A DNA stretch of 64,000 bases from an uncultured Chlorobiaceae bacterium (GCA_903851385.1 CAINOC010000036.1:13273-77272); one strand, 5' to 3'. Shown: positions 1 to 64,000, numbered from the stretch's first letter. Notes: generated from the letters alone by a model not told the origin. Numbers and translations: made by a program.

Positions 1-13
1 ACCAAGGGCAACT

Positions 14-133
14 GTAGGCAGTAGGCAAAAATGTAAGTTACAGCAAAATTCCAACTTCCACCACTATTGATATTACTGCTGACTGCCCCACTGGAAACTG
101 CTAACTATTTCCAGTCAGCACTCAGTCCTCAGT
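14..133. repeat. 7-nt-period degenerate repeat module (GTAGGCA x2; ACTGCYN-type units; CAGYMCT units)
   Basis: GTAGGCAGTAGGCA at 14-27; ACTGCTG-ACTGCCC-C-ACTGGAA-ACTGCTA-ACT at 75-106; CAGCACT-CAGTCCT-CAGT at 116-133. Confidence 0.7.
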
Positions 134-234
134 ACATAAAAAGCCTACGAGCCTCAATAGACACCAAAAGACAAAAAAATAATAACACCAAATCCCTATA
201 TTATCACTACAATCGGTGCATGCAGATTTGCGAC

Positions 235-283
235 ACTGCCCACAGCCTACTCAAGACTGCCAACTGATTTCAACCTCAGCACT
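235..283. repeat. 7-nt-period repeat arm abutting the first start codon
   Basis: ACTGCCC-ACAGCCT-ACTCAAG-ACTGCCA-ACTGATT in register at 235-269, then CTCAGCACT at 275-283 directly before ATG 284. Confidence 0.7.
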
Positions 284-820
284 ATGTTTAAAACTCTAGC
301 CATCTTCCTAACAATACAGTTCCTGTTGTTCGTTACCCCTGCGTCCTCATATTCAGCTGAACCAAGCAAATTACAGGATACTTCACCTAGCTTCAAAGGT
401 GTTATCGGTCCAAGCTACCCCCTGGTTCAGGACTCCTACTTCACCGATGACTTTGGCAACATTCTCATGACCATCAACGTTCTTGGTCAGGCCAACCATC
501 AAGGTCAGGTCATTGTACAGGAAGACGCCGACCTTGCTACCCTTATCACTACGGTAGGTGGTATAAGCCCCTATGCGAACCCGAAAAAAATCATAGTCAT
601 CCGCAAATATCCCGACCCGGATGGCACACAATTCTATAAAGTAAACCTTAAAAAATTCTTAAAAAACGGTGACCGTTCATCATTCGTTGTCCTTAAACCG
701 AACGACACAGTCATCATCCCCGAAGATAATGGGATCTCTCTGGCAACCATCTCCTCGGTAATATCTCTCTTCTCAAATGGAATCAGCACTTACTACATTT
801 TAAAGCAGCTCGGCAAGTAA
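284..820 (+). CDS. SLBB-domain polysaccharide export protein (short, Wza/OPX-like)
   Basis: Signal peptide; SLBB-like segment INVLGQANHQG...GGISPYAN...IIVIR...LKPNDTVIIP; C-terminal hydrophobic helix; directly upstream of wzc. Confidence 0.75.
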   Translation: MFKTLAIFLTIQFLLFVTPASSYSAEPSKLQDTSPSFKGVIGPSYPLVQDSYFTDDFGNILMTINVLGQANHQGQVIVQEDADLATLITTVGGISPYANPKKIIVIRKYPDPDGTQFYKVNLKKFLKNGDRSSFVVLKPNDTVIIPEDNGISLATISSVISLFSNGISTYYILKQLGK

Positions 821-848
821 CAGGGTAAAACAAACCACGTAGACCATC

Positions 849-3269
849 ATGCCCGATACCCAGACCTCTGGTACCGACAAAAAACTGAATAAGGCCTCTA
901 AACCTACTCTCAATAAGGGCCACCTGCAGCCAAACATTCAGGAGTACTTCGTTGAGCCCATCAAGGAACTCGACATTGAAGAAGTTCTCAATGTCATCAA
1001 CCGTCGCAAATTCGGCATCGTTTTTTTTCTAATCATTTCCGTCGCTGTCGCTTGGCTTTTACATAAGGCCGAAGTTCCCGACTATTATGCGGAATCTATA
1101 ATTCTGATAGACAATCCATTCGGAAATAACCCCGTTGATGCAGCCCTTGGCACCACAGGTGAGTCCGATGCCAAAGCGGTTAAAAAAGACGTAGAGCTTT
1201 TAACCTCAATGCCCATTACCCAGATCGCCGTTCGCGAACTCCTTAAAACCACTAAACGCGACTCGCTCGAATTCTTCGGTAAAAGACAATACCGATCATC
1301 GCTCGACGACATCCTTATTTTGATGTCACCCTTTTCTGACAAACGGTCAGCGCAAACCATTAACCTCAATGGACCTCTATATCCCGATCAATTTATTCGG
1401 ATAATGGCTATGAAGTTCAGCAATCGTATAAAGGTTGACCCGGTGCGCGAAACCAGTCTCATCAAAGTCTCCGTTCGAAGCCCTTTTCAGGATGAAGCCG
1501 TCTATCTGACCAACACCCTGTGCGCGGCTTACAAAAACGCTGACATTTCACGTAAGTCTGAAAAATACAAGCAGTCAAGCGCATTTATTGCAGAAATGCT
1601 CCAAAACCAGCAGAAATTCGTTGCCCAAACCGATAGTCTCCTATCCAGATATATGGAGACCAACAAAATGTATGAGAATTCTGGCAATGTTGGCCAACTT
1701 CTCTCAAAAGTCACCGAAATCGATTCCAAAGTTAACGACCTCAAGACAGAAAGCCGTATAACTCAAAACAGCCTTGACTTTCTCCAGTCAAAACTCTCTG
1801 AGGCCGACCGGATCCTCAGTACACGCATAGCCAAAACCGTAAACGCCAAGCTCTCTGCCATTCTCGAGGATATTAAAGATCAGCAAAAACAATACGTAAA
1901 GCTTATTGCCGAAAAAGGTATCGATGACGCCGATACCAGAAACAAAAAGCAGCAGCTCGATGCCGCACAAGCCCGTTATGAAAACTTGAGCCGCAGCCAG
2001 ATAGCAGGCGAAATCAACTACACTGGACGCACAAAAAAATACAGCTTTGACCTCATCGCCGAAAAACTCGAGACAGAGCGGAAATTCAATCTCCTCAATA
2101 ACAGTGCCATTGAATACGAAAAGCTTAAAAACAGCTACGAAGCCAAGGTCAACCTTCTTCCTAAAAAGCAGCAGGACTACGCCAAACTTCAGCGCGACCG
2201 AGACGTGGCAGGTAAAACCTACACATTCCTCAAAGAAAAGCTTGATGAAAGTCGTATCCTGCTTGGTTCGGAGGTTGGTAACGTCTCCATCATCGGCAGC
2301 GCTTTTCGCCCTTTTTTCCCGGCAAATTCCAGTCCACTTAAAAATCTGCTTATCGGTCTGCTTGTTGGCGGACTGCTCGCATTCATCTACACTCTACTTA
2401 GTGAATATCTGGACGACAGTATTCAGGACGCAACCTTTTTAAAAAACCAGGGCTTCACCATTCTTACACAAATTCCTTTCGTTACAGACATTTACAATGG
2501 TTCGAAGGCAATCACTGATACAAACACAAAAAATGCAGATAATCCCGGCACTGATACATTTTCTTCTGTTCCTTTAATCACGGACCGCCTTTCCTCCTGG
2601 TATGCCGAAAGCTTTCGTACCCTTCGAACCGCCATCAGTTACTACAGCATAGACAACCCCTTACATTCTATTATTATCACAGGTGTTTCAGCCGCCGAAG
2701 GCAAATCCTCCGTTTGTGCAAACCTTGGTATAGCCCTTGCCCTCAATGGCCGAAGAACTATCATTATTGACTGCGATCTCCGCCTTGCATCCCAGCATAA
2801 AATCTTTAAAATAAAACGGGAGAATGGTCTCAGCGACTACCTCTATTCCGACCTTAAAATTATCGATGACAGTTATATTAAGCCTACCCATGTCACGAAC
2901 CTGAGTGTTATTACAGCGGGTAAAAAAATTCCAAATCCCAACGAGTTCCTCTCATCACAAAAAATGCAGGAGCTTATCTTACATCTTGAGACAAAATTTG
3001 ATATAGTCCTTATTGATAGCCCTCCGCTTTTCCTCAGCGACGCAGCCCAGCTAGCCCAAACCGTCGATGGCATACTGATCACTTCAAGGGTGAACTACAC
3101 TCCACGCAAACCTATTAAAGATCTTGCTGATGACCATTTAATCTCCTCAAATATCATTGGAGTTGCTCTTATTGGCTCCCCCAAGAATACCTATGGCTAT
3201 GGCTACGGCAAATACAGTCAACACAAATATGGTTATGGCAATAGGGGCAGTTATTATGGAAAAGAATAA
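849..3269 (+). CDS. wzc: Polysaccharide co-polymerase / BY-type tyrosine kinase (Wzc/GumC family)
   Basis: Two TM helices flanking a coiled-coil region; Walker A EGKSS, A' IIIDCDLR, B VLIDSPP; Tyr-rich tail YGYGYGKY...YGYG...YY. Confidence 0.93.
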   Translation: MPDTQTSGTDKKLNKASKPTLNKGHLQPNIQEYFVEPIKELDIEEVLNVINRRKFGIVFFLIISVAVAWLLHKAEVPDYYAESIILIDNPFGNNPVDAALGTTGESDAKAVKKDVELLTSMPITQIAVRELLKTTKRDSLEFFGKRQYRSSLDDILILMSPFSDKRSAQTINLNGPLYPDQFIRIMAMKFSNRIKVDPVRETSLIKVSVRSPFQDEAVYLTNTLCAAYKNADISRKSEKYKQSSAFIAEMLQNQQKFVAQTDSLLSRYMETNKMYENSGNVGQLLSKVTEIDSKVNDLKTESRITQNSLDFLQSKLSEADRILSTRIAKTVNAKLSAILEDIKDQQKQYVKLIAEKGIDDADTRNKKQQLDAAQARYENLSRSQIAGEINYTGRTKKYSFDLIAEKLETERKFNLLNNSAIEYEKLKNSYEAKVNLLPKKQQDYAKLQRDRDVAGKTYTFLKEKLDESRILLGSEVGNVSIIGSAFRPFFPANSSPLKNLLIGLLVGGLLAFIYTLLSEYLDDSIQDATFLKNQGFTILTQIPFVTDIYNGSKAITDTNTKNADNPGTDTFSSVPLITDRLSSWYAESFRTLRTAISYYSIDNPLHSIIITGVSAAEGKSSVCANLGIALALNGRRTIIIDCDLRLASQHKIFKIKRENGLSDYLYSDLKIIDDSYIKPTHVTNLSVITAGKKIPNPNEFLSSQKMQELILHLETKFDIVLIDSPPLFLSDAAQLAQTVDGILITSRVNYTPRKPIKDLADDHLISSNIIGVALIGSPKNTYGYGYGKYSQHKYGYGNRGSYYGKE

Positions 3270-5226
3270 TTTCCTAAAAAGTATAAAGAGTCTGCTTCAA
3301 GGCCAAAAGAAGGTTTTGGCGTTTTTTTTTGACATTACGGCATCTCTATTCAGTGTCTGGGTGGCCATCTCGTTCCGGTACGATTGTGTTCGTCTTCCTG
3401 AACGTCAAGAGTGGATAGTCTACCTTCTCGCCCCTTTACTTATGTTGCCAATTTTTATTACCAAAGGTCTTTACCGTGCAATCTACCGCTATCATGGTCT
3501 TGACGCTTTCATCACCATCCTGAAAGCAGTATTTATTTATGCTTTTTGTTTGATTGTGGTGCTTTTATTTCTCCATATCCCAGGTATTCCCCGATCGATT
3601 GTCTTCCTGCAGCCAATCATTATTCTCCTTATAACATTATTCAGCAGGGCTTGTATTGGCTACTGGTTTTCGTTAAAGAACAACAAAAGAAATAACAAAA
3701 ATATCACCTCACCCCCTGAACAAGTATTAATCTATGGGGCCTGTTTATCAGGCGTACAGCTGCAAAATGTCATCTCCAGCCACCCCAATTTCGACTTTGC
3801 CGGCTTCATTGACGATGACACCTCTCTCTCTGGCCGCACAATCAACGGTCACATGGTCTATAGCCCAAGCGAAGCGTTGCCGCTCATTCAACGCCATAAC
3901 ATCAAAAATATTTTTCTGGCCAGTCCCAGAATTACTCGTTTTAGAAGGCTGGAGATTGTCGAATACTTTAAGAACTATCACGTAAATCTTCGCTTCCTGC
4001 CAAACATTAAGGACCTCACCGAAGGCAAAGTCACCTTCTCCGAAATTAAAAAAATAGATATTGAAGACCTCCTTGGCCGCGACACTATGCCACTCAGCGA
4101 CCCGTTAACGATAAACACCATAAGCGGCAAAGTCATTATGGTAACCGGTGCAGGGGGTAGTATTGGGAGTGAACTTTCCCTGCAGATTCTTGCCCTCCAA
4201 CCCACCAAACTGCTTCTTGTTGATAATGCCGAATACAGCCTCTTTAATCTCCACAACCGCCTGATTGAGTTAAAGGTTAAAAATAATTTTAGCACACTCA
4301 TCGTACCACTCCTTGCTGACATTACAAATGAGGATCACATCTCGAATATCATTCGCATCTACCAGCCATCTATCATTTACCATGCTGCAGCCTACAAGCA
4401 TGTCCCGATGGTTGAATACAATATTTCTGAAGGTGTCCGCAACAACGTTCTCGGCACCCTCAGTATTGCCAAAGCCGTTCGTCAGCATAGAACACCAGCC
4501 CTGATACTAGTTAGCAGCGATAAAGCAGTCCGTCCAACTAACGTCATGGGCGCCAGCAAGCGCCTCTGCGAACTCATACTCCAAGCATTCTCCGCTGAAC
4601 CAGGAAACACAACCAGCATAAGTATGGTTCGATTCGGGAACGTTCTCGGCAGCAGTGGTTCCGTCGTTCCACTCTTTCGTACTCAAATCAGCCATGGAGG
4701 ACCAATCACCATTACCCATAAAGAGATTACTCGTTACTTCATGACTATCCCCGAAGCAGCCCAGCTCGTTATCCATGCTGGCAGCATGGGCAATGGAGGT
4801 GATGTCTACCTGCTTGATATGGGCGAACCTGTTAAAATCATCGACTTGGCCCATCGTATGGTCACTCTCTCAGGTCTTTCGGTTCGCGACCAAAACACAC
4901 CAGACGGTGATATCGAAATTAAAGTCATTGGCCTGCGTCCCGGCGAAAAACTCTACGAAGAACTGCTTATAGGCAACAATCCGTCTCCCACAGCCCACCC
5001 CCGAATCTTTAAGGCTAACGACCACTTCATACCCTGGTCTATACTTGAGCCAGAACTCAACAACCTTATGCACTACATCAAAACCGACAACATAAAAGGC
5101 ATAAAGCAAATACTGAAAAAACTTATTCCCGAATACAAACCTAGCCTTGCCATTACCGACCACTTACAAAGCGAAGCCGAAAGCACAACTAAAAAAATAC
5201 CCATAACCCCCCACCAGAAAAACTAG
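3256..5226 (+). CDS. Membrane-anchored UDP-GlcNAc 4,6-dehydratase (CapD/PglF/WbpM family)
   Basis: 4 N-terminal TM helices; TGAGGSIGSEL, HAAAYKHVP, SSDKAV, VRFGNVLGSSGSV, GLRPGEKLYEEL. ATG 3256 preferred over the ORF-track start, which lies inside wzc. Confidence 0.93.
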   Translation: MEKNNFLKSIKSLLQGQKKVLAFFFDITASLFSVWVAISFRYDCVRLPERQEWIVYLLAPLLMLPIFITKGLYRAIYRYHGLDAFITILKAVFIYAFCLIVVLLFLHIPGIPRSIVFLQPIIILLITLFSRACIGYWFSLKNNKRNNKNITSPPEQVLIYGACLSGVQLQNVISSHPNFDFAGFIDDDTSLSGRTINGHMVYSPSEALPLIQRHNIKNIFLASPRITRFRRLEIVEYFKNYHVNLRFLPNIKDLTEGKVTFSEIKKIDIEDLLGRDTMPLSDPLTINTISGKVIMVTGAGGSIGSELSLQILALQPTKLLLVDNAEYSLFNLHNRLIELKVKNNFSTLIVPLLADITNEDHISNIIRIYQPSIIYHAAAYKHVPMVEYNISEGVRNNVLGTLSIAKAVRQHRTPALILVSSDKAVRPTNVMGASKRLCELILQAFSAEPGNTTSISMVRFGNVLGSSGSVVPLFRTQISHGGPITITHKEITRYFMTIPEAAQLVIHAGSMGNGGDVYLLDMGEPVKIIDLAHRMVTLSGLSVRDQNTPDGDIEIKVIGLRPGEKLYEELLIGNNPSPTAHPRIFKANDHFIPWSILEPELNNLMHYIKTDNIKGIKQILKKLIPEYKPSLAITDHLQSEAESTTKKIPITPHQKN

Positions 5227-5238
5227 AAAGAAAGTAAA

Positions 5239-5495
5239 GTGCTGAGTATCGAGTGAACAGCCAAGAGAGTAATCAGTCAGCAGTAGGCAGTCTTAATTAC
5301 ACGCTGTCATCAATCTCTGCACTCATCACTAAGAAAGTTGCCAACTGCCAACTTTTCTTCATTTCACTCATCACACATCGCCTTACGTAGGCTGGGGTGA
5401 TTCCTGAACCCCAACAAAACAAAAGTTATCTCTCTTGATTTCAGAAATGATCGCGAACTGCCGACTGTCATTTCTCTTGTTTTCAACTGCCAACT
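5239..5495. repeat. 7-nt-period repeat module with nested complementary arms
   Basis: Purine-rich arms GTGCTGAGT...GAGTGA (5239-5256) and CAGTCAG-CAGTAGG-CAGT (5274-5291); roughly complementary arms CACTCATCAC (5320-5329, 5365-5374), TGCCAAC x2 (5339-5352), ACTGCCG-ACTGTCA (5457-5470), AACTGCCAACT (5485-5495). Confidence 0.75.
5387..5415 (+). repeat. GTAG-family REP-like palindrome
   Basis: GTAG followed by the hairpin GCTGGGGT-gattcctga-ACCCCAAC (7 of 8 stem pairs). Confidence 0.55.
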
Positions 5496-5506
5496 ATCTT
5501 TCTTCC

Positions 5507-7288
5507 ATGATTTTCCCTCTCCTCTTCCGTCTCTGGTTCCATATGTCAAAAAGGCGTAGAAAGCAAATATTCCTTCTCTTGATCTTAATGTTCGCAGCCT
5601 CATTCGCCGAAATCCTAAGCATAGGAGCCGTCCTCCCATTTCTCGCAGTCCTTACAAACCCCGACCGCATATTCCAGCTTCCATCAGCAAAACCATTCAT
5701 CAACCTTATAGGAATCACCTTTTCAAGTCAGCTCTTGCTCCCGCTCACCATCGGGTTTGGAGTAGCCGCCTTCATATCCGGAGCAATGCGTCTCCTCCTC
5801 CTCTGGGCCAGCACACGCATCTCCTATGCAACAGGGGCTGACCTCAGTATCAGCATCTACCGCCGAACTCTCTACCAGCCTTATTCAATACATGTATCCC
5901 GCAACAGCAGTGAAGTTATAAACGGTATCTCAGGTAAAGCGAGTAGCGTCATTGGGGCAATAATATTGCCATCTTTGACGATCATCAGTTCGGCCATTAT
6001 GTTAATTGTAATCCTAATGGCTCTGGTGTCAATAGATCCGGTAATCGCTTTGGTGGCTTTTGGAGGATTTGGCTTGATATACGCCATCATTATCCGCCTT
6101 ACCCGAGGCAGGATGTTAATTAATAGTCAAAGCATTGCCCGTGAATCAACACAGCTCATCAAATCATTACAGGAAGGGTTGGGTGGTATACGCGATGTTC
6201 TTATTGACGGCTGCCAGACAGTATATTGCGAAATCTACCGCAACGCAGATCTCCCTTTGCGCCGGGCCCAGGGCAATAGCAATTTTATCAGTCAAAGTCC
6301 ACGCTTTGGCATCGAAGCTCTCGGAATGATGCTCATCGCAGCCTTGGCATATCTCCTTGCCCACCAGCCCGATGGAGTAGCTAAAGCGATTCCGGTTCTT
6401 GGGGCTCTGGCCCTTGGCGCTCAGCGTTTGTTACCAGTACTCCAGGGCTCGTATGCGTCATGGTCCAGCATTCAAAGCGGACAAGTCTCTTTGAAAGACA
6501 CCCTCGAACTGCTCGACCAACCACTACCCGAATATGTCGACCAGCCACCCGCGAAACCCATCCCATTTCACCAGCAACTCACCCTTAAACAACTCTCATT
6601 TCGCTATACGCCCCAAACGCCATGGGTACTCAAGAACCTTGATCTTACAATTAAAAAGGGCAGTCGTATTGGCTTCATAGGTCTTACCGGCAGCGGTAAA
6701 AGCACCCTGCTCGATGTCATTATGGGATTGCTCCAGCCAAACGAGGGAACCGTTGAAATCGATAATCAAATAATCACAATACACAATACCCGCCAGTGGC
6801 AGGCCCATATCGCTCATGTACCCCAAGCCATCTTTTTAGCCGACAGCACCATCCAGGAAAACATAGCCTTTGGAGTACCAATAAATAAAATTGACCTGAC
6901 CCTCGTAAAACAAGCCGCTGAGAAGGCTCAAATTGCAGATATCATCGAAACCTGGCCCAAAAAATACAACACCTTCGTAGGCGAACGCGGCATCCGCCTC
7001 TCCGGCGGTCAACGCCAACGCATAGGTATAGCAAGGGCCCTTTACAAACAAGCCGACGTAATAATCTTCGACGAAGCCACCAGCGCCCTTGATAATAAAA
7101 CCGAAGCAGCAGTAATGCAATCCATAGAATCTCTAGGCAAAGACCTGACCCTACTGATCATAGCACATAGATTAACCACCCTGCAGAATTGTGATCAGAT
7201 AATAGAATTAGCTAACGGAGGGATAAAACGAATAGGAACATATCAAGAAATAGTTGGAGAGCAAAACATTATCACCAGCGACTCTTAG
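5507..7288 (+). CDS. ABC-type lipid-linked oligosaccharide flippase (PglK/WlaB/HepA-like TMD-NBD half transporter)
   Basis: Multi-TM N-half; Walker A GLTGSGKST, signature LSGGQRQR, Walker B IIFDEATSALD, H-loop IIAHRL. Confidence 0.9.
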   Translation: MIFPLLFRLWFHMSKRRRKQIFLLLILMFAASFAEILSIGAVLPFLAVLTNPDRIFQLPSAKPFINLIGITFSSQLLLPLTIGFGVAAFISGAMRLLLLWASTRISYATGADLSISIYRRTLYQPYSIHVSRNSSEVINGISGKASSVIGAIILPSLTIISSAIMLIVILMALVSIDPVIALVAFGGFGLIYAIIIRLTRGRMLINSQSIARESTQLIKSLQEGLGGIRDVLIDGCQTVYCEIYRNADLPLRRAQGNSNFISQSPRFGIEALGMMLIAALAYLLAHQPDGVAKAIPVLGALALGAQRLLPVLQGSYASWSSIQSGQVSLKDTLELLDQPLPEYVDQPPAKPIPFHQQLTLKQLSFRYTPQTPWVLKNLDLTIKKGSRIGFIGLTGSGKSTLLDVIMGLLQPNEGTVEIDNQIITIHNTRQWQAHIAHVPQAIFLADSTIQENIAFGVPINKIDLTLVKQAAEKAQIADIIETWPKKYNTFVGERGIRLSGGQRQRIGIARALYKQADVIIFDEATSALDNKTEAAVMQSIESLGKDLTLLIIAHRLTTLQNCDQIIELANGGIKRIGTYQEIVGEQNIITSDS

Positions 7289-7321
7289 CATTTTGAATAT
7301 CCACCCAATTTTTTAATCAGT

Positions 7322-8029
7322 ATGTTTTTAAATAATCACCCGGTTTTTGCGCTTGTGCCAGCTCGAGGAGGATCAAAAGGGATCCCAAGAAAAAATATGT
7401 CCGATTTACAGGGTAGTCCTTTAATTGCATACACATTACGAGCCGCGTTTGCAGCAAAAATGATTGATAATGTTTGGGTCTCTTCAGATGATACGGAGAT
7501 TTTATCATTTGCACTGTCATTAGGTGCCCTTGTTATTGAAAGACCTTCAGAATTTGCCACTGATGATGCCTCGGCGGTTGATGTTGTAATGCATTTTCTA
7601 TCGGCACTTCCAAATAATCTTCGCACTCAAGATCCATTAATTGTTTATTTACAGCCAACATCTCCACTGCGTACAGCAAAACATATTGATAGTGCACTAG
7701 AGTTACTCATTGATAAGATGGAGAGTTGCTTGGTAAGTGTAGTCGCCTTGAGTAAATCGCTTTACAAATCATTCGGATTGGATTCCAATGGAAAGTTACA
7801 ATCTCTTTTTGATGAGAGGCTGTCAAATGAACGACGTCAGGATTTACCACTAATGTATATCCCAAATGGGGCAATCTATATATTTAAGGCTTCTGATTTT
7901 GACAAACGTAATGGGTTTCCATCGAATGGAAGTATTCCATTTATTATGCCTGAGCTTGAAAGTATAGATATTGATACTCCTGAAGACTTTGTAAAAGTTG
8001 AAAAACTATTAAAAGAAAATCATGGGTGA
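7322..8029 (+). CDS. neuA: Acylneuraminate cytidylyltransferase (CMP-sialic acid synthetase)
   Basis: PARGGSKGIPRKN, LQPTSPLR, NGAIY, SIDIDTPEDF; first gene of the neuABC run. Confidence 0.92.
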   Translation: MFLNNHPVFALVPARGGSKGIPRKNMSDLQGSPLIAYTLRAAFAAKMIDNVWVSSDDTEILSFALSLGALVIERPSEFATDDASAVDVVMHFLSALPNNLRTQDPLIVYLQPTSPLRTAKHIDSALELLIDKMESCLVSVVALSKSLYKSFGLDSNGKLQSLFDERLSNERRQDLPLMYIPNGAIYIFKASDFDKRNGFPSNGSIPFIMPELESIDIDTPEDFVKVEKLLKENHG

Positions 8030-9071
8030 ATTTAGTATTGCGGGAAGGCTAATTGGCGACCAACATCCCCCTTTAGTAATTGCCGAAATCGGAATAAATC
8101 ATGAGGGTAGTCTAAATACTGCCATTATGATGGCGGATGCTGCCATTGATGCTGGAGCTGAGATAATAAAGCACCAGACGCATGTTGTGGATGATGAGAT
8201 GTCAGAAGAAGCAAAATTTGTTATTCCTGCTAATTCAGATGTTTCGATATATGAAATAATGTCGCGATGCTCACTGTCGGAGACTGACGAATATAAGCTG
8301 ATGCTACATATTCAGTCTCGCGGTGCAATATTTCTTAGTACGCCATTTTCCCGAGCTGCAGCTGATCGGCTCTTACGTTTTAATGTGCCTGCATATAAAA
8401 TAGGATCAGGTGAGTGCAATAATTATCCCTTGTTAAAGCATATCGCTAGGTTTGGTAAGCCCATTATTCTTAGTACAGGCATGAATTCGATAAGCACTAT
8501 TCGACCATCTGTTGAAATATTTCGTTCGGCCGGAGTACCGTTTGCTCTTTTACACTGCACTAACATCTACCCGACTCCTCCTGAACTTGTCCGTCTCGGT
8601 GCGATGCAACAGCTTAAAGCAGAGTTTCCTGATGCGGTTGTTGGTCTTTCAGATCACACAATCTCAAATCATGCTTGCTTCGGGGCTGTGGCCTTAGGTG
8701 CTTCAATCATAGAGCGACATTTCACCGATAGAATGGATCGGCTAGGGCCTGATATTGTTTGCTCTATGGACCCACTGTCCCTAACAGATCTTATTCAAGG
8801 TTCGCAAGTGATTTTCAGTGCCCGTGGTGGTGAAAAAACTTCTTTAATCGAAGAGGCACCAACGAAAGCTTTTGCATTTACATCTGTAGTCGCGACGAAA
8901 AATATTGAAGCAGGGGAGCTTCTTAGTCAAGATAATATATGGGTGCGTCGGCCAAGTGGTGGAGATTTTTCGGCTGTAAATTTCGAATTTTTATTAGGCC
9001 AAAAGGTTATTCAGGCTTTATCTAGTGGCGAGCGTCTTACTAAAGAACATTTATCGAAAAGCGATGATTGA
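8022..9071 (+). CDS. neuB: N-acetylneuraminate synthase
   Basis: IAEIGINHEGS, KHQTH, STPFSRAAA, KIGSGECNNYPL, HCTNIYPTP, GLSDHT, ERHFTDRMDR.GPD, C-terminal SAF/AFP domain; closely resembles the Neisseria SiaC/Campylobacter NeuB1 type (from recall). Confidence 0.93.
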   Translation: MGEFSIAGRLIGDQHPPLVIAEIGINHEGSLNTAIMMADAAIDAGAEIIKHQTHVVDDEMSEEAKFVIPANSDVSIYEIMSRCSLSETDEYKLMLHIQSRGAIFLSTPFSRAAADRLLRFNVPAYKIGSGECNNYPLLKHIARFGKPIILSTGMNSISTIRPSVEIFRSAGVPFALLHCTNIYPTPPELVRLGAMQQLKAEFPDAVVGLSDHTISNHACFGAVALGASIIERHFTDRMDRLGPDIVCSMDPLSLTDLIQGSQVIFSARGGEKTSLIEEAPTKAFAFTSVVATKNIEAGELLSQDNIWVRRPSGGDFSAVNFEFLLGQKVIQALSSGERLTKEHLSKSDD

Positions 9072-10218
9072 TGGAAATCGTAAAATAGTGTTTCTCACTG
9101 GTACGCGTGCAGATTTTGGTAAACTCAAGCCGTTGATACAAAAAATTCAGGATGACGCTTCTTATGAGGTACATATATTTGTTACAGGTATGCATATGCT
9201 AGCTAAATATGGCTACACTTGTGAAGAAGTTGAACGAGCAGGCTTTAGAAATATTTTCAAATACATCAATCAAAATTCATCCGATGGTATGGACTATGTT
9301 CTTGCCAAAACAATTGTTGGTCTATCTGACTATGTTAGAGAAATTAACCCTGACTTGATTATTGTGCACGGTGACCGTGTTGAAGCCTTGGCAGGTGCAA
9401 CAGTTGGCGCATTGAATAATATATTGACCGCTCACATTGAGGGTGGTGAGGTTTCGGGCACTGTTGACGAAATGATAAGGCATGCAATTACAAAACTAGC
9501 ACATATTCATTTAGTATCTAATGAGCAAGCAAGGATGCGACTTGTACAACTCGGCGAGCTTGCTGATTCAATTCATGTTATTGGATCCCCGGACGTTGAT
9601 GTCATGAATTCCAATACCCTCCCGTCACTACAAGAGGTCAAACGTCACTATCAAATAAATTATATCTCTTATGCTGTGATGGCATTTCATCCTGTTACAA
9701 GTGAACGAAAAGACCTAAAACGACAAATAAGTATTATCGTTGACCAGTTGATCAAATCGCATAGAAATTATATTGTTATATATCCCAATAATGACCATGG
9801 TACAGAAGTTATTTTTGAAGAATACCAGAGAGTGATTGGTCTCCAGCGCTTTCGCTTATTTCCTTCTATGCGCTTTGAATACTTTCTTTCATTACTAAAA
9901 CATGCAGACTTTATAATCGGCAACTCCAGCGCTGGTGTTCGAGAGGCGCCTAATTTTGGGGTACCTACAATAAATTTAGGCTCTCGTCAATTTCATAGGG
10001 TTTCATGTCCTTCAGTGATGGATGTTCCTATACAATCAGAATCCGTTGAAACCGCAATTTCAGAAATAAGCTTAGTGCCTCGGCAGTCCTATAAGCTTTT
10101 CGGTAATGGTAGTAGCGCGTTGCTGTTTCATAAAATTCTCTCTACTAAAGCCTTTTGGCTAACACATACTCAAAAATATTTTGTCGATCAGAAAATATCA
10201 AAAGAATCAAAATTATAG
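9064..10218 (+). CDS. neuC: UDP-N-acetylglucosamine 2-epimerase (hydrolysing)
   Basis: TGTRADFGKLKP, VTGMH, VHGDRVE, HIEGGE.SGTVDE, GNSSAG.REAP. Confidence 0.93.
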   Translation: MIDGNRKIVFLTGTRADFGKLKPLIQKIQDDASYEVHIFVTGMHMLAKYGYTCEEVERAGFRNIFKYINQNSSDGMDYVLAKTIVGLSDYVREINPDLIIVHGDRVEALAGATVGALNNILTAHIEGGEVSGTVDEMIRHAITKLAHIHLVSNEQARMRLVQLGELADSIHVIGSPDVDVMNSNTLPSLQEVKRHYQINYISYAVMAFHPVTSERKDLKRQISIIVDQLIKSHRNYIVIYPNNDHGTEVIFEEYQRVIGLQRFRLFPSMRFEYFLSLLKHADFIIGNSSAGVREAPNFGVPTINLGSRQFHRVSCPSVMDVPIQSESVETAISEISLVPRQSYKLFGNGSSALLFHKILSTKAFWLTHTQKYFVDQKISKESKL

Positions 10219-10236
10219 CGAAAAGAGCACTCACAC

Positions 10237-11226
10237 ATGGATCATGAAAAAGTTTTAAAATTAATTGAAGAAGCTAAAGCTTTTGATGCTCAAATCGATG
10301 AGCGGATTTCCAATGGACACATACCTGATCTTCGTAATTGTAAACCATGTGATTGGTTTGAAAACAATCCATGGCGTAGGCCAGCTTATGTTGAGCTTTC
10401 ATTTGGCGAACAATTCAGTCTTATCCGCGATGCAATTAACGAACATGTTGAAAATAAGGGGAGGGAAGAAAAGGTTCGCATATTAGAAGTTGGATGTGGT
10501 CCAGGGTATCTTTCACTCGAATTGTCGCGTTCAGGATTTGATGTTACGGGATTGGATTTGAGTTCAAAATGTATTGAGGTAGCTGAGTGTTTTGCAGCCA
10601 AGGATGATGAGATAGCTGTTAGAGGCGGACTTAGATATGTTGTGGCTGATTTCTTTGATGCCCATTCATTAACAGTAGGTAGTTTTGACGCCGTTGTATT
10701 TCTTGGTTCAATGCATCATTTTAGTGATATAGCATCAGTCCTGGATCATGTCAGTGAATTATTAAAGTCTAGGGGAATAATTATAGCTCATGAACCTGTA
10801 CGCGACAGAGTAACTCATGGTAACGCAGTTTTTGTATCATTATTGCGGGTTTTATTATCTCTTCAAGGCGGTTTTTTTAAAAAATATACGATCCCTGTTG
10901 ATGCTGATGCGAGAAAGCAGGAGTTTGAGCGTCTATTCTCGGAGATGCGGTATGAGTCATCTGAGGGGGAAAATTTTCAGTCAGTTAACGATAATGAAGC
11001 AGGATACGCTGAAATGAGGCCTGCCCTTGATGCTCAGTTTGATTTGCTTGAATTCTCTTGGCGATATGCATTCTTTCATGAGTTCATCGGTGGATTAAGA
11101 TTCAATGACCATCAAAACATTGAACTTGCGTCCTACTTACGCGAAATTGATCGCGAGCTTTGTCGTCTTGGTGTGCTTTCAGCTACTGAATTTTTTTATG
11201 TTGGACGTAAATTTTCTGATAGATAA
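10237..11226 (+). CDS. Class I SAM-dependent methyltransferase
   Basis: ILEVGCGPG, VTGLDLS, FDAVVFLGSMHH. Confidence 0.85.
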   Translation: MDHEKVLKLIEEAKAFDAQIDERISNGHIPDLRNCKPCDWFENNPWRRPAYVELSFGEQFSLIRDAINEHVENKGREEKVRILEVGCGPGYLSLELSRSGFDVTGLDLSSKCIEVAECFAAKDDEIAVRGGLRYVVADFFDAHSLTVGSFDAVVFLGSMHHFSDIASVLDHVSELLKSRGIIIAHEPVRDRVTHGNAVFVSLLRVLLSLQGGFFKKYTIPVDADARKQEFERLFSEMRYESSEGENFQSVNDNEAGYAEMRPALDAQFDLLEFSWRYAFFHEFIGGLRFNDHQNIELASYLREIDRELCRLGVLSATEFFYVGRKFSDR

Positions 11227-11243
11227 AACAATAACATGTAATC

Positions 11244-12452
11244 ATGATCAAAACATATTACGGCTTGCCCGAAGAAGTTATATTTTGTAAAGACTGCGTA
11301 ATATCAAATCAGCGACCGAGTTCAACTGTAGAGTTCAAACATACAAAGAACGAAAAGAAGGATACAATTGGTTTTGCTGATGATGGAGTGTGTGATGCGT
11401 GTCATTATCAAAAAGTAAAAGCGAAGGACATTAGTTGGGAAAAACGAAATAAATCATTAATTGACTTGCTCGATAAACATCGTCGAAGTGATGGTGGGTA
11501 TGACGTAATTGTCCCTGGTAGTGGCGGTAAAGATAGTGCTTACACATCTCATATTCTTAAGTATAAGTATGGTATGAATCCGCTTACAGTAACATGGGCA
11601 CCTCACAAATATACTGAGATTGGTTGGAAAAATTTTGAGAACTGGATTCATATAGGTGGCCATGATAATATTTTATTTACTCCAAATGGTCGTTTACATC
11701 GATATTTGACTCAACAGGCATTTCTCAATCTTTTGCACCCATTTCAGCCGTTTATTGTAGGACAACGAATTATTGGGCCATTAATGGCTGCAAAATTTGG
11801 TGTAAAGTTGGTAATGTATGGAGAAAACCAAGCAGAGTATGGCAATAACCCTGATGACAACTTAACGCCAACAATGGATAAGAAATTTTTCTCAGTTAGT
11901 AATCCTGAAGACATGATTCTTGGTGGTAAGTCGGTGAAAAATATCATTGCTGAAAAACAGTTTTTGCTAAACGATTTTGCTCCTTACATCCCCCCTACAG
12001 CAGAATACCTCGAAAGTAAGGGTGTCGAAGTGCATTACCTTGGTTACTACTTAAAATGGGATCCTCAAGAGTGTTACTATTACGCCGTTGAAAATACAGG
12101 CTTTCAGGCTAACAGTGAGCGGACAGAGGGGACGTATTCAAAATATAGCAGTATAGATGATCAAATAGATATGTTTCATTACTATACGACACTTATCAAG
12201 TTTGGTATAGGCCGTGCCACATATGATGCTGCTCAAGAAATTAGAAATGGTAAGATTACGCGAGAAGAGGGTGTGAGTCTCGTCAAAAGATATGATGAAG
12301 AATTTCCGTATAAATATTTTCATGCTTTTCTCGAATATATAGATATAACTGAAGAATTATTTTACAAGACTATAGATCGGTTTCGTTCACCTCATTTGTG
12401 GAATCATGAAAATGGAGTGTGGAAATTGCGTCATGCAGTTTGGAGTATTTAA
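11244..12452 (+). CDS. N-acetyl sugar amidotransferase (WbuX/PseA/WbpG family)
   Basis: CxxC at FCKDC and CDAC; PP-loop PGSGGKDS; followed by HisF/HisH-like genes. Confidence 0.9.
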   Translation: MIKTYYGLPEEVIFCKDCVISNQRPSSTVEFKHTKNEKKDTIGFADDGVCDACHYQKVKAKDISWEKRNKSLIDLLDKHRRSDGGYDVIVPGSGGKDSAYTSHILKYKYGMNPLTVTWAPHKYTEIGWKNFENWIHIGGHDNILFTPNGRLHRYLTQQAFLNLLHPFQPFIVGQRIIGPLMAAKFGVKLVMYGENQAEYGNNPDDNLTPTMDKKFFSVSNPEDMILGGKSVKNIIAEKQFLLNDFAPYIPPTAEYLESKGVEVHYLGYYLKWDPQECYYYAVENTGFQANSERTEGTYSKYSSIDDQIDMFHYYTTLIKFGIGRATYDAAQEIRNGKITREEGVSLVKRYDEEFPYKYFHAFLEYIDITEELFYKTIDRFRSPHLWNHENGVWKLRHAVWSI

Positions 12453-12453
12453 C

Positions 12454-13224
12454 TTGAGAAATATTCGACTTATAGCGAGATTAGATGTTAAAGGTCAAAA
12501 TTTGATCAAGGGTATTCATTTGGAAGGTCTTCGAGTTATTGGATCACCTAATGAATACGCATTACGCTATTATTGTCAGGGCGCAGATGAGCTGATATAT
12601 ATGGATTGTGTTGCAAGTCTTTATGGTCGCAACCATCTGAGCGAAATAATTAGAAAGGCTGCAGAAAATATCTTTATACCGATGACTGTAGGAGGGGGAA
12701 TTCGATCAGTTGACGATGCAACTCAGATTCTTCGTGCTGGAGCAGATAAAGTTGCAGTAAATACTGCTGCAGTTTCTAACCCTCAACTTATTAGAGATAT
12801 TGCTCGATCATTTGGCAGTCAGTGTATGGTACTTTCAATTGAAGCCAAGCAGATATCTGCAAATCGCTGGGAAGTTTATACCGACAATGGGCGTGAACGC
12901 ACTGGATTAGATGTTGTTGAGTGGGTTAAGCGTGGGGTAAATTTGGGAGCTGGCGAAGTTTTGCTCACTTCCGTTGATCGAGAGGGTACCAGAAAAGGCT
13001 TCGATATAGAGCTACTTAAGGCTGTTACTGCTCAAGTTTCTGTTCCAGTAATTGCCAGCGGAGGTATGGGAAAAGCGGAGGATTTAGTAGAAGTGGTGGA
13101 GCTGGGGAGTGCTGACGCGGTTGCTATGGCTGATATTTTACATTATAAGAGATCTAATATTGTTGAAATTAGGGCTATTGCTCAAGCCGCAGGTTTGGGA
13201 GTGAGGCACTATGAGCAAGACTAA
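12454..13224 (+). CDS. HisF-like cyclase subunit of a sugar amidotransferase complex (WbuZ-like)
   Basis: RLIARLDVKG, GADELIYMD, GGGIRS, SVDREGT, ASGGMG; TTG start at 12454 after GGAG. Confidence 0.88.
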   Translation: MRNIRLIARLDVKGQNLIKGIHLEGLRVIGSPNEYALRYYCQGADELIYMDCVASLYGRNHLSEIIRKAAENIFIPMTVGGGIRSVDDATQILRAGADKVAVNTAAVSNPQLIRDIARSFGSQCMVLSIEAKQISANRWEVYTDNGRERTGLDVVEWVKRGVNLGAGEVLLTSVDREGTRKGFDIELLKAVTAQVSVPVIASGGMGKAEDLVEVVELGSADAVAMADILHYKRSNIVEIRAIAQAAGLGVRHYEQD

Positions 13225-13858
13225 AGTAACTGTGATTGATTACGGTGTTGGGAATCTCTTGAGTGTGCAGAGAGGATTTGAATATTTTGGTGCCTCTGTT
13301 ATTGTAACTGCAGATCCAAAAAAAATTCTTGAAGGGAGCCGAGTTGTGCTACCGGGAGTAGGGGCTTTTGGTAAAGCCATGCAAGCTCTTGAAGATCGAG
13401 GATTTGTTGAGACGATTCATGAGATTGTTAACCGACAAATTCCTCTCTTAGGTATTTGCTTAGGGATGCAAATGTTGTTGGATGAAAGTGAAGAGTTTGG
13501 CATAACCAAAGGACTCGGCTTAATCCCTGGTCGAGTCGTTTCTTTACCAACAGTTACATTATCGGGTGAAACACTGAAAATTCCTAATATTGGGTGGAAT
13601 TCCCTGTTACCATCTAATCAATCAAGTGATTGGAATAAAACATTGTTACAAAATATCAGTTCAGGAGATGCTGCTTATTTTGTTCACTCATTCATGGCGG
13701 TTCCCATTAATCGTTCTGATCGTATTGCGGATTATCTCTATGGTGGTCAAAAAATTTCAGCGGTAATTGGTTACAATCAAATAACAGGGTGCCAGTTTCA
13801 TCCTGAAAAGAGCGGAAAGGTTGGCTTAAAGATTCTGAAAAGATTTCTTTTACAGTAA
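13211..13858 (+). CDS. HisH-like glutamine amidotransferase (WbuY-like)
   Basis: DYGVGNL, LPGVGAF, GICLGMQ (catalytic Cys), YFVHS, QFHPEKS (His/Glu). Confidence 0.9.
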   Translation: MSKTKVTVIDYGVGNLLSVQRGFEYFGASVIVTADPKKILEGSRVVLPGVGAFGKAMQALEDRGFVETIHEIVNRQIPLLGICLGMQMLLDESEEFGITKGLGLIPGRVVSLPTVTLSGETLKIPNIGWNSLLPSNQSSDWNKTLLQNISSGDAAYFVHSFMAVPINRSDRIADYLYGGQKISAVIGYNQITGCQFHPEKSGKVGLKILKRFLLQ

Positions 13859-14186
13859 TAATATTCATAGTTACAATATTATTTCCGGGCGCGATACAAT
13901 TGCATGTCAATACTTTTGAGATATTAGACTAAGTATTGCTCAAAATATTGTAATTTAATATATGTAAGCAATCAACAAAAATTCTTTCCATAATCCATTC
14001 CGAAGACCTCAAGTATATGACTAAGAGCTTGTTCGTAAATAAGCAGAATTTTACCATAGCTACTGATTTCGTTCTTTCCACCTAGAATAAAATTATGCAA
14101 ATAAAAAATAATTGGTAAAACTGATGCTATTTTAGTAGTAAAGTGCAATTTGATTTATTTACGAATAAAAAATTAAAGATGCCTTC

Positions 14187-15194
14187 ATGGTTTTAAGTTC
14201 GTTTTTTTTATTTGTTGTCTTTATGATATTTATACTAGTGGCTGTTGGCGTATTTGATTATCTATTGTCTTTTGCGTATAGATACTTGCTTAATACAGCG
14301 AGTTATCAGAAGGCTCTTAGTATTAGATATGTTTATCAATTCATATCATTATTTAATGTTTATTATTATTTGTTTAGACCAAATAGAATAATATGTATTT
14401 TAACTGAGGGTTATACGTTGAATATTGTATCAAAAAATGTTTTACTTCGCATTATGTTTTTTGTTGGTCGAATTATTTCATATACCAATAGTGTAAGTAA
14501 GAGTCAATACATAAATTCACATATATCATTAATAAAATCAGGAAAATACCCTTTGGGTATTTATGATAATTTTTTAAATATAATTAATGGTCAAACTGTT
14601 GCTGTTGTTGGCCCTGCTTACAGCGTTAAAGAAGATGGAGCTGAGATTGACGGATATGATATTGTTATAAGGACTTCGTATGGGTTTTATAGTGAGCTTG
14701 ATCCAAAAATTTATGGAGTAAGAACCGATGTGTCTTTTTTTAATAACGAGGCATCTGATCTTTATGGTGAACAGTTCTTTGAGAAAATATCAAAAATACT
14801 TTTCATAGTATTTAAGTTAAACTTATTCCCTTTTCAAAATAATATGGTTTTAAAGAATAAAGCAAAATTCTCTGAAGATTATAAAATATTTGATCCTGGT
14901 GGAGCAAATCAAATTCCCATTATAATCCAAGACCTTTTGCATTATAATCCAAAAAAAATTAAAGTGTTTAAGTCTGATCTTTATACCAATTCTGTATTGT
15001 GTGATAATATAGATATTAAAAATAATATTATAATTCCATTGACTGTACATGATTGCTTTAGTCAAATTCTTTTTTTAAAGTTTATAAAAAAAGTGACAAA
15101 TAATATGGTTGAGTTTGATGAGATATTAGATGACCTGATAAATGATTCAGTATTCGAGTATGCGCGTAAACTTGAAAGTAATTATAAGTTATAA
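14187..15194 (+). CDS. AT-rich putative GT29-like (sialylmotif-L) glycosyltransferase
   Basis: TVAVVGPA...DGAEIDGYDIVIRT resembles sialylmotif L; N-terminal hydrophobic segment; very AT-rich (bases 14521-14580: 11 of 60 are G+C). Confidence 0.55.
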   Translation: MVLSSFFLFVVFMIFILVAVGVFDYLLSFAYRYLLNTASYQKALSIRYVYQFISLFNVYYYLFRPNRIICILTEGYTLNIVSKNVLLRIMFFVGRIISYTNSVSKSQYINSHISLIKSGKYPLGIYDNFLNIINGQTVAVVGPAYSVKEDGAEIDGYDIVIRTSYGFYSELDPKIYGVRTDVSFFNNEASDLYGEQFFEKISKILFIVFKLNLFPFQNNMVLKNKAKFSEDYKIFDPGGANQIPIIIQDLLHYNPKKIKVFKSDLYTNSVLCDNIDIKNNIIIPLTVHDCFSQILFLKFIKKVTNNMVEFDEILDDLINDSVFEYARKLESNYKL

Positions 15195-15241
15195 AAAATA
15201 GGTCATTTGTCCAATTGATTCAAAATATACATTTCCCTAAA

Positions 15242-16240
15242 ATGCTTACTAATACATCTATTCTAATAACCGGTGGCACCGGCTCTTTTGGCCAAACATT
15301 TGTTCCCCTAACCCTTGCCAAATATAACCCTCGTCGCCTTGTCATTTACTCCCGAGACGAAATGAAACAGTGGGAAATGGCCAAACTTTATGGCAACGAC
15401 CCAAGAGTACGTTTTTTCATAGGCGATGTACGCGATAAAGATCGCCTTGCCCGTGCTCTTACAGGTATTGATTATGTCGTTCACGCAGCAGCAACTAAAA
15501 TCGTTCCCACAGCCGAGTACAACCCATTTGAGTGCGTCAAAACAAATGTCATTGGAGCCATGAACCTCATTGACGCTAGTATAGATCAGGGTGTTAAACG
15601 TGTTGTGGCCCTTTCAACTGACAAGGCAAGTAGTCCGGTGAATCTTTATGGCGCAACCAAACTAACTTCCGACAAACTTTTTATAGCTGGTAATTCATAT
15701 TCAGGCACAAAAGACACTCGTTTTGCCGTTGTACGTTACGGAAACGTTATGGGCTCAAGGGGATCGGTGATCCCTTTCTTTCTTGCCCTTGCGGATCAAG
15801 GTGTTTTACCCATTACCGATGAGCGGATGACTCGCTTCATGATAACACTTGAGCAGGGAGTCGAACTTGTTTGGCATGCCTTCGAGGATACAGTTGGTGG
15901 TGAAATCTATGTTAAAAAGATTCCATCCATGACACTGGTGGATATTGCGCGTGCCGTTGCACCAGATGCGCACTATGATATAGTAGGTATTCGTCCTGGT
16001 GAAAAACTGCATGAACAGATGATTAGCTTTGAGGATGCTCCGCATACTTATGAATATACAAGCCATTACAAAATATTGCCAGCAATCCACAATTGGAGCC
16101 GTGACCCTGAGAGAATCAACGGAGGGAACCCCGTTGGTCTTGACTTTACCTACCGTTCAGACAACAACACACAATGGATGAGCATTGATGCATTACGTTC
16201 TTGGATTCAGGTGAACCGTGAACATATTGGCAAGATCTGA
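15242..16240 (+). CDS. pseB: UDP-N-acetylglucosamine 4,6-dehydratase (inverting)
   Basis: ITGGTGSFG, SRDEMKQ, HAAATKIVP.AEYNP, STDKA..P.NLYGATK, RYGNV.GSRGSV, RPGEKLHE. Confidence 0.95.
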   Translation: MLTNTSILITGGTGSFGQTFVPLTLAKYNPRRLVIYSRDEMKQWEMAKLYGNDPRVRFFIGDVRDKDRLARALTGIDYVVHAAATKIVPTAEYNPFECVKTNVIGAMNLIDASIDQGVKRVVALSTDKASSPVNLYGATKLTSDKLFIAGNSYSGTKDTRFAVVRYGNVMGSRGSVIPFFLALADQGVLPITDERMTRFMITLEQGVELVWHAFEDTVGGEIYVKKIPSMTLVDIARAVAPDAHYDIVGIRPGEKLHEQMISFEDAPHTYEYTSHYKILPAIHNWSRDPERINGGNPVGLDFTYRSDNNTQWMSIDALRSWIQVNREHIGKI

Positions 16241-16245
16241 CCACT

Positions 16246-17424
16246 ATGATTCCCTACGGACGTCAAAATATTAACCAGGCCGATATCGACGCGGTCGTTA
16301 AGGTTCTGCAGTCAGAATTTATAACCCAAGGCCCCGTTGTCCCGGCTTTCGAAAAAGTCGTTGCCAGTTATTGCAGCGCGCTGCATGCAGTAGCAGTCAA
16401 CAGTGCTACTAGCGCATTGCACATCGCATGTCTTGCCTTGGGTGTCTGTAAGGGTGATATTGTCTGGACAACGCCCATAACTTTTGTGGCCAGTGCCAAT
16501 TGTGCACTGTATTGCGGTGCAATGGTGGATTTTGTGGATATAGATCCGAAAACGTACAACCTGAGCGTTGAACGCCTAGAGGAAAAGCTTGTAAAGGCTG
16601 AAAAGGCGGGCACTTTGCCCAAAGTCGTTATTCCTGTGCATCTGTGCGGTCAACCTTGTGATATGGAAGGTATTAATTCCCTCAGTAAATACTATGGCTT
16701 TAAAATTATTGAAGATGCCTCACACGCAATTGGAGGGCGCTATAAAGATGAACCTATAGGCAACTGCCGATATAGTGACATCACTATTTTTAGCTTTCAT
16801 CCCGTCAAAATAATCACGACAGGGGAGGGTGGGATGACGTTAACCAATAACAAGCAATTGGCAAAAAGCATGCGCCTCTTGCGTTCTCATGGCATTACAA
16901 CTGATCCTGCAGATATGCATCCTCGGCCTGAGGGAGAATTTTGGAATTACCAACAGATAAATCTCGGGTATAACTACCGCATGACAGATATTCAGGCAGC
17001 GTTGGGGCTAAGTCAAATGCAACGGCTTAATGATTTTGTTTCTAAGCGTCATACTATCGCAAAGCAATACAATCAAATGTTATCTGCCCTGCCAGTAGTT
17101 CAACCTTGGCAGCATCCTGATAGCTATTCAAGCTTCCATCTTTATGTTATTCGCTTGAAACTCGATGAAATCAACAAGACACACAGGGAAGTCTATGAGA
17201 TGCTCAGGGCTGCAGGGGTACTCGTTAACCTTCATTATATACCTGTTTATCGCCAGCCATATTATGAGCAAATGGGATTTTGTGCGGGTTACTGTGCTGA
17301 AGCGGAGCAATATTATTCAGAGGCGATTAGCCTGCCTATGTATCCGGGACTTAGCGAGCTTCAGCAGGATTATGTGGTGACAGTAATTGAAAATGCGTTA
17401 AATGGTCAGGATAATCATGATTAA
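16246..17424 (+). CDS. pseC: UDP-4-amino-4,6-dideoxy-N-acetyl-beta-L-altrosamine transaminase
   Basis: MIPYGRQ, NSATSALH, EDASHA, FSFHPVKIITTGEGG (PLP Lys), GYNYRMTDIQAALG. Confidence 0.93.
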   Translation: MIPYGRQNINQADIDAVVKVLQSEFITQGPVVPAFEKVVASYCSALHAVAVNSATSALHIACLALGVCKGDIVWTTPITFVASANCALYCGAMVDFVDIDPKTYNLSVERLEEKLVKAEKAGTLPKVVIPVHLCGQPCDMEGINSLSKYYGFKIIEDASHAIGGRYKDEPIGNCRYSDITIFSFHPVKIITTGEGGMTLTNNKQLAKSMRLLRSHGITTDPADMHPRPEGEFWNYQQINLGYNYRMTDIQAALGLSQMQRLNDFVSKRHTIAKQYNQMLSALPVVQPWQHPDSYSSFHLYVIRLKLDEINKTHREVYEMLRAAGVLVNLHYIPVYRQPYYEQMGFCAGYCAEAEQYYSEAISLPMYPGLSELQQDYVVTVIENALNGQDNHD

Positions 17425-18475
17425 TAAGTTGTTAAGCAACATCCCCGGCTCAGCTGGGATGATAATTAACAGTCGTATCGGCTGTAAGGAATTATGGGAT
17501 CAGACTTTCAACAGCCTACCTTATAAGTCGGTTGCATACTCGAATACCAGCCTTGATTATCAGTTAGCATATCAGCAGGGGCATGGCGGGAGCTGGTTTG
17601 ATTTTTCGTCAGTTATTTATTCGGATAATAAACCGGTCGCTTTATGGCCTCTGACTATCTCAATAAAAGATAATGCGGCAAGATTGACATCTCAGGGTAG
17701 TCCTGTTTTGGCTCCGGTTTTTCTTGCGGATTGTCCGGCCGTGTCCCGCAAGCGGATTATAAAAATTTGCATTGAACTAGCTAATGCTCTTGCAATTGCT
17801 TATAAAATAAGCGAATGGGAAAGTGGCGAATCATTTTCCCGTTCAATCGGCATGAGCGAATGGCATATTCAATCCATGGGAAGAGACTCTCTCTGCCATG
17901 TGTTTCATGAACTTTATATTGACCTTGGGTTAGATATTGCCGAAATAAAAAGAAATTTTCGTAAAAGATTTAAATCACTTGTTGTTTCCGGTTCTAAGTT
18001 ATGGGCGGTCGGTGTTCTTGATGGCCAGAATGATGGGGAGATATGGTCAGAGTTTCGTGATTTGCACCATAAGGTCTCAGGCAGAGTCACCCGATCTGAT
18101 GAAACATGGATGATGCAATATCAGGATATTCTATTCGGGCGTGCTTTTTTGGTCTGGTTAAGAAACAGCTGTGGTGAAATGGTAGGGGGAGGACTTTTTA
18201 ACTTTACGGATGATGAGGGAGTTTATGCCGTTGGGGCATATGATCGTACCCTTTTTGATAAACCTTTGGGGCATGTTGTTCAATATAGAGCCATTGAAGA
18301 GCTGAAAAAACGCAATGTAAGCTGGTATAAAATAGGTGTTAGACCCTATGCTTCAGACAATCCAAAACCCACTGAGAAGGAAATATCAATTGGAGAGTTC
18401 AAGCAGGGTTTCTCATCCCACTGTTTTCCGCACTATCGCCTGACACACAACGTTGTTCAACAACAAGAGGCTTGA
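17417..18475 (+). CDS. FemAB-like / GNAT-fold acyl or aminoacyl transferase
   Basis: C-terminal FemAB-like block (YIDL...IKRNFRKRFKSLV; YAVGAY..., FKQGF); embedded in the pse block. Confidence 0.65.
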   Translation: MINKLLSNIPGSAGMIINSRIGCKELWDQTFNSLPYKSVAYSNTSLDYQLAYQQGHGGSWFDFSSVIYSDNKPVALWPLTISIKDNAARLTSQGSPVLAPVFLADCPAVSRKRIIKICIELANALAIAYKISEWESGESFSRSIGMSEWHIQSMGRDSLCHVFHELYIDLGLDIAEIKRNFRKRFKSLVVSGSKLWAVGVLDGQNDGEIWSEFRDLHHKVSGRVTRSDETWMMQYQDILFGRAFLVWLRNSCGEMVGGGLFNFTDDEGVYAVGAYDRTLFDKPLGHVVQYRAIEELKKRNVSWYKIGVRPYASDNPKPTEKEISIGEFKQGFSSHCFPHYRLTHNVVQQQEA

Positions 18476-18683
18476 GACTGGAGATGGGCTTACATTTTCT
18501 GTGGCCTGAACACATGAATTTGACCTGAGATTATGTTGAAAACAGTTTGGAACGAGTTGCGCCGCTGCCTGTTCACCAAGACATTTTGTCATCATTGTTA
18601 ACAAGACGTTTTATGTATTCAACAGCAAGCTGCATTACATTACTCTGAGTAACGATGCGTTTAAATATTATCGATATAGTTAG

Positions 18684-19568
18684 GTGACAGTTCTGGAAGA
18701 GACGAAGCTTGCTCTTGGTACAGCTCAATTTGGTTTGCCATACGGCATTGCAAATCAAACCGGCCAGGTAAGCAGGGAGGATGTCTCTGCGATGCTGCAA
18801 CTTGCAGCATCCAATGGAATTGATACCCTTGATACGGCGATTGTCTATGGAGAGAGTGAAGTTGCTCTTGGGCATGCAGGTACTCAGGGTTTCAAGTTGG
18901 TGACAAAGCTGCCGGCACTGCCGAATGACTGCCCTCATGTTCTTACTTGGGTTATGGAGCAGGTTGGCGCCTCATTTACTCGTCTCGGGGTGAGCTCTTT
19001 TTATGCTTTGTTGCTGCATCGTCCGGAGCAACTGCTTGGTCCGCTTGGAAAAGAGTTGTATGAAGCATTATATGCCTTGAAAGAGCGCGGCAAAGTGCAA
19101 AAAGTCGGTGTTTCCATCTATAACCCTCTTGAACTGGATGAACTGACCCGACTATTTCATTTTGATCTTGTGCAAGCTCCTTTTAATATTATTGATAGTC
19201 GTCTCCATCGGACAGGCTGGCTTCAACGGCTCAAGGATGATGAGGTTGAAATTCATACCCGTTCAGCTTTTTTGCAGGGTTTGCTACTTATGCCGGAAGA
19301 GAACATGCCGTCAAAATTCACTCCCTGGAGTAATTTATTTCAGAGATGGTATACCTGGCTTGCAGAACACCATATCTCTGCAGTTCAGGCTTGTCTGGAA
19401 TTTTCACTCTCCTTTCCCGAAATTGATCGGGTTATAGTTGGCGCCGACAGCCTCAATCAGCTTGATGAAATTATTAAAGCTGCCCGCATGACAATTCCTG
19501 ACAATCTTCCTGATCTTTATTGTGAGGCAGAAAACCTTATTAATCCTGCACGCTGGTCCTGTTTATGA
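18684..19568 (+). CDS. Aldo/keto reductase
   Basis: LALGTAQFGLPYG, DTAIVYGESE, LLLHRP, GVSIY, VQAPFN, IHTRS.FLQGLL; GTG start. Confidence 0.88.
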   Translation: MTVLEETKLALGTAQFGLPYGIANQTGQVSREDVSAMLQLAASNGIDTLDTAIVYGESEVALGHAGTQGFKLVTKLPALPNDCPHVLTWVMEQVGASFTRLGVSSFYALLLHRPEQLLGPLGKELYEALYALKERGKVQKVGVSIYNPLELDELTRLFHFDLVQAPFNIIDSRLHRTGWLQRLKDDEVEIHTRSAFLQGLLLMPEENMPSKFTPWSNLFQRWYTWLAEHHISAVQACLEFSLSFPEIDRVIVGADSLNQLDEIIKAARMTIPDNLPDLYCEAENLINPARWSCL

Positions 19569-21592
19569 AAATCGTTGCCCTTGTTCAGGCCCGCATGGGT
19601 TCAACTCGCCTGCCAAATAAGGTTATGAAACTTATCGGTGGCATACCAATGATTGAGTTGTTGTTAGAAAGGTTATCAAAGTCAAACGAGCTTGACCAAA
19701 TTGTTGTAGCTACTTCAGTCGATAAACGCAATCAACCGCTGGTTTCCCATATAAGAAAGCTTGGTTATGCCTGTGAGCAGGGAAGTGAAAATGACGTTCT
19801 CGACCGCTATGTAGAGGCAGCTAAAGCCCACAATGCGGATGTGGTTGTCCGGATAACCGGTGACTGCCCGCTTGTCGATCCAGAGCTTGTTGACGAATGT
19901 ATTCGCGGGTTCAAGGCTGCCGGAGTTGATTACTATAGCAATGCCAATCCCCCCTCATATCCTGATGGTCTTGATGTAGAGGTTTTCAGTTATAAAGCTC
20001 TTGAAAAGGCGGCAAAGGAAGCCGAGGAGCCGTTTGAACGTGAGCATGTTACTCCTTATCTGCGCAAGTCCGCTCTTTTCAGTATTGCTTCAATGGAGCC
20101 TGTCGAGGATTTGTCTTCACTGCGCTGGACTGTTGATGATCCTGTAGACTTTGTTGTAATTGAAAGTGTGTTCCGGCATTTTCATCCGCGCACGGATTTC
20201 GCATGGAGGGAAGTGCTTGATCTCCAGCATCAACAGCCAGAAATATTCAGCATTAACAGGAATACCCCTCGTAACGAAGGAGCGACTATGGGTACCGGTC
20301 AGAAATTATGGAAACGCGCGAAGCAAATCATCCCTGGCGGCAACATGTTGCTTTCCAAACGAGCTGAAATGTTTCTTCCTGATCAATGGCCGGCCTATTT
20401 CAGTAAGGCCAAAGGCTGTAAAGTGTGGGATATGGACGGAAAAGAATATATCGATATGTCCATCATGGGAATTGGTACCAATATTCTTGGTTATGGTCAT
20501 CCGGAAGTCGACGACGCAGTGAGAGCAACTATTGATGCTGGTAACATGTCAACCTTCAATTGTCCGGAAGAGGTCTATTTGGCAGAGAAGTTGATTGAGC
20601 TGCATCCTTGGGCCGACATGGCTCGCCTTGCCCGTTCTGGGGGCGAAGCCAATGCAATAGCAATTCGTATAGCTCGTGCAGCTTCAGGCAAAGATAAAGT
20701 AGCTATTTGTGGCTATCATGGTTGGCACGACTGGTATCTTTCGGCAAATCTTGGTGACGACAAAAGTCTGGACGGACATTTATTACCAGGGCTTGAGCCT
20801 AATGGTGTTCCAAGAAGCTTGCGAGGCACTGTATTTCCTTTCAATTACAACAACATTGCTGAACTTGAAGCGCTGGTTAACACACATGATATCGGTGTGA
20901 TCAAGATGGAAGTTGTTCGTAACGCCGGACCTGAGGACAACTTTCTGCAAAAAGTTCGCCAGCTTGCTACAGATCGAGGTATTGTGCTGATTTTTGATGA
21001 GTGCACCTCGGGTTTCCGCGAAACTTATGGAGGTCTTCACAAAAAGTATGGGGTTGAGCCCGATATGGCCATGTTTGGTAAAGCCTTGGGTAATGGATAT
21101 GCTATCACAGCCACGATTGGTAGGCGCGAAGTCATGGAAGCTGCACAAACCACATTCATTAGCAGCACCTTCTGGACAGAGCGCATCGGCCCCACTGCCG
21201 CACTCAAAACGCTTGAAGTTATGGAACGGGTCAAATCTTGGGAAACAATCACCAAAACAGGTTTGATTATCCGACAAGGCTGGCAGCAACTTGCCGATAA
21301 GCATGATCTTAAGTTAAATGATTGGGGATTGCCTGCGCTTACAGGGTTTTCTTTTTTAGCGACCAATGCGCTTGCTTACAAGACCCTTGTTACCCAGGAA
21401 ATGCTTGCTAAAGGCTATCTTGCTGGTAACAGTGTCTATGTTTGTACTGAACATACTTCGGTTGTCGTGGCTGATTTCCTTGAAGCGCTTGATCCAATAT
21501 TTGCTCTTATCAAAGAGTGCGAAGAAGGACGGGATGTAATGAGCCTGCTGAAAGGCCCGATATGCCATGGTGGTTTTAAACGATTGAATTGA
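19565..21592 (+). CDS. SpsF-type cytidylyltransferase fused to a class III aminotransferase
   Basis: N-domain QARMGSTRLPNK, GSENDVLDRY, RITGDCPL, REHVTP, RWTVD; C-domain IPGG, DMDGKEYID, SGGEAN, GYHGWHDW, FDECTSGFR, FGKALGNG. Confidence 0.88.
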   Translation: MKIVALVQARMGSTRLPNKVMKLIGGIPMIELLLERLSKSNELDQIVVATSVDKRNQPLVSHIRKLGYACEQGSENDVLDRYVEAAKAHNADVVVRITGDCPLVDPELVDECIRGFKAAGVDYYSNANPPSYPDGLDVEVFSYKALEKAAKEAEEPFEREHVTPYLRKSALFSIASMEPVEDLSSLRWTVDDPVDFVVIESVFRHFHPRTDFAWREVLDLQHQQPEIFSINRNTPRNEGATMGTGQKLWKRAKQIIPGGNMLLSKRAEMFLPDQWPAYFSKAKGCKVWDMDGKEYIDMSIMGIGTNILGYGHPEVDDAVRATIDAGNMSTFNCPEEVYLAEKLIELHPWADMARLARSGGEANAIAIRIARAASGKDKVAICGYHGWHDWYLSANLGDDKSLDGHLLPGLEPNGVPRSLRGTVFPFNYNNIAELEALVNTHDIGVIKMEVVRNAGPEDNFLQKVRQLATDRGIVLIFDECTSGFRETYGGLHKKYGVEPDMAMFGKALGNGYAITATIGRREVMEAAQTTFISSTFWTERIGPTAALKTLEVMERVKSWETITKTGLIIRQGWQQLADKHDLKLNDWGLPALTGFSFLATNALAYKTLVTQEMLAKGYLAGNSVYVCTEHTSVVVADFLEALDPIFALIKECEEGRDVMSLLKGPICHGGFKRLN

Positions 21593-23110
21593 ATGACTTC
21601 GATGAATATTGCCATTCGTATCGATGCTTCAAGCCAAATCGGAACCGGACATTTTATGCGTTGCTTAACTTTAGCCGATGCGTTGAGCCTGCGAGGGGCA
21701 CAAATTCGCTTTATCAGCCGTAATTTACTAGAGCACTTGCAGGATTTGTTGCTGAATAAGGGTTATGAATTCATGATGCTTAAGAAGCAAACAAATGAAA
21801 CGTCTAGTGATGACTTGGCTCATTCTCATTGGCTGGGGGCTACTCAGCAATACGATGCAGATGAGGCGCTTAAACTCCTCTCAGATAGAATCTGGGATTG
21901 GCTGGTTGTTGATCATTACGCATTGGATGCTCGCTGGGAGTCAGCACTTCGAAAATCAGCAAAGCGAATTTTGGTTATTGACGATCTTGCTGATCGTATG
22001 CATGACTGCGATATATTGCTCGATCAGAATTATTATGCAGATAAGGAAACACGCTACACAGGGAAGGTTCCTGCAAACTGCCAGCTATTGCTTGGGCCGC
22101 GTTATGCTCTTCTTCGAGAAGAATTCCGTCAATGGCGTCAGCAGGTTAAACCTCGCACCGGACTAGTAAAAAGAATCCTTGTGTTTTTTGGTGGCGTTGA
22201 TGCCGATAACTTCACAGGATTAACCATTGAAGCACTGGCTGGTCTTGGTCTGAGCGGGGTGCATATTGATGTAGTCATAGGGGCACAACATCCTTATCGT
22301 GAACAGATTGAATCAGCGTGTTTAGAATATATGTTTTCCTGTTATGTACAAACTGATCGAATGGCAGAGTTGATGGCAAAAGCAGACTTGGCTATTGGAG
22401 CAGGAGGTTCCGCGACTTGGGAGCGTTGTTGTTTAGGATTACCAGCATTTGCAATCTGCACAGCTTCAAATCAGAGCAAGCAGGTTGCCGATGCTGCCAG
22501 CAGAGGGTTGCTGTACACATCTGAAATAAATGACGGCTTAAAGACTTTGATCAAGCGTCATTTACCTGCACTCATAGACAATAGCCACTTGATTAAATTC
22601 ATCTCAAATAATGACTTGCAAACTGTTGATGGTAGAGGTGTTTCGCGAGTCATCAGAAACATGGGTTGCAGCAGGATTGAAATTCGAATTGCAACAGAAG
22701 GTGACTCGGAGAAAATTTTCGAGTGGCGTAATCACCAAACAGTCAGGGCTGTGTCGCGTAACAGTGAGGTAATCAGTTGGGAGGATCATCAGAAATGGCT
22801 TGCTGAAGTCCTGTCATCTCAAGTACAAGCGTTGCTTATTGGGTATAGTAATGGCTTGGAAATAGGTGTGGTTCGATTTGATAGCAGGGATTATGAAGCT
22901 GAAGTTTCGATCTATCTTGTTCCTGGTATAAAAGAATCTGGATTAGGAAGCGACCTTTTACAGATTGGTGAGCAGTGGTTTACAACTCACTTTCCCCAAA
23001 TTCAAAAAATCTTTGCTTGTGTTCTCGGAGATAACAGCCGTTCTAACCATCTGTTTTTGGGGGCAGGCTATCGGGTTGAGTCAACCTCTTACATTAAAGA
23101 GCTCGCATGA
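21593..23110 (+). CDS. pseG: PseG UDP-sugar hydrolase fused to a PseH-like GNAT N-acetyltransferase
   Basis: RIDAS.QIGTGH.MRC, VDHY, VIDDLADR, FFGGVD, GAGGSATWERC; C-terminal GNAT domain (IFEWRNH..VR...). Confidence 0.88.
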   Translation: MTSMNIAIRIDASSQIGTGHFMRCLTLADALSLRGAQIRFISRNLLEHLQDLLLNKGYEFMMLKKQTNETSSDDLAHSHWLGATQQYDADEALKLLSDRIWDWLVVDHYALDARWESALRKSAKRILVIDDLADRMHDCDILLDQNYYADKETRYTGKVPANCQLLLGPRYALLREEFRQWRQQVKPRTGLVKRILVFFGGVDADNFTGLTIEALAGLGLSGVHIDVVIGAQHPYREQIESACLEYMFSCYVQTDRMAELMAKADLAIGAGGSATWERCCLGLPAFAICTASNQSKQVADAASRGLLYTSEINDGLKTLIKRHLPALIDNSHLIKFISNNDLQTVDGRGVSRVIRNMGCSRIEIRIATEGDSEKIFEWRNHQTVRAVSRNSEVISWEDHQKWLAEVLSSQVQALLIGYSNGLEIGVVRFDSRDYEAEVSIYLVPGIKESGLGSDLLQIGEQWFTTHFPQIQKIFACVLGDNSRSNHLFLGAGYRVESTSYIKELA

Positions 23111-24165
23111 CTATGATTGATGGGTTCAAAATAGCTGACAGGATGATAGGGAAAAACCATTCTCCTTTCATCATAGCAGAAATGTCTGGCAACCATAACC
23201 AGTCACTTGATCGGGCATTGGAAATCGTTGAAGCTTTAGCAATGTCCGGTGCTCACGCCTTGAAAATTCAGACCTATACTCCTGAAACAATGACTCTTGA
23301 TCTGGATGAGCGTGAGTTTCATATCAGTGACCCAAATAGTTTATGGGCAGGCACATCGCTATATAAGCTTTACAGCGAAGCATATACTCCATGGGAGTGG
23401 CACAAGCCGATTTTTGATCGGGCACACGAACTAGGTCTGATTCCGTTTAGTACGCCTTTTGATGATACAGCAGTCGACTTTCTTGAAACTCTTGATGTGC
23501 CATGTTATAAGATAGCCTCGTTTGAGAACACAGATATACCTCTTATTCGTCGGGTGGTTGCCACAGGAAAGCCAGTGATTATTTCAACAGGCATGGCAAC
23601 CGTTGCCGAACTGGACGAAACAGTTCGAGCAGCACGCGAAGCTGGCTGCAAAGACTTGATTCTGCTCAAGTGTACTAGCACCTATCCAGCTACTGCAGAT
23701 AACACTAATATTTTAACTATCCCACATCTTCGTAATCTCTTCGATTGTGAAGTAGGGCTATCCGATCACACTATGGGTGTTGGGGTTTCAGTTGCCAGTG
23801 TTGCACTTGGTGCAACTGTTATCGAGAAACACTTCACTCTTAATCGTGCTGATGGAGGTGTAGACAGTGCATTCTCAATGGAGCCAGCTGAAATGGCCCA
23901 ACTCGTGTTAGAAACAGAACGAGCATGGCAGTCCCTCGGTCAAGTTAGCTATGGTACTACAGAAGCTGAAATAAAGTCTCTTCAATATCGCCGATCACTC
24001 TATGTGGTAAAAGACCTTAAAGCAGGAGATGTTCTCACTCATGACAATGTGCGCGCAATTCGACCGGGATTAGGTATAGCGACTAAGTATATTGATGTGG
24101 TTATAGGAAAAACAGTGAAGCAGAATGTGACGCGAGGAACAGCTATGTCTTGGGCAATCTTGTGA
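23107..24165 (+). CDS. pseI: Pseudaminic acid synthase
   Basis: IAEMSGNHNQS, KIQTYT, AYTPWEWH, KIASFE.TD, KCTSTYP, GLSDHT, EKHFTL.R.DGGVDS.FS, SAF domain. Confidence 0.93.
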   Translation: MTMIDGFKIADRMIGKNHSPFIIAEMSGNHNQSLDRALEIVEALAMSGAHALKIQTYTPETMTLDLDEREFHISDPNSLWAGTSLYKLYSEAYTPWEWHKPIFDRAHELGLIPFSTPFDDTAVDFLETLDVPCYKIASFENTDIPLIRRVVATGKPVIISTGMATVAELDETVRAAREAGCKDLILLKCTSTYPATADNTNILTIPHLRNLFDCEVGLSDHTMGVGVSVASVALGATVIEKHFTLNRADGGVDSAFSMEPAEMAQLVLETERAWQSLGQVSYGTTEAEIKSLQYRRSLYVVKDLKAGDVLTHDNVRAIRPGLGIATKYIDVVIGKTVKQNVTRGTAMSWAIL

Positions 24166-24234
24166 GATCGAGAACATGAGCCACGATTCAATATTATGAG
24201 TTTTCATTCAATCTATTAAATCCCAAAAGGTAAT

Positions 24235-25242
24235 ATGATGCTTCAAAAGTTAAAACAAAGCCTGCACTTACTTGCCCCTGCATCTATATTATCACAAACA
24301 GAATTTGGTAAGCTGACAGGGGAATTTTCCTTGAAAGCTTTGGATGTGGGAGCAAGAGGTGGCTTTGATACTTTACTGACTCCTATTGCTGATATCGTCG
24401 AATTCATTGGTTTTGAACCTGATGAAGCGGAAGTTAAACGACTCGAAGCTGATCGTTTATCGAAAGGTCCCTGGGCAAGCGTTCGGTACTTGCCAGTGGC
24501 ATTAGGTAATACTGCTGATTCTAGATTGTTGTTTTTGACGCAGAGTCCTGGTTGTTCCTCTTTGTTGCCATCCAACCCTTATATGTACACTCGTTATGGT
24601 AGGGAGGAACTTTTCACGGTGGTTGGCACCACCGAAGTGGCGACTGTTATGCTTGATGATGCGGCGAGTAAGTATTCATTCCAAGAGGCTTCATATTTAA
24701 AGATAGATATTCAGGGTGCTGAACTGGAAGTTCTTAAAACAGGCCAAAAGCTTCTTTCAGACTCTATTGTTGCTATTCGTGCGGAGGTCGAGTTCCAGCA
24801 AATTTATAAAGATCAACCGCTTTTTCGAGATATCGATACTTTTCTTTCGGAGCAAGGTTTTCACCTCGTTGACTTTCATCAACCTGTCACTTGGCCTTTG
24901 CAAGCTTCTGGGGCTTCTTTAAAGAGTCCTTTTGTGATTGGTCGTGATTGCTTGGGCGAACTGATTCATGCAGATGCTTTGTATTTTCGGAACCTTGATG
25001 ATTTTTCCGATGCCAATGAGAACGGGATTTCCGTTTGTATAAAAGCGGCCATGATTGCTCTTGCTTATGGACGCCTTTCTTATGCTGCCGTATTATTTAG
25101 TAAAAAGCGGGTTAAAGAGTATCTCGCAAATGCTTATGGTGTCGATGTTGAGAAAGCGATGGAAGAAGCAAAGTTGATGATGATTAAGCACAACAAAAGA
25201 AATCGATTATTGTCATTGGTCCGTCTTATCCTTGGTAGATAA
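24235..25242 (+). CDS. FkbM-family methyltransferase
   Basis: LDVGARGG, GFEPD, LKIDIQGAELEVL, EVEF..IYK.QPLF. Confidence 0.85.
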   Translation: MMLQKLKQSLHLLAPASILSQTEFGKLTGEFSLKALDVGARGGFDTLLTPIADIVEFIGFEPDEAEVKRLEADRLSKGPWASVRYLPVALGNTADSRLLFLTQSPGCSSLLPSNPYMYTRYGREELFTVVGTTEVATVMLDDAASKYSFQEASYLKIDIQGAELEVLKTGQKLLSDSIVAIRAEVEFQQIYKDQPLFRDIDTFLSEQGFHLVDFHQPVTWPLQASGASLKSPFVIGRDCLGELIHADALYFRNLDDFSDANENGISVCIKAAMIALAYGRLSYAAVLFSKKRVKEYLANAYGVDVEKAMEEAKLMMIKHNKRNRLLSLVRLILGR

Positions 25243-25443
25243 TGTTAAAGATATCCTTTTCATTATGCTTGTAATCAAAAGAGACCGGGTGAGTGAATAA
25301 ATTGCATTGAGCGCAGTTCAAATTCTTCCTTAAGGAATAATTAGTTGAATATTGGGTTATTAGTATGTATTCGAGGGGCAGGTGAAAGGCTAAGGCCCGC
25401 TATAGAGAGACAGAAGTTGCGTCATCCCCTAAAAGAAATTTTT

Positions 25444-26565
25444 ATGAGTAAGTTGAGAGTTCTTGCTCCACTTACCCAGATTCCTCTAGTGTTATCTAAA
25501 GAGATAAGGTTTTTCTTGCCTTCATATCCAATTCCAAATTCAAAAGCATTTGCAGTCGTTCATGAGCTCTGTGCTGCCGGGATATCAAGGAGTATGATTT
25601 GGATCCCAGGGCCTTCTGAACAATATACAGTAACTAGCTTCACACGCTTGTTGTTTCGTCTTCCAAGGGCCTTGTTTTTCTTGCTTATTGTAGTGAGTCG
25701 TGCTCCTGGTCTTGACTGCATTGATCTTCAAATATTACTTGGTAGGGAGGTTTTTCGACACTTCTTGTATCGTCATCCAATGGTTAAACCAATCATCATC
25801 AGCGATGTGAGTCCTGGTCTTCACATGCTCTGGAGTGCAGCAACAATAGCAGGATGTGGCGCACTGTGGTGGCAAGACGATTATCATCATATCGAATCAC
25901 TGCCATACCCTGTTGTAGCAGCAGCTGTACTGAATCATGGCGGTTATGAGGCTGTTTTGCGATCATCGCCATTAGCAATGATTGTTTCTCGCCCATCAGT
26001 CATACTTAAGCCCATTCGTCCAATTCCCGATCACCCGAGAGTAGGAATTGCCACAAATAACTTTATTGTTGCAAGTTCGGAACAGCGAGAGCTTCTGGAT
26101 CAGATTCGTCAAGCATTTGGTGTCGCCGAGCTTTATATTCGCCTTCACCCGAACAGCAAGCTTGTACCCGCTGACTTTCCAGAGCATTGGATAACAATAG
26201 CTCCAGTTGATGAGTCCTTCGAGCAGTTTGCCTCAAAAATAGATATTGTTGTTGTTGGAAATTCTGCAGTTCAGTTAAGACTTATTTGCGAAGGGGTGCC
26301 GGTGCTGCATATTTCAGGGTTAGACCCTCATGGTTATGACTTATATGGATATTGCAAAAGGGGGTTTACATACGGTGCTGAAATAATAGGTAATAACATC
26401 TTGTCTGATATCACCACTTATTTTAACAACTCAGAATCTCAAGTTCGACTTGCTGATTATGTTGGAGTTAGTGATAATGTCAAATTGGAAGGACTTTCAC
26501 AACTGAATTATTGTTTATATGGAGCTCCTCGAAGACCATATAGACCAAAGGTGCTTGTTTTATGA
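25444..26565 (+). CDS. Hypothetical protein, putative CMP-ulosonate-dependent GT-B transferase
   Basis: C-half has IRLHP and VVGNSAVQL..ICEGVPV, resembling the HP and NST motifs of KpsS/sialyltransferase-like folds. Confidence 0.45.
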   Translation: MSKLRVLAPLTQIPLVLSKEIRFFLPSYPIPNSKAFAVVHELCAAGISRSMIWIPGPSEQYTVTSFTRLLFRLPRALFFLLIVVSRAPGLDCIDLQILLGREVFRHFLYRHPMVKPIIISDVSPGLHMLWSAATIAGCGALWWQDDYHHIESLPYPVVAAAVLNHGGYEAVLRSSPLAMIVSRPSVILKPIRPIPDHPRVGIATNNFIVASSEQRELLDQIRQAFGVAELYIRLHPNSKLVPADFPEHWITIAPVDESFEQFASKIDIVVVGNSAVQLRLICEGVPVLHISGLDPHGYDLYGYCKRGFTYGAEIIGNNILSDITTYFNNSESQVRLADYVGVSDNVKLEGLSQLNYCLYGAPRRPYRPKVLVL

Positions 26566-27773
26566 CAGCTCAAAACCCCACTATTGCCTTTCTTCTTTCA
26601 ATGTCTCTCGATCCTATTGCGGGAGGGGTTCAAAGAACTACCTGGCAGCTAGGGCACTATTTCGCTCAACAAGGTTGGGAAGTTTTATTTATATCATTGG
26701 CTTTGGATGGTCATAAGACTCCCTTAGCCGGTAGTTTGCATTTTCCAAGTGAAGATATCAATGGAGATTCCAGACTTCTCAAGCGCTTTCTTGCTTCGAC
26801 CTTTCAAAATCAACCTCCCGATGTTGTCATTAATCATACTGAGTTGCTTTCAGTCTCTGATAAAGTATTGTTTGAATTACGCCAAACAGAATTTTCATAT
26901 AGAATAGTATCCTGCTTTAGGAATAATCCTTCTATGTTTAAAGATAATCATCGATCTCTTGTTCGTCATCTGTTGCGCAACAAACGTTGGTTCCTTTTTT
27001 TAATTGATCACCCACTGGGTTGGAGGATTGTGTTACTATGGCATCGATTGAAAAATCGGCATGTGTTTTACCAGGTTTTATCACGCTGTGATCGGTATAT
27101 GCTTCTTTCACCGACGTTCATTTCTGAATTGCGCTGGTATGTTCCAGGTTTGGACCAATCTAAAATTGTTATCATTCCGAATGCTTTCCAGATGCCGGAC
27201 ATAAGTGTTTTACCGACAAAGCGCAAGCACCTCTTGTTTGTTGGCCGGTTGGAGCAGGCACAAAAAAATATTCTTATGTTGCCGAATATCTGGCAGAAAG
27301 TTCAGCACCGTCTTCCAGAATGGGAGCTTCATATCGTTGGTGATGGACCCGACAGGGCAGAGCTCGAATCGAAAATCGAGAAGGTGTCTCTTGAGCGGAT
27401 TTACCTGCATGGGAAGATGGACCCGACAGATCATTATCGTGCTGCAAAAGTTTTTCTCATGGTTTCTTTTTTTGAGGGGTTTGGGAATACGCTGATTGAA
27501 GCGCAAATGCATGGTGTTGTGCCAGTTGCCTTTCGAAGCTATTCAGCAGTGGAGTGGATGTTGAATGATGGAGTCGATGCAGTGCTTGTTCCTCCCTTTG
27601 ATGTAGATCGTTATGCAAATGCATTGGTTCAGTTGGCCACAGATGAAGATAGGTGGACTTGTATGAGTGCTGCGGCAGTATCTAATGCACAACGTTTCTC
27701 CGAAAAAGTTGTCGGAGATATCTGGTTTAAAGTTCTGTCAGATGTGATGAACGAGCCTCTTGTATCATCGTAA
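26562..27773 (+). CDS. GT4 glycosyltransferase
   Basis: GGVQR, LFVGRLEQAQK, IVGDGP, FEGFGNTLIEAQMHG. Confidence 0.88.
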   Translation: MTAQNPTIAFLLSMSLDPIAGGVQRTTWQLGHYFAQQGWEVLFISLALDGHKTPLAGSLHFPSEDINGDSRLLKRFLASTFQNQPPDVVINHTELLSVSDKVLFELRQTEFSYRIVSCFRNNPSMFKDNHRSLVRHLLRNKRWFLFLIDHPLGWRIVLLWHRLKNRHVFYQVLSRCDRYMLLSPTFISELRWYVPGLDQSKIVIIPNAFQMPDISVLPTKRKHLLFVGRLEQAQKNILMLPNIWQKVQHRLPEWELHIVGDGPDRAELESKIEKVSLERIYLHGKMDPTDHYRAAKVFLMVSFFEGFGNTLIEAQMHGVVPVAFRSYSAVEWMLNDGVDAVLVPPFDVDRYANALVQLATDEDRWTCMSAAAVSNAQRFSEKVVGDIWFKVLSDVMNEPLVSS

Positions 27774-29059
27774 TGAGACCTAATCGTTTTACAAGACGCT
27801 CGTCTGTTCCACCTATTTCTGATAGGGACACTATGCACAGAAGACTATATATCAGTAAAAAGCGTTCTTTTCAGCAAAATATTTTTGCGGCTTTGGTTTG
27901 GCCATTTCTTTTTGCTGCTGAGGACGTGTTCACCTTCCCGAAGCGGCGAGCCTTTATGGGTTTTGTTATATTTTCTGCTTTTGCAGGATTGACTTTAATT
28001 CCAGGATCTGGTAGTGATGCATACACCGTTGCGAGCCAGATTTACTACGGACCTGTCGTCACTAAGGAGCCGATAATTGCATTTTTGGTACATATGGCAA
28101 GTTTTTCAGGTTTTGGGTTTCACTTCTACTTTATGCTCTTGGGCCTGATCTATGCATCAGTCTTATATTGGTCTGCCCGTCTTTTTTTTTACAATCTGCC
28201 GGTGAATAAAACGTACAGCACTGCTGCCTTGGTGTTTATGCTCGCATTTTTTCTCAATCACCCTGTTTTTGATGCATTAAATGCAAGGTATCAGTTGGGT
28301 ATATGGGTCATGCTTTTGTCTACATTTTTGATGCTTGACGGGCGATGGCAACTATCTCTCTGTATTGCTGTATTGGGAATAATGATTCACTTTGGTCATT
28401 CGCTATTCTCACTTGCCTTAGTGCTGCTTCTTTTAAGTCGAAGACTTGGGAGAGGGCAGATTATATTTGCTTATGTACTGCTTTTAGTAGCATTTTTCAT
28501 GCCTTCATCGTTGACGCTATCTTTCTCTGATAGTATTGCTCAAAAATTGGGTGGTTCTTTTTCCGAGAAAGTCTCAAATACTGTTAAACTTGCCGAACAT
28601 AATCAATTATTAAGTACGGGTGATAGTTCGGGGGGGTATGATTCATGGTTCCTCGAATGGTTTACAACTCCAATATTTTATTCCCTTTTCATCTCGGGCC
28701 ATCTGTTATGGTGGAAGATTCGAAAATATCCCAAAGATCCACAATTTCAGTTGTGGATTCTTATCATTCTTATGTGGGCATTACAATTTGCTATGAGAGG
28801 GGAGCCTGAGGGAGCCGGTAGAGTAGAACGTAATATTTTGGCTCTTCTCCTTATGTGGCATGCTCGTTGGTTCGTCTATCGAAGATCAGGTGAGTTTGTT
28901 GCGCTTTTAATTAATATCGCTCCAATGATTTTTTATTTTATTGTTGCATATCGCAGGTCGGTTAATGATGCCCGTATAGGTGCATTTTTGCCCTCATTTT
29001 ATAGTTATTTCACTATTGCAATGCCAACTGTTGAGGATGTCTTTTCATGGTTTCATTGA
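27773..29059 (+). CDS. wzy: Wzy/EpsG-like polysaccharide polymerase
   Basis: About 10 predicted TM segments; SD-Y loop, R-Q and HF motifs; start could be ATG 27833. Confidence 0.65.
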   Translation: MRPNRFTRRSSVPPISDRDTMHRRLYISKKRSFQQNIFAALVWPFLFAAEDVFTFPKRRAFMGFVIFSAFAGLTLIPGSGSDAYTVASQIYYGPVVTKEPIIAFLVHMASFSGFGFHFYFMLLGLIYASVLYWSARLFFYNLPVNKTYSTAALVFMLAFFLNHPVFDALNARYQLGIWVMLLSTFLMLDGRWQLSLCIAVLGIMIHFGHSLFSLALVLLLLSRRLGRGQIIFAYVLLLVAFFMPSSLTLSFSDSIAQKLGGSFSEKVSNTVKLAEHNQLLSTGDSSGGYDSWFLEWFTTPIFYSLFISGHLLWWKIRKYPKDPQFQLWILIILMWALQFAMRGEPEGAGRVERNILALLLMWHARWFVYRRSGEFVALLINIAPMIFYFIVAYRRSVNDARIGAFLPSFYSYFTIAMPTVEDVFSWFH

Positions 29060-29104
29060 TGGTTGATTATTTACTATTGGCAATACCTGTCAAAACACAC
29101 ACAG

Positions 29105-30220
29105 ATGAGTTTGTTTAACAAGCTCCGTATCTTCGCTCGTAACGCTATAGGGTATTCAACAAAACGAAAAATTATAGTTATTGAATCCGATGATTGGGGA
29201 GCTATAAGAATGCCATCAAGGCAGGCTTTTGAATCAATAAATAAAAAAGGGCTTGACTCATCGGGAGATTCTTTTCGTTATAACAAGTATGATACTCTGG
29301 CTGATAAAAATGATTTAACGCAACTGCTTGAAACGTTATTCTCATTTCGAGATAAACAAGGGAATCATCCAGTCATTACCGCTCTTACTATTGTTGCTAA
29401 TCCTGACTTTGATAAGATTCGTGACAGTGAATTTAACGAATACTATTATGAACCCTTTACAACGACCTTGGAACGTTACTACGGCTCCGATACCCCATTT
29501 CCTTTGTGGATAGAAGGATTTCAAAACAAGGTATTTCTTCCTCAGTTTCATGGCCGCGAACACTTGAATGTAGCGGTTTGGATGAAGGCTCTGAAGCGGA
29601 ATGACATTGAAGCACGTTTTGCCTTTGATCACGAGTTATGGGGTTTTAACAATCAGCATCCCTTAGGTATTACGTTTCAGTCAGCTTTTGAACTGGAATC
29701 TTTGGATCAACTTTCACTTCAAGCTCAAATTCTACAGGATGGGTTAAGGCTTTTTGAACAATTGTTTGGTTACCGTGCATCATATTTGGTTACACCGAAT
29801 AGTCCGTTTAATAAACAACTTGAAGCTGTTGTTGCTAATGAAGGAATACGCTTTATATTTGCCTCGAAAATACAGAATGAACCAATTGGCCCAGGGATAA
29901 CCAGAAAATGCTTTCATTATCCGGGTCAACAAAACCTGTATGGACAATATTATCTATCACGTAACTGTTTTTTTGAACAAAGCGAACCCGGAAAAGATTG
30001 GGTTGACAGTTGCCTGAATGAGATAAGTATGGCGTTTTGTTTCCACAAGCCAGCGGTTATTAGTTCACATCGTGTTAATTACATTGGTGCTCTTGATCCG
30101 TCAAATAGAAAACAAGGTTTGCTTCAGCTTAGAGAGCTCTTAACTAACATTCTTAAAATTTGGCCTGATGTTGAATTTATGAGTTCTGCTGATCTTGGCG
30201 AATTGATTGCTCAGTCATAA
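29105..30220 (+). CDS. Polysaccharide deacetylase-like protein (paralog 1)
   Basis: IESDDWG, QFHGREHLN, ISSHRVNY (NodB-like Asp-Asp/His motifs). Confidence 0.65.
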   Translation: MSLFNKLRIFARNAIGYSTKRKIIVIESDDWGAIRMPSRQAFESINKKGLDSSGDSFRYNKYDTLADKNDLTQLLETLFSFRDKQGNHPVITALTIVANPDFDKIRDSEFNEYYYEPFTTTLERYYGSDTPFPLWIEGFQNKVFLPQFHGREHLNVAVWMKALKRNDIEARFAFDHELWGFNNQHPLGITFQSAFELESLDQLSLQAQILQDGLRLFEQLFGYRASYLVTPNSPFNKQLEAVVANEGIRFIFASKIQNEPIGPGITRKCFHYPGQQNLYGQYYLSRNCFFEQSEPGKDWVDSCLNEISMAFCFHKPAVISSHRVNYIGALDPSNRKQGLLQLRELLTNILKIWPDVEFMSSADLGELIAQS

Positions 30221-31356
30221 TGAGTGTAAGCACCATTAGGTCAGGCATTACCCGCAATCTTATCAATATTCCAGGTTGGCGGTCTAATAGGAAAATTGTA
30301 GTTATCGAGTCAGATGACTGGGGTAGTGTCCGAATGGACTCAATAGATGCTTATGATTATTTCCTCACAAAAGGTTTGCCTGTAGATAACTGTCCATATA
30401 ACAGTTACGATGCTCTTGAGTGCAACGAAGATCTTAAGCGGTTGTTCGAAGTGCTTGGATCTGTCATAGATTGTAACGGTAATCCTGCAGTGCTGACAGC
30501 TAACGCTGTAATGGCAAATCCTGATTTTGAAAAGATTCGCGAGAGTGGATTTCAGAAATACTACTATGAGCCGTTTACCAAAACACTTGAACGTTATCCT
30601 GCTCATGATCAGGTTTATAGCCTGTATCAGAAAGGGATAAAAGAAAATCTTTTCAAACCGCAATTTCATGGACGAGAGCATCTGAATGTTACGCGTTGGA
30701 TGCGAGCATTGCTTGGTGGTGATGGCTATGCTTTTATGGCTTTTAAATGGAACATGTTCAGTTTGTACACTGGTGTTAATTCGAGTTGTCGCAGTGAATA
30801 TCTGGATGCATTTGCTATGGAAAGTCTTGAAGATCAGCTCCAGTTAAGAGCAATAATCGCTTCAGGGTTACAGCTTTTTCATCAGTTAATGGGCTATCAT
30901 TCGCGGACCTGTATTGCTCCTTGTTACACATGGAATTCTGATGTTGAAGAGGTTCTCTCTGTCAATGGAGTAACAGCATTACAAGGGATGATAATACAGT
31001 GGGTGCCGGTCTATGGAGCTGAGGGCTTACACCAAAAAAAATATCATTATACTGGTCAACGAAACCAACAGACACAGTGCTATCTTGTTAGAAATTGCTT
31101 TTTCGAACCAACACTAACAAATGGAACGGATCCTGTGCCTGATTGCCTTGCTCGAATCCAGACTGCATTCTATTGGCATAGGCCCGCCATCATCTCTTCT
31201 CACCGCCTGAATTATATGGGTTTTTTAAATTCATCCAACAGAGACAAAAACCTGAATCATCTTAAAAAATTGTTGCTTGCTATTAAAAAGTACTGGCCTG
31301 ATGTGGAGTTTTTCTCGTCTGATCAGTTAGGTGATCTGGTTACAGGTGTTGAATAA
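30220..31356 (+). CDS. Polysaccharide deacetylase-like protein (paralog 2)
   Basis: Same motifs as paralog 1: IESDDWG, QFHGREHLN, ISSHRLNY, WPDVEF. Confidence 0.65.
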   Translation: MSVSTIRSGITRNLINIPGWRSNRKIVVIESDDWGSVRMDSIDAYDYFLTKGLPVDNCPYNSYDALECNEDLKRLFEVLGSVIDCNGNPAVLTANAVMANPDFEKIRESGFQKYYYEPFTKTLERYPAHDQVYSLYQKGIKENLFKPQFHGREHLNVTRWMRALLGGDGYAFMAFKWNMFSLYTGVNSSCRSEYLDAFAMESLEDQLQLRAIIASGLQLFHQLMGYHSRTCIAPCYTWNSDVEEVLSVNGVTALQGMIIQWVPVYGAEGLHQKKYHYTGQRNQQTQCYLVRNCFFEPTLTNGTDPVPDCLARIQTAFYWHRPAIISSHRLNYMGFLNSSNRDKNLNHLKKLLLAIKKYWPDVEFFSSDQLGDLVTGVE

Positions 31357-31362
31357 GCTGTT

Positions 31363-33267
31363 ATGTGCGGAATAGCAGGCTATTTTTATCTATCAGGAAA
31401 GCATATTGAGGACTCATCCACAATTTTGCGAATGCTGCAACTCCAGAAACATCGTGGCCCAGACGATTCAGGTGTGCGTGCGTTTAATATTCGAGATGCT
31501 CGATCACAAGAACTTTCAGCAATTGAAACGGTCAGCCTCAGCGAGAGGTTTAATGGGGTACTCGGTTTTAACCGGCTAAGTATTCTTGACCTCTCCCAAA
31601 ATGGCCATCAGCCGATGTGTAGTAGAGATGGTCTGGTTATTCTTGTTTTTAATGGTGAGATATATAATGCCTTCGATTTTAAGGATGAGTTGATTGCAGA
31701 TGGAGTAAGATTGAAAAGTACAACAGATACTGAAATCATTCTTAACCTCTATCTCAAATATGGCTTTGACAGCATGGTCAGTCGGTTGAACGGAATGTTT
31801 GCTCTTGTTATTGTCGATCTACGCGAAAGCAAAATTTTTATCACGCGTGACCGTTTTGGCATTAAACCGATGTATTATTATAGTCAGAACGATTGCTTTG
31901 CCTTTTCATCAGAACAAAAAAGTTTTTTTGCGCTAAAAGAATTCAATGCAGAACTGAATACCTCTCTGCTTGATGAGTACCTGTTGTTCCGCACTACGGA
32001 AAGCAATACGTTACTCAAATATGTTACCCCACTTGAACCTGGTACTTATACCATTTATTCCCCTGAAAAGGGATTTTCAACGGTAAGGTATTTTGATGTA
32101 AATGATTATCAGCGTCATGCAAATTCTCGTATAACGCTTCAATTATCAAAAGAAAACTTAAAAAGTACATTTCGTGCCAGCGTACAACGGCAGATGCTCA
32201 GCGACGTTAAGCTTGGATGCCAGTTGTCAGGTGGGATTGATTCTTCGCTTGTAACATGGCAGGCAAAAGAATGCATGAAAGATGATTTACTTGAAAGTGT
32301 TTCAATTATTTTTGAAGACAAGCGTTTTAGCGAAGAGATCTATATTGACCAAGTCGCTTCTCGAAACAGCATTAAAGCTCACAAGTTTCTGCTTGACGGA
32401 GGTTCTTATATTGAGGCATTTAATAATGCTGCATGGCATTATGAAGCCCCTTTAAATCACCCGAATACACTTGGCATTTACCTTCTTTCAAAAAAATCAA
32501 AAGAATATGTAACTGTTCTTTTGAGTGGGGAAGGAGCTGATGAGGTATTTGGGGGGTACGAAAGGTTTGCCAGCCTTAACAATCCTTTTGCACTTCGCAC
32601 TATGATGTCTGGATTGAAGCGAAACAGGCATAGTCCTCTCTCTTTTTTAACGAACTATACTGATCCAGCGTATCGTGCAGTGATGGCTTCAGCATTTATA
32701 ACTACGCATATGGCCAAAGTACTTCGGCCTGATTATACTATGCAAAGTGGTATTGAAAAAAGAGTAGCACTCTACAAAAGTTTATCAGGTTCATTGTTTG
32801 ATCGTCAGGTTAAATATGAAATGAAAACATATCTTCCAGATTTGCTGACTCGGCAGGATACAATGTCAATGGCTCATTCTATTGAAAATAGAGTTCCATT
32901 TCTCGATAATTTGCTAGTTGATTATGCGTTTTCCATTCCAGAAAAACATTTGCTTGGTGATCAACAGTCTGTTATTGAAACAAAATATCTTTTGAAAGTC
33001 TTTACAGCTGATATTTTTGGAAAGGAATTTGCATTCCGAAAAAAAATGGGTTTTGGCATACCTTTGCGATCGTTCCTGAGTGATCAAAAATTTAAGGTAT
33101 GGCTTTACGATGAAATTTTACCAGGGATCAGACAACGAGGGCTTCTTGAGGTCAAGTCAGTAAGGGAATGGGTAAAGAATCTTAATTCGATAAGTGGAAT
33201 TGAGTTAGAGGCACTATGGATTGCACTCTCCTTGGAAGTATGGATGCAAAAGTTTAAGATACAATGA
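31363..33267 (+). CDS. asnB: Asparagine synthase-like glutamine-dependent amidotransferase
   Basis: N-terminal CGIAG, HRGPDD, FNGEIYN, RDRFGIKP, LSGGIDSS, LSGEGADE.FGGY, RVPFLD. Confidence 0.92.
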   Translation: MCGIAGYFYLSGKHIEDSSTILRMLQLQKHRGPDDSGVRAFNIRDARSQELSAIETVSLSERFNGVLGFNRLSILDLSQNGHQPMCSRDGLVILVFNGEIYNAFDFKDELIADGVRLKSTTDTEIILNLYLKYGFDSMVSRLNGMFALVIVDLRESKIFITRDRFGIKPMYYYSQNDCFAFSSEQKSFFALKEFNAELNTSLLDEYLLFRTTESNTLLKYVTPLEPGTYTIYSPEKGFSTVRYFDVNDYQRHANSRITLQLSKENLKSTFRASVQRQMLSDVKLGCQLSGGIDSSLVTWQAKECMKDDLLESVSIIFEDKRFSEEIYIDQVASRNSIKAHKFLLDGGSYIEAFNNAAWHYEAPLNHPNTLGIYLLSKKSKEYVTVLLSGEGADEVFGGYERFASLNNPFALRTMMSGLKRNRHSPLSFLTNYTDPAYRAVMASAFITTHMAKVLRPDYTMQSGIEKRVALYKSLSGSLFDRQVKYEMKTYLPDLLTRQDTMSMAHSIENRVPFLDNLLVDYAFSIPEKHLLGDQQSVIETKYLLKVFTADIFGKEFAFRKKMGFGIPLRSFLSDQKFKVWLYDEILPGIRQRGLLEVKSVREWVKNLNSISGIELEALWIALSLEVWMQKFKIQ

Positions 33268-34274
33268 TCGCAATACATCATGCCAACTCAAGCTTTAGTG
33301 ACCGCTGGATAGCATATTGTGATGCCAATCACATAGCATATAAAATTGTTGACTGTTACCGATCAGATATTATACATGAGCTTGATGACTGCGATGCTCT
33401 CATGTGGCATATTAGTCATCAAAATCCAAAAGATATTTTATTTGCTAAGCAACTCATGTACTCAGTTCAGGCTGCGGGGAAAAAAGTTTTCCCGGATTTT
33501 AATACGATATGGCATTTTGATGATAAGGTAGGGCAGAAATACCTACTTGAAGCAATTAAGGGGCCGTTAGTTCCAACATGGGTCTTTTATACTAAAAAAG
33601 AGGCATTGGCATGGGCAAAAACAGCAAGTTTTCCAAAAGTTTTCAAGTTGCGTGGTGGTGCTGGGTCGGCAAATGTCAGGCTTGCTAAAACAAAGTCTGA
33701 GGCTCAGCATTTGATTAATAAGGCGTTTTGGAATGGGTTTAGTCAATACGATGCTGTTGGAAATTTAAAAGAAAGGATGAGAAAATATCAATTAGGCAAA
33801 ACTGAATTATTTGATGTTTTGAAAGGTTTTATACGGATTCTATATCCTACAAGACATGCGTATATTGCAGGGCGCGATCGAGGATATATATATTTCCAGG
33901 AGTTTATTCATGAAAACAATTATGATATCAGAGTAATTGTGATTGGTGATAAAGCGTTTGCAATTAAGCGTATGGTAAGAGATAATGATTTTCGTGCTTC
34001 AGGAAGTGGAGATATCAAGTATGAAAAAAATAATTTTGACGACGCAACAATTCAGTTATCTTTTGAATTGTCTGATAGACTGCAATCAGAATGTGTAGCG
34101 TTTGATTATATATATCAGAACAAGAAGGCATTACTAGTTGAAATCAGTTATGGATTTGTAAAGGAAGTATATGATCCATGTGTGGGATATTGGGATAAAA
34201 AAATGAACTGGTACCAAGGCCCATTTAACCCCTATGGTTGGATGGTAGAAGCCGTACAGGGTATGCTTGGATAA
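33264..34274 (+). CDS. ATP-grasp (RimK-like) ligase
   Basis: FDDKVGQKYL, VFKLRGGAGS.NV, YFQEFI, DIRVIVIG, DFRASG, EISY. Confidence 0.8.
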   Translation: MIAIHHANSSFSDRWIAYCDANHIAYKIVDCYRSDIIHELDDCDALMWHISHQNPKDILFAKQLMYSVQAAGKKVFPDFNTIWHFDDKVGQKYLLEAIKGPLVPTWVFYTKKEALAWAKTASFPKVFKLRGGAGSANVRLAKTKSEAQHLINKAFWNGFSQYDAVGNLKERMRKYQLGKTELFDVLKGFIRILYPTRHAYIAGRDRGYIYFQEFIHENNYDIRVIVIGDKAFAIKRMVRDNDFRASGSGDIKYEKNNFDDATIQLSFELSDRLQSECVAFDYIYQNKKALLVEISYGFVKEVYDPCVGYWDKKMNWYQGPFNPYGWMVEAVQGMLG

Positions 34275-34351
34275 TATAAATGATGATTAATCGGAATCAT
34301 AAATAAATTGCAAAAGGAATTTTTATTGTTTAATACAATGATAAAATAAGT

Positions 34352-35377
34352 ATGGCTAAAATATTTATTGATCCACGAGCTAGATTAGTGTATGCATCAT
34401 TCTATCTAAAAGGTTTGTTTGAAATTTATGGAGAAAAAAATGTAAAATATTCGATGAAATATTTTAAGGATTTAAAACAAAATGGAAACTCATTCGCATT
34501 TGATCAATATTTTGCATTTATCGTATATGAAAATAATAAGTTATATAAAATAATTGTAGATTACCGAGATAAAATCGAGATAAATAAAGAGGCTTATGAT
34601 TGGTGTGATTCTTATGGTAAAGTAAATTACAATATAATTGCTATTGATAAAAATGATAAAAAAATTATTCCAATCGGTCCGGGTTTTGGTATTAAAATTT
34701 ATGGCGTAAGTAAGACGATATATTATTGTATATCCAATTATATTAAATGTTTCTTATACTTACATGTATCTGCAAGAGTTTTTTTATCAGGCTACATTTG
34801 GCAATTAAAGCGATTACCATATAGTTTATATAAGCCGGTATCTGGAGATAAAAATTATTTGTTTTTTGTTTCAAGTTTATGGGATCATGCTAATTGCATC
34901 GAAAAAACAAATTTATTCAGAGCAACTTATATTCGATATTGTAAAAGTATTGGCATAAAGTTTGAAGGTGGAATATTTGCTAAACCATATCAAGTTGAAT
35001 ATAGTAAATATAGCGACATAGTTTATTCTAAATACATAATGTTGGTTGAGTATATAAAAAAAGTAAAAGTTTCGACTCTATCTTTTAATACACCATCAGT
35101 ATGGGATTGTCATGGATGGAAGCTTGGTGAATTTTTAGCTTTAGGGAAAGCAATAATATCTACACCATTATCAAATGAAATGCCAGTTCCTATGACTCAT
35201 GGCATGAATATTCATTTTGTTTATGACGAAGACGATCTTAAAAAGGGTATACATAAGATTTTAAATAATGATGCTTATAGACAGAAATTAGAGAATGGTG
35301 CTTATGACTATTATAATCACCATATAAAGCCAGAAATAGTTATTAAAAATTTATTATCCAACGTTGCTGTTGTTTAA
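34352..35377 (+). CDS. AT-rich hypothetical protein, probable glycosyltransferase
   Basis: C-terminal HGWKLGEFLALGKAIIS resembles the GT-B nucleotide-binding helix. Confidence 0.5.
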   Translation: MAKIFIDPRARLVYASFYLKGLFEIYGEKNVKYSMKYFKDLKQNGNSFAFDQYFAFIVYENNKLYKIIVDYRDKIEINKEAYDWCDSYGKVNYNIIAIDKNDKKIIPIGPGFGIKIYGVSKTIYYCISNYIKCFLYLHVSARVFLSGYIWQLKRLPYSLYKPVSGDKNYLFFVSSLWDHANCIEKTNLFRATYIRYCKSIGIKFEGGIFAKPYQVEYSKYSDIVYSKYIMLVEYIKKVKVSTLSFNTPSVWDCHGWKLGEFLALGKAIISTPLSNEMPVPMTHGMNIHFVYDEDDLKKGIHKILNNDAYRQKLENGAYDYYNHHIKPEIVIKNLLSNVAVV

Positions 35378-35488
35378 AAAACAAATTAGAATCAACTAAC
35401 AAGTATGATAGTTGACGGTATAAATTGCTTTTATTAAGGAAGGTTTCAGGAAAATATATCGCATAGCGATTTAAATAATAACATATGT

Positions 35489-36568
35489 ATGATTAAACAA
35501 CTTGTTATTGTCATTCCATCGCTTGGAATAGGAGGAATGGAGCGAGTCATGTCAGAACTTGTTAATCATTTTTCTCTTAAATCTGATTTGAAAGTACATC
35601 TTGTGTTGTACGGAATAAATCGTGATATCTTATATGATCTCCCTGAAAATATTGTAATTCATATACCTCTCTTTAAATTCAATAATAACTTTAGAATTTG
35701 GAATACATTAAAGACTCTTTGTTTTCTCCGAAGTCAAATCCAGTCACTAAAACCTGATAAAATATTAAGTTTTGGTGAATATTGGAATAGTTTTGTGTTG
35801 TTGGCTCTTTATGGGATGAAATATCCAGTATTTATTTCAGATAGATGTCAGCCTAATAAGCGTTTTGGACTCTTACATGATAGACTCCGAAAATGGCTTT
35901 ACCCCTGTGCGAAAGGGATTATTACCCAGACCAGTCAGGCCGAAGTAATTTACAGATTACTTTTTAAGAAATCTATTATAAAAACCATTGGAAATCCGAT
36001 TCATTTCGTTAACACCAACGAGGTTATAGAAAAAGAAAATATTGTACTTACAGTTGGACGGCTTATAGATACTAAGCACCATGATGAGCTTATAAAGCTT
36101 TTTACAAGGATTAACAAGCCAGGCTGGAAATTGGTAATTGTTGGTGGAGACGCTTTAAAACAAAAGGGGTTTATTCGTCTTCAAGAACTTATTAATGAGC
36201 TTGATGTAAGTGATAGAATTATTCTTGCTGGTATCTGCAAAAATGTTGAAAAATATTATCTTCAAAGCAAAATATTCGCATTTACATCAAGTTCCGAGGG
36301 TTTTCCAAATGTTATTGGAGAGGCAATGTCTGCTGGTTTGCCTGTCGTTGCGTTTGATTGCATAGCTGGACCATCTGATATGATTACTGATGGGGTTGAT
36401 GGTTTTCTCGTTCCATTATTTAATTATGATCTTTTTAGCGACAAGCTGTTGATGTTGATAGAAAGGGAAGATATTCGAATAGAGTATGGTACAAAAGCAC
36501 AATCTAGCATCATGAAATATAATATGCGATATATAGGAGATGAGTATTATAAATTTATTTTTTCATAA
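35489..36568 (+). CDS. GT4 glycosyltransferase
   Basis: SLGIGGMER, IGNP, VGRLIDTK, EGFPNVIGEAMSAG.PVV. Confidence 0.9.
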   Translation: MIKQLVIVIPSLGIGGMERVMSELVNHFSLKSDLKVHLVLYGINRDILYDLPENIVIHIPLFKFNNNFRIWNTLKTLCFLRSQIQSLKPDKILSFGEYWNSFVLLALYGMKYPVFISDRCQPNKRFGLLHDRLRKWLYPCAKGIITQTSQAEVIYRLLFKKSIIKTIGNPIHFVNTNEVIEKENIVLTVGRLIDTKHHDELIKLFTRINKPGWKLVIVGGDALKQKGFIRLQELINELDVSDRIILAGICKNVEKYYLQSKIFAFTSSSEGFPNVIGEAMSAGLPVVAFDCIAGPSDMITDGVDGFLVPLFNYDLFSDKLLMLIEREDIRIEYGTKAQSSIMKYNMRYIGDEYYKFIFS

Positions 36569-36595
36569 ATAAAAAAAATGGCTGTTCTTTAGTTT

Positions 36596-37738
36596 ATGAA
36601 GTTACTTATTAACGCGTCTAATATTTATGCAACAGGTGCAACACAAGTTACAATTTCCTTTTTACATGAGATTATCAGCATTCCTTCCAATAAATATTAT
36701 ATTCTTCTAAGTAAGAAAATAGCTGGTGAAATTGAAAATATTCAATTCCCTGAAAACTTTTATTTTTTTGAAGTTCCATACCATCCAATGAGTTCTGGAT
36801 TTATACGCTCTGCTAAAACGAGAAAATTGCTAAAAAAATTTGAAGTTGAAATAAACCCTGATGTTGTATTTACAATATTTGGGCCGTCATACTGGAAGCC
36901 TAAAGTTCCGCATTTACAAGGATTTGCATATGCACATTATATTTATCGTGACTCTCCTTATTGGGAAACTATTAATAAATGGCAATTACTTAAAGTAATA
37001 TTATTACGTTTCATACATTTGAGATATTTTAAAAATACTGGAAAGTATTATGTTTGTGAAACTCAAGATGTATCTGATAGAGTTGTTTCTCTACTAAAAA
37101 TATCGCCCAAAAATGTTTACACTGTAAATAATAATTATAGTTCTGCATTTTATAATTTTACCACTAACATATCCCTCAATTTATTAAAGAAAAAAGAGCA
37201 TAACGAATATCGCTTATTATCACCGTGCTCTTTTATGACGCACAAAAACTTAAAAATAATTAACAAAGTAGTCGGCGTTATAAAACAAAGACTACCTGAT
37301 TGGAATGTTATATTTGTCTTAACTATTGATAGTGATGCATTCGATATAAATTTTACTAAAGAAGCTAAAGAATCAATTATAAATATAGGAAGAATTCCTG
37401 TTAATCTTTGCCCCCAAATATATTCTGAATGCGATGCTTTGTTTTTGCCAACGTTATTGGAGTGTTTTTCTGCTAGCTATCCTGAAGCAATGTTCATGGA
37501 GAAGCCCATATTAACATCTAATTTATCTTTTGCAAGATCTATCTGTAAAGACGCCGCTTTATATTTTGATCCTTTAGATGTTGATGATATAGTTAATAAA
37601 ATAATAATATTAATAACTAATGAATCTAAAAAAAATGAACTAATAAAAAAAGGGCAAATTCAGTTAACTAATTTTGATAATGCTTCTCTCAGAGCATCTA
37701 AATACCTTAACATATGTAAACAAATATCAAGATTATGA
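36596..37738 (+). CDS. GT4-like glycosyltransferase
   Basis: HKNL, FLPTLLECFS..YPEAM, FDPLD. Confidence 0.85.
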   Translation: MKLLINASNIYATGATQVTISFLHEIISIPSNKYYILLSKKIAGEIENIQFPENFYFFEVPYHPMSSGFIRSAKTRKLLKKFEVEINPDVVFTIFGPSYWKPKVPHLQGFAYAHYIYRDSPYWETINKWQLLKVILLRFIHLRYFKNTGKYYVCETQDVSDRVVSLLKISPKNVYTVNNNYSSAFYNFTTNISLNLLKKKEHNEYRLLSPCSFMTHKNLKIINKVVGVIKQRLPDWNVIFVLTIDSDAFDINFTKEAKESIINIGRIPVNLCPQIYSECDALFLPTLLECFSASYPEAMFMEKPILTSNLSFARSICKDAALYFDPLDVDDIVNKIIILITNESKKNELIKKGQIQLTNFDNASLRASKYLNICKQISRL

Positions 37739-38397
37739 TTGATTCGCGTTACAGGCCTACAAAAATAGAATTATATGGATTTATTGGTGTTATAAAGATT
37801 GTATACTACTTAATTCTTACAAAAATTTTTTATCCTACAGCAAGGCTTATACGGTTTCCCTTCGATGTACGTGGAAAAAAATACATAAACTTTGGGTCAA
37901 ATATAACAATAGGTAAATATTGTAGAATTGAGGCATACCCCTATTTGCACAAAGGCTCAATCATTGAATTTGGTAAAAATGTTGAAATAAATGATTTCGT
38001 TCATATAGCAGGGCTTGTTAAAGTAAAGATCTGTGATAATGTCTTAATTGCAAGTAAAGTTTATATATCAGATCTAAACCATGGTTTGTTTGATGGAGGT
38101 CAGACTGATACTTTCCCTGAAGAAATTTCTGGTAATCGACCAGTTTATGGTAAAGAAATTATTATACATGATAATGTTTGGATCTGCGAATCTGTATCAG
38201 TATTGCCAGGCGTAACAATTGGCAGGTGTTCCGTAATTGGTGCAAATTCAGTAGTTACAAAAGATATACCATCATATACAATTGCTGTAGGTGTTCCAGC
38301 TAAACCAATAAAAAAGTTTAATTTTGATCTAAATAAATGGGAAGCAATTATAATTTATTTTCTTTTTGTAGGTTTCAATTTATTTAAAAGTATATAA
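37735..38397 (+). CDS. Hexapeptide-repeat (LbH) O-acetyltransferase
   Basis: SDLNHG, IHDNVWI, LPGVTIG..SVIGANSVV, VGVPAK. Confidence 0.88.
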   Translation: MIDSRYRPTKIELYGFIGVIKIVYYLILTKIFYPTARLIRFPFDVRGKKYINFGSNITIGKYCRIEAYPYLHKGSIIEFGKNVEINDFVHIAGLVKVKICDNVLIASKVYISDLNHGLFDGGQTDTFPEEISGNRPVYGKEIIIHDNVWICESVSVLPGVTIGRCSVIGANSVVTKDIPSYTIAVGVPAKPIKKFNFDLNKWEAIIIYFLFVGFNLFKSI

Positions 38398-38461
38398 ATT
38401 TTAATTATATGACAAATAAATAATATTTTTTACTTTTTTTGGAGTTTATTAAAAAATAATT

Positions 38462-39448
38462 ATGTTAAAAAATAAAAAAATATTACTTTTCGTACCAGGT
38501 GGTGAAGGGATATATGGTTTTGAAATTAAAAAAAAGATTCAATCCCAAGGTGCTTATGTAAATGTATATAATGAAAGGCCATCAACAACAGTTCTTGGTA
38601 AAATATTTACAAGAGTATCAAAGAATATTTCAGATATTCCATTTAATTATTATATAAATAAAGTTATTGCTGAGAATATTGAAATTCAGTATGACTATGT
38701 TTTGGTAATTAGAGCTGAAGCTTTTCACCCCTCCTCTGTTAAAGCGTTAAGGAAAGCATTTCCTTTGGCGAAGTTTATTCTTTATTTATGGGATTCTATA
38801 GTTAATACTGATACATCTACAATAATACCATATTTTGATAAAGCGCTTTCTTATGATATCTGTGATGTAAATGAAAACCAATTATTATCATATCGTCCTA
38901 CTTTTTATCTCGATCAATATAAAAATATAGCTGATAAATATTATAATGAATTTGACTTGTTCTTTTTTGGTACAATCCATTCTGATAGACTTGAAGTTCT
39001 CGATAAAATTAACTTACAGCTTCATAAGCAAGGTTTAGTTCTTTATTCCTATATGTATTTCCCTGGTCGTATTATGTATTATAAGAAATATATAAACGAT
39101 AAAAATATTCGAAAATACTCTTTAAGTAAATTTCAACTCACTCTTCTTAATCTTGATCAGACTATTAATATTGTTTTAAGATCTAAAGCCTCTCTTGATA
39201 TACAGCATCCTGCGCAATCAGCTTTGACTTTAAGACCTATAGAAATGCTAGGTTCTAAACGAAAACTTGTAACAACAAATCAAAGTATTAAGTCTTATGA
39301 CTTTTATAATGAGCAGAATATTTTAGTTATTGATCGAAATAATCCTGTTTTTGATAAAGAATTCTTTTCTGTTCCATATAGGCCAGTTCCTGTGGATGTT
39401 TATAATAAATATTCATTGCAATCATGGTTAAGTGATGTTTTTTCATAA
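38462..39448 (+). CDS. AT-rich polysaccharide biosynthesis protein, probable glycosyltransferase
   Basis: YLWDS, FFGTIHSDR, LDIQH..Q.ALT.RPIEML...RKLVTTN; position in the GT run. Confidence 0.55.
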   Translation: MLKNKKILLFVPGGEGIYGFEIKKKIQSQGAYVNVYNERPSTTVLGKIFTRVSKNISDIPFNYYINKVIAENIEIQYDYVLVIRAEAFHPSSVKALRKAFPLAKFILYLWDSIVNTDTSTIIPYFDKALSYDICDVNENQLLSYRPTFYLDQYKNIADKYYNEFDLFFFGTIHSDRLEVLDKINLQLHKQGLVLYSYMYFPGRIMYYKKYINDKNIRKYSLSKFQLTLLNLDQTINIVLRSKASLDIQHPAQSALTLRPIEMLGSKRKLVTTNQSIKSYDFYNEQNILVIDRNNPVFDKEFFSVPYRPVPVDVYNKYSLQSWLSDVFS

Positions 39449-39496
39449 CTACAGATTCATTTCATTCAAAGTGATAGCCTATTATTTTTCTTTTAA

Positions 39497-40135
39497 ATGA
39501 ATTTTAAATACACAAATATCAAGCGAGCAATAGACTTATTATGTTCTTTTATTGCTATTCTTTTATCTGGATCAATTATTCTTATTTCTGCATTCCTTGT
39601 TTGGCTTGAAGATCCATCAGATTCTCCTTTTTTAAAACAGCAGAGAATTGGACTTCATGAGAACCCTTTTTTCTTATTTAAAATAAGAACTATGACATCT
39701 GAGCGCTTACGCGATGGCAGAAAACTTACTGACTCAGAACGTTTGCTCAGAACAGGCCGGTTATTTCGAAAACTGAGCATTGATGAATTACCGCAATTGT
39801 TGAATCTTATCAGGGGAGAGATGAGTTTTATCGGCCCTCGTCCTATGCCTGTTGTTTATCTTCCATATTTTACCCCAAAAGAGAGAATCCGTCACCAGGT
39901 TCGTCCTGGTATGAGTGGACTTGCACAGGTAAATGGACGAAATTTTCTCTCTTGGGAGCAGAAGTTTGCGTTTGATGTCAAATATGTCGAGAACATTAGT
40001 TTCAGTCTCGATGTAGTTATTTTTGTAAAAACTCTTTTACGTTTGGCATTCCCTTTTGATGTTGGCATTAGGGGAGAAAACCTTTCAAACACTTCACTCC
40101 ATGAAGAACGTAAACCGTGGACTCCCCAAAATTGA
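39497..40135 (+). CDS. Priming phosphoglycosyl transferase (PglC/WcaJ-like)
   Basis: KRAID, FKIRTM, RKLSIDELPQL.N...GEMS.IGPRP, RPGMSGLAQVNGRN, KFAFDVKYV. Confidence 0.92.
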   Translation: MNFKYTNIKRAIDLLCSFIAILLSGSIILISAFLVWLEDPSDSPFLKQQRIGLHENPFFLFKIRTMTSERLRDGRKLTDSERLLRTGRLFRKLSIDELPQLLNLIRGEMSFIGPRPMPVVYLPYFTPKERIRHQVRPGMSGLAQVNGRNFLSWEQKFAFDVKYVENISFSLDVVIFVKTLLRLAFPFDVGIRGENLSNTSLHEERKPWTPQN

Positions 40136-40178
40136 CCATAACTGTATGATTGAATGTATGTTCCGGGGTTTATTATAA

Positions 40179-41243
40179 ATGCACCTTAATTCTAAGCACT
40201 GGGAACAGGGCTCCAACTTTTTTTTGCCTGATTTATCACTTGACGATGACTCCCTAAGGCTTGGGTTTAAGGGTAGCTTCGTAGGTTTGGGGCGATTTGC
40301 CCTCTTAGAACTCCTTCGATTCGGCTTCGATATGCGTGGATGGAAGCGCTTGTGGATTCCTTCTTATTATTGTGAAGATGTTGTACTAAGTCTCCAGGGT
40401 AATCCAGTGATCATTAAAAGGTATCCCTGTGGGCCGGTAGGTGAAGATGTTGTTCCTGAAGCTCAAGTTGGAGACGTTCTTCTTCGTGTTTCATTTTTTG
40501 GTTGGGGTCTGAAACCGCTTGATCTTAATTTTGGCGGAGATGTTATTGAGGATCACTCTCACTATCCTCATGGTGGGTTGTCATCAAAGGCGAATTTTGT
40601 ATTTGCTTCTCTTAGAAAGGCCTTTCCCGTTCCCGATGGAGGTGTGTTCTGGTCGCCTCAAAGACACGCAATTCCAGCAGCTCCGCCTATACATTTACGT
40701 CATGAGGCAGCTGTACTTAATCGTCTTGCAGCCATGGTGATGAAGCGGGCCTACCTGCAGGGTTTTATTACTGATAAATCCTCTTACCGACAACTCGAAA
40801 TAGCATCCGAAAAACTCTTATTGGAGGGAAATCTTTCTGGAATATCGTCTTGGTCAAAAGTTATGCTTGAACATCTCCCCTATGAAGCCTTGCGGGTAGC
40901 AAGGGTTCATAATTACAGCGCGTTCCGTATTGCTATGGCAAGGTTTGATAAGTTGGAAGTGCTTGGTCCGGAAATACTTGATGCTCCAGCAATGGCAATT
41001 GTTCGTCTGGGCAATGTGATGTTGCGAGATGCACTTCGTGCTCGGTTAAATGAAGAGAATATTTATACAGCCGTGTTATGGCCAATAAGAGATATTAATG
41101 CAGTATGGTATCGTAAGGAAGATCTGGATTTTTCAAATGAAACACTTGCTGTGCACGTCGATATGCGCTATTCACCTGATGACATGAGTAAAGTAGCCGG
41201 CCGGATTGGCGCTCTTGCTGAAGCTCTATTCTCTGAACAATGA
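40179..41243 (+). CDS. Divergent PLP-dependent (DegT/DnrJ-like) protein
   Basis: IPSYYCEDV, IEDHSH, FASLRKAFPVPDGG (putative PLP Lys), RVHNY, VHVDMRY. Confidence 0.55.
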   Translation: MHLNSKHWEQGSNFFLPDLSLDDDSLRLGFKGSFVGLGRFALLELLRFGFDMRGWKRLWIPSYYCEDVVLSLQGNPVIIKRYPCGPVGEDVVPEAQVGDVLLRVSFFGWGLKPLDLNFGGDVIEDHSHYPHGGLSSKANFVFASLRKAFPVPDGGVFWSPQRHAIPAAPPIHLRHEAAVLNRLAAMVMKRAYLQGFITDKSSYRQLEIASEKLLLEGNLSGISSWSKVMLEHLPYEALRVARVHNYSAFRIAMARFDKLEVLGPEILDAPAMAIVRLGNVMLRDALRARLNEENIYTAVLWPIRDINAVWYRKEDLDFSNETLAVHVDMRYSPDDMSKVAGRIGALAEALFSEQ

Positions 41244-42304
41244 GCTTGTCACGATTTTTAAGGGCTGATGATCCTTCATGGATGCAGGCTCTGGGTCAAT
41301 GCGAATACGACATCTATCATCTTCCAGCGTATGCATCGCTTGAGGCCGTCTGGATAAAAGCTGAGCCAGTAGCATTCCGGTTTGATAACGATCAGTATAC
41401 CATGCTCTTGCCGCTTTTACTACGGCCAACTCCCGGAGGTTTCGGGTTTGATGCGGTTACCCCGTATGGATACTCGTCGCCAGTTTTCACGAATGGGGCC
41501 CCATTGGAGTTTATGATTGAGGCACTTCGCGCTTATCAGACTGCAGCTTTAGAAATAGGTCTCATAACAACATTTATGCGTCTGCACCCTATTTTGCTTG
41601 AGGACCTGCGGGGTATTGCAACGGTGTCTGCTGGTAGTTGGACCCAAACAGCACGAGGTGTCACGGTAACTATGCCTTTGGTTGGAGATCATGATATCTG
41701 GATTAGAAAAGTGGCTGGGGGGCACCGCTTGGCTATACGTCGCTTGCTTCGCTATGGCTCCCAGTTTATTATTGATTCAGATCAGGCATGGAATGCGTTT
41801 CCCGATATTTATCGTAGCACAATGGAGCGGGTTGGTGCTACAAAAAGCTATTATTATTCGGACGAATATCTTGCTGGTTTTCGTCACAAGCTTTCGGATT
41901 ATGTACACTGTGGAGCGGTTATTGATTCTTCTGGTGTAGTAATGTGTGCCGGGTTGTTTACAAGTGTTTCAGGAATTCTCCAGTACCACTTGAGTGGCAC
42001 AAAGAAAGAGTATGCCAAACATGCGCCAATGAAGCTTCTGTTGTCAAGTATGCGAAACTGGGCGCAAGAGCATAAAATAAAACATTTTCACCTTGGTGGT
42101 GGATTAGGTAGTGTCAAAGACTCACTCTATGAATTTAAACAGCAATTCGGAGGAGAAACACTGACGTTTCGAACGGTTTCAGTAGTACATGATGAAGAAG
42201 CTTATATGCGTGAATGTTTGAATTGGTGCGCACATGCGCTGGTTGGATCAGTCGAATCCAATGGTTTTTTTCCACCCTATCGTGCTCCGTATGGTAATTC
42301 GTAA
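41240..42304 (+). CDS. GNAT/FemAB-like N-acyltransferase
   Basis: DIYHLPAY, TPYGYSSP, FMRLHP, QYHLSGT, HLGGG, LYEFKQQF. Confidence 0.75.
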   Translation: MSLSRFLRADDPSWMQALGQCEYDIYHLPAYASLEAVWIKAEPVAFRFDNDQYTMLLPLLLRPTPGGFGFDAVTPYGYSSPVFTNGAPLEFMIEALRAYQTAALEIGLITTFMRLHPILLEDLRGIATVSAGSWTQTARGVTVTMPLVGDHDIWIRKVAGGHRLAIRRLLRYGSQFIIDSDQAWNAFPDIYRSTMERVGATKSYYYSDEYLAGFRHKLSDYVHCGAVIDSSGVVMCAGLFTSVSGILQYHLSGTKKEYAKHAPMKLLLSSMRNWAQEHKIKHFHLGGGLGSVKDSLYEFKQQFGGETLTFRTVSVVHDEEAYMRECLNWCAHALVGSVESNGFFPPYRAPYGNS

Positions 42305-42314
42305 TAGATCGGTT

Positions 42315-43547
42315 GTGAAAAAACTCCTAGTTTTAGGCGGTTCAGAAAAGTCGATTCCTTTAGTTCGTTATGCGATCTCTAAAGGCTATCATGTAGTGCT
42401 TTGCGACCGTGATTCTGATAACCCCTGCAGAAATTTCGTCACTCTATTCGTTCAGGTGAGCACCACTGATCTTTACGGTGTTTTGGAGGTTGCGCGCAAT
42501 CATGCGGTAGATGGTATTGTATCGTTTGGTTCTGATGTAATGGCAGCTACGTCAGCCTTTGTTGCTCAAGCGCTTGGGTTGCCATCAAATCCTTACGAGT
42601 CTGTGCTTGCCATGGGGCGCAAAGATCTATTTCGTGCTTTTTTATCATCACATGGCTTTAACTCTCCAAAGGCTACTTCTTTCTCATCGGTTGAGGATGT
42701 ATTGCTTCAGTCCAATCAATTTCAGCTTCCGGTGATGGTGAAGCCTGTTGACTCAGCAGGAAGCACAGGTGTTTCCAAGGTTATGGAATGGTCATCGTTG
42801 TCTACTGCTTTTGATATTGCCATCAGGGCATCACCGACTCAACAGGTGATTGTCGAAGAGTACATTCAGATGAGTAATGCCCACATGATTGCAGGTGATG
42901 CATTTGTTCAGGACGGTCAAGTAGTATTTTGGGGGCTTATGAATAGTCATCGATCTTCAAGTGAATACCCGTTTCTTCCTACTGGAACAAGTTATCCAGT
43001 TGCACTTGATCAGGAGCAGGAAATGACCGTAAAAAGAACAATTCAGTCAATTGTTGATGCGTTAGGGTTTCGCTTAGGGGGGATAAATTTGGAGTTGATG
43101 TATGACGAGTCCGATAATCTCTATATCATTGAGCTTGCGGCCCGTAATGGAGGGAATTATATTCCTGAACTCCTTAAACAAGCTACAGGGGTAGATCTGA
43201 TTGCAGCCTTGGTGAATGCTTCTATTGGAGAGTCGGTAGATGTCGAATCTCTTCAAAATGGAAGGTGTGTTGCAACGTATATGATACAGTCTCAAAAAAA
43301 AGGCACGTTTCAGGGTGTTATTCTGGCGGATGAAATAAAAGGTAACGTTTACCAGACCATCCTTAATGTTAAGATTGGTGATTTCATTCATGCCTTTGAT
43401 CGTGCCACTCATGCTATAGGCATCTTGTTTCTTCGCTTCGATTCAGTGGCTGAGCAGGAGATAAAACTGAGGAGTATAAGAGATTTTGTCACTGTAATTG
43501 TTGAAGAGCCAGTAATTGAGACAGGAAAATTCTCTAAAGCTATTTGA
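42315..43547 (+). CDS. ATP-grasp domain protein
   Basis: LLVLGG, RKDLFR, VMVKPVDSAGSTGV, VEEYI, IELAARNGG; GTG start at 42315. Confidence 0.82.
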   Translation: MKKLLVLGGSEKSIPLVRYAISKGYHVVLCDRDSDNPCRNFVTLFVQVSTTDLYGVLEVARNHAVDGIVSFGSDVMAATSAFVAQALGLPSNPYESVLAMGRKDLFRAFLSSHGFNSPKATSFSSVEDVLLQSNQFQLPVMVKPVDSAGSTGVSKVMEWSSLSTAFDIAIRASPTQQVIVEEYIQMSNAHMIAGDAFVQDGQVVFWGLMNSHRSSSEYPFLPTGTSYPVALDQEQEMTVKRTIQSIVDALGFRLGGINLELMYDESDNLYIIELAARNGGNYIPELLKQATGVDLIAALVNASIGESVDVESLQNGRCVATYMIQSQKKGTFQGVILADEIKGNVYQTILNVKIGDFIHAFDRATHAIGILFLRFDSVAEQEIKLRSIRDFVTVIVEEPVIETGKFSKAI

Positions 43548-43676
43548 TTCGAAGCTTTTGGATTAAAGTGATATTATTCGTTCTTAAGTAGTTTTCTTGT
43601 GTTGCTGGCCGTTGATTAGGGATGGAAGTTAGTGTAGCTTATCTGTTCCAAAAAATAAATTAGTTTTGGTATAGGT

Positions 43677-45605
43677 ATGCAACCAGCAAGTAATCTTTTT
43701 TATCGAGCAGAAATTGACGGCCTTCGAGCTATAGCTGTTTTAGCTGTTATTTTTTGCCATGCAGGTGTTTCGGGCTTTTCTGGCGGTTTCGTAGGTGTTG
43801 ATATTTTCTTCGTTATTTCTGGATTTCTTATTACTTCCATTATTCTCAAAGAAATTCATATTGGTGAATTTTCCATTGCTAGGTTTTACGAACGTCGTAT
43901 CAGAAGGATTTTCCCAGCCTTATATCCGGTAATTCTTGCCACCTTTATCGGTGCTTGGTACCTTTTTCATGTCGTTCCATTCAAGCAATTTGCCGAAAGT
44001 ATTGCCACAACAGCTCTTTTTTGTTCGAATATTTTGTTCTGGCTTAAAGCAGGTGATTATTTCGGAGCTTCTTCTGCTGAAATGCCATTACTGCACACTT
44101 GGTCGCTGGCCGTCGAAGAACAATTTTATATTGTGTTCCCGCTTTTTCTCGTTGCCATTAACCAATTTTTAAAAAGAAAATATTTCCCATGGATAGTTGC
44201 TATGGCTATTATTTCTTTTGCGGTAAGTGTATATGGGGTGAGCGAAAATAAGTCAGCGACGTTTTATCTTGCTCCAACCCGAGCCTGGGAGTTATTGGTA
44301 GGTTCTATTATAGCATTGAATGTCATTTCTTCGATCAAAAACGACTTTCTGAGAAGCAGTATCGCGGTACTTGGTATTGTTTTTATTGGGTATAGCGTCT
44401 TTTCTTATACCGAAGCTACACCATTTCCTGGGACTGCAGCGTTACTTCCTGTTTTAGGTACAGGTTTACTTCTTTTCAGTGGTCAAGGTGGTTCATCAGT
44501 TGTTGGTCAAATTCTCTCTTTTCGCCCTTTGGTTTTTACCGGTCTCATTTCATATTCACTGTATCTTTGGCATTGGCCATTGCTTGTATTTTCGAAATAC
44601 TATCTAATGAGAGTATTGACTCCAGCGGAAACTGTCGGAGCAATTGTTCTGACTTTTATTGTTTCATATTCCTCATGGAAATTTATTGAGCAACCTTTTC
44701 GTGGTAAAAACCCGGTATTTGCTAACCGTAGCTGTTTGTTTGCTGTTGCTGGTTTGTTTATGACAGTCACTGTAGTAGCCGGAATTATTGTATTTAAAAA
44801 AAATGGTGTACCTGCTCGTTTTGCCGATAATCCAATGATATTCGCTGTAGAGAATGATCCTGTTTGGAAGCCCGAAATGTGGGCAGAGGGTGACTTGGTT
44901 GGCAAGAATGTCAAAGCAGTGCGACTTGGCCAAGAAAAGGTTTCACCATCATTTGTCTTATGGGGTGATTCTCATGCAGGTGCGTTATCTCCTGGTTTAT
45001 CAAGCGTAGCAAAACGTCATGGGAGTTCTGGGTTAATTATTAGCAGAGGAGGTTTCCCGCCGTTGCTTTTGAACGGAACAAAAACGCAAAGTTATTCAAA
45101 GCAGGAGTTCGAGGATATTCTTCGTTTTATCGCAGCTCATAGAGAGCTTAAGACTGTTATTTTGGCTGCATCTTGGGGAGGCGACCAGGAACGAGATGAA
45201 TATGAGAGTTCAATACAGCGGACGGTGAATAAACTGCTCAGTATGGATCGTGATGTTGTGCTAGTAGCTGATGTGCCAAGGATGAAGTACGATATACCTC
45301 ATGCCATGTTTATGGCCTATCTGACAGGTCGTGTACTTCAGGATATTTTACCATCACAGTTAGAAGATTTATTACCAACAAGAGCCGAATACCTAAAGTA
45401 TAACTATGGAGCTCTTAAGGTTTTTAAAAAAATTGCAGCGAACCCCAGAGTCAGGATTGTCTATCCCGATTCCATGCTGCTTGATAACAATAGGTATCGT
45501 GTTTTTAAGGACAATCAGCTTTTTTACATTGATTCTGGTCATTTATCCTCAGCCGGTTCAAAATATGTGTCTCCCGTCTTTGAGCCGATATTCCAAAGTG
45601 AGTAA
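43677..45605 (+). CDS. Acyltransferase-3 / SGNH fusion O-acyltransferase (OafA/OatA-like)
   Basis: YRAEIDGLRAIAV, GFVGVD.FFVISGFLIT, RRIRRIFP, HTWSLAVEEQFY; C-terminal GDSHA...DSGH. Confidence 0.92.
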   Translation: MQPASNLFYRAEIDGLRAIAVLAVIFCHAGVSGFSGGFVGVDIFFVISGFLITSIILKEIHIGEFSIARFYERRIRRIFPALYPVILATFIGAWYLFHVVPFKQFAESIATTALFCSNILFWLKAGDYFGASSAEMPLLHTWSLAVEEQFYIVFPLFLVAINQFLKRKYFPWIVAMAIISFAVSVYGVSENKSATFYLAPTRAWELLVGSIIALNVISSIKNDFLRSSIAVLGIVFIGYSVFSYTEATPFPGTAALLPVLGTGLLLFSGQGGSSVVGQILSFRPLVFTGLISYSLYLWHWPLLVFSKYYLMRVLTPAETVGAIVLTFIVSYSSWKFIEQPFRGKNPVFANRSCLFAVAGLFMTVTVVAGIIVFKKNGVPARFADNPMIFAVENDPVWKPEMWAEGDLVGKNVKAVRLGQEKVSPSFVLWGDSHAGALSPGLSSVAKRHGSSGLIISRGGFPPLLLNGTKTQSYSKQEFEDILRFIAAHRELKTVILAASWGGDQERDEYESSIQRTVNKLLSMDRDVVLVADVPRMKYDIPHAMFMAYLTGRVLQDILPSQLEDLLPTRAEYLKYNYGALKVFKKIAANPRVRIVYPDSMLLDNNRYRVFKDNQLFYIDSGHLSSAGSKYVSPVFEPIFQSE

Positions 45606-45760
45606 GCTTGTACCCAAGAAGTCATCTTCATGATATCTACAATGAAAATACTGTCGAGAGAGTATACCATACTTGTTAATTTCTTTTTATTGATGTACTT
45701 TTTATAAGAAAAGGTTAACCAGAACCTTAAGAAGGCTAATGTAATTTCCTCATTTGTAGC

Positions 45761-47152
45761 GTGAAATCTTTTTTTTATCTGATTCTTGTAGTTATATCCT
45801 TTTCAATTTTTGGGTGCTCTCCTGAACCTGAGAAGAAAGATGATGGCCGTGTTGCCGCTATCGTCAATAGTATAGAAATTACCAAGCGTGAAGTACATAA
45901 CTTGTATGAACGTACTGCTACTCCTAGTGTCAGTGCAGAGGTTCGCCGTAATCAGGAACGCGCTATTTTAGCTGGTTTGGTTCGCGGTGAACTGCTAGCT
46001 CAGAAGGCTGTAGCTGAGAATTTGGATCGTTCTCCTGAGTCTGTACTGACATTGTACGAAGCCCGTCGTCAGGTTCTTGCCGTAATGGCTGAAAAGAGTA
46101 TGCTTGCTTCAGTTAAACCTCTCTCTGATGATGCATTGCAATTTGTTGTTAAACAAAACCCCCTTATTTTCGGTGAGCGTAAGTTGCTAGTTTATGAGCA
46201 GGTCTTGATGCCTGTCGTGGATGTTCCTTTTCTTCAGTCTCTTAATCATGCAGTGGATAAAGGCGCTTCGCTTTCGCAGCTGGTAGATTCTATCAAAGCT
46301 AAAAAACTGCAGTATCAAGAGGTTACGCAAACGCAGTCAACCGATCAGATGCAGCCGGCTATTGCTCGTATTTTGAGCAATGCAAAGCCGAATGCGCCTA
46401 TTATTATGCGTGTTGAAGATAAGTTTGCCATGGTGTTGATGTTGCGGAGTGCACTCCCTATTCCACTTGTTGGGGATGCAGCGTTGCAGACTGCACGCAA
46501 CATTACCAACACACAACTCCGTAATCAGGAATTCGCCAAAAAAATGAAGGATGTTGTTGATGCATCCAAAATTACCTATTTCGGTGAGTATGCCCCTGGT
46601 GCCGTTGTCCAAAAAGGAGCTGGGCAATTGGTTCCATTGCCTACAGTTGATACAAACAGGGTAGTCGAAGAGAAATCACAAAGCCTTGAGGTTGGAGTTG
46701 CAATTGGAGTGGCATATATGTTTGCCGTGTTGTTGCTGACATTCTGGATGCGGCTCTTTCTTGGTAAGTTCTGGCAGCCTTTTATGTCGCATAAGTCGAA
46801 GAAGGGCAAATCTGTTGAAGGTGAATCGCATAGAGAAGATCATCATGATGATGAAATATTGAATCCGGTATATAAGCCACCTGTTTATATCCGGAGTTTT
46901 CTTTTCTTTGATGCTGTTGGAATTATTCTTACTCTTGGCTATCAAATGATTCTGTTATGGGGAAAAACTCCGGAATGGATTACTGGTTTATCGGTACTTT
47001 CCGGTCTTTTGCTCGGTGTTGTTTTCAGTTATATCTTTTCTCTCGCCCTTTTTAGGAAGTTGACGCAGAATATGCGTTTTCTACCTCTCCTCTTCTTTTC
47101 TTTTTGTGTTGTTGCTGCTGTAATTGCCTCCAAGCGCCTTATCGGCTTATGA
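45761..47152 (+). CDS. EpsD-like (SurA/PPIase-family) lipoprotein with C-terminal multi-TM extension
   Basis: Lipobox SIFGC; VNSIEIT, LVRGELLAQKA...LDRSP...ARRQVLA; about 3 extra TM helices after residue ~310; GTG start. Confidence 0.65.
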   Translation: MKSFFYLILVVISFSIFGCSPEPEKKDDGRVAAIVNSIEITKREVHNLYERTATPSVSAEVRRNQERAILAGLVRGELLAQKAVAENLDRSPESVLTLYEARRQVLAVMAEKSMLASVKPLSDDALQFVVKQNPLIFGERKLLVYEQVLMPVVDVPFLQSLNHAVDKGASLSQLVDSIKAKKLQYQEVTQTQSTDQMQPAIARILSNAKPNAPIIMRVEDKFAMVLMLRSALPIPLVGDAALQTARNITNTQLRNQEFAKKMKDVVDASKITYFGEYAPGAVVQKGAGQLVPLPTVDTNRVVEEKSQSLEVGVAIGVAYMFAVLLLTFWMRLFLGKFWQPFMSHKSKKGKSVEGESHREDHHDDEILNPVYKPPVYIRSFLFFDAVGIILTLGYQMILLWGKTPEWITGLSVLSGLLLGVVFSYIFSLALFRKLTQNMRFLPLLFFSFCVVAAVIASKRLIGL

Positions 47153-48012
47153 GCCTCAAACCACAGTCTTCATGGCTATCTTGGTTCCTGTTTGTTGCTG
47201 TTTTGCTGCATTCGGTAGTTAAGTACTCTTTCTCGCCTGAGATTCAAGGTGACTTGTTGTTGTTGTACCCGACACTCTTAGCGGTTTTATGGATGGAGCG
47301 CAATAGCATATTCGAAACCTTTCGCAGCAGTGCCTTAGGTCATCCTGTGTTGGGATTTGTGCTTTTTATAGTAGGATCTTTTTTCGCTGTAGCTGGTGGG
47401 GTGGCGCCTTCATTAGTTGCTGAAGTTTTAGGGTTGTTTTTTATTGCTGCAGGATTTGTTGCATCTTTCGCTCCTTCCAATTATCTTCGTTCATCATTAT
47501 TCATTGCTTTTGCTGGTATTGTTATAGTGATCCTTGGCTCTATTGGCCCTTCGCTCTTATCGTCCGAACTGGCCGTTACGTTAGCTGCACTTTCAGCCAA
47601 AGTACTCAGCGCTACAATTCTGCCTGTTGTCGCAAACGGAGTCACCCTCTATTTTGGTCAATATAGTGCCACTGTGACCAAAGACTGTTCAGGGATGAAT
47701 TCCATTTTTTCATTGACAGCACTTTCTATTCTTTACCTCCGTGAGGGAGTGAATCGTAAACCATGGCATATTGCCTTGATGGTCGCAAGTATCATTCCAG
47801 TGGCGGTGCTTACCAATTTTATGAGAGTGATGCTTGTGGTACTTGCCACTTGGTACGTGGGTGATTGGTTTGCCCAGAGCATTTTCCATGAGACCATTGG
47901 TGTTGTAGCTTTTGTCCTGGCACTTCTGCTCCTGACATTTATCGATAGGTTATTGCTTTTTGCAAACTCTCTTGTAAAGCCTAATGATGGGAGCACTCAT
48001 GCGCCTGACTAA
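47149..48012 (+). CDS. Exosortase (EpsH family)
   Basis: About 8 TM helices; catalytic triad motifs DCSGMNS (Cys), TNFMRV (Arg), FHETIG (His). Confidence 0.9.
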   Translation: MSLKPQSSWLSWFLFVAVLLHSVVKYSFSPEIQGDLLLLYPTLLAVLWMERNSIFETFRSSALGHPVLGFVLFIVGSFFAVAGGVAPSLVAEVLGLFFIAAGFVASFAPSNYLRSSLFIAFAGIVIVILGSIGPSLLSSELAVTLAALSAKVLSATILPVVANGVTLYFGQYSATVTKDCSGMNSIFSLTALSILYLREGVNRKPWHIALMVASIIPVAVLTNFMRVMLVVLATWYVGDWFAQSIFHETIGVVAFVLALLLLTFIDRLLLFANSLVKPNDGSTHAPD

Positions 48013-48661
48013 ATACTCCCTTCTTGCTATAGTCTTTAGCCTTATCCTCATTTCATCTGAGATATTGGTTCAAATTAGGCAGCAACCTTTTAAGGGGGCA
48101 AAACCTGACTTGCAAAGCATCATAACGCAGCACCCCCAAGGCTGGGAGTCTATACCTGGTTCATCTGTAGATCCCAGTACAAACACTCCATACGATCTGG
48201 TTGCAACTCAAATCTATAAACGTGCTGATGGCAAAGAAGCCTCTATCGTTATGACTTGGAGCTTCGACGGCTTCCACCGGGCAGGGCACGCTCAGGAAGT
48301 GTGCTATAACTCACAAGGCTTTACTGTCTCAACCCCTCGGAATAGCTCAGTGATGGTAGGAGCTCAAAAGCTTGATGTCGTTACATTTGAAGGTCGCTAT
48401 GGCGATATGACTGAAGACGTCATCTATTGGAGAGTCACCGGCGGAATACACGACGCAACACTCCAGGAAAACATCCCCATGACACAGCGATTTAAAGAAG
48501 TCCCCCGAATCCTTATCGGTGATATTCCCAGCAACCTGATGGTCCGTGTATCCACCTGGCGCCCTGCCACCGACCCACCATCCACCGTCCACATCGACTA
48601 CATCAAATCCTACCTCCAATCCGTCTCACCCAACACCCGCCACTTCCTCACCGGTCTCTAA
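47999..48661 (+). CDS. epsI: EpsI-family exosortase-associated protein
   Basis: N-terminal TM; Y...QIYKR.DG, HAQEVCYNSQGF, VIYW, LMVRVST; overlaps the exosortase 3' end. Confidence 0.8.
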   Translation: MRLTKYSLLAIVFSLILISSEILVQIRQQPFKGAKPDLQSIITQHPQGWESIPGSSVDPSTNTPYDLVATQIYKRADGKEASIVMTWSFDGFHRAGHAQEVCYNSQGFTVSTPRNSSVMVGAQKLDVVTFEGRYGDMTEDVIYWRVTGGIHDATLQENIPMTQRFKEVPRILIGDIPSNLMVRVSTWRPATDPPSTVHIDYIKSYLQSVSPNTRHFLTGL

Positions 48662-48702
48662 ACCCCATCCCCGTCATTCCCATTTCCAGCAAGGAATCCG
48701 TC

Positions 48703-48798
48703 TACATATTCCGGCCAACCTCGAACACTAATTCCGGAAAAGGTCGAACAATTTTTTACCCTGACCGGAAAAGATGTTCGATATTGCCGGAATAAGCA
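48703..48798. mobile_element. 96-bp IS21-family-like miniature element (MITE / internally deleted IS)
   Basis: Ends TACATATTCCGGC and (reverse complement) TGCTTATTCCGGC, 11 of 13 identical; repeated units ATTCCGG-N6-TCGAACA at 48708 and 48731 and an inverted copy TGTTCGA...CCGGAAT at the right end; no ORF; no clear target duplication. Confidence 0.65.
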
Positions 48799-48872
48799 AT
48801 TTTAGCGCTGAAAACAAGGGCTGAGTGTGTAATTTGCCCATTTCCATCACCCAAAAAAGCTTACAATGTGAA

Positions 48873-48953
48873 CAGTCAGCATCAAATCCTGACTTTTTTT
48901 CATTATTAACTCAGTATTTTAAACTGCCGATTGCCCACTGTCAACTGCTAACT
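48873..48953. repeat. 7-nt-period repeat arm at the right edge of the polysaccharide locus
   Basis: CAGTCAGCA at 48873-48881; ACTGCCG-ATTGCCC-ACTGTCA-ACTGCTA-ACT at 48923-48953, ending 9 nt before ATG 48963. Confidence 0.75.
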
Positions 48954-48962
48954 CTAGAGTTC

Positions 48963-49727
48963 ATGCTTCTTCTCAACAAAATCCTTCCCTTGTTCTTTCT
49001 TCCCTTAGGATTCACCCTCTTATGTTTGCTCGCTGGTCTTGTTCTGCGCAAAAGGTTATTCCTCTGGTTTGGTGTTCTCGTACTATGCCTGTTCAGTATA
49101 CCCATCGTTAGTGATGCGCTGATGCGACTGGTTGAAGGTCCGGCAAGGCGGTCACCGCTTAGTGCAGTTAATAAAGCCGATGCTATTGTGGTGCTGAGTG
49201 GAATGCTTCATCAGATTAACGGCGCTCCATTGGGTGAGTGGGGTAGGACGGTTAATAGGTTTGAAGGAGGAATCGACCTTTTCAAAGCCGGTAAAGCTCC
49301 TGTTATTGTCTTTACACGTGGCCAGCTCCCATGGCAAACTTATGGTGTTCCCGAAGGTGACTTGTTGGCCAAGAGGGCGATACTGCTTGGCGTTCCACAA
49401 CATGCGATCCGTTTAACCGAAAATGTAGGCAACACCGCTGAAGAATCAATAGCTGCCGCAAAGTTGCTCGATGTTGGGAATGGTAGCGCAAAGAGGATTA
49501 TTCTTGTCACCAGCGCCTTTCATATGCCAAGGGCTCGTTTTCTATTTGAACAGGCTGGCTTTAAGGTTATTCCTTTCAGGGTGGATTATCACGCGGCTGA
49601 TACTCATGAGTTAACGGTTTTAAATTATCTGCCCAATGGAGAGTCGCTTGCTGAATCAGAAACAGCTTTGCGTGAAATGATCGGTTGGGTCTTTTATAGG
49701 GCCAAAGGATTTCTTAAAGTACCATAA
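48963..49727 (+). CDS. YdcF/DUF218 family protein
   Basis: 2 TM helices; DAIVVLSG, NTAEES, LVTSAFHMPRA, LREMIG. Confidence 0.88.
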   Translation: MLLLNKILPLFFLPLGFTLLCLLAGLVLRKRLFLWFGVLVLCLFSIPIVSDALMRLVEGPARRSPLSAVNKADAIVVLSGMLHQINGAPLGEWGRTVNRFEGGIDLFKAGKAPVIVFTRGQLPWQTYGVPEGDLLAKRAILLGVPQHAIRLTENVGNTAEESIAAAKLLDVGNGSAKRIILVTSAFHMPRARFLFEQAGFKVIPFRVDYHAADTHELTVLNYLPNGESLAESETALREMIGWVFYRAKGFLKVP

Positions 49728-49768
49728 GGTATTTGCAAAGCCGGATTTTAACTATAAATGGATGTCTC

Positions 49769-50218
49769 ATGAAAAAGGTTCATGGTATTTTTGCGGTTTT
49801 TCTGTTACTGATACTGAACACCCCTTTATGGGCGCAAGACTACAAAAATGTTGAAGTGAGCAAGGTTCTTATTTCATCGGTCACAAGTAACGGTACTCCG
49901 CTCAAATATCTTCAAACGGCTCAACCGGAAGTAACGGTGCTTGTCGTTCGTGTTCCTCCTGGTGGCTCAACCGGCTGGCACAAGCATCCTGTGCCCGTTT
50001 ACGCCTACATGCTTGAAGGGACGCTCAACGTTGAAATTAAGGGCACTCAAACCTGTGCATTTAAAAAGGGTGATGCGATTCTTGAAGTGATGAATACCTT
50101 GCATAACGGATATAATTCAGGGAGCGAAACCGCAACTCTTGTGGTATTTTACTCTGGTGCAGTTGGTGTGCCGAATGTTGTAAAGGAAAAGGTTGAGGCA
50201 AATCCCGCCCGGCCTTGA
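49769..50218 (+). CDS. Secreted cupin-domain protein
   Basis: Signal peptide; PGGSTGWHKHP, YMLEG, EVMNTLHNG. Confidence 0.85.
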   Translation: MKKVHGIFAVFLLLILNTPLWAQDYKNVEVSKVLISSVTSNGTPLKYLQTAQPEVTVLVVRVPPGGSTGWHKHPVPVYAYMLEGTLNVEIKGTQTCAFKKGDAILEVMNTLHNGYNSGSETATLVVFYSGAVGVPNVVKEKVEANPARP

Positions 50219-50239
50219 TTGGAATATCTTTTTTAAATC

Positions 50240-51553
50240 ATGCGGGAATTAATGCCGGAAAGCAATAGAGCTGTTGGTCTTGATATAGGAACAACCAGGG
50301 TATCCATTGTGGTTGCTGAAAAAGATGAATTCGGCAAACTTAAAGTTATCGCTACAGGCTCTTCCCATTCAGATGGCCTCCGGAGAGCAACGGTTGTAAA
50401 TATCAACAAGACATTTGCCGCTATTAAAACCGCTGTTGCCGATGTAGAACGTGAGGCCTCTCTGGTGATTCACGGCGTCAATGTTGCCCTCTCAGGAGCG
50501 CATGTCCATTGTATGCAAAGTAGTTCCGAAATCAGTATCAACCAGACTAGTATTGTAAATGAGTCGGATGTACATCGGTTTCTGGAAAAGGCGATGGTCA
50601 ATATCCAGAATCTTGATGTCAATCATGAAGTGATTCATGTCATTCCACAGGAATTTATTGTTGACGATCAAGACAGGCTTCTTGATCCCATAGGTATGTC
50701 CGGAACTACCATGAGAGGCACCGTCTATATTGTGGTTGGCTTGAAAACCAGGATCCGCAATATCCGGCAGTGCGTTGAGAGAGCAGGCCTTAAGATAGGT
50801 GCACTTACCTTTAAGTCCGTTGCGTTGGGTATTGCTGTGATAAAAGAGCGTGAGAAGAAAGGTGGTGTCCTGGTTATTGATATCGGGGGAGGTACCACTG
50901 AAGTTGCGGTCTTCATTCGAGGTGCTATTCATTATTCCGAAGTGATCAACGTTGCAGCCAATGACATTACCCATGATATTGCCCATGGAGTGAAGGTCCA
51001 TGATGAGGTTGCTGAGGAGCTGAAAATTCAGTATGGCTATTCAGATACTCGATTGAGCAGAAAGGATGAGGATATTGTGATAAAAGACGGTGAGGGTCAT
51101 TCGCAAAAAACATTTCCCAGGAGTTCGCTGACTATGATTATTGAGGCTAGAATGATGGAAATCTTTGAGCTTGTTCGTGACGCAGTCATGGTCTCGGGCT
51201 ATTATGAAGAAATTAATGCTGGTGTCATTCTTACAGGTGGAGGTGCGCTGTTGCTGGGAGTGGTAGAGCTTGCTCGGCTTGTTTTTGGTCTTGACGTCCG
51301 TATCGGTTATCCGGAAGCAGTTTCAGCCGGTATCCAAGGTACTCTTTATGGCCCCATGGACGCTACGGTAATGGGTCTTGTGGCTCATGTTTATGAAAGC
51401 AATTACTCAGGGGATCATAGTTTCGCTACGGAAAGAGATGCGCCTGAGAAACTTCCCCCTGAACCGGTTGATGATATTCTTGTTGTGCAGGAACCCTGTG
51501 TCGCATGGAAAAAAGTTGTTGATGGACTTCAGGACTGGTGGGCAAAGCTATGA
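50240..51553 (+). CDS. ftsA: FtsA-like actin-fold protein (outside the dcw cluster)
   Basis: VGLDIGTT, HVIPQEFIVD, IDIGGGTT, DITHDIA, AEELK, VILTGGGA, C-terminal amphipathic helix WKKVVDGLQDWWAKL; start may be 50252. Confidence 0.85.
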   Translation: MRELMPESNRAVGLDIGTTRVSIVVAEKDEFGKLKVIATGSSHSDGLRRATVVNINKTFAAIKTAVADVEREASLVIHGVNVALSGAHVHCMQSSSEISINQTSIVNESDVHRFLEKAMVNIQNLDVNHEVIHVIPQEFIVDDQDRLLDPIGMSGTTMRGTVYIVVGLKTRIRNIRQCVERAGLKIGALTFKSVALGIAVIKEREKKGGVLVIDIGGGTTEVAVFIRGAIHYSEVINVAANDITHDIAHGVKVHDEVAEELKIQYGYSDTRLSRKDEDIVIKDGEGHSQKTFPRSSLTMIIEARMMEIFELVRDAVMVSGYYEEINAGVILTGGGALLLGVVELARLVFGLDVRIGYPEAVSAGIQGTLYGPMDATVMGLVAHVYESNYSGDHSFATERDAPEKLPPEPVDDILVVQEPCVAWKKVVDGLQDWWAKL

Positions 51554-53382
51554 AATCCATTACAGATTCAGATCTGTTTGATACTCTTCGAAAAGTGTTT
51601 GGGTTTCGTGAATTTCGCCCCAATCAGGAGCAGATAGTAAGAGCCATCCTTGAAAACAGGGATGTTTTTGCCGTTATGCCCACTGGTGGTGGTAAATCCC
51701 TCTGCCACCAGCTTCCTGCTGTTCTCCTTCCAGGTACCTGCATGGTCATCAGCCCGCTTATCTCACTGATGAAAGACCAAGTTGATGGAGCAAGGGCAAA
51801 CGGTATCCGGGCAGCGTTCCTCAACAGCTCTCTTGACCCCGAGGAGCGCGACGCTGTGATGCAGCAGCTTCTCTCAAACTCTCTTGACCTGCTCTATGTC
51901 GCCCCGGAACGGTTTGCCCTCGAAGCGTTCAAAAAAATGCTTGGCCGGGTGAACATCAGTATGGCCGTCATCGACGAGGTTCACTGTATTTCAGAGTGGG
52001 GTCACGATTTCCGGCCCGACTACCTCTCGCTTTCCTCTCTGGTAACCATGTTTCCCGATCTCCCTGTAGCCGCATTTACAGCTACAGCGACTCACCTTGT
52101 GCAGCAGAACATCCTCGATAAACTCGCACTTCGTAATCCTCTCATTGTCAGGGCCTCCTTTGACCGTCCGAATCTCTCCTACGATGTCCGGTTAAAAGAT
52201 AAAGTTGACGCCCAGCTTGTTGCACTTCTTAAGAAGAGCACAGGGAAAGCCGGTATAATCTACCGTACAAGCCGCAAAAGTGTTCATGAAACAGCAGAAA
52301 TGCTTAAGGGAAAAGGGTTTCGAGCCCTCCCTTATCACGCAGGTCTCAGTGATCATGATCGTAAACGCAATCAGGAAGCATTTATTCGCGATGAAGTGGA
52401 CGTTATTGTAGCCACCATCGCCTTCGGAATGGGTATTGACAAGTCCAATATCCGTTTCGTCATTCATGCCGACTTCCCCAAAAGTATTGAAAATTACTAT
52501 CAGGAAACCGGCAGGGCAGGACGCGATGGTGAAGCCGCACATTGTACCCTTCTTTTCTCTCCGAGTGATATCAGCAAACTGCGCTTCTTTATTGACACAA
52601 TGACGGACGAAACTGAACGCAAAAGGGCGCTTGATGCTCTTTCGAAAGTGATTTCCTTTGCCTCAACTTCAATCTGCCGTCGTCGAAGCCTGCTTGACTA
52701 TTTCGGAGAACACTACCCGCATGATAACTGCAGCTCCTGCGACATCTGTCTAGGTACCCGCGAACGGGTTGATTGCACCCGTGATGCCCAGATGCTCCTT
52801 TCAGCCATTGTCCGCACCGAAGAGAGGTTTGGAGCAATGCATATTGTCGATATCGTTCTAGGAAGCAATACCCAGAAAATCCGTGATTTTGGTCATGATC
52901 GATTGAAAACCTATGGAATCGGAAAAGGATGCAGTAAAAAATACTGGCGACAGCTCGTCGATGAGCTTCTCGCGCAAAAAGTTATCGAAAAATCAGATGG
53001 GCCCTTCCCGGCGCTCTTGCTTTTGCCGAAAGCTGTCAAGATTCTTAAGAATGAAGAGAGGGTTGAAATCGTAAAGGTCGTAGAAAAAATAAAGGCAAAG
53101 GAACAAAACAGAACTCTTGAGGCCACAGAAACACCGTATGATCAGCAGCTTTTTGAACTACTGAGGGTTCTTCGCAAAGAGATCGCTCAAGAGCAGGGAA
53201 TACCACCATATATGGTTTTTTCAGACCCTTCTCTTCATCAGATGGCATCAATTTACCCTCGGAGCGCCGACACCATGGTGACGGTTACCGGTGTTGGTGA
53301 AGTCAAACTCCAGCGCTATGGCCGTCAGTTTCTCCGCCTCATCGCACGCTACTGCACCGACCACCCTGAGCGGGCAGCATAA
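51550..53382 (+). CDS. recQ: ATP-dependent DNA helicase RecQ
   Basis: MPTGGGKSLC, DEVHCISEWGHDFRP, ATIAFGMGIDK, YYQETGRAGRDG, Zn ligands CRR...C..CD.C, RQC and one HRDC domain. Confidence 0.95.
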   Translation: MKSITDSDLFDTLRKVFGFREFRPNQEQIVRAILENRDVFAVMPTGGGKSLCHQLPAVLLPGTCMVISPLISLMKDQVDGARANGIRAAFLNSSLDPEERDAVMQQLLSNSLDLLYVAPERFALEAFKKMLGRVNISMAVIDEVHCISEWGHDFRPDYLSLSSLVTMFPDLPVAAFTATATHLVQQNILDKLALRNPLIVRASFDRPNLSYDVRLKDKVDAQLVALLKKSTGKAGIIYRTSRKSVHETAEMLKGKGFRALPYHAGLSDHDRKRNQEAFIRDEVDVIVATIAFGMGIDKSNIRFVIHADFPKSIENYYQETGRAGRDGEAAHCTLLFSPSDISKLRFFIDTMTDETERKRALDALSKVISFASTSICRRRSLLDYFGEHYPHDNCSSCDICLGTRERVDCTRDAQMLLSAIVRTEERFGAMHIVDIVLGSNTQKIRDFGHDRLKTYGIGKGCSKKYWRQLVDELLAQKVIEKSDGPFPALLLLPKAVKILKNEERVEIVKVVEKIKAKEQNRTLEATETPYDQQLFELLRVLRKEIAQEQGIPPYMVFSDPSLHQMASIYPRSADTMVTVTGVGEVKLQRYGRQFLRLIARYCTDHPERAA

Positions 53383-53471
53383 TGGTTTTGAATGCTGATA
53401 GCTTGCTGCGTATGAAATGAATGGTTTTCACTGGAAATAAATCCCAATTCATATATTAAATTGAAACGCTT

Positions 53472-53487
53472 TCATGAATATTCATGA
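53472..53487. promoter_or_regulatory. Perfect 16-bp palindrome, candidate operator
   Basis: TCATGAATATTCATGA in the recQ-DUF3127 intergenic region. Confidence 0.35.
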
Positions 53488-53554
53488 TGCCCTGTTCTGA
53501 ATGGTTTCTCATAGAACGGGGCTTTTTAGTAACAGGGTAGACGATAATAGTGTT

Positions 53555-53920
53555 ATGCAGCTTACAGCGAAACTCTCAGCAATTCTTCCTGAACAAACAG
53601 GTGCCGGAAAGAACGGTCCATGGAAAAAACAAGACATTATTGTTGAAACTGATGGGCAATACCCAAAAAAAGTCTGTATCTCTTTGTGGGGAGAGAAGTT
53701 TGACCGAAATCTTTTGAATGTTGGTAACAGGCTGACGATCTCTTTTGACATTGAAAGCAGGGAGTTCAACGGAAAATGGTACACCGATGTAAAAGCATGG
53801 AAGGTTGAGTCTGCCATTCAAACAGGTTCATCTCACTCTCAGCAGCCGGGCTCATATAAACCACCGGTTTATGAACATGAAGGCGGGAGCACCATTGTTG
53901 ACGATGATTGCCCGTTTTGA
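53555..53920 (+). CDS. DUF3127 OB-fold protein with SSB-like acidic tail
   Basis: WKKQDIIVET..QYPKKVC...WG, FDIESREFNGKWYTDVKAWK, tail VDDDCPF. Confidence 0.8.
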   Translation: MQLTAKLSAILPEQTGAGKNGPWKKQDIIVETDGQYPKKVCISLWGEKFDRNLLNVGNRLTISFDIESREFNGKWYTDVKAWKVESAIQTGSSHSQQPGSYKPPVYEHEGGSTIVDDDCPF

Positions 53921-53967
53921 GAAAAGGTTAGTTAATATTCAATTTCATTTCCCTTTTCATTATCGAC

Positions 53968-54540
53968 ATGTATTTATTTTTTGATACAGAGACAACGGGG
54001 TTGCCAAAAAACTGGCGAGCTCCTGTAACCGATTTCAACAACTGGCCAAGGCTTGTTCAGTTGGCTTATTTATATTGTGACGGTGATGGCAATACCCTGA
54101 GTTCCGGGGATTATATCATTAAGCCCGAAGGATTTGTAATTCCTGAAAGTGCTTCAGGCATTCACGGGATATCAACAGAACGGGCGAAGTTGGAAGGTGT
54201 TTTACTGCGCAATGTACTCCGGGAGTTCGAAAAGCTGGTTGGTGAAGCAGAAGTTCTTGTGGCTCACAATATGTTGTTTGATGAAAAGATTGTTGGCAGT
54301 GAACTGATCAGGGCCGGAATGCCGAACAGCTTGCTTGCAAAGAAGAAAATATGCACAATGGAAAGAGCTACTGATTTTTGTGCCATTAAAGGCCCTTACG
54401 GCAACAAGTGGCCGAAGTTGACGGAACTGCATCATACATTGTTTGCGGTGGGATTTGAAGAGGCGCATAATGCAGCTCTTGATATTCAAGCCACTGCAAA
54501 ATGTTTCTGGGAATTGAAGAAAAGAGGAGTAATCAGCTAA
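53968..54540 (+). CDS. DEDDh 3'-5' exonuclease (DnaQ-like)
   Basis: FDTETTG, VAHN..FD, AHNAALDI. Confidence 0.9.
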   Translation: MYLFFDTETTGLPKNWRAPVTDFNNWPRLVQLAYLYCDGDGNTLSSGDYIIKPEGFVIPESASGIHGISTERAKLEGVLLRNVLREFEKLVGEAEVLVAHNMLFDEKIVGSELIRAGMPNSLLAKKKICTMERATDFCAIKGPYGNKWPKLTELHHTLFAVGFEEAHNAALDIQATAKCFWELKKRGVIS

Positions 54541-54548
54541 TCTCAAAT

Positions 54549-55307
54549 ATGCGACTTTCTGGCAGGATTGCGCTCGTTACTGGAGCAGCAGGTGGAATTG
54601 GCAGGGCGGTGGCTCTTTGTTTTGCCAGTGAGGGAGCAGTTGTCATTGTAAGCGATATTAATGCTGCAGGCTGCTCTGAAACACTTCAACTCCTTGAACA
54701 GGCAGGGGGAAATGGCATCTCTGTGCTTGCTGATGTCATGCATGAAGATGAAATCCAGTCACTGTACTGCAAGATCGTAGACCGGTTTTCTAGACTTGAT
54801 ATAGTGGTAAATATTGCCGGTGGAGATTGTGAGCCGGCTGCGGGTGTCGAGGATATCGACTACGGAAAGATGAGTGCCAATCTTGATCTGAACCTTAAGT
54901 CATGTATTCTCTCTTGCCGTGAGGCCGCAAGAGTTATGAAGCCCCAGGGTTTTGGTAAGATTGTAAATATGAGTTCGCTTGTGTATCGAGGGAGCCCGAA
55001 TCAGTTTTCTTATTCTGCCGCAAAAGGCGGTATTTTCGCCTTTACACGTTCACTTGCATTGTCACTTGGTTGCTATGGCATAACGGTTAATGCACTTGCG
55101 CCAGCTCTTGTTGCAGTTCCTGCTTTTGTTAATGCTCTTGGTCTTGAACGGTGGGAGATGCTTCAGAAGGATTGCGCAGCACGATATCCCCTTGGACGGG
55201 TCGCAACACCAGACGATGTTGCCCGCTGTGCACTGTTTCTCGCTTCAGACGACGCGGCGTTTATTACAGGTCAGATACTTGAGATTTCCGGTGGAGCAAG
55301 GTTGTAG
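54549..55307 (+). CDS. Short-chain dehydrogenase/reductase
   Basis: TGAAGGIG, NIAG, YSAAK, VNALAPA, ITGQILEISGG. Confidence 0.9.
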   Translation: MRLSGRIALVTGAAGGIGRAVALCFASEGAVVIVSDINAAGCSETLQLLEQAGGNGISVLADVMHEDEIQSLYCKIVDRFSRLDIVVNIAGGDCEPAAGVEDIDYGKMSANLDLNLKSCILSCREAARVMKPQGFGKIVNMSSLVYRGSPNQFSYSAAKGGIFAFTRSLALSLGCYGITVNALAPALVAVPAFVNALGLERWEMLQKDCAARYPLGRVATPDDVARCALFLASDDAAFITGQILEISGGARL

Positions 55308-55344
55308 ATGTGAAACAGGTAAATAAAATTTCTTTATAGAGTTA

Positions 55345-58300
55345 ATGACCATAAGAACAGGCATTGATAGAGTGAAACCAATAACGGGCACCCCCCGCGA
55401 AATACCGTTTAATTATACCTCTGCCGGCGACAGTCAGGCGATATCGTTTTTGCTGGGACCGAATATCGTTCGGATTCTTGACGAACTGCGTGATCTGCGG
55501 GTTACAGGCCGCTCGGCACGTTTGCTCATGGGTATTATCGGAGAGATTCTTATTCATCGCCGCAATCCCTACCTTTTTCAGGAACTTGTTGATTCTGCCG
55601 CTCGTCGAAAGCGTCTTTTTGAAAGGGCATTTCACGAGCTTGATATCATCTCTGATATGGCAAATGGTGAAATTCGGGTATCAGCTATTGTTGTTGCGGT
55701 GCGAGAGCAACTTGAGCGCTTCCGCTCTGCAGTTGAAAAAACACCGGAGCTTCGCCGTCGTATGAAGAGGGAGCTGGGAGCGGTTGCAGGAGTTAAAAAT
55801 GTCCTTTTTGACCCATTTTCCCTTGCAGCTCACGCTACTGATGCTACTGACTGGAGGCTTCATCTTCCAGTTGCTGTTGTTACCCCTGATCAGGAGTCGC
55901 AGGTGGCACCTCTCATTACAGCAATTGCCGGGCTTGGCCTCCACATCATTCCCCGCGGTGCAGGAACGGGGCTCACGGGTGGAGCTGTTCCTTTGAGATC
56001 GAGGTGTGTGATCATCAACATGGAAAAAATGAACCACATCAAGGGTATCTCGGTTCGGGATTTTCAGCTTGAAAACGGTCAGATATCCCAGGCTTCAGTC
56101 ATTGAAGTTGAAGCTGGAGTGGTCACTGAAAAGGCGATGGAGGAGGCTGACGAGCATGGGCTTGTATTTGCTACCGACCCGACAAGTGAATGGTCTTGCA
56201 CCATAGGTGGCAATATTGCCGAAAATGCGGGCGGCAAGATGGCTGTACGATGGGGCACCTGTATTGATAACCTGCTGGAGTGGAGGATGGCAATGCCGTC
56301 CGGTGAAAACTGGACGGTAAAACGTGTTGATCACCGTCTAAGGAAAATCCTGCATGAGGATACCGTTATTTTCGAGGTATGGAATCAATCGGGCAAGCGA
56401 ATTGATCGCATTGAGCTGCTTGGAACCGATATCCGCAAAAAAGGACTGTGGAAAGATATTACCAATAAAGCGCTTGGTGGAGTGCCGGGCCTTCAGAAAG
56501 AGGGAACTGACGGGGTGATTACCTCGGCTGTTTTTGTGCTTTATCCAAAGTATCCTGAAAAGAGAACTCTCTGTCTTGAGTTTTTCGGGCCTGACATGGA
56601 TGAGGCAAGCCGGGTGATTCTTGAGCTTTCTAAAATCTTTCCGCTCTATTCGGAGAATAAAGAAGCTCTGCTGGCGCTGGAGCATTTTGATGATGAATAT
56701 ATAAGGGCTATCGACTACAAGGTAAAGGCACCAAGGGCTCAGACTCCGAAAGCCGTGCTTCTCATCGATATAGCCGGTAATTCATCCAGAGAGGTTGAGA
56801 GCGGTATTGAACGTTTACAAACTCTCCTCAAGCATCATCCCAATACCATGATGTTTCTGGCAAGAGACAATGCTGATGCTGTTCGTTTCTGGGCAGATCG
56901 TAAAAAACTTGGTGCGATTGCAAGGAGAACCAATGCGTTTAAGCTCAACGAGGACATTGTCATCCCTCTTGAAGCGCTTGCCGTTTTTTCCCGATTTATC
57001 GACGAGCTCAATATTACTGAGGAACGATATGCGCAGCATTGCTTTGTAGAACGTTCACGCACTATTTTTGCTACGACAGACGTTAACGAAGATGGTGGGC
57101 GGTTTGCCTCTAAAATTCCAGCAGGACTTGAGCTTTGCCGTCTATTCGATGAAAAAATTTTACTGGCGCCTGAAGATTCACTGCGTTCTCTTGAAATTGT
57201 TCAAGAACTTGGCAATGAACTTGGCGAACTGGTGCAGGGGTATCCTGAAATGCAGGAGGCCTTTGAAAAAGCATATACGTATGTTCGCGACAGGCGTATA
57301 GTGCTTGCTACACACATGCATGCAGGCGATGGCAATGTTCATGTCAATGTACCGGTGCTTTCCAATGACAGGCCGATGCTTGAACGAGCCGACAAGGTGA
57401 TTGACAATGTCATGGAAAAAGTTGTTTCACTCGGCGGCGTCGTGTCGGGAGAGCACGGTATCGGTGTAACCAAGCTGAAGTACCTCGATCCTGCTATTGT
57501 TGAACAACTTTCAATATATCGTCGCAAGGTGGATCCTAAAGGGATTATGAATCCCGGAAAGCTTGAAGATTATGAGGCTCTTGACCACATTTTTACTCCG
57601 TCGTTCAATTTGCTTGAACTAGAGGCGCATATACTCAGGCGAGCCCAGATTGAAGAGCTTTCAAAAAAGGTTGACTACTGCATACGGTGTGGTAAGTGCA
57701 AGACTGATTGCTGTGTTTACTATCCCTCTCGGGGAATGTTTTACCATCCGAGAAACAAGAATCTTGCGATTGGCTCATTGATTGAAGCGCTGCTTTTTGA
57801 TGCCCAGCGTGAGCGTTCTACTGATTTTGAGTTACTGAAGTGGCTGGAAGAGGTTGCCGATCACTGTACAATTTGCCATAAATGCCTTAAGCCTTGTCCG
57901 GTGGATATCGACAGTGGTGAGGTTTCGGTGCTGGAGCGTGAAATTCTTTCAGAATGGGGGTACAAACACTCTTCACCCATCACAGAACTGACCTTGAGAT
58001 ATCTCGATAGTCGTTCCCCTGTTTTTAATGCGATATTCCGCAGAACTGTTCTCAGGATCGGCGGTGCAGTTCAGCGTGCAGGAAATAAACTTTCAGCATC
58101 AATGCAGCCGGAACTTGATTCGCCGGATCTTTATCCTTTAAGGCTTCTTCGTTCGCCCGTGCCGCCAGTGCCCGAAGAGACCCTGCGCGATATTCTTCCA
58201 GAGTGTGCTTCTGACCAGGTGATTGTTTTTGAGCCTTCCGGAGAGGTAAAAAGTAACGTTTTTTATTTTCCCGGCTGTGGTTCCGAGCGCATGAATTCTT

Positions 58301-59001
58301 CAATCTCGATGGCGGCAATTCATGTGCTGCTTGAGCTTGGTGTAAGGATTGTGTTGCCGCCACCGTTTCTCTGCTGTGGATTTCCTGCTCATGTCAATGC
58401 CAAGACAGATCAGTATTCAAGTATTGTCCTTCGAAATACCGTGATGTTCAGTCAGATTAGGGAGATGTTTTCCTACCTTGATTTTGATGCTTGCGTTGTC
58501 ACATGCGGCACCTGTATGGAGGGGCTTGATGCTATTGAAACCGGCAAGCTTTTCGGAGGGAAAATTATTGATATTGCAGCATATGCTCTTGAAAAAGGTC
58601 TGAAGCTGGATGGCAATAGAGAATACCTTTACCATGCTCCCTGCCATGATTCTCTTTCCGGTAAAGCGCGTCAAACTCTTAGTAATATTGGAGGCTTCGG
58701 GAATATAACTGCAGTGCCGCATTGCTGCTCAGAGGCTGGTACACTGGCATTGTCACGGCCCGATATTACCGATTCCATGCTGCACCGCAAAAGAGATGCC
58801 ATTAATGCAGTTATGCACGGAAAAGAAAACGCAGTCATATTGACCAATTGCCCATCCTGTGTACAGGGACTTGGGAGAAATCTTGATCTTGGTATTAAAC
58901 CTCGGCATATTGTTGTTCAGCTGGCTGAAATACTTTCAGGTACTGGATGGGTGGATATCATGAAAAAACAGGTACAAAATGGATCAGTACTCACCTTTTA
59001 G
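55345..59001 (+). CDS. Large FAD-linked oxidase / Fe-S oxidoreductase (GlcD+GlcF-like fusion)
   Basis: PRGAGTGLTGG, IGGNIAENAGG, HAGDGNVH, SGEHGIG, MNPGK; CIRCGKC and CTICHKCLKPCP; Cys-rich CCG motifs. Confidence 0.85.
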   Translation: MTIRTGIDRVKPITGTPREIPFNYTSAGDSQAISFLLGPNIVRILDELRDLRVTGRSARLLMGIIGEILIHRRNPYLFQELVDSAARRKRLFERAFHELDIISDMANGEIRVSAIVVAVREQLERFRSAVEKTPELRRRMKRELGAVAGVKNVLFDPFSLAAHATDATDWRLHLPVAVVTPDQESQVAPLITAIAGLGLHIIPRGAGTGLTGGAVPLRSRCVIINMEKMNHIKGISVRDFQLENGQISQASVIEVEAGVVTEKAMEEADEHGLVFATDPTSEWSCTIGGNIAENAGGKMAVRWGTCIDNLLEWRMAMPSGENWTVKRVDHRLRKILHEDTVIFEVWNQSGKRIDRIELLGTDIRKKGLWKDITNKALGGVPGLQKEGTDGVITSAVFVLYPKYPEKRTLCLEFFGPDMDEASRVILELSKIFPLYSENKEALLALEHFDDEYIRAIDYKVKAPRAQTPKAVLLIDIAGNSSREVESGIERLQTLLKHHPNTMMFLARDNADAVRFWADRKKLGAIARRTNAFKLNEDIVIPLEALAVFSRFIDELNITEERYAQHCFVERSRTIFATTDVNEDGGRFASKIPAGLELCRLFDEKILLAPEDSLRSLEIVQELGNELGELVQGYPEMQEAFEKAYTYVRDRRIVLATHMHAGDGNVHVNVPVLSNDRPMLERADKVIDNVMEKVVSLGGVVSGEHGIGVTKLKYLDPAIVEQLSIYRRKVDPKGIMNPGKLEDYEALDHIFTPSFNLLELEAHILRRAQIEELSKKVDYCIRCGKCKTDCCVYYPSRGMFYHPRNKNLAIGSLIEALLFDAQRERSTDFELLKWLEEVADHCTICHKCLKPCPVDIDSGEVSVLEREILSEWGYKHSSPITELTLRYLDSRSPVFNAIFRRTVLRIGGAVQRAGNKLSASMQPELDSPDLYPLRLLRSPVPPVPEETLRDILPECASDQVIVFEPSGEVKSNVFYFPGCGSERMNSSISMAAIHVLLELGVRIVLPPPFLCCGFPAHVNAKTDQYSSIVLRNTVMFSQIREMFSYLDFDACVVTCGTCMEGLDAIETGKLFGGKIIDIAAYALEKGLKLDGNREYLYHAPCHDSLSGKARQTLSNIGGFGNITAVPHCCSEAGTLALSRPDITDSMLHRKRDAINAVMHGKENAVILTNCPSCVQGLGRNLDLGIKPRHIVVQLAEILSGTGWVDIMKKQVQNGSVLTF

Positions 59002-59164
59002 ATATTGATACTGCTTAATTTTCGTAAATATATCTTGATCAGATAAAATTACAGCAATACTTTTTTTTTGATATTCTCTGAGATTCCTAAAAAAGTACAA
59101 TATACGAATGTTTGTTAATTAGACATACTTCTGAATTTCACCATTTAATAACAGGAAAAGAACT

Positions 59165-59647
59165 ATGAGAAAATCAATCTGGCTTGCAGCAGGAATTGCA
59201 GGGCTATTTTTAGGTAATCCCCTTACTGATGCACAAGCAGAAGTCGGTATTCGTATCGGGGATGTTCGTTTAGGCATTGGCGACAGGCCTCACTTTGTTA
59301 TCGATACACGTCCGAGCTTTATTTACCTCCAGGATCAGGGCTTTTCAGTATCAGTAGGTAGTCCTTACGATATAATTTATTACGGAGACTTGTATTATCT
59401 CTATCGTGATGGTAGCTGGTACCGTTCTTCACACTACCGAGGACCGTGGGATGTAGTTCGGGAACGTAATCTTCCTTCCAAAATAAGAGGCCGTCGCTGG
59501 GATGATCTCAGGAGATATCGTGACATTGAGTACCGCAGGCATGACCGCAGTTACTGGGAAGACAGAGACCGCAATGATCGGGAGCGTTATGACAGAGAAC
59601 CACGCCGTGATGATCGCCGTAGGGATGAGAGGGATCGAAGACCTTAA
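59165..59647 (+). CDS. Secreted hypothetical protein with Arg/Asp-rich tail
   Basis: Signal peptide ending AQA; aromatic-rich core; low-complexity R/D/E C-terminus. Confidence 0.7.
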   Translation: MRKSIWLAAGIAGLFLGNPLTDAQAEVGIRIGDVRLGIGDRPHFVIDTRPSFIYLQDQGFSVSVGSPYDIIYYGDLYYLYRDGSWYRSSHYRGPWDVVRERNLPSKIRGRRWDDLRRYRDIEYRRHDRSYWEDRDRNDRERYDREPRRDDRRRDERDRRP

Positions 59648-59675
59648 GTGATCCGTTAGCTTAAAGACCGTTAAG

Positions 59676-59705
59676 AGGGAGCTGACACATTAGCTCCCTT
59701 TTTTT
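59676..59705 (+). terminator. Rho-independent terminator
   Basis: AGGGAGCT-gacacatt-AGCTCCCT followed by a T run. Confidence 0.8.
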
Positions 59706-59871
59706 ATGGCGCCACACTCCATCCCTAACATTATTGCTCATCCATCCATTGGTAACACTGGATTATCCGGAGAATTACTGCCCCTTTTCTGATATGCATC
59801 GAATAAATCCCTGATAGTCGTACATTTAAGAAAGAATAGTAGATAGACATAATAAAAACGAGGGGAGTGCA

Positions 59872-60045
59872 ATGAGTATTTCGTCAAAACTGCAACTTGC
59901 TGCGGATGCAATAGAGGATGCAAAAAAACGCCTCAACAGAGCCAAAGATGATGCTGATGATGATTATGAGATACGTCAGGCTTTGAAAATTCTTGAGGAT
60001 GCTCTTGACTACATTCGCGGAGCATCTTCAGAACTCCAGAAGTAG
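59872..60045 (+). CDS. 57-aa helical hypothetical protein (below the ORF-track cutoff)
   Basis: MSISSKLQLAADAIEDAKKRLNRAKDDADDDYEIRQALKILEDALDYIRGASSELQK; strong RBS GAGGGGAG; 9 nt before the next gene. Confidence 0.7.
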   Translation: MSISSKLQLAADAIEDAKKRLNRAKDDADDDYEIRQALKILEDALDYIRGASSELQK

Positions 60046-60054
60046 CAGGGGAGA

Positions 60055-60639
60055 ATGAGCTCTATTGAAAAACCAGCGACAGTTATTGGCGTTGATCTTG
60101 ATGGCGTCTGTGCAGATTTTTACGGGCGAATGAGGGAGATTGCTTCTGAGTGGTTTGAATGTCCGCTTGATCAGCTTTCCGGAGAGGTATCCTACGGTAT
60201 GACCGAGTGGGGTGTTGCCGGAACAAGCCAGTATGAAAGTCTGCACCGTTTCGCTGTGACGCAGCGGGAACTTTTTAAAACCATGCGGATGATTCCCGGA
60301 GCCCGAAAATACCTTCGTATGCTTTCCGATGAGGGGTATCGTATCCGGATTATTACCCACAGACTTTTTATTCATTATTTCCATGCCTCGGCCGTTCAGC
60401 AGACTGTTGAATGGCTTGACAGTCACGGAATTCCATATTGGGATCTCTGTTTTATGAAGGAAAAGGCGCAGGTTGGTGCCGATATCTATGTCGAAGATGC
60501 GCCCGACAATGTTACTCAACTCAGGGAAAAGGGATTGTATACCATTTGCTTTGCAAACAGCACCAATCTCCATATCAGCAGCCCGAGAGCTGCATCATGG
60601 AAGGAGGTGTACGATATGGTGAGGATGTACCGGCCTTAA
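60055..60639 (+). CDS. 5'(3')-deoxyribonucleotidase-like HAD phosphatase
   Basis: GVDLDGV, IITHR, K...ADIYVEDAP. Confidence 0.82.
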
Positions 60640-60640
60640 A

Positions 60641-61822
60641 TCAGCGTGTTACGTAAAAACAGGCAAACTTGAGATAGCTTGTTTCCGGCATGGCAAGCAG
60701 TACTGGATGATCGAAGGGCTGTGAGTTTTTGTGAATTAACCTGAGTTGACACCCAGCCGAAAGAGCCGCCTGATGCACAGATTGCAGAAAGTCCTCTTCT
60801 GAAACATGATGACTGCACGAGGCTGTTGCCAGAAACCCCCCGCTTTTCACTAACTGAAGCCCAAGCTTATTAAGTCTTTTGTAGGCCTTAAGGGCACCAG
60901 GAAGGTTTTTACGGCTTTTGGTGAAGCTTGGCGGATCCAGAACAACAAGATTAAATGACTCCTTCGACTCAACCATCTGATCGAGGGTATCAAATGCATC
61001 TGCTGCTACGAGGCTGTATTCTCTGAATTGATTCAGCTGAGCATTACGATCTGCTCTCTGCAGTGCTTCCTTGGATGCATCAATAAGAATGGCAGAATGG
61101 GCCCCTCCGTAAAGTGCATTAAGCGCAAAGCCACCGTCATTGGTAAAAACGTCAAGTACCTCAGCGTTTTCAGCAAACTTTCTGATAATTCTGCGGTTTT
61201 CACGCTGGTCAAGGAAAAAGCCGGTTTTCTGTCCCTCAAAAAGATTAACCTCATACGTTATTCCAGCATCGTGGATAGTCTGTACTGTTTCTGACTTTTC
61301 TCCACGGACAATATCTTTGTAAAGCGGCAGGCCCTCAAGCTCTCTCAACGGAGATTCATTGCGAACGATAATAACCGTCGGATTCAATAATTCCTGCAAG
61401 ACATCACAGATCAGCTGAATATGAATATCCATACCGGCTGAAAAAGCCTGTAACACGATTGCCTGATTGAAGCGGTCAACAATCAACCCGGGGAGACCAT
61501 CCGATTCGCCATGAACAAGACGATAGGCATTAGTTTCATCATTTCTGTAGATTATTTCACGAAGCTTGAGGGCTTCAAGAAATTTTTTTCTGAAGAACTC
61601 CTTGTCCGGTTGTTCATCTTTGCTGCTTATCAGTCTTACAGAGATCAGAGAGTGAGGGTTGTAAAAACCTGTTCCCAGAAACTTTTTGTCGTGGGTAAAG
61701 AGCTTTACGGTTTCACCGGAGGCTATATCTCGCGGAACGCTTGCCAGTTCATTGCTGAATACCCATAAATGGCCTTTCTGGATTCTGTGGTGTTCTTTTG
61801 GTCTAAGATAGAGGGATTGCAT
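60641..61822 (-). CDS. PUA-domain class I SAM-dependent rRNA methyltransferase (RlmI/YccW-like)
   Basis: [49 protein letters not shown]. Confidence 0.88.
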
Positions 61823-62048
61823 TGCTTATTAATGGCTTGTAGTTTTGATGGTGTTATATTTTACTTTAACATCAGTTTGAATGTAAAATGCAACTGTTTC
61901 GTTCATGATGAAAGGCCTGTTCAGTTGAAAGCTTCGAACCTGCCGGATTAAGAACCTGATGCAATGTGCAGCAAAAGCGATGATTCTCAAAGGAAAATAA
62001 ATGCATGTGGTACGGAATTGAGACTGAAAAATATTAAGGATTGAAACG

Positions 62049-62906
62049 ATGAAGCGAAAGGGAATAGTGTTGTTGGTAATGTTCATGCTGATTTTGGGCG
62101 GAGGGTGTGCTGATTTCAGAACAGTGGGACGCCAGGAATTAACAGGTGAACAGGTTGCACTGACTGCTGAACAAGCTGCATTGTTTCGTGAAGTTGCCAA
62201 GGCATCTCCGATTATCCAGTCGCTCGATGGCTACGCAGATGTCTGGATAAAAACCCCGAAACGTCAGAATCGTGTTTTCTGTAACATTCGGGTCAACAGG
62301 GGACGTGAAGCCCGTCTTATTGTCAGCGCTGGATTGCTCGGATGGCCGGTTGCGGATATGTTTTTCAGCACAGATTCACTCTATGTGCATGATATGCTTA
62401 ATAACCGCCTTTTTCTCGGTAGTAATAACGATCTGAATCTTGAAAAAATTATTGGAGTGAATTCCGGATTTCCGCTTCTGTCGGAAACTCTTTTAGGAGT
62501 GATAAATATCACCGAGCCGTTAAGCGCAATAAGTTCTGTTAAACAAGGTTCAGAAACCTTAATATTTACCATTGCCACTCGTGGGGGCAGTAAAGATGTA
62601 GTTATCAATCCAGCCAACAGGACACTTTCTGCTCTTCTTATAAAGAACCGTCAGGGAAAACCAACAACTGAAATCCATTTCAAGAATTACGAGACAATAG
62701 TGATTAATGGACAAAGTACTCTCGTTCCCAAAGAGATTGAGATGGTTCTCTATAACAGCGGTGCTAATGGTATTGGTGAACATCAGTTGGTGATAGCTTA
62801 CGATGAACGGGTGTTTAATAAGATCGAGACTTCCCTCAGATTTTCGATGCCGAAAAATGTCAAGGTGGTCAATCTTGATGATGCGGATATTCTGCCATGG
62901 ATGTGA
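62049..62906 (+). CDS. DUF4292-like lipoprotein
   Basis: Lipobox LGGGC; beta-rich LolA/LolB-like pattern. Confidence 0.6.
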   Translation: MKRKGIVLLVMFMLILGGGCADFRTVGRQELTGEQVALTAEQAALFREVAKASPIIQSLDGYADVWIKTPKRQNRVFCNIRVNRGREARLIVSAGLLGWPVADMFFSTDSLYVHDMLNNRLFLGSNNDLNLEKIIGVNSGFPLLSETLLGVINITEPLSAISSVKQGSETLIFTIATRGGSKDVVINPANRTLSALLIKNRQGKPTTEIHFKNYETIVINGQSTLVPKEIEMVLYNSGANGIGEHQLVIAYDERVFNKIETSLRFSMPKNVKVVNLDDADILPWM

Positions 62907-62928
62907 GCTTGGCAGTCATTACATACAC

Positions 62929-62959
62929 AAAACAGGGCACCACAGTAGTGCCCTGTTTT
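62929..62959. terminator. Bidirectional terminator between convergent genes
   Basis: AAAACAGGGCAC-cacagta-GTGCCCTGTTTT, perfect 12-bp stem. Confidence 0.85.
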
Positions 62960-62991
62960 GTGTAGCATCGAAAGGAAATGGTGACGGCTGA

Positions 62992-63591
62992 CTATGCAGC
63001 GCTGAAGTTTTTGGCGGCAAACTCCCAGTTCAGCAGGTTATCAATTACAGATGCTACATAATCTGGGCGACGATTCTGAAAGTCAAGATAGTAAGCGTGC
63101 TCCCACACGTCAATGGTCAGTATTGGTTTCTGGCCGCTTGTTGCAGGGGTTTGTGCGTTACCTGTTTTAACTACTTTCAGCGTTCCGTTGTCGAGTACAA
63201 GCCATGCCCATCCACTACCAAATTGAGTTGCCGCAGCACTCTTGAGCTCTTCTTTGAACTTGTCGAAACTTCCGAAATCCTGAGTAATTTTTGCTGCGAG
63301 TTCCCCTGAAGGCTCCCCTCCACCATTGGGAGTAATGCTATTCCAGTAAAAAGAGTGGTTCCATGCCTGAGCGCCATTATTGAAAACTCCCACTTTCTCT
63401 GGGTCTGTGGCGGTCTTGGCAATCACCTCTTCAATGCTTAAGTCATCAAGAGGAGTCCCGGCAATCAGGTTGTTGTAGTTAGTTATATAGGCGACATGGT
63501 GCTTTCCATAGTGAAAGCCGATTGTTTTTGCGGAAATAAATGGCTCAAGTGCGTTTTCTGCATATCCAAGAGGAGGTTGCTGATAAGACAT
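62992..63591 (-). CDS. sodB: Fe-superoxide dismutase
   Basis: HYGKHH, NGAQAWNHSFYW (Fe-type Gln), FGSGWAW, DVWEHAYY. Confidence 0.93.
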   Translation of the reverse strand: MSYQQPPLGYAENALEPFISAKTIGFHYGKHHVAYITNYNNLIAGTPLDDLSIEEVIAKTATDPEKVGVFNNGAQAWNHSFYWNSITPNGGGEPSGELAAKITQDFGSFDKFKEELKSAAATQFGSGWAWLVLDNGTLKVVKTGNAQTPATSGQKPILTIDVWEHAYYLDFQNRRPDYVASVIDNLLNWEFAAKNFSAA

Positions 63592-63635
63592 AACGTATTG
63601 TAATTTAGAGTTTAAAAGTACCTGTACCTGCGATT

Positions 63636-63659
63636 CAAATTGCTTAAACTTGCAATTTG
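63636..63659. promoter_or_regulatory. Inverted repeat upstream of sodB, candidate operator
   Basis: CAAATTGC-N8-GCAATTTG, 45-68 bp upstream of the sodB start. Confidence 0.35.
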
Positions 63660-63759
63660 GCGATTAAGTTCACAATTTGTGTATTAAGTTGTAAAAATTA
63701 CTAAAATTCATTTTCACTACTTTACGTTGATCAAAAATAATAAAGGAGTCTCCGGGCAA

Positions 63760-64000
63760 ATGACATTGCGCGATATCTTCCGGGCATCTTTTTTTTGCCT
63801 TGTTCTCGGTTTTATACTTTTAGGGTGCACAGAAAAAAAATCTTTCACCCTTGACAAGGACGATATCCGTTTTGTAGGGTTCTATAGCGATTATCTTCTT
63901 CTCTCAGGAGTCCCTGGTGAAAAGGATACTGTTGTGCTTAATGCTCCCAACTCTGATGATATTAACGCCCTGCTTGTGCGTCACGCTCTTACCCGTGAGA
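63760..64000 (+). CDS. Partial lipoprotein (runs off the window)
   Basis: MTLRDIFRASFFCLVLGFILLGCTEKK... with lipobox LLGC; open to the window end. Confidence 0.65.
   Translation, partial: MTLRDIFRASFFCLVLGFILLGCTEKKSFTLDKDDIRFVGFYSDYLLLSGVPGEKDTVVLNAPNSDDINALLVRHALTRE

Follow-up and report, generated by a model that had tools for sequence, protein, structure and literature searches.

The window analyzed here is a 64-kb stretch of DNA (C36:13273-77272) from the genome of a Chlorobium sp. (2.98 Mb in 120 contigs). The gene epsI (47999-48661, plus strand) is the final gene of a same-strand EPS/exosortase cluster of about 41 kb (7322-48661) and encodes a 220-aa protein of the exosortase-associated EpsI family (Pfam PF11984), with a second possible start at the ATG at 47984. 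In a profile search, the protein matches PF11984 with E = 3.5e-12 and 46.9 bits (cut-off 26.1), and the exosortase EpsH (PF09721) is encoded immediately 5' of epsI, overlapping its start; both marks of the family, an above-cut-off PF11984 match and an EpsH neighbor, are therefore present. The protein from a relative with 88% identity bears the name exosortase-associated EpsI family protein (Chlorobium sp.). Besides EpsH, the genes upstream of epsI encode a SurA-like protein and an AT3-SGNH acyltransferase, and the genes 3' of epsI encode DUF218 (ATG at 48963), cupin, FtsA and RecQ proteins.

Composition of the epsI tail and its spacer

The initial annotation had described the codons of epsI as becoming almost purely C-ending toward the right edge of the locus, and the counts behind this description are reproduced exactly. 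The first 40 codons end in C 9, T 13, G 9 and A 9 times, and the last 40 sense codons (48539-48658) end in C 29, A 6, T 3 and G 2 times, the two G endings being those of ATG and TGG. In these last 40 codons, C outnumbers G at the first (C13/G8), the second (C15/G5) and, most of all, the third position (C29/G2), and the 60-nt windows at 48560 and 48620 contain C30/G5 and C31/G5. If codons ended in C as often as the genome mean (C3 0.234), at least 29 such codons in 40 would have a binomial probability of 7e-11; with the C3 of the upstream part of epsI (0.306), the probability is 6e-8. Genes were called de novo across the genome (2509 genes, 84% coding), and among the 2205 genes ranked by the C3 of their last 40 codons (mean 0.234, sd 0.095), epsI takes the second place with 0.725. 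Forty-codon windows with at least 29 C-ending codons make up 59 of the 732,989 windows in the genome and fall in five genes. Other gene ends rich in C are those of C24:16902-18383, C24:184-1716 and C119:6412-7464. The C-rich tail is a real and statistically extreme feature, and chance is excluded.

The C-ending codon tail (48509-48658, plus strand) comprises the last ~36-50 codons and encodes ...NLMVRVSTWRPATDPPSTVHIDYIKSYLQSVSPNTRHFLTGL; this is the form of the tail that we refer to below as type A. In the window, four-fold sites of the tail are C20, A4, T3 and G1, and all 10 of its 10 NNY codons end in C. The tail reaches a C3 of 0.72 with no G3 other than the obligate ones, and the maximum C3 of any whole gene in the genome is ~0.54-0.56. 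The 150-nt window at the epsI tail (C72/G15) is the fourth strongest C>G window of the 2.98-Mb genome. As a side observation, heptamer-repeat arrays account for most of the genome's other top C>G windows of this length.

The initial annotation also held that the C-rich run continues past the gene into the spacer, which is borne out: C/G is at least 2 in every 78-nt window from 48453 to 48976 (~520 nt). Beyond the TAA stop codon (48659-48661), the strong excess of C over G lasts for ~64 nt and a C/G of at least 2 persists for ~300 nt. The best rut-like 78-nt window (48574-48651, plus strand) contains 40 C and 4 G, and its C/G of 10 is reached by 272 of 5.9 million 78-nt strand-windows (top 4.6e-5 genome-wide); it is the strongest C/G window among the 935 gene ends that are followed by a gap of at least 80 nt. 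The core of the C>G tract runs across the stop codon from 48545 to 48725 on the plus strand. At least 176 nt of it (48545-48720) have a C content of about 47% and a G content of about 10%, and the core contains 58 YC dimers per 181 nt; at ~50% C, the 11-13-nt spacing of YC follows trivially. The 186-nt RNA of 48540-48725 has a minimum free energy of -18.7 kcal/mol (z = +1.15) and a nearly unpaired centroid, and an Rfam search of the tract matched no family. The tract lies within the lowest 0.4% of sense-strand windows by purine content, in a genome whose sense-strand purine bias is modest (0.517). These results show that the epsI tail and the first ~60-250 nt of the spacer form a discrete patch that is rich in C and poor in G and T.

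Several repeat-like elements follow in the spacer. The first segment on the plus strand (48662-48702) reads as C-runs (ACCCCATCCCC) and then a degenerate copy of a genome hairpin repeat (GTCATTCC-N-GGAATC). This repeat, TGTCATCCCGAA-N6-TGAGGGATCT, has ~24 good copies in the genome, with the epsI spacer among the matches, and is also found after the stop codon in L008, L011, L014, L022, L031, L032 and L035, seven loci of related genomes. At 48709-48792, TTCCGG-N5-6-TCGAACA occurs three times, twice in direct and once in inverted orientation, and this array could fold into a hairpin, act as a pause site or bind protein. The initial annotation had placed a MITE at about 48700-48810, but a blastn-short search finds a single copy of this segment in the 2.98-Mb genome, and the name does not hold. 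Two hairpin-capable elements, at 48672-48702 and 48709-48792, lie within 150 nt downstream. Farther on, a weak terminator-like hairpin (AGTCAG, 9-nt loop, CTGACT, T7; 48874-48900, plus strand) has a 6-bp stem that falls below the criteria of the terminator scanner, and a scan of 47900-49300 for intrinsic terminators returns 0 sites. A degenerate heptamer stack, ACTGCCG ATTGCCC ACTGTCA ACTGCTA ACTCTAG (48923-48957, plus strand), lies just 5' of the DUF218 start; the main tandem heptamers of the genome are ACTCAGC and ACTGCCN. From the heptamer stack arises a promoter-like site on the minus strand (TTGACA-17-TAAAAT, 11/12, 48916-48944), which is a consensus match only and is directed into the epsI tail. 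Heptamer arrays and hairpin repeats were considered as sense-oriented terminators, but the orientation bias with respect to genes is weak (25 vs 11). Overlapping open reading frames in the tail (48546-48731 on the plus strand and 48347-48619 on the minus strand) are judged to be by-products of the stop-poor composition.

The initial annotation regarded the C-rich tail as a second, independent instance of a skew centered on the junctions of the locus, the first being about 41 kb upstream. The first site turns out to be a different phenomenon. The top strand of contig C36 is C+A-rich for its first ~20 kb (GC skew -0.10 to -0.22, A>T), and at window position ~7300 the skew switches to values of +0.06 to +0.24, which characterize the island. 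Genes left of this flip have a C3 of 0.33-0.46 and a G3 of 0.10-0.24, save for a few C3-poorer genes, and the only reliably called minus-strand gene in the left block (C36:8065-8760) shows the mirror image, which makes the left-block skew a property of the DNA strand. The ABC transporter gene at the left junction has a flat C3 of ~0.35 and no climb toward its end, and the strand-dependent pattern recurs on other contigs. The left junction thus marks a switch of skew polarity for a whole block, and at the right junction a patch of 0.2-0.5 kb departs locally from a top strand that is otherwise G-rich. What stands of the earlier description is a skew at the right edge of the locus that enters the spacer and has no protein-level cause; a general junction effect does not.

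Recombination of the type A tail

Species representatives of the genus have EpsI proteins of 36-47% identity, which is too distant for synonymous-site analysis, and the C-rich end of epsI is absent in them. We therefore used relatives from metagenomes, which grade from 88% to 48% identity, with DNA from more than 30 loci. The best-conserved part of the EpsI alignment is the last ~40 residues (WRxxxDPPSTxHIDYIKxYLQS..P.TRxFLTG), and this part is encoded by two tail alleles. Type A tails (...TGL*) are found in 13 non-identical loci of about seven lineages and have a C3 of 0.53-0.72 and a G3 of at most 0.10 in the last 40 codons. At their four-fold sites, C accounts for 71%, A for 17%, T for 8% and G for 4%, compared with 26/22/31/21 (C/A/T/G) in the genome, and 91% of their NNY codons end in C, compared with 40% genome-wide. 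Type B tails (...TGVGDY/NY*) specify nearly the same peptide in ordinary codons, with four-fold sites of C 41%, T 23%, A 17% and G 19% and with 42% of NNY codons ending in C. Type A, type B and outgroup tails are homologous, and when the type A tail was considered as a repeat copy, only one match was found in its own genome. The residues in which type A differs from type B (PAT for RES, S for A, H for R and L for V) also strip G from the type A sequence.

The composition of type A is retained over considerable divergence: dS among type A tails is 0.2-0.8, and C/G is still 3.4-4.1. Minority bases at type A sites that are mostly C are T 20 times, A 15 times and G twice, and a 42-nt core, TCCACAGTCCACATCGACTACATCAAATCCTACCTCCAATCC, is almost invariant in seven type A sequences. 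The first 100 nt of the spacer, which are partly unrelated sequences, have a C/G of at least 2.2 except where an IS is inserted at the stop codon. Non-coding DNA beside the type A tail contains 28-42% C and 9-16% G, and the four-fold sites of the tail are more skewed than this DNA; overall C/G is similar, at ~3.7 for the type A tail and ~3 for the spacer.

Gene bodies and tails have discordant histories. The body of epsI in L011 is 48% identical to that of the window (dN 0.49, dS saturated) and has a C3 of 0.07-0.09, and its tail is type A with a dS of 0.41 to the window tail; C3 in this gene takes a sharp step, from 0.07 to 0.65, 49 codons ahead of the stop codon (2dlnL = 73). Conversely, L017 and L030 have bodies close to that of the window (dN 0.08) and a type B tail like that of L009, from which they differ by a dS of 0.31 in the tail and 2.2 in the body. 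Tails are therefore inherited together with the downstream flank and not with the gene body, and the results show that recombination has swapped the type A tail, with exchange close to a conserved motif, NLMVRVSTWR. At its 5' side, the C-rich zone reaches to 36 codons from the stop codon in the window, 49-52 codons in five relatives, 81 codons in the L032 group and 139 codons in L016.

The initial annotation had set a gradient of C-ending codons against a recent chimeric 3' segment from a uniformly C-rich donor with a sharp breakpoint. Separate inheritance of the tail and the sharp step in L011 support the chimeric segment, but no uniformly C-rich donor is found among 24 loci, in which EpsH, the SurA-like gene and the distal flank are never C-rich and the C>G patch is limited to epsI and the proximal spacer in every case. 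For epsI of the window, a step describes C3 slightly better than a gradient (AIC 270.3 vs 274.4), a difference that resolves the two models weakly, and in three close relatives the models tie. In L008 and L011, as in the window, the step is slightly better.

The two alleles also differ in what follows them. Across the 13 non-identical type A loci, epsI always closes the locus, and the spacer has an excess of C over G and is at least 146 nt long, or at least 280 nt where the next gene is on the same strand. C-runs come first after the type A stop codon, then the hairpin repeat and/or heptamer arrays, then ParE/ParD, an IS or nothing, and then DUF218; the ParE/ParD toxin-antitoxin pair is convergent with epsI. 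A scan for a hairpin plus T-run within 300 nt past the stop codon of type A loci found no convincing intrinsic terminator and one doubtful candidate in L016. After type B epsI, a gene for a DegT aminotransferase or Ugd (UDP-sugar dehydrogenase) comes on the same strand at +25 to +93 nt, or else the next gene is convergent, with a hairpin-T terminator at +115. In L018 and L002, which are more distant orthologues, a classic intrinsic terminator lies at +54 to +59. Because type A is a single haplotype lineage, its association with the last gene of the locus amounts to about one evolutionary event.

A candidate Rho loading site at the cluster end

The type A tail may be a rut site placed in a coding tail, which would insulate the downstream housekeeping genes; we hold this reading tentatively, at somewhat less than even confidence. 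The genome encodes a canonical Rho of 434 aa (PF07497, 115 bits) that aligns with residues 17-432 of E. coli Rho (E = 1e-159) and conserves the RNA-binding segments GFLR, DIYVS and GER(Y/F)FAL, and the tract has the sequence features of a strong rut site, namely a long C-rich and G-poor composition, YC dimers and little structure. RhoTermPredict defines a RUT site as 78 nt with C/G > 1 and a hairpin within 150 nt downstream (PMC6407284), and the epsI tail tract agrees with this in composition and has hairpin-capable elements at that distance. In B. subtilis, stretches of more than 150 nt with an excess of C over G are nearly always Rho-terminated, and shifting the synonymous codons of a translated gene toward pyrimidines is by itself enough to bring about Rho-dependent termination (PMC13323073). 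We read the tail as a putative Rho loading pad on the length and extremeness of the C>G tract, its YC dimers, its lack of structure, the persistence of its composition over sequence divergence, the contrast of type A and type B in codons and context, the presence of Rho and this literature.

According to this proposal, the composition would be selected at the RNA level, and the unstructured C>G end of the transcript of the ~41-kb EPS cluster would serve as a loading pad for the Rho hexamer, so that transcription would be stopped before DUF218-cupin-ftsA-recQ and perhaps also be aborted when epsI is untranslated. First and second codon positions cannot do without G and other non-C bases, so third positions would be driven to the extreme, which would bring the total composition of the tail (~47% C, ~12% G) level with that of the non-coding part. 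Four-fold sites that outrun the neighboring non-coding DNA are expected under such selection on total composition and less so under a mutation bias that is blind to codon position. Neither the protein nor its translation requires the C-ending codons, since type B encodes the same peptide in ordinary ones.

Several observations are counterpoints to Rho loading. The best 78-nt window lies within the translated coding sequence, which is normally shielded by ribosomes, and the base order of the tail (C >> A > T > G) is the signature of the replication-strand skew of the genome in a more extreme form. We know of no requirement of rut sites for the depletion of T. A genome-wide metagene profile shows no general enrichment of C over G at operon ends, and gene-end C>G tracts are no commoner on the sense strand than on the antisense strand across the genome; with no genome-wide operon-end pattern, a rut site at this place, if it is one, would be a special case.

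The tract resembles known rut sites (lambda tR1, trp t') in being a long, C-rich, G-poor, YC-rich and unstructured RNA at the end of a transcription unit, with putative hairpin-forming elements within 150 nt downstream and a canonical Rho in the genome. It differs from them in that its strongest part belongs to a translated coding sequence, in the final ~45 codons, whose third positions are ~72% C, and in that it is also T-depleted, is one of two near-synonymous alleles and has no genome-wide pattern, its Rho role being putative. With the intragenic rut sites of E. coli that underlie latent polarity, it shares the position of the candidate Rho loading site within a coding sequence, where it would be active if translation fails, but unlike them it closes the last gene of the cluster and runs on into the spacer. 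For this reason, it resembles an operon-end signal and not a within-operon quality control.

Competing explanations and a possible operon-end cassette

A strand-asymmetric mutational and hence neutral origin of the patch, which recombination would then have spread together with the flank, is somewhat unlikely but carries real weight. One possible source is an allele that long occupied the lagging strand and left the patch as a relic; another is a local effect such as antisense transcription from the spacer. Strand asymmetry in this genome is considerable: plus-strand genes on contig C119 have a C3 of 0.10-0.12 and a G3 of 0.25-0.42, minus-strand genes on the same contig have a C3 of 0.32-0.54 and a G3 of 0.12-0.18, and in the 20-kb block to the left of the island, C3 is 0.35-0.46 and G3 0.10-0.20, with A>T. 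The base order of that block, C > A > T > G, equals that of the tail, and the same order is seen in lagging-type genes of the genome, as in replication GC/AT skew generally, where the leading strand is G+T-rich. Unlike replication skew, however, the patch spans 0.2-0.5 kb, lies in a local top strand that is otherwise G-rich, and goes beyond the extreme of any gene; the C3 of the tail is above that of every whole gene, although four other genes also hold 40-codon windows with at least 29 C-ending codons. The demonstrated mosaic inheritance would supply the means of spreading, and the variable C3 boundary, 36 to 139 codons before the stop codon, looks like nested recombination breakpoints, but none of the 24 loci offers a donor context, as EpsH, the SurA-like gene and the distal flank are C-rich in none of them. 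An asymmetry due to antisense transcription is conceivable because the near-consensus minus-strand promoter points into the tail and would make the minus strand G+T-rich; against this, spacers, and hence any antisense promoter in them, vary among type A lineages. Two further results speak against a neutral origin, namely that the four-fold sites are far more skewed than the neighboring non-coding DNA and that the composition has been retained over a dS of 0.2-0.8.

Some other role at the nucleotide level is distinctly improbable, whether in the RNA, as a site of factor binding or mRNA decay, or in the DNA, as a recombination hotspot or weak G4 that would anchor swaps of the EPS locus. The near-invariance of the 42-nt core in the seven type A sequences is consistent with such a role, and so are the IS elements and toxin-antitoxin pairs that are inserted directly past the stop codon in relatives, but the tract has no second copy, no recognizable recombinase or att structure, no Rfam family and no fold. 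The minus strand carries four G-runs within 46 nt, but one loop is 25 nt long and the G4 motif is weak. Recombination breakpoints gather at the start of the tail, yet this clustering has a simple explanation too, the tail being the most conserved stretch.

Translational codon optimization of the C-terminus, or chance, is scarcely credible: NNC codons are favored in highly expressed genes of many bacteria, but the ribosomal-protein and EF-Tu genes of this genome have a C3 of 0.13-0.22 and a T3 of 0.3-0.4, type B writes the same peptide in ordinary codons, the skew extends into non-coding DNA, and the binomial probabilities (6e-8 to 7e-11) leave no room for chance.

If Rho loading is the role of the tail, an extension of this reading can be put forward, although we consider it unlikely as a whole. 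The type A tail and its spacer would be a portable operon-end cassette, with a Rho terminator that lies partly in the last 45 codons, and type B would be the 'open' form, used where the operon goes on. Homologous recombination would move the tail among very divergent Chlorobium EPS/exosortase loci, and ftsA and recQ would be shielded from read-through of any glycan island that is plugged in. Should the tail indeed load Rho, a signal that stops transcription could be encoded largely by the choice among synonymous codons where a gene ends, and one peptide would exist in a 'terminating' and a 'read-through' version that are selected by recombination. Nature would then provide a counterpart to the 2026 recoding experiments in B. 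subtilis. The annotation of operon ends in bacteria with few hairpin terminators would also be affected, and codon optimization would call for caution.

Capsule and O-antigen loci are mosaic and are exchanged by recombination in conserved flanking genes. The epsI locus is like these polysaccharide loci in having a variable, AT-rich glycan island between conserved flanks, with breakpoints in the conserved end of a gene; the mosaic model accounts for this structure but leaves the C-rich and G-poor composition unexplained. Even if the proposed Rho role is wrong, the locus presents a clean case of mosaicism between the tail and the body of a gene at the edge of a variable glycan island.

Strand-specific base composition and the heptamer arrays

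Third codon positions throughout the source genome are skewed between the two DNA strands to an unusually strong degree, for example in the contig intervals and contigs C119:3216-12465, C24, and C17. On C119, the fractions of third codon positions that are C and G are 0.10-0.12 and 0.25-0.42, respectively, in plus-strand genes, and 0.32-0.54 and 0.12-0.18, respectively, in the adjoining minus-strand genes. The genome also carries 112 tandem heptamer arrays (ACTCAGC, ACTGCCA/C/G), and across the whole genome array and surrounding DNA have the same C-rich strand in 56 cases versus 18, indicating that the arrays are polarised with the replication-type skew. Their polarity relative to gene direction is weak (25 versus 11, whole genome), and the heptamer copies adjoining epsI (48923-48957) are among the discordant minority. 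In the UDP-sugar dehydrogenase gene just 5' of the window (C36:10628-11992, on the same contig), an in-frame insert (...NNRLPTADCRLPNE...) looks like ACTGCCG heptamers in translation.

The left island edge and gene order in relatives

The whole-strand GC skew changes sign at window position ~7300 (C36 ~20,560), precisely where the nonulosonic-acid/EPS island has its left edge. The skew is -0.10 to -0.22 with A>T in C36:1-20,000, where ~20 kb of plus-strand genes carry a lagging-strand signature, and +0.06 to +0.24 in the DNA beyond. The skew polarity found at this position would be expected either at an origin-type switch or at a boundary left by rearrangement or acquisition. In some relatives (L009 and the contig of P0011), the ABC transporter immediately precedes SurA-like-EpsH-EpsI. 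The homologues of these two neighbours are therefore separated in the window's genome by AT-rich sugar genes that span ~38 kb (7322-45605).

The region downstream of epsI

The site at or after the epsI stop codon is an insertion hotspot. An IS-end-like sequence (GTGGACCCC...) is inserted exactly at the stop codon in the metagenome relative L034 and at +85 nt from it in a second one, L026, an IS3-type transposase lies at +146 in L011, and the epsI 3' spacer holds ParDE and HigBA-like pairs in other relatives.

In the window, the spacer between epsI and the DUF218 gene contains, at 48672-48702, a hairpin repeat that is dispersed through the genome in ~24 good copies, often adjoining heptamer arrays. 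Its pattern is a C-rich leader followed by TGTCATCCCGAA-N6-TGAGGGATCT(C/A)TCT, and it appears to share no more than its form with the intergenic repeats of the neisserial dRS3 type. Further along the spacer, TTCCGG-N5-6-TCGAACA occurs three times (two direct and one inverted; 48709-48792), and these copies may serve as an array of protein-binding sites or fold into a long hairpin. The initial annotation had labelled the repeat element of this spacer a MITE, a label ruled out here for 48709-48792 because the genome has just one copy of the element. In addition, a near-consensus sigma-70-like promoter (TTGACA-17-TAAAAT, 11/12 matches) is found on the minus strand at 48916-48944; this promoter-like site arises from the reverse complement of degenerate heptamers and is antisense, pointing into epsI.
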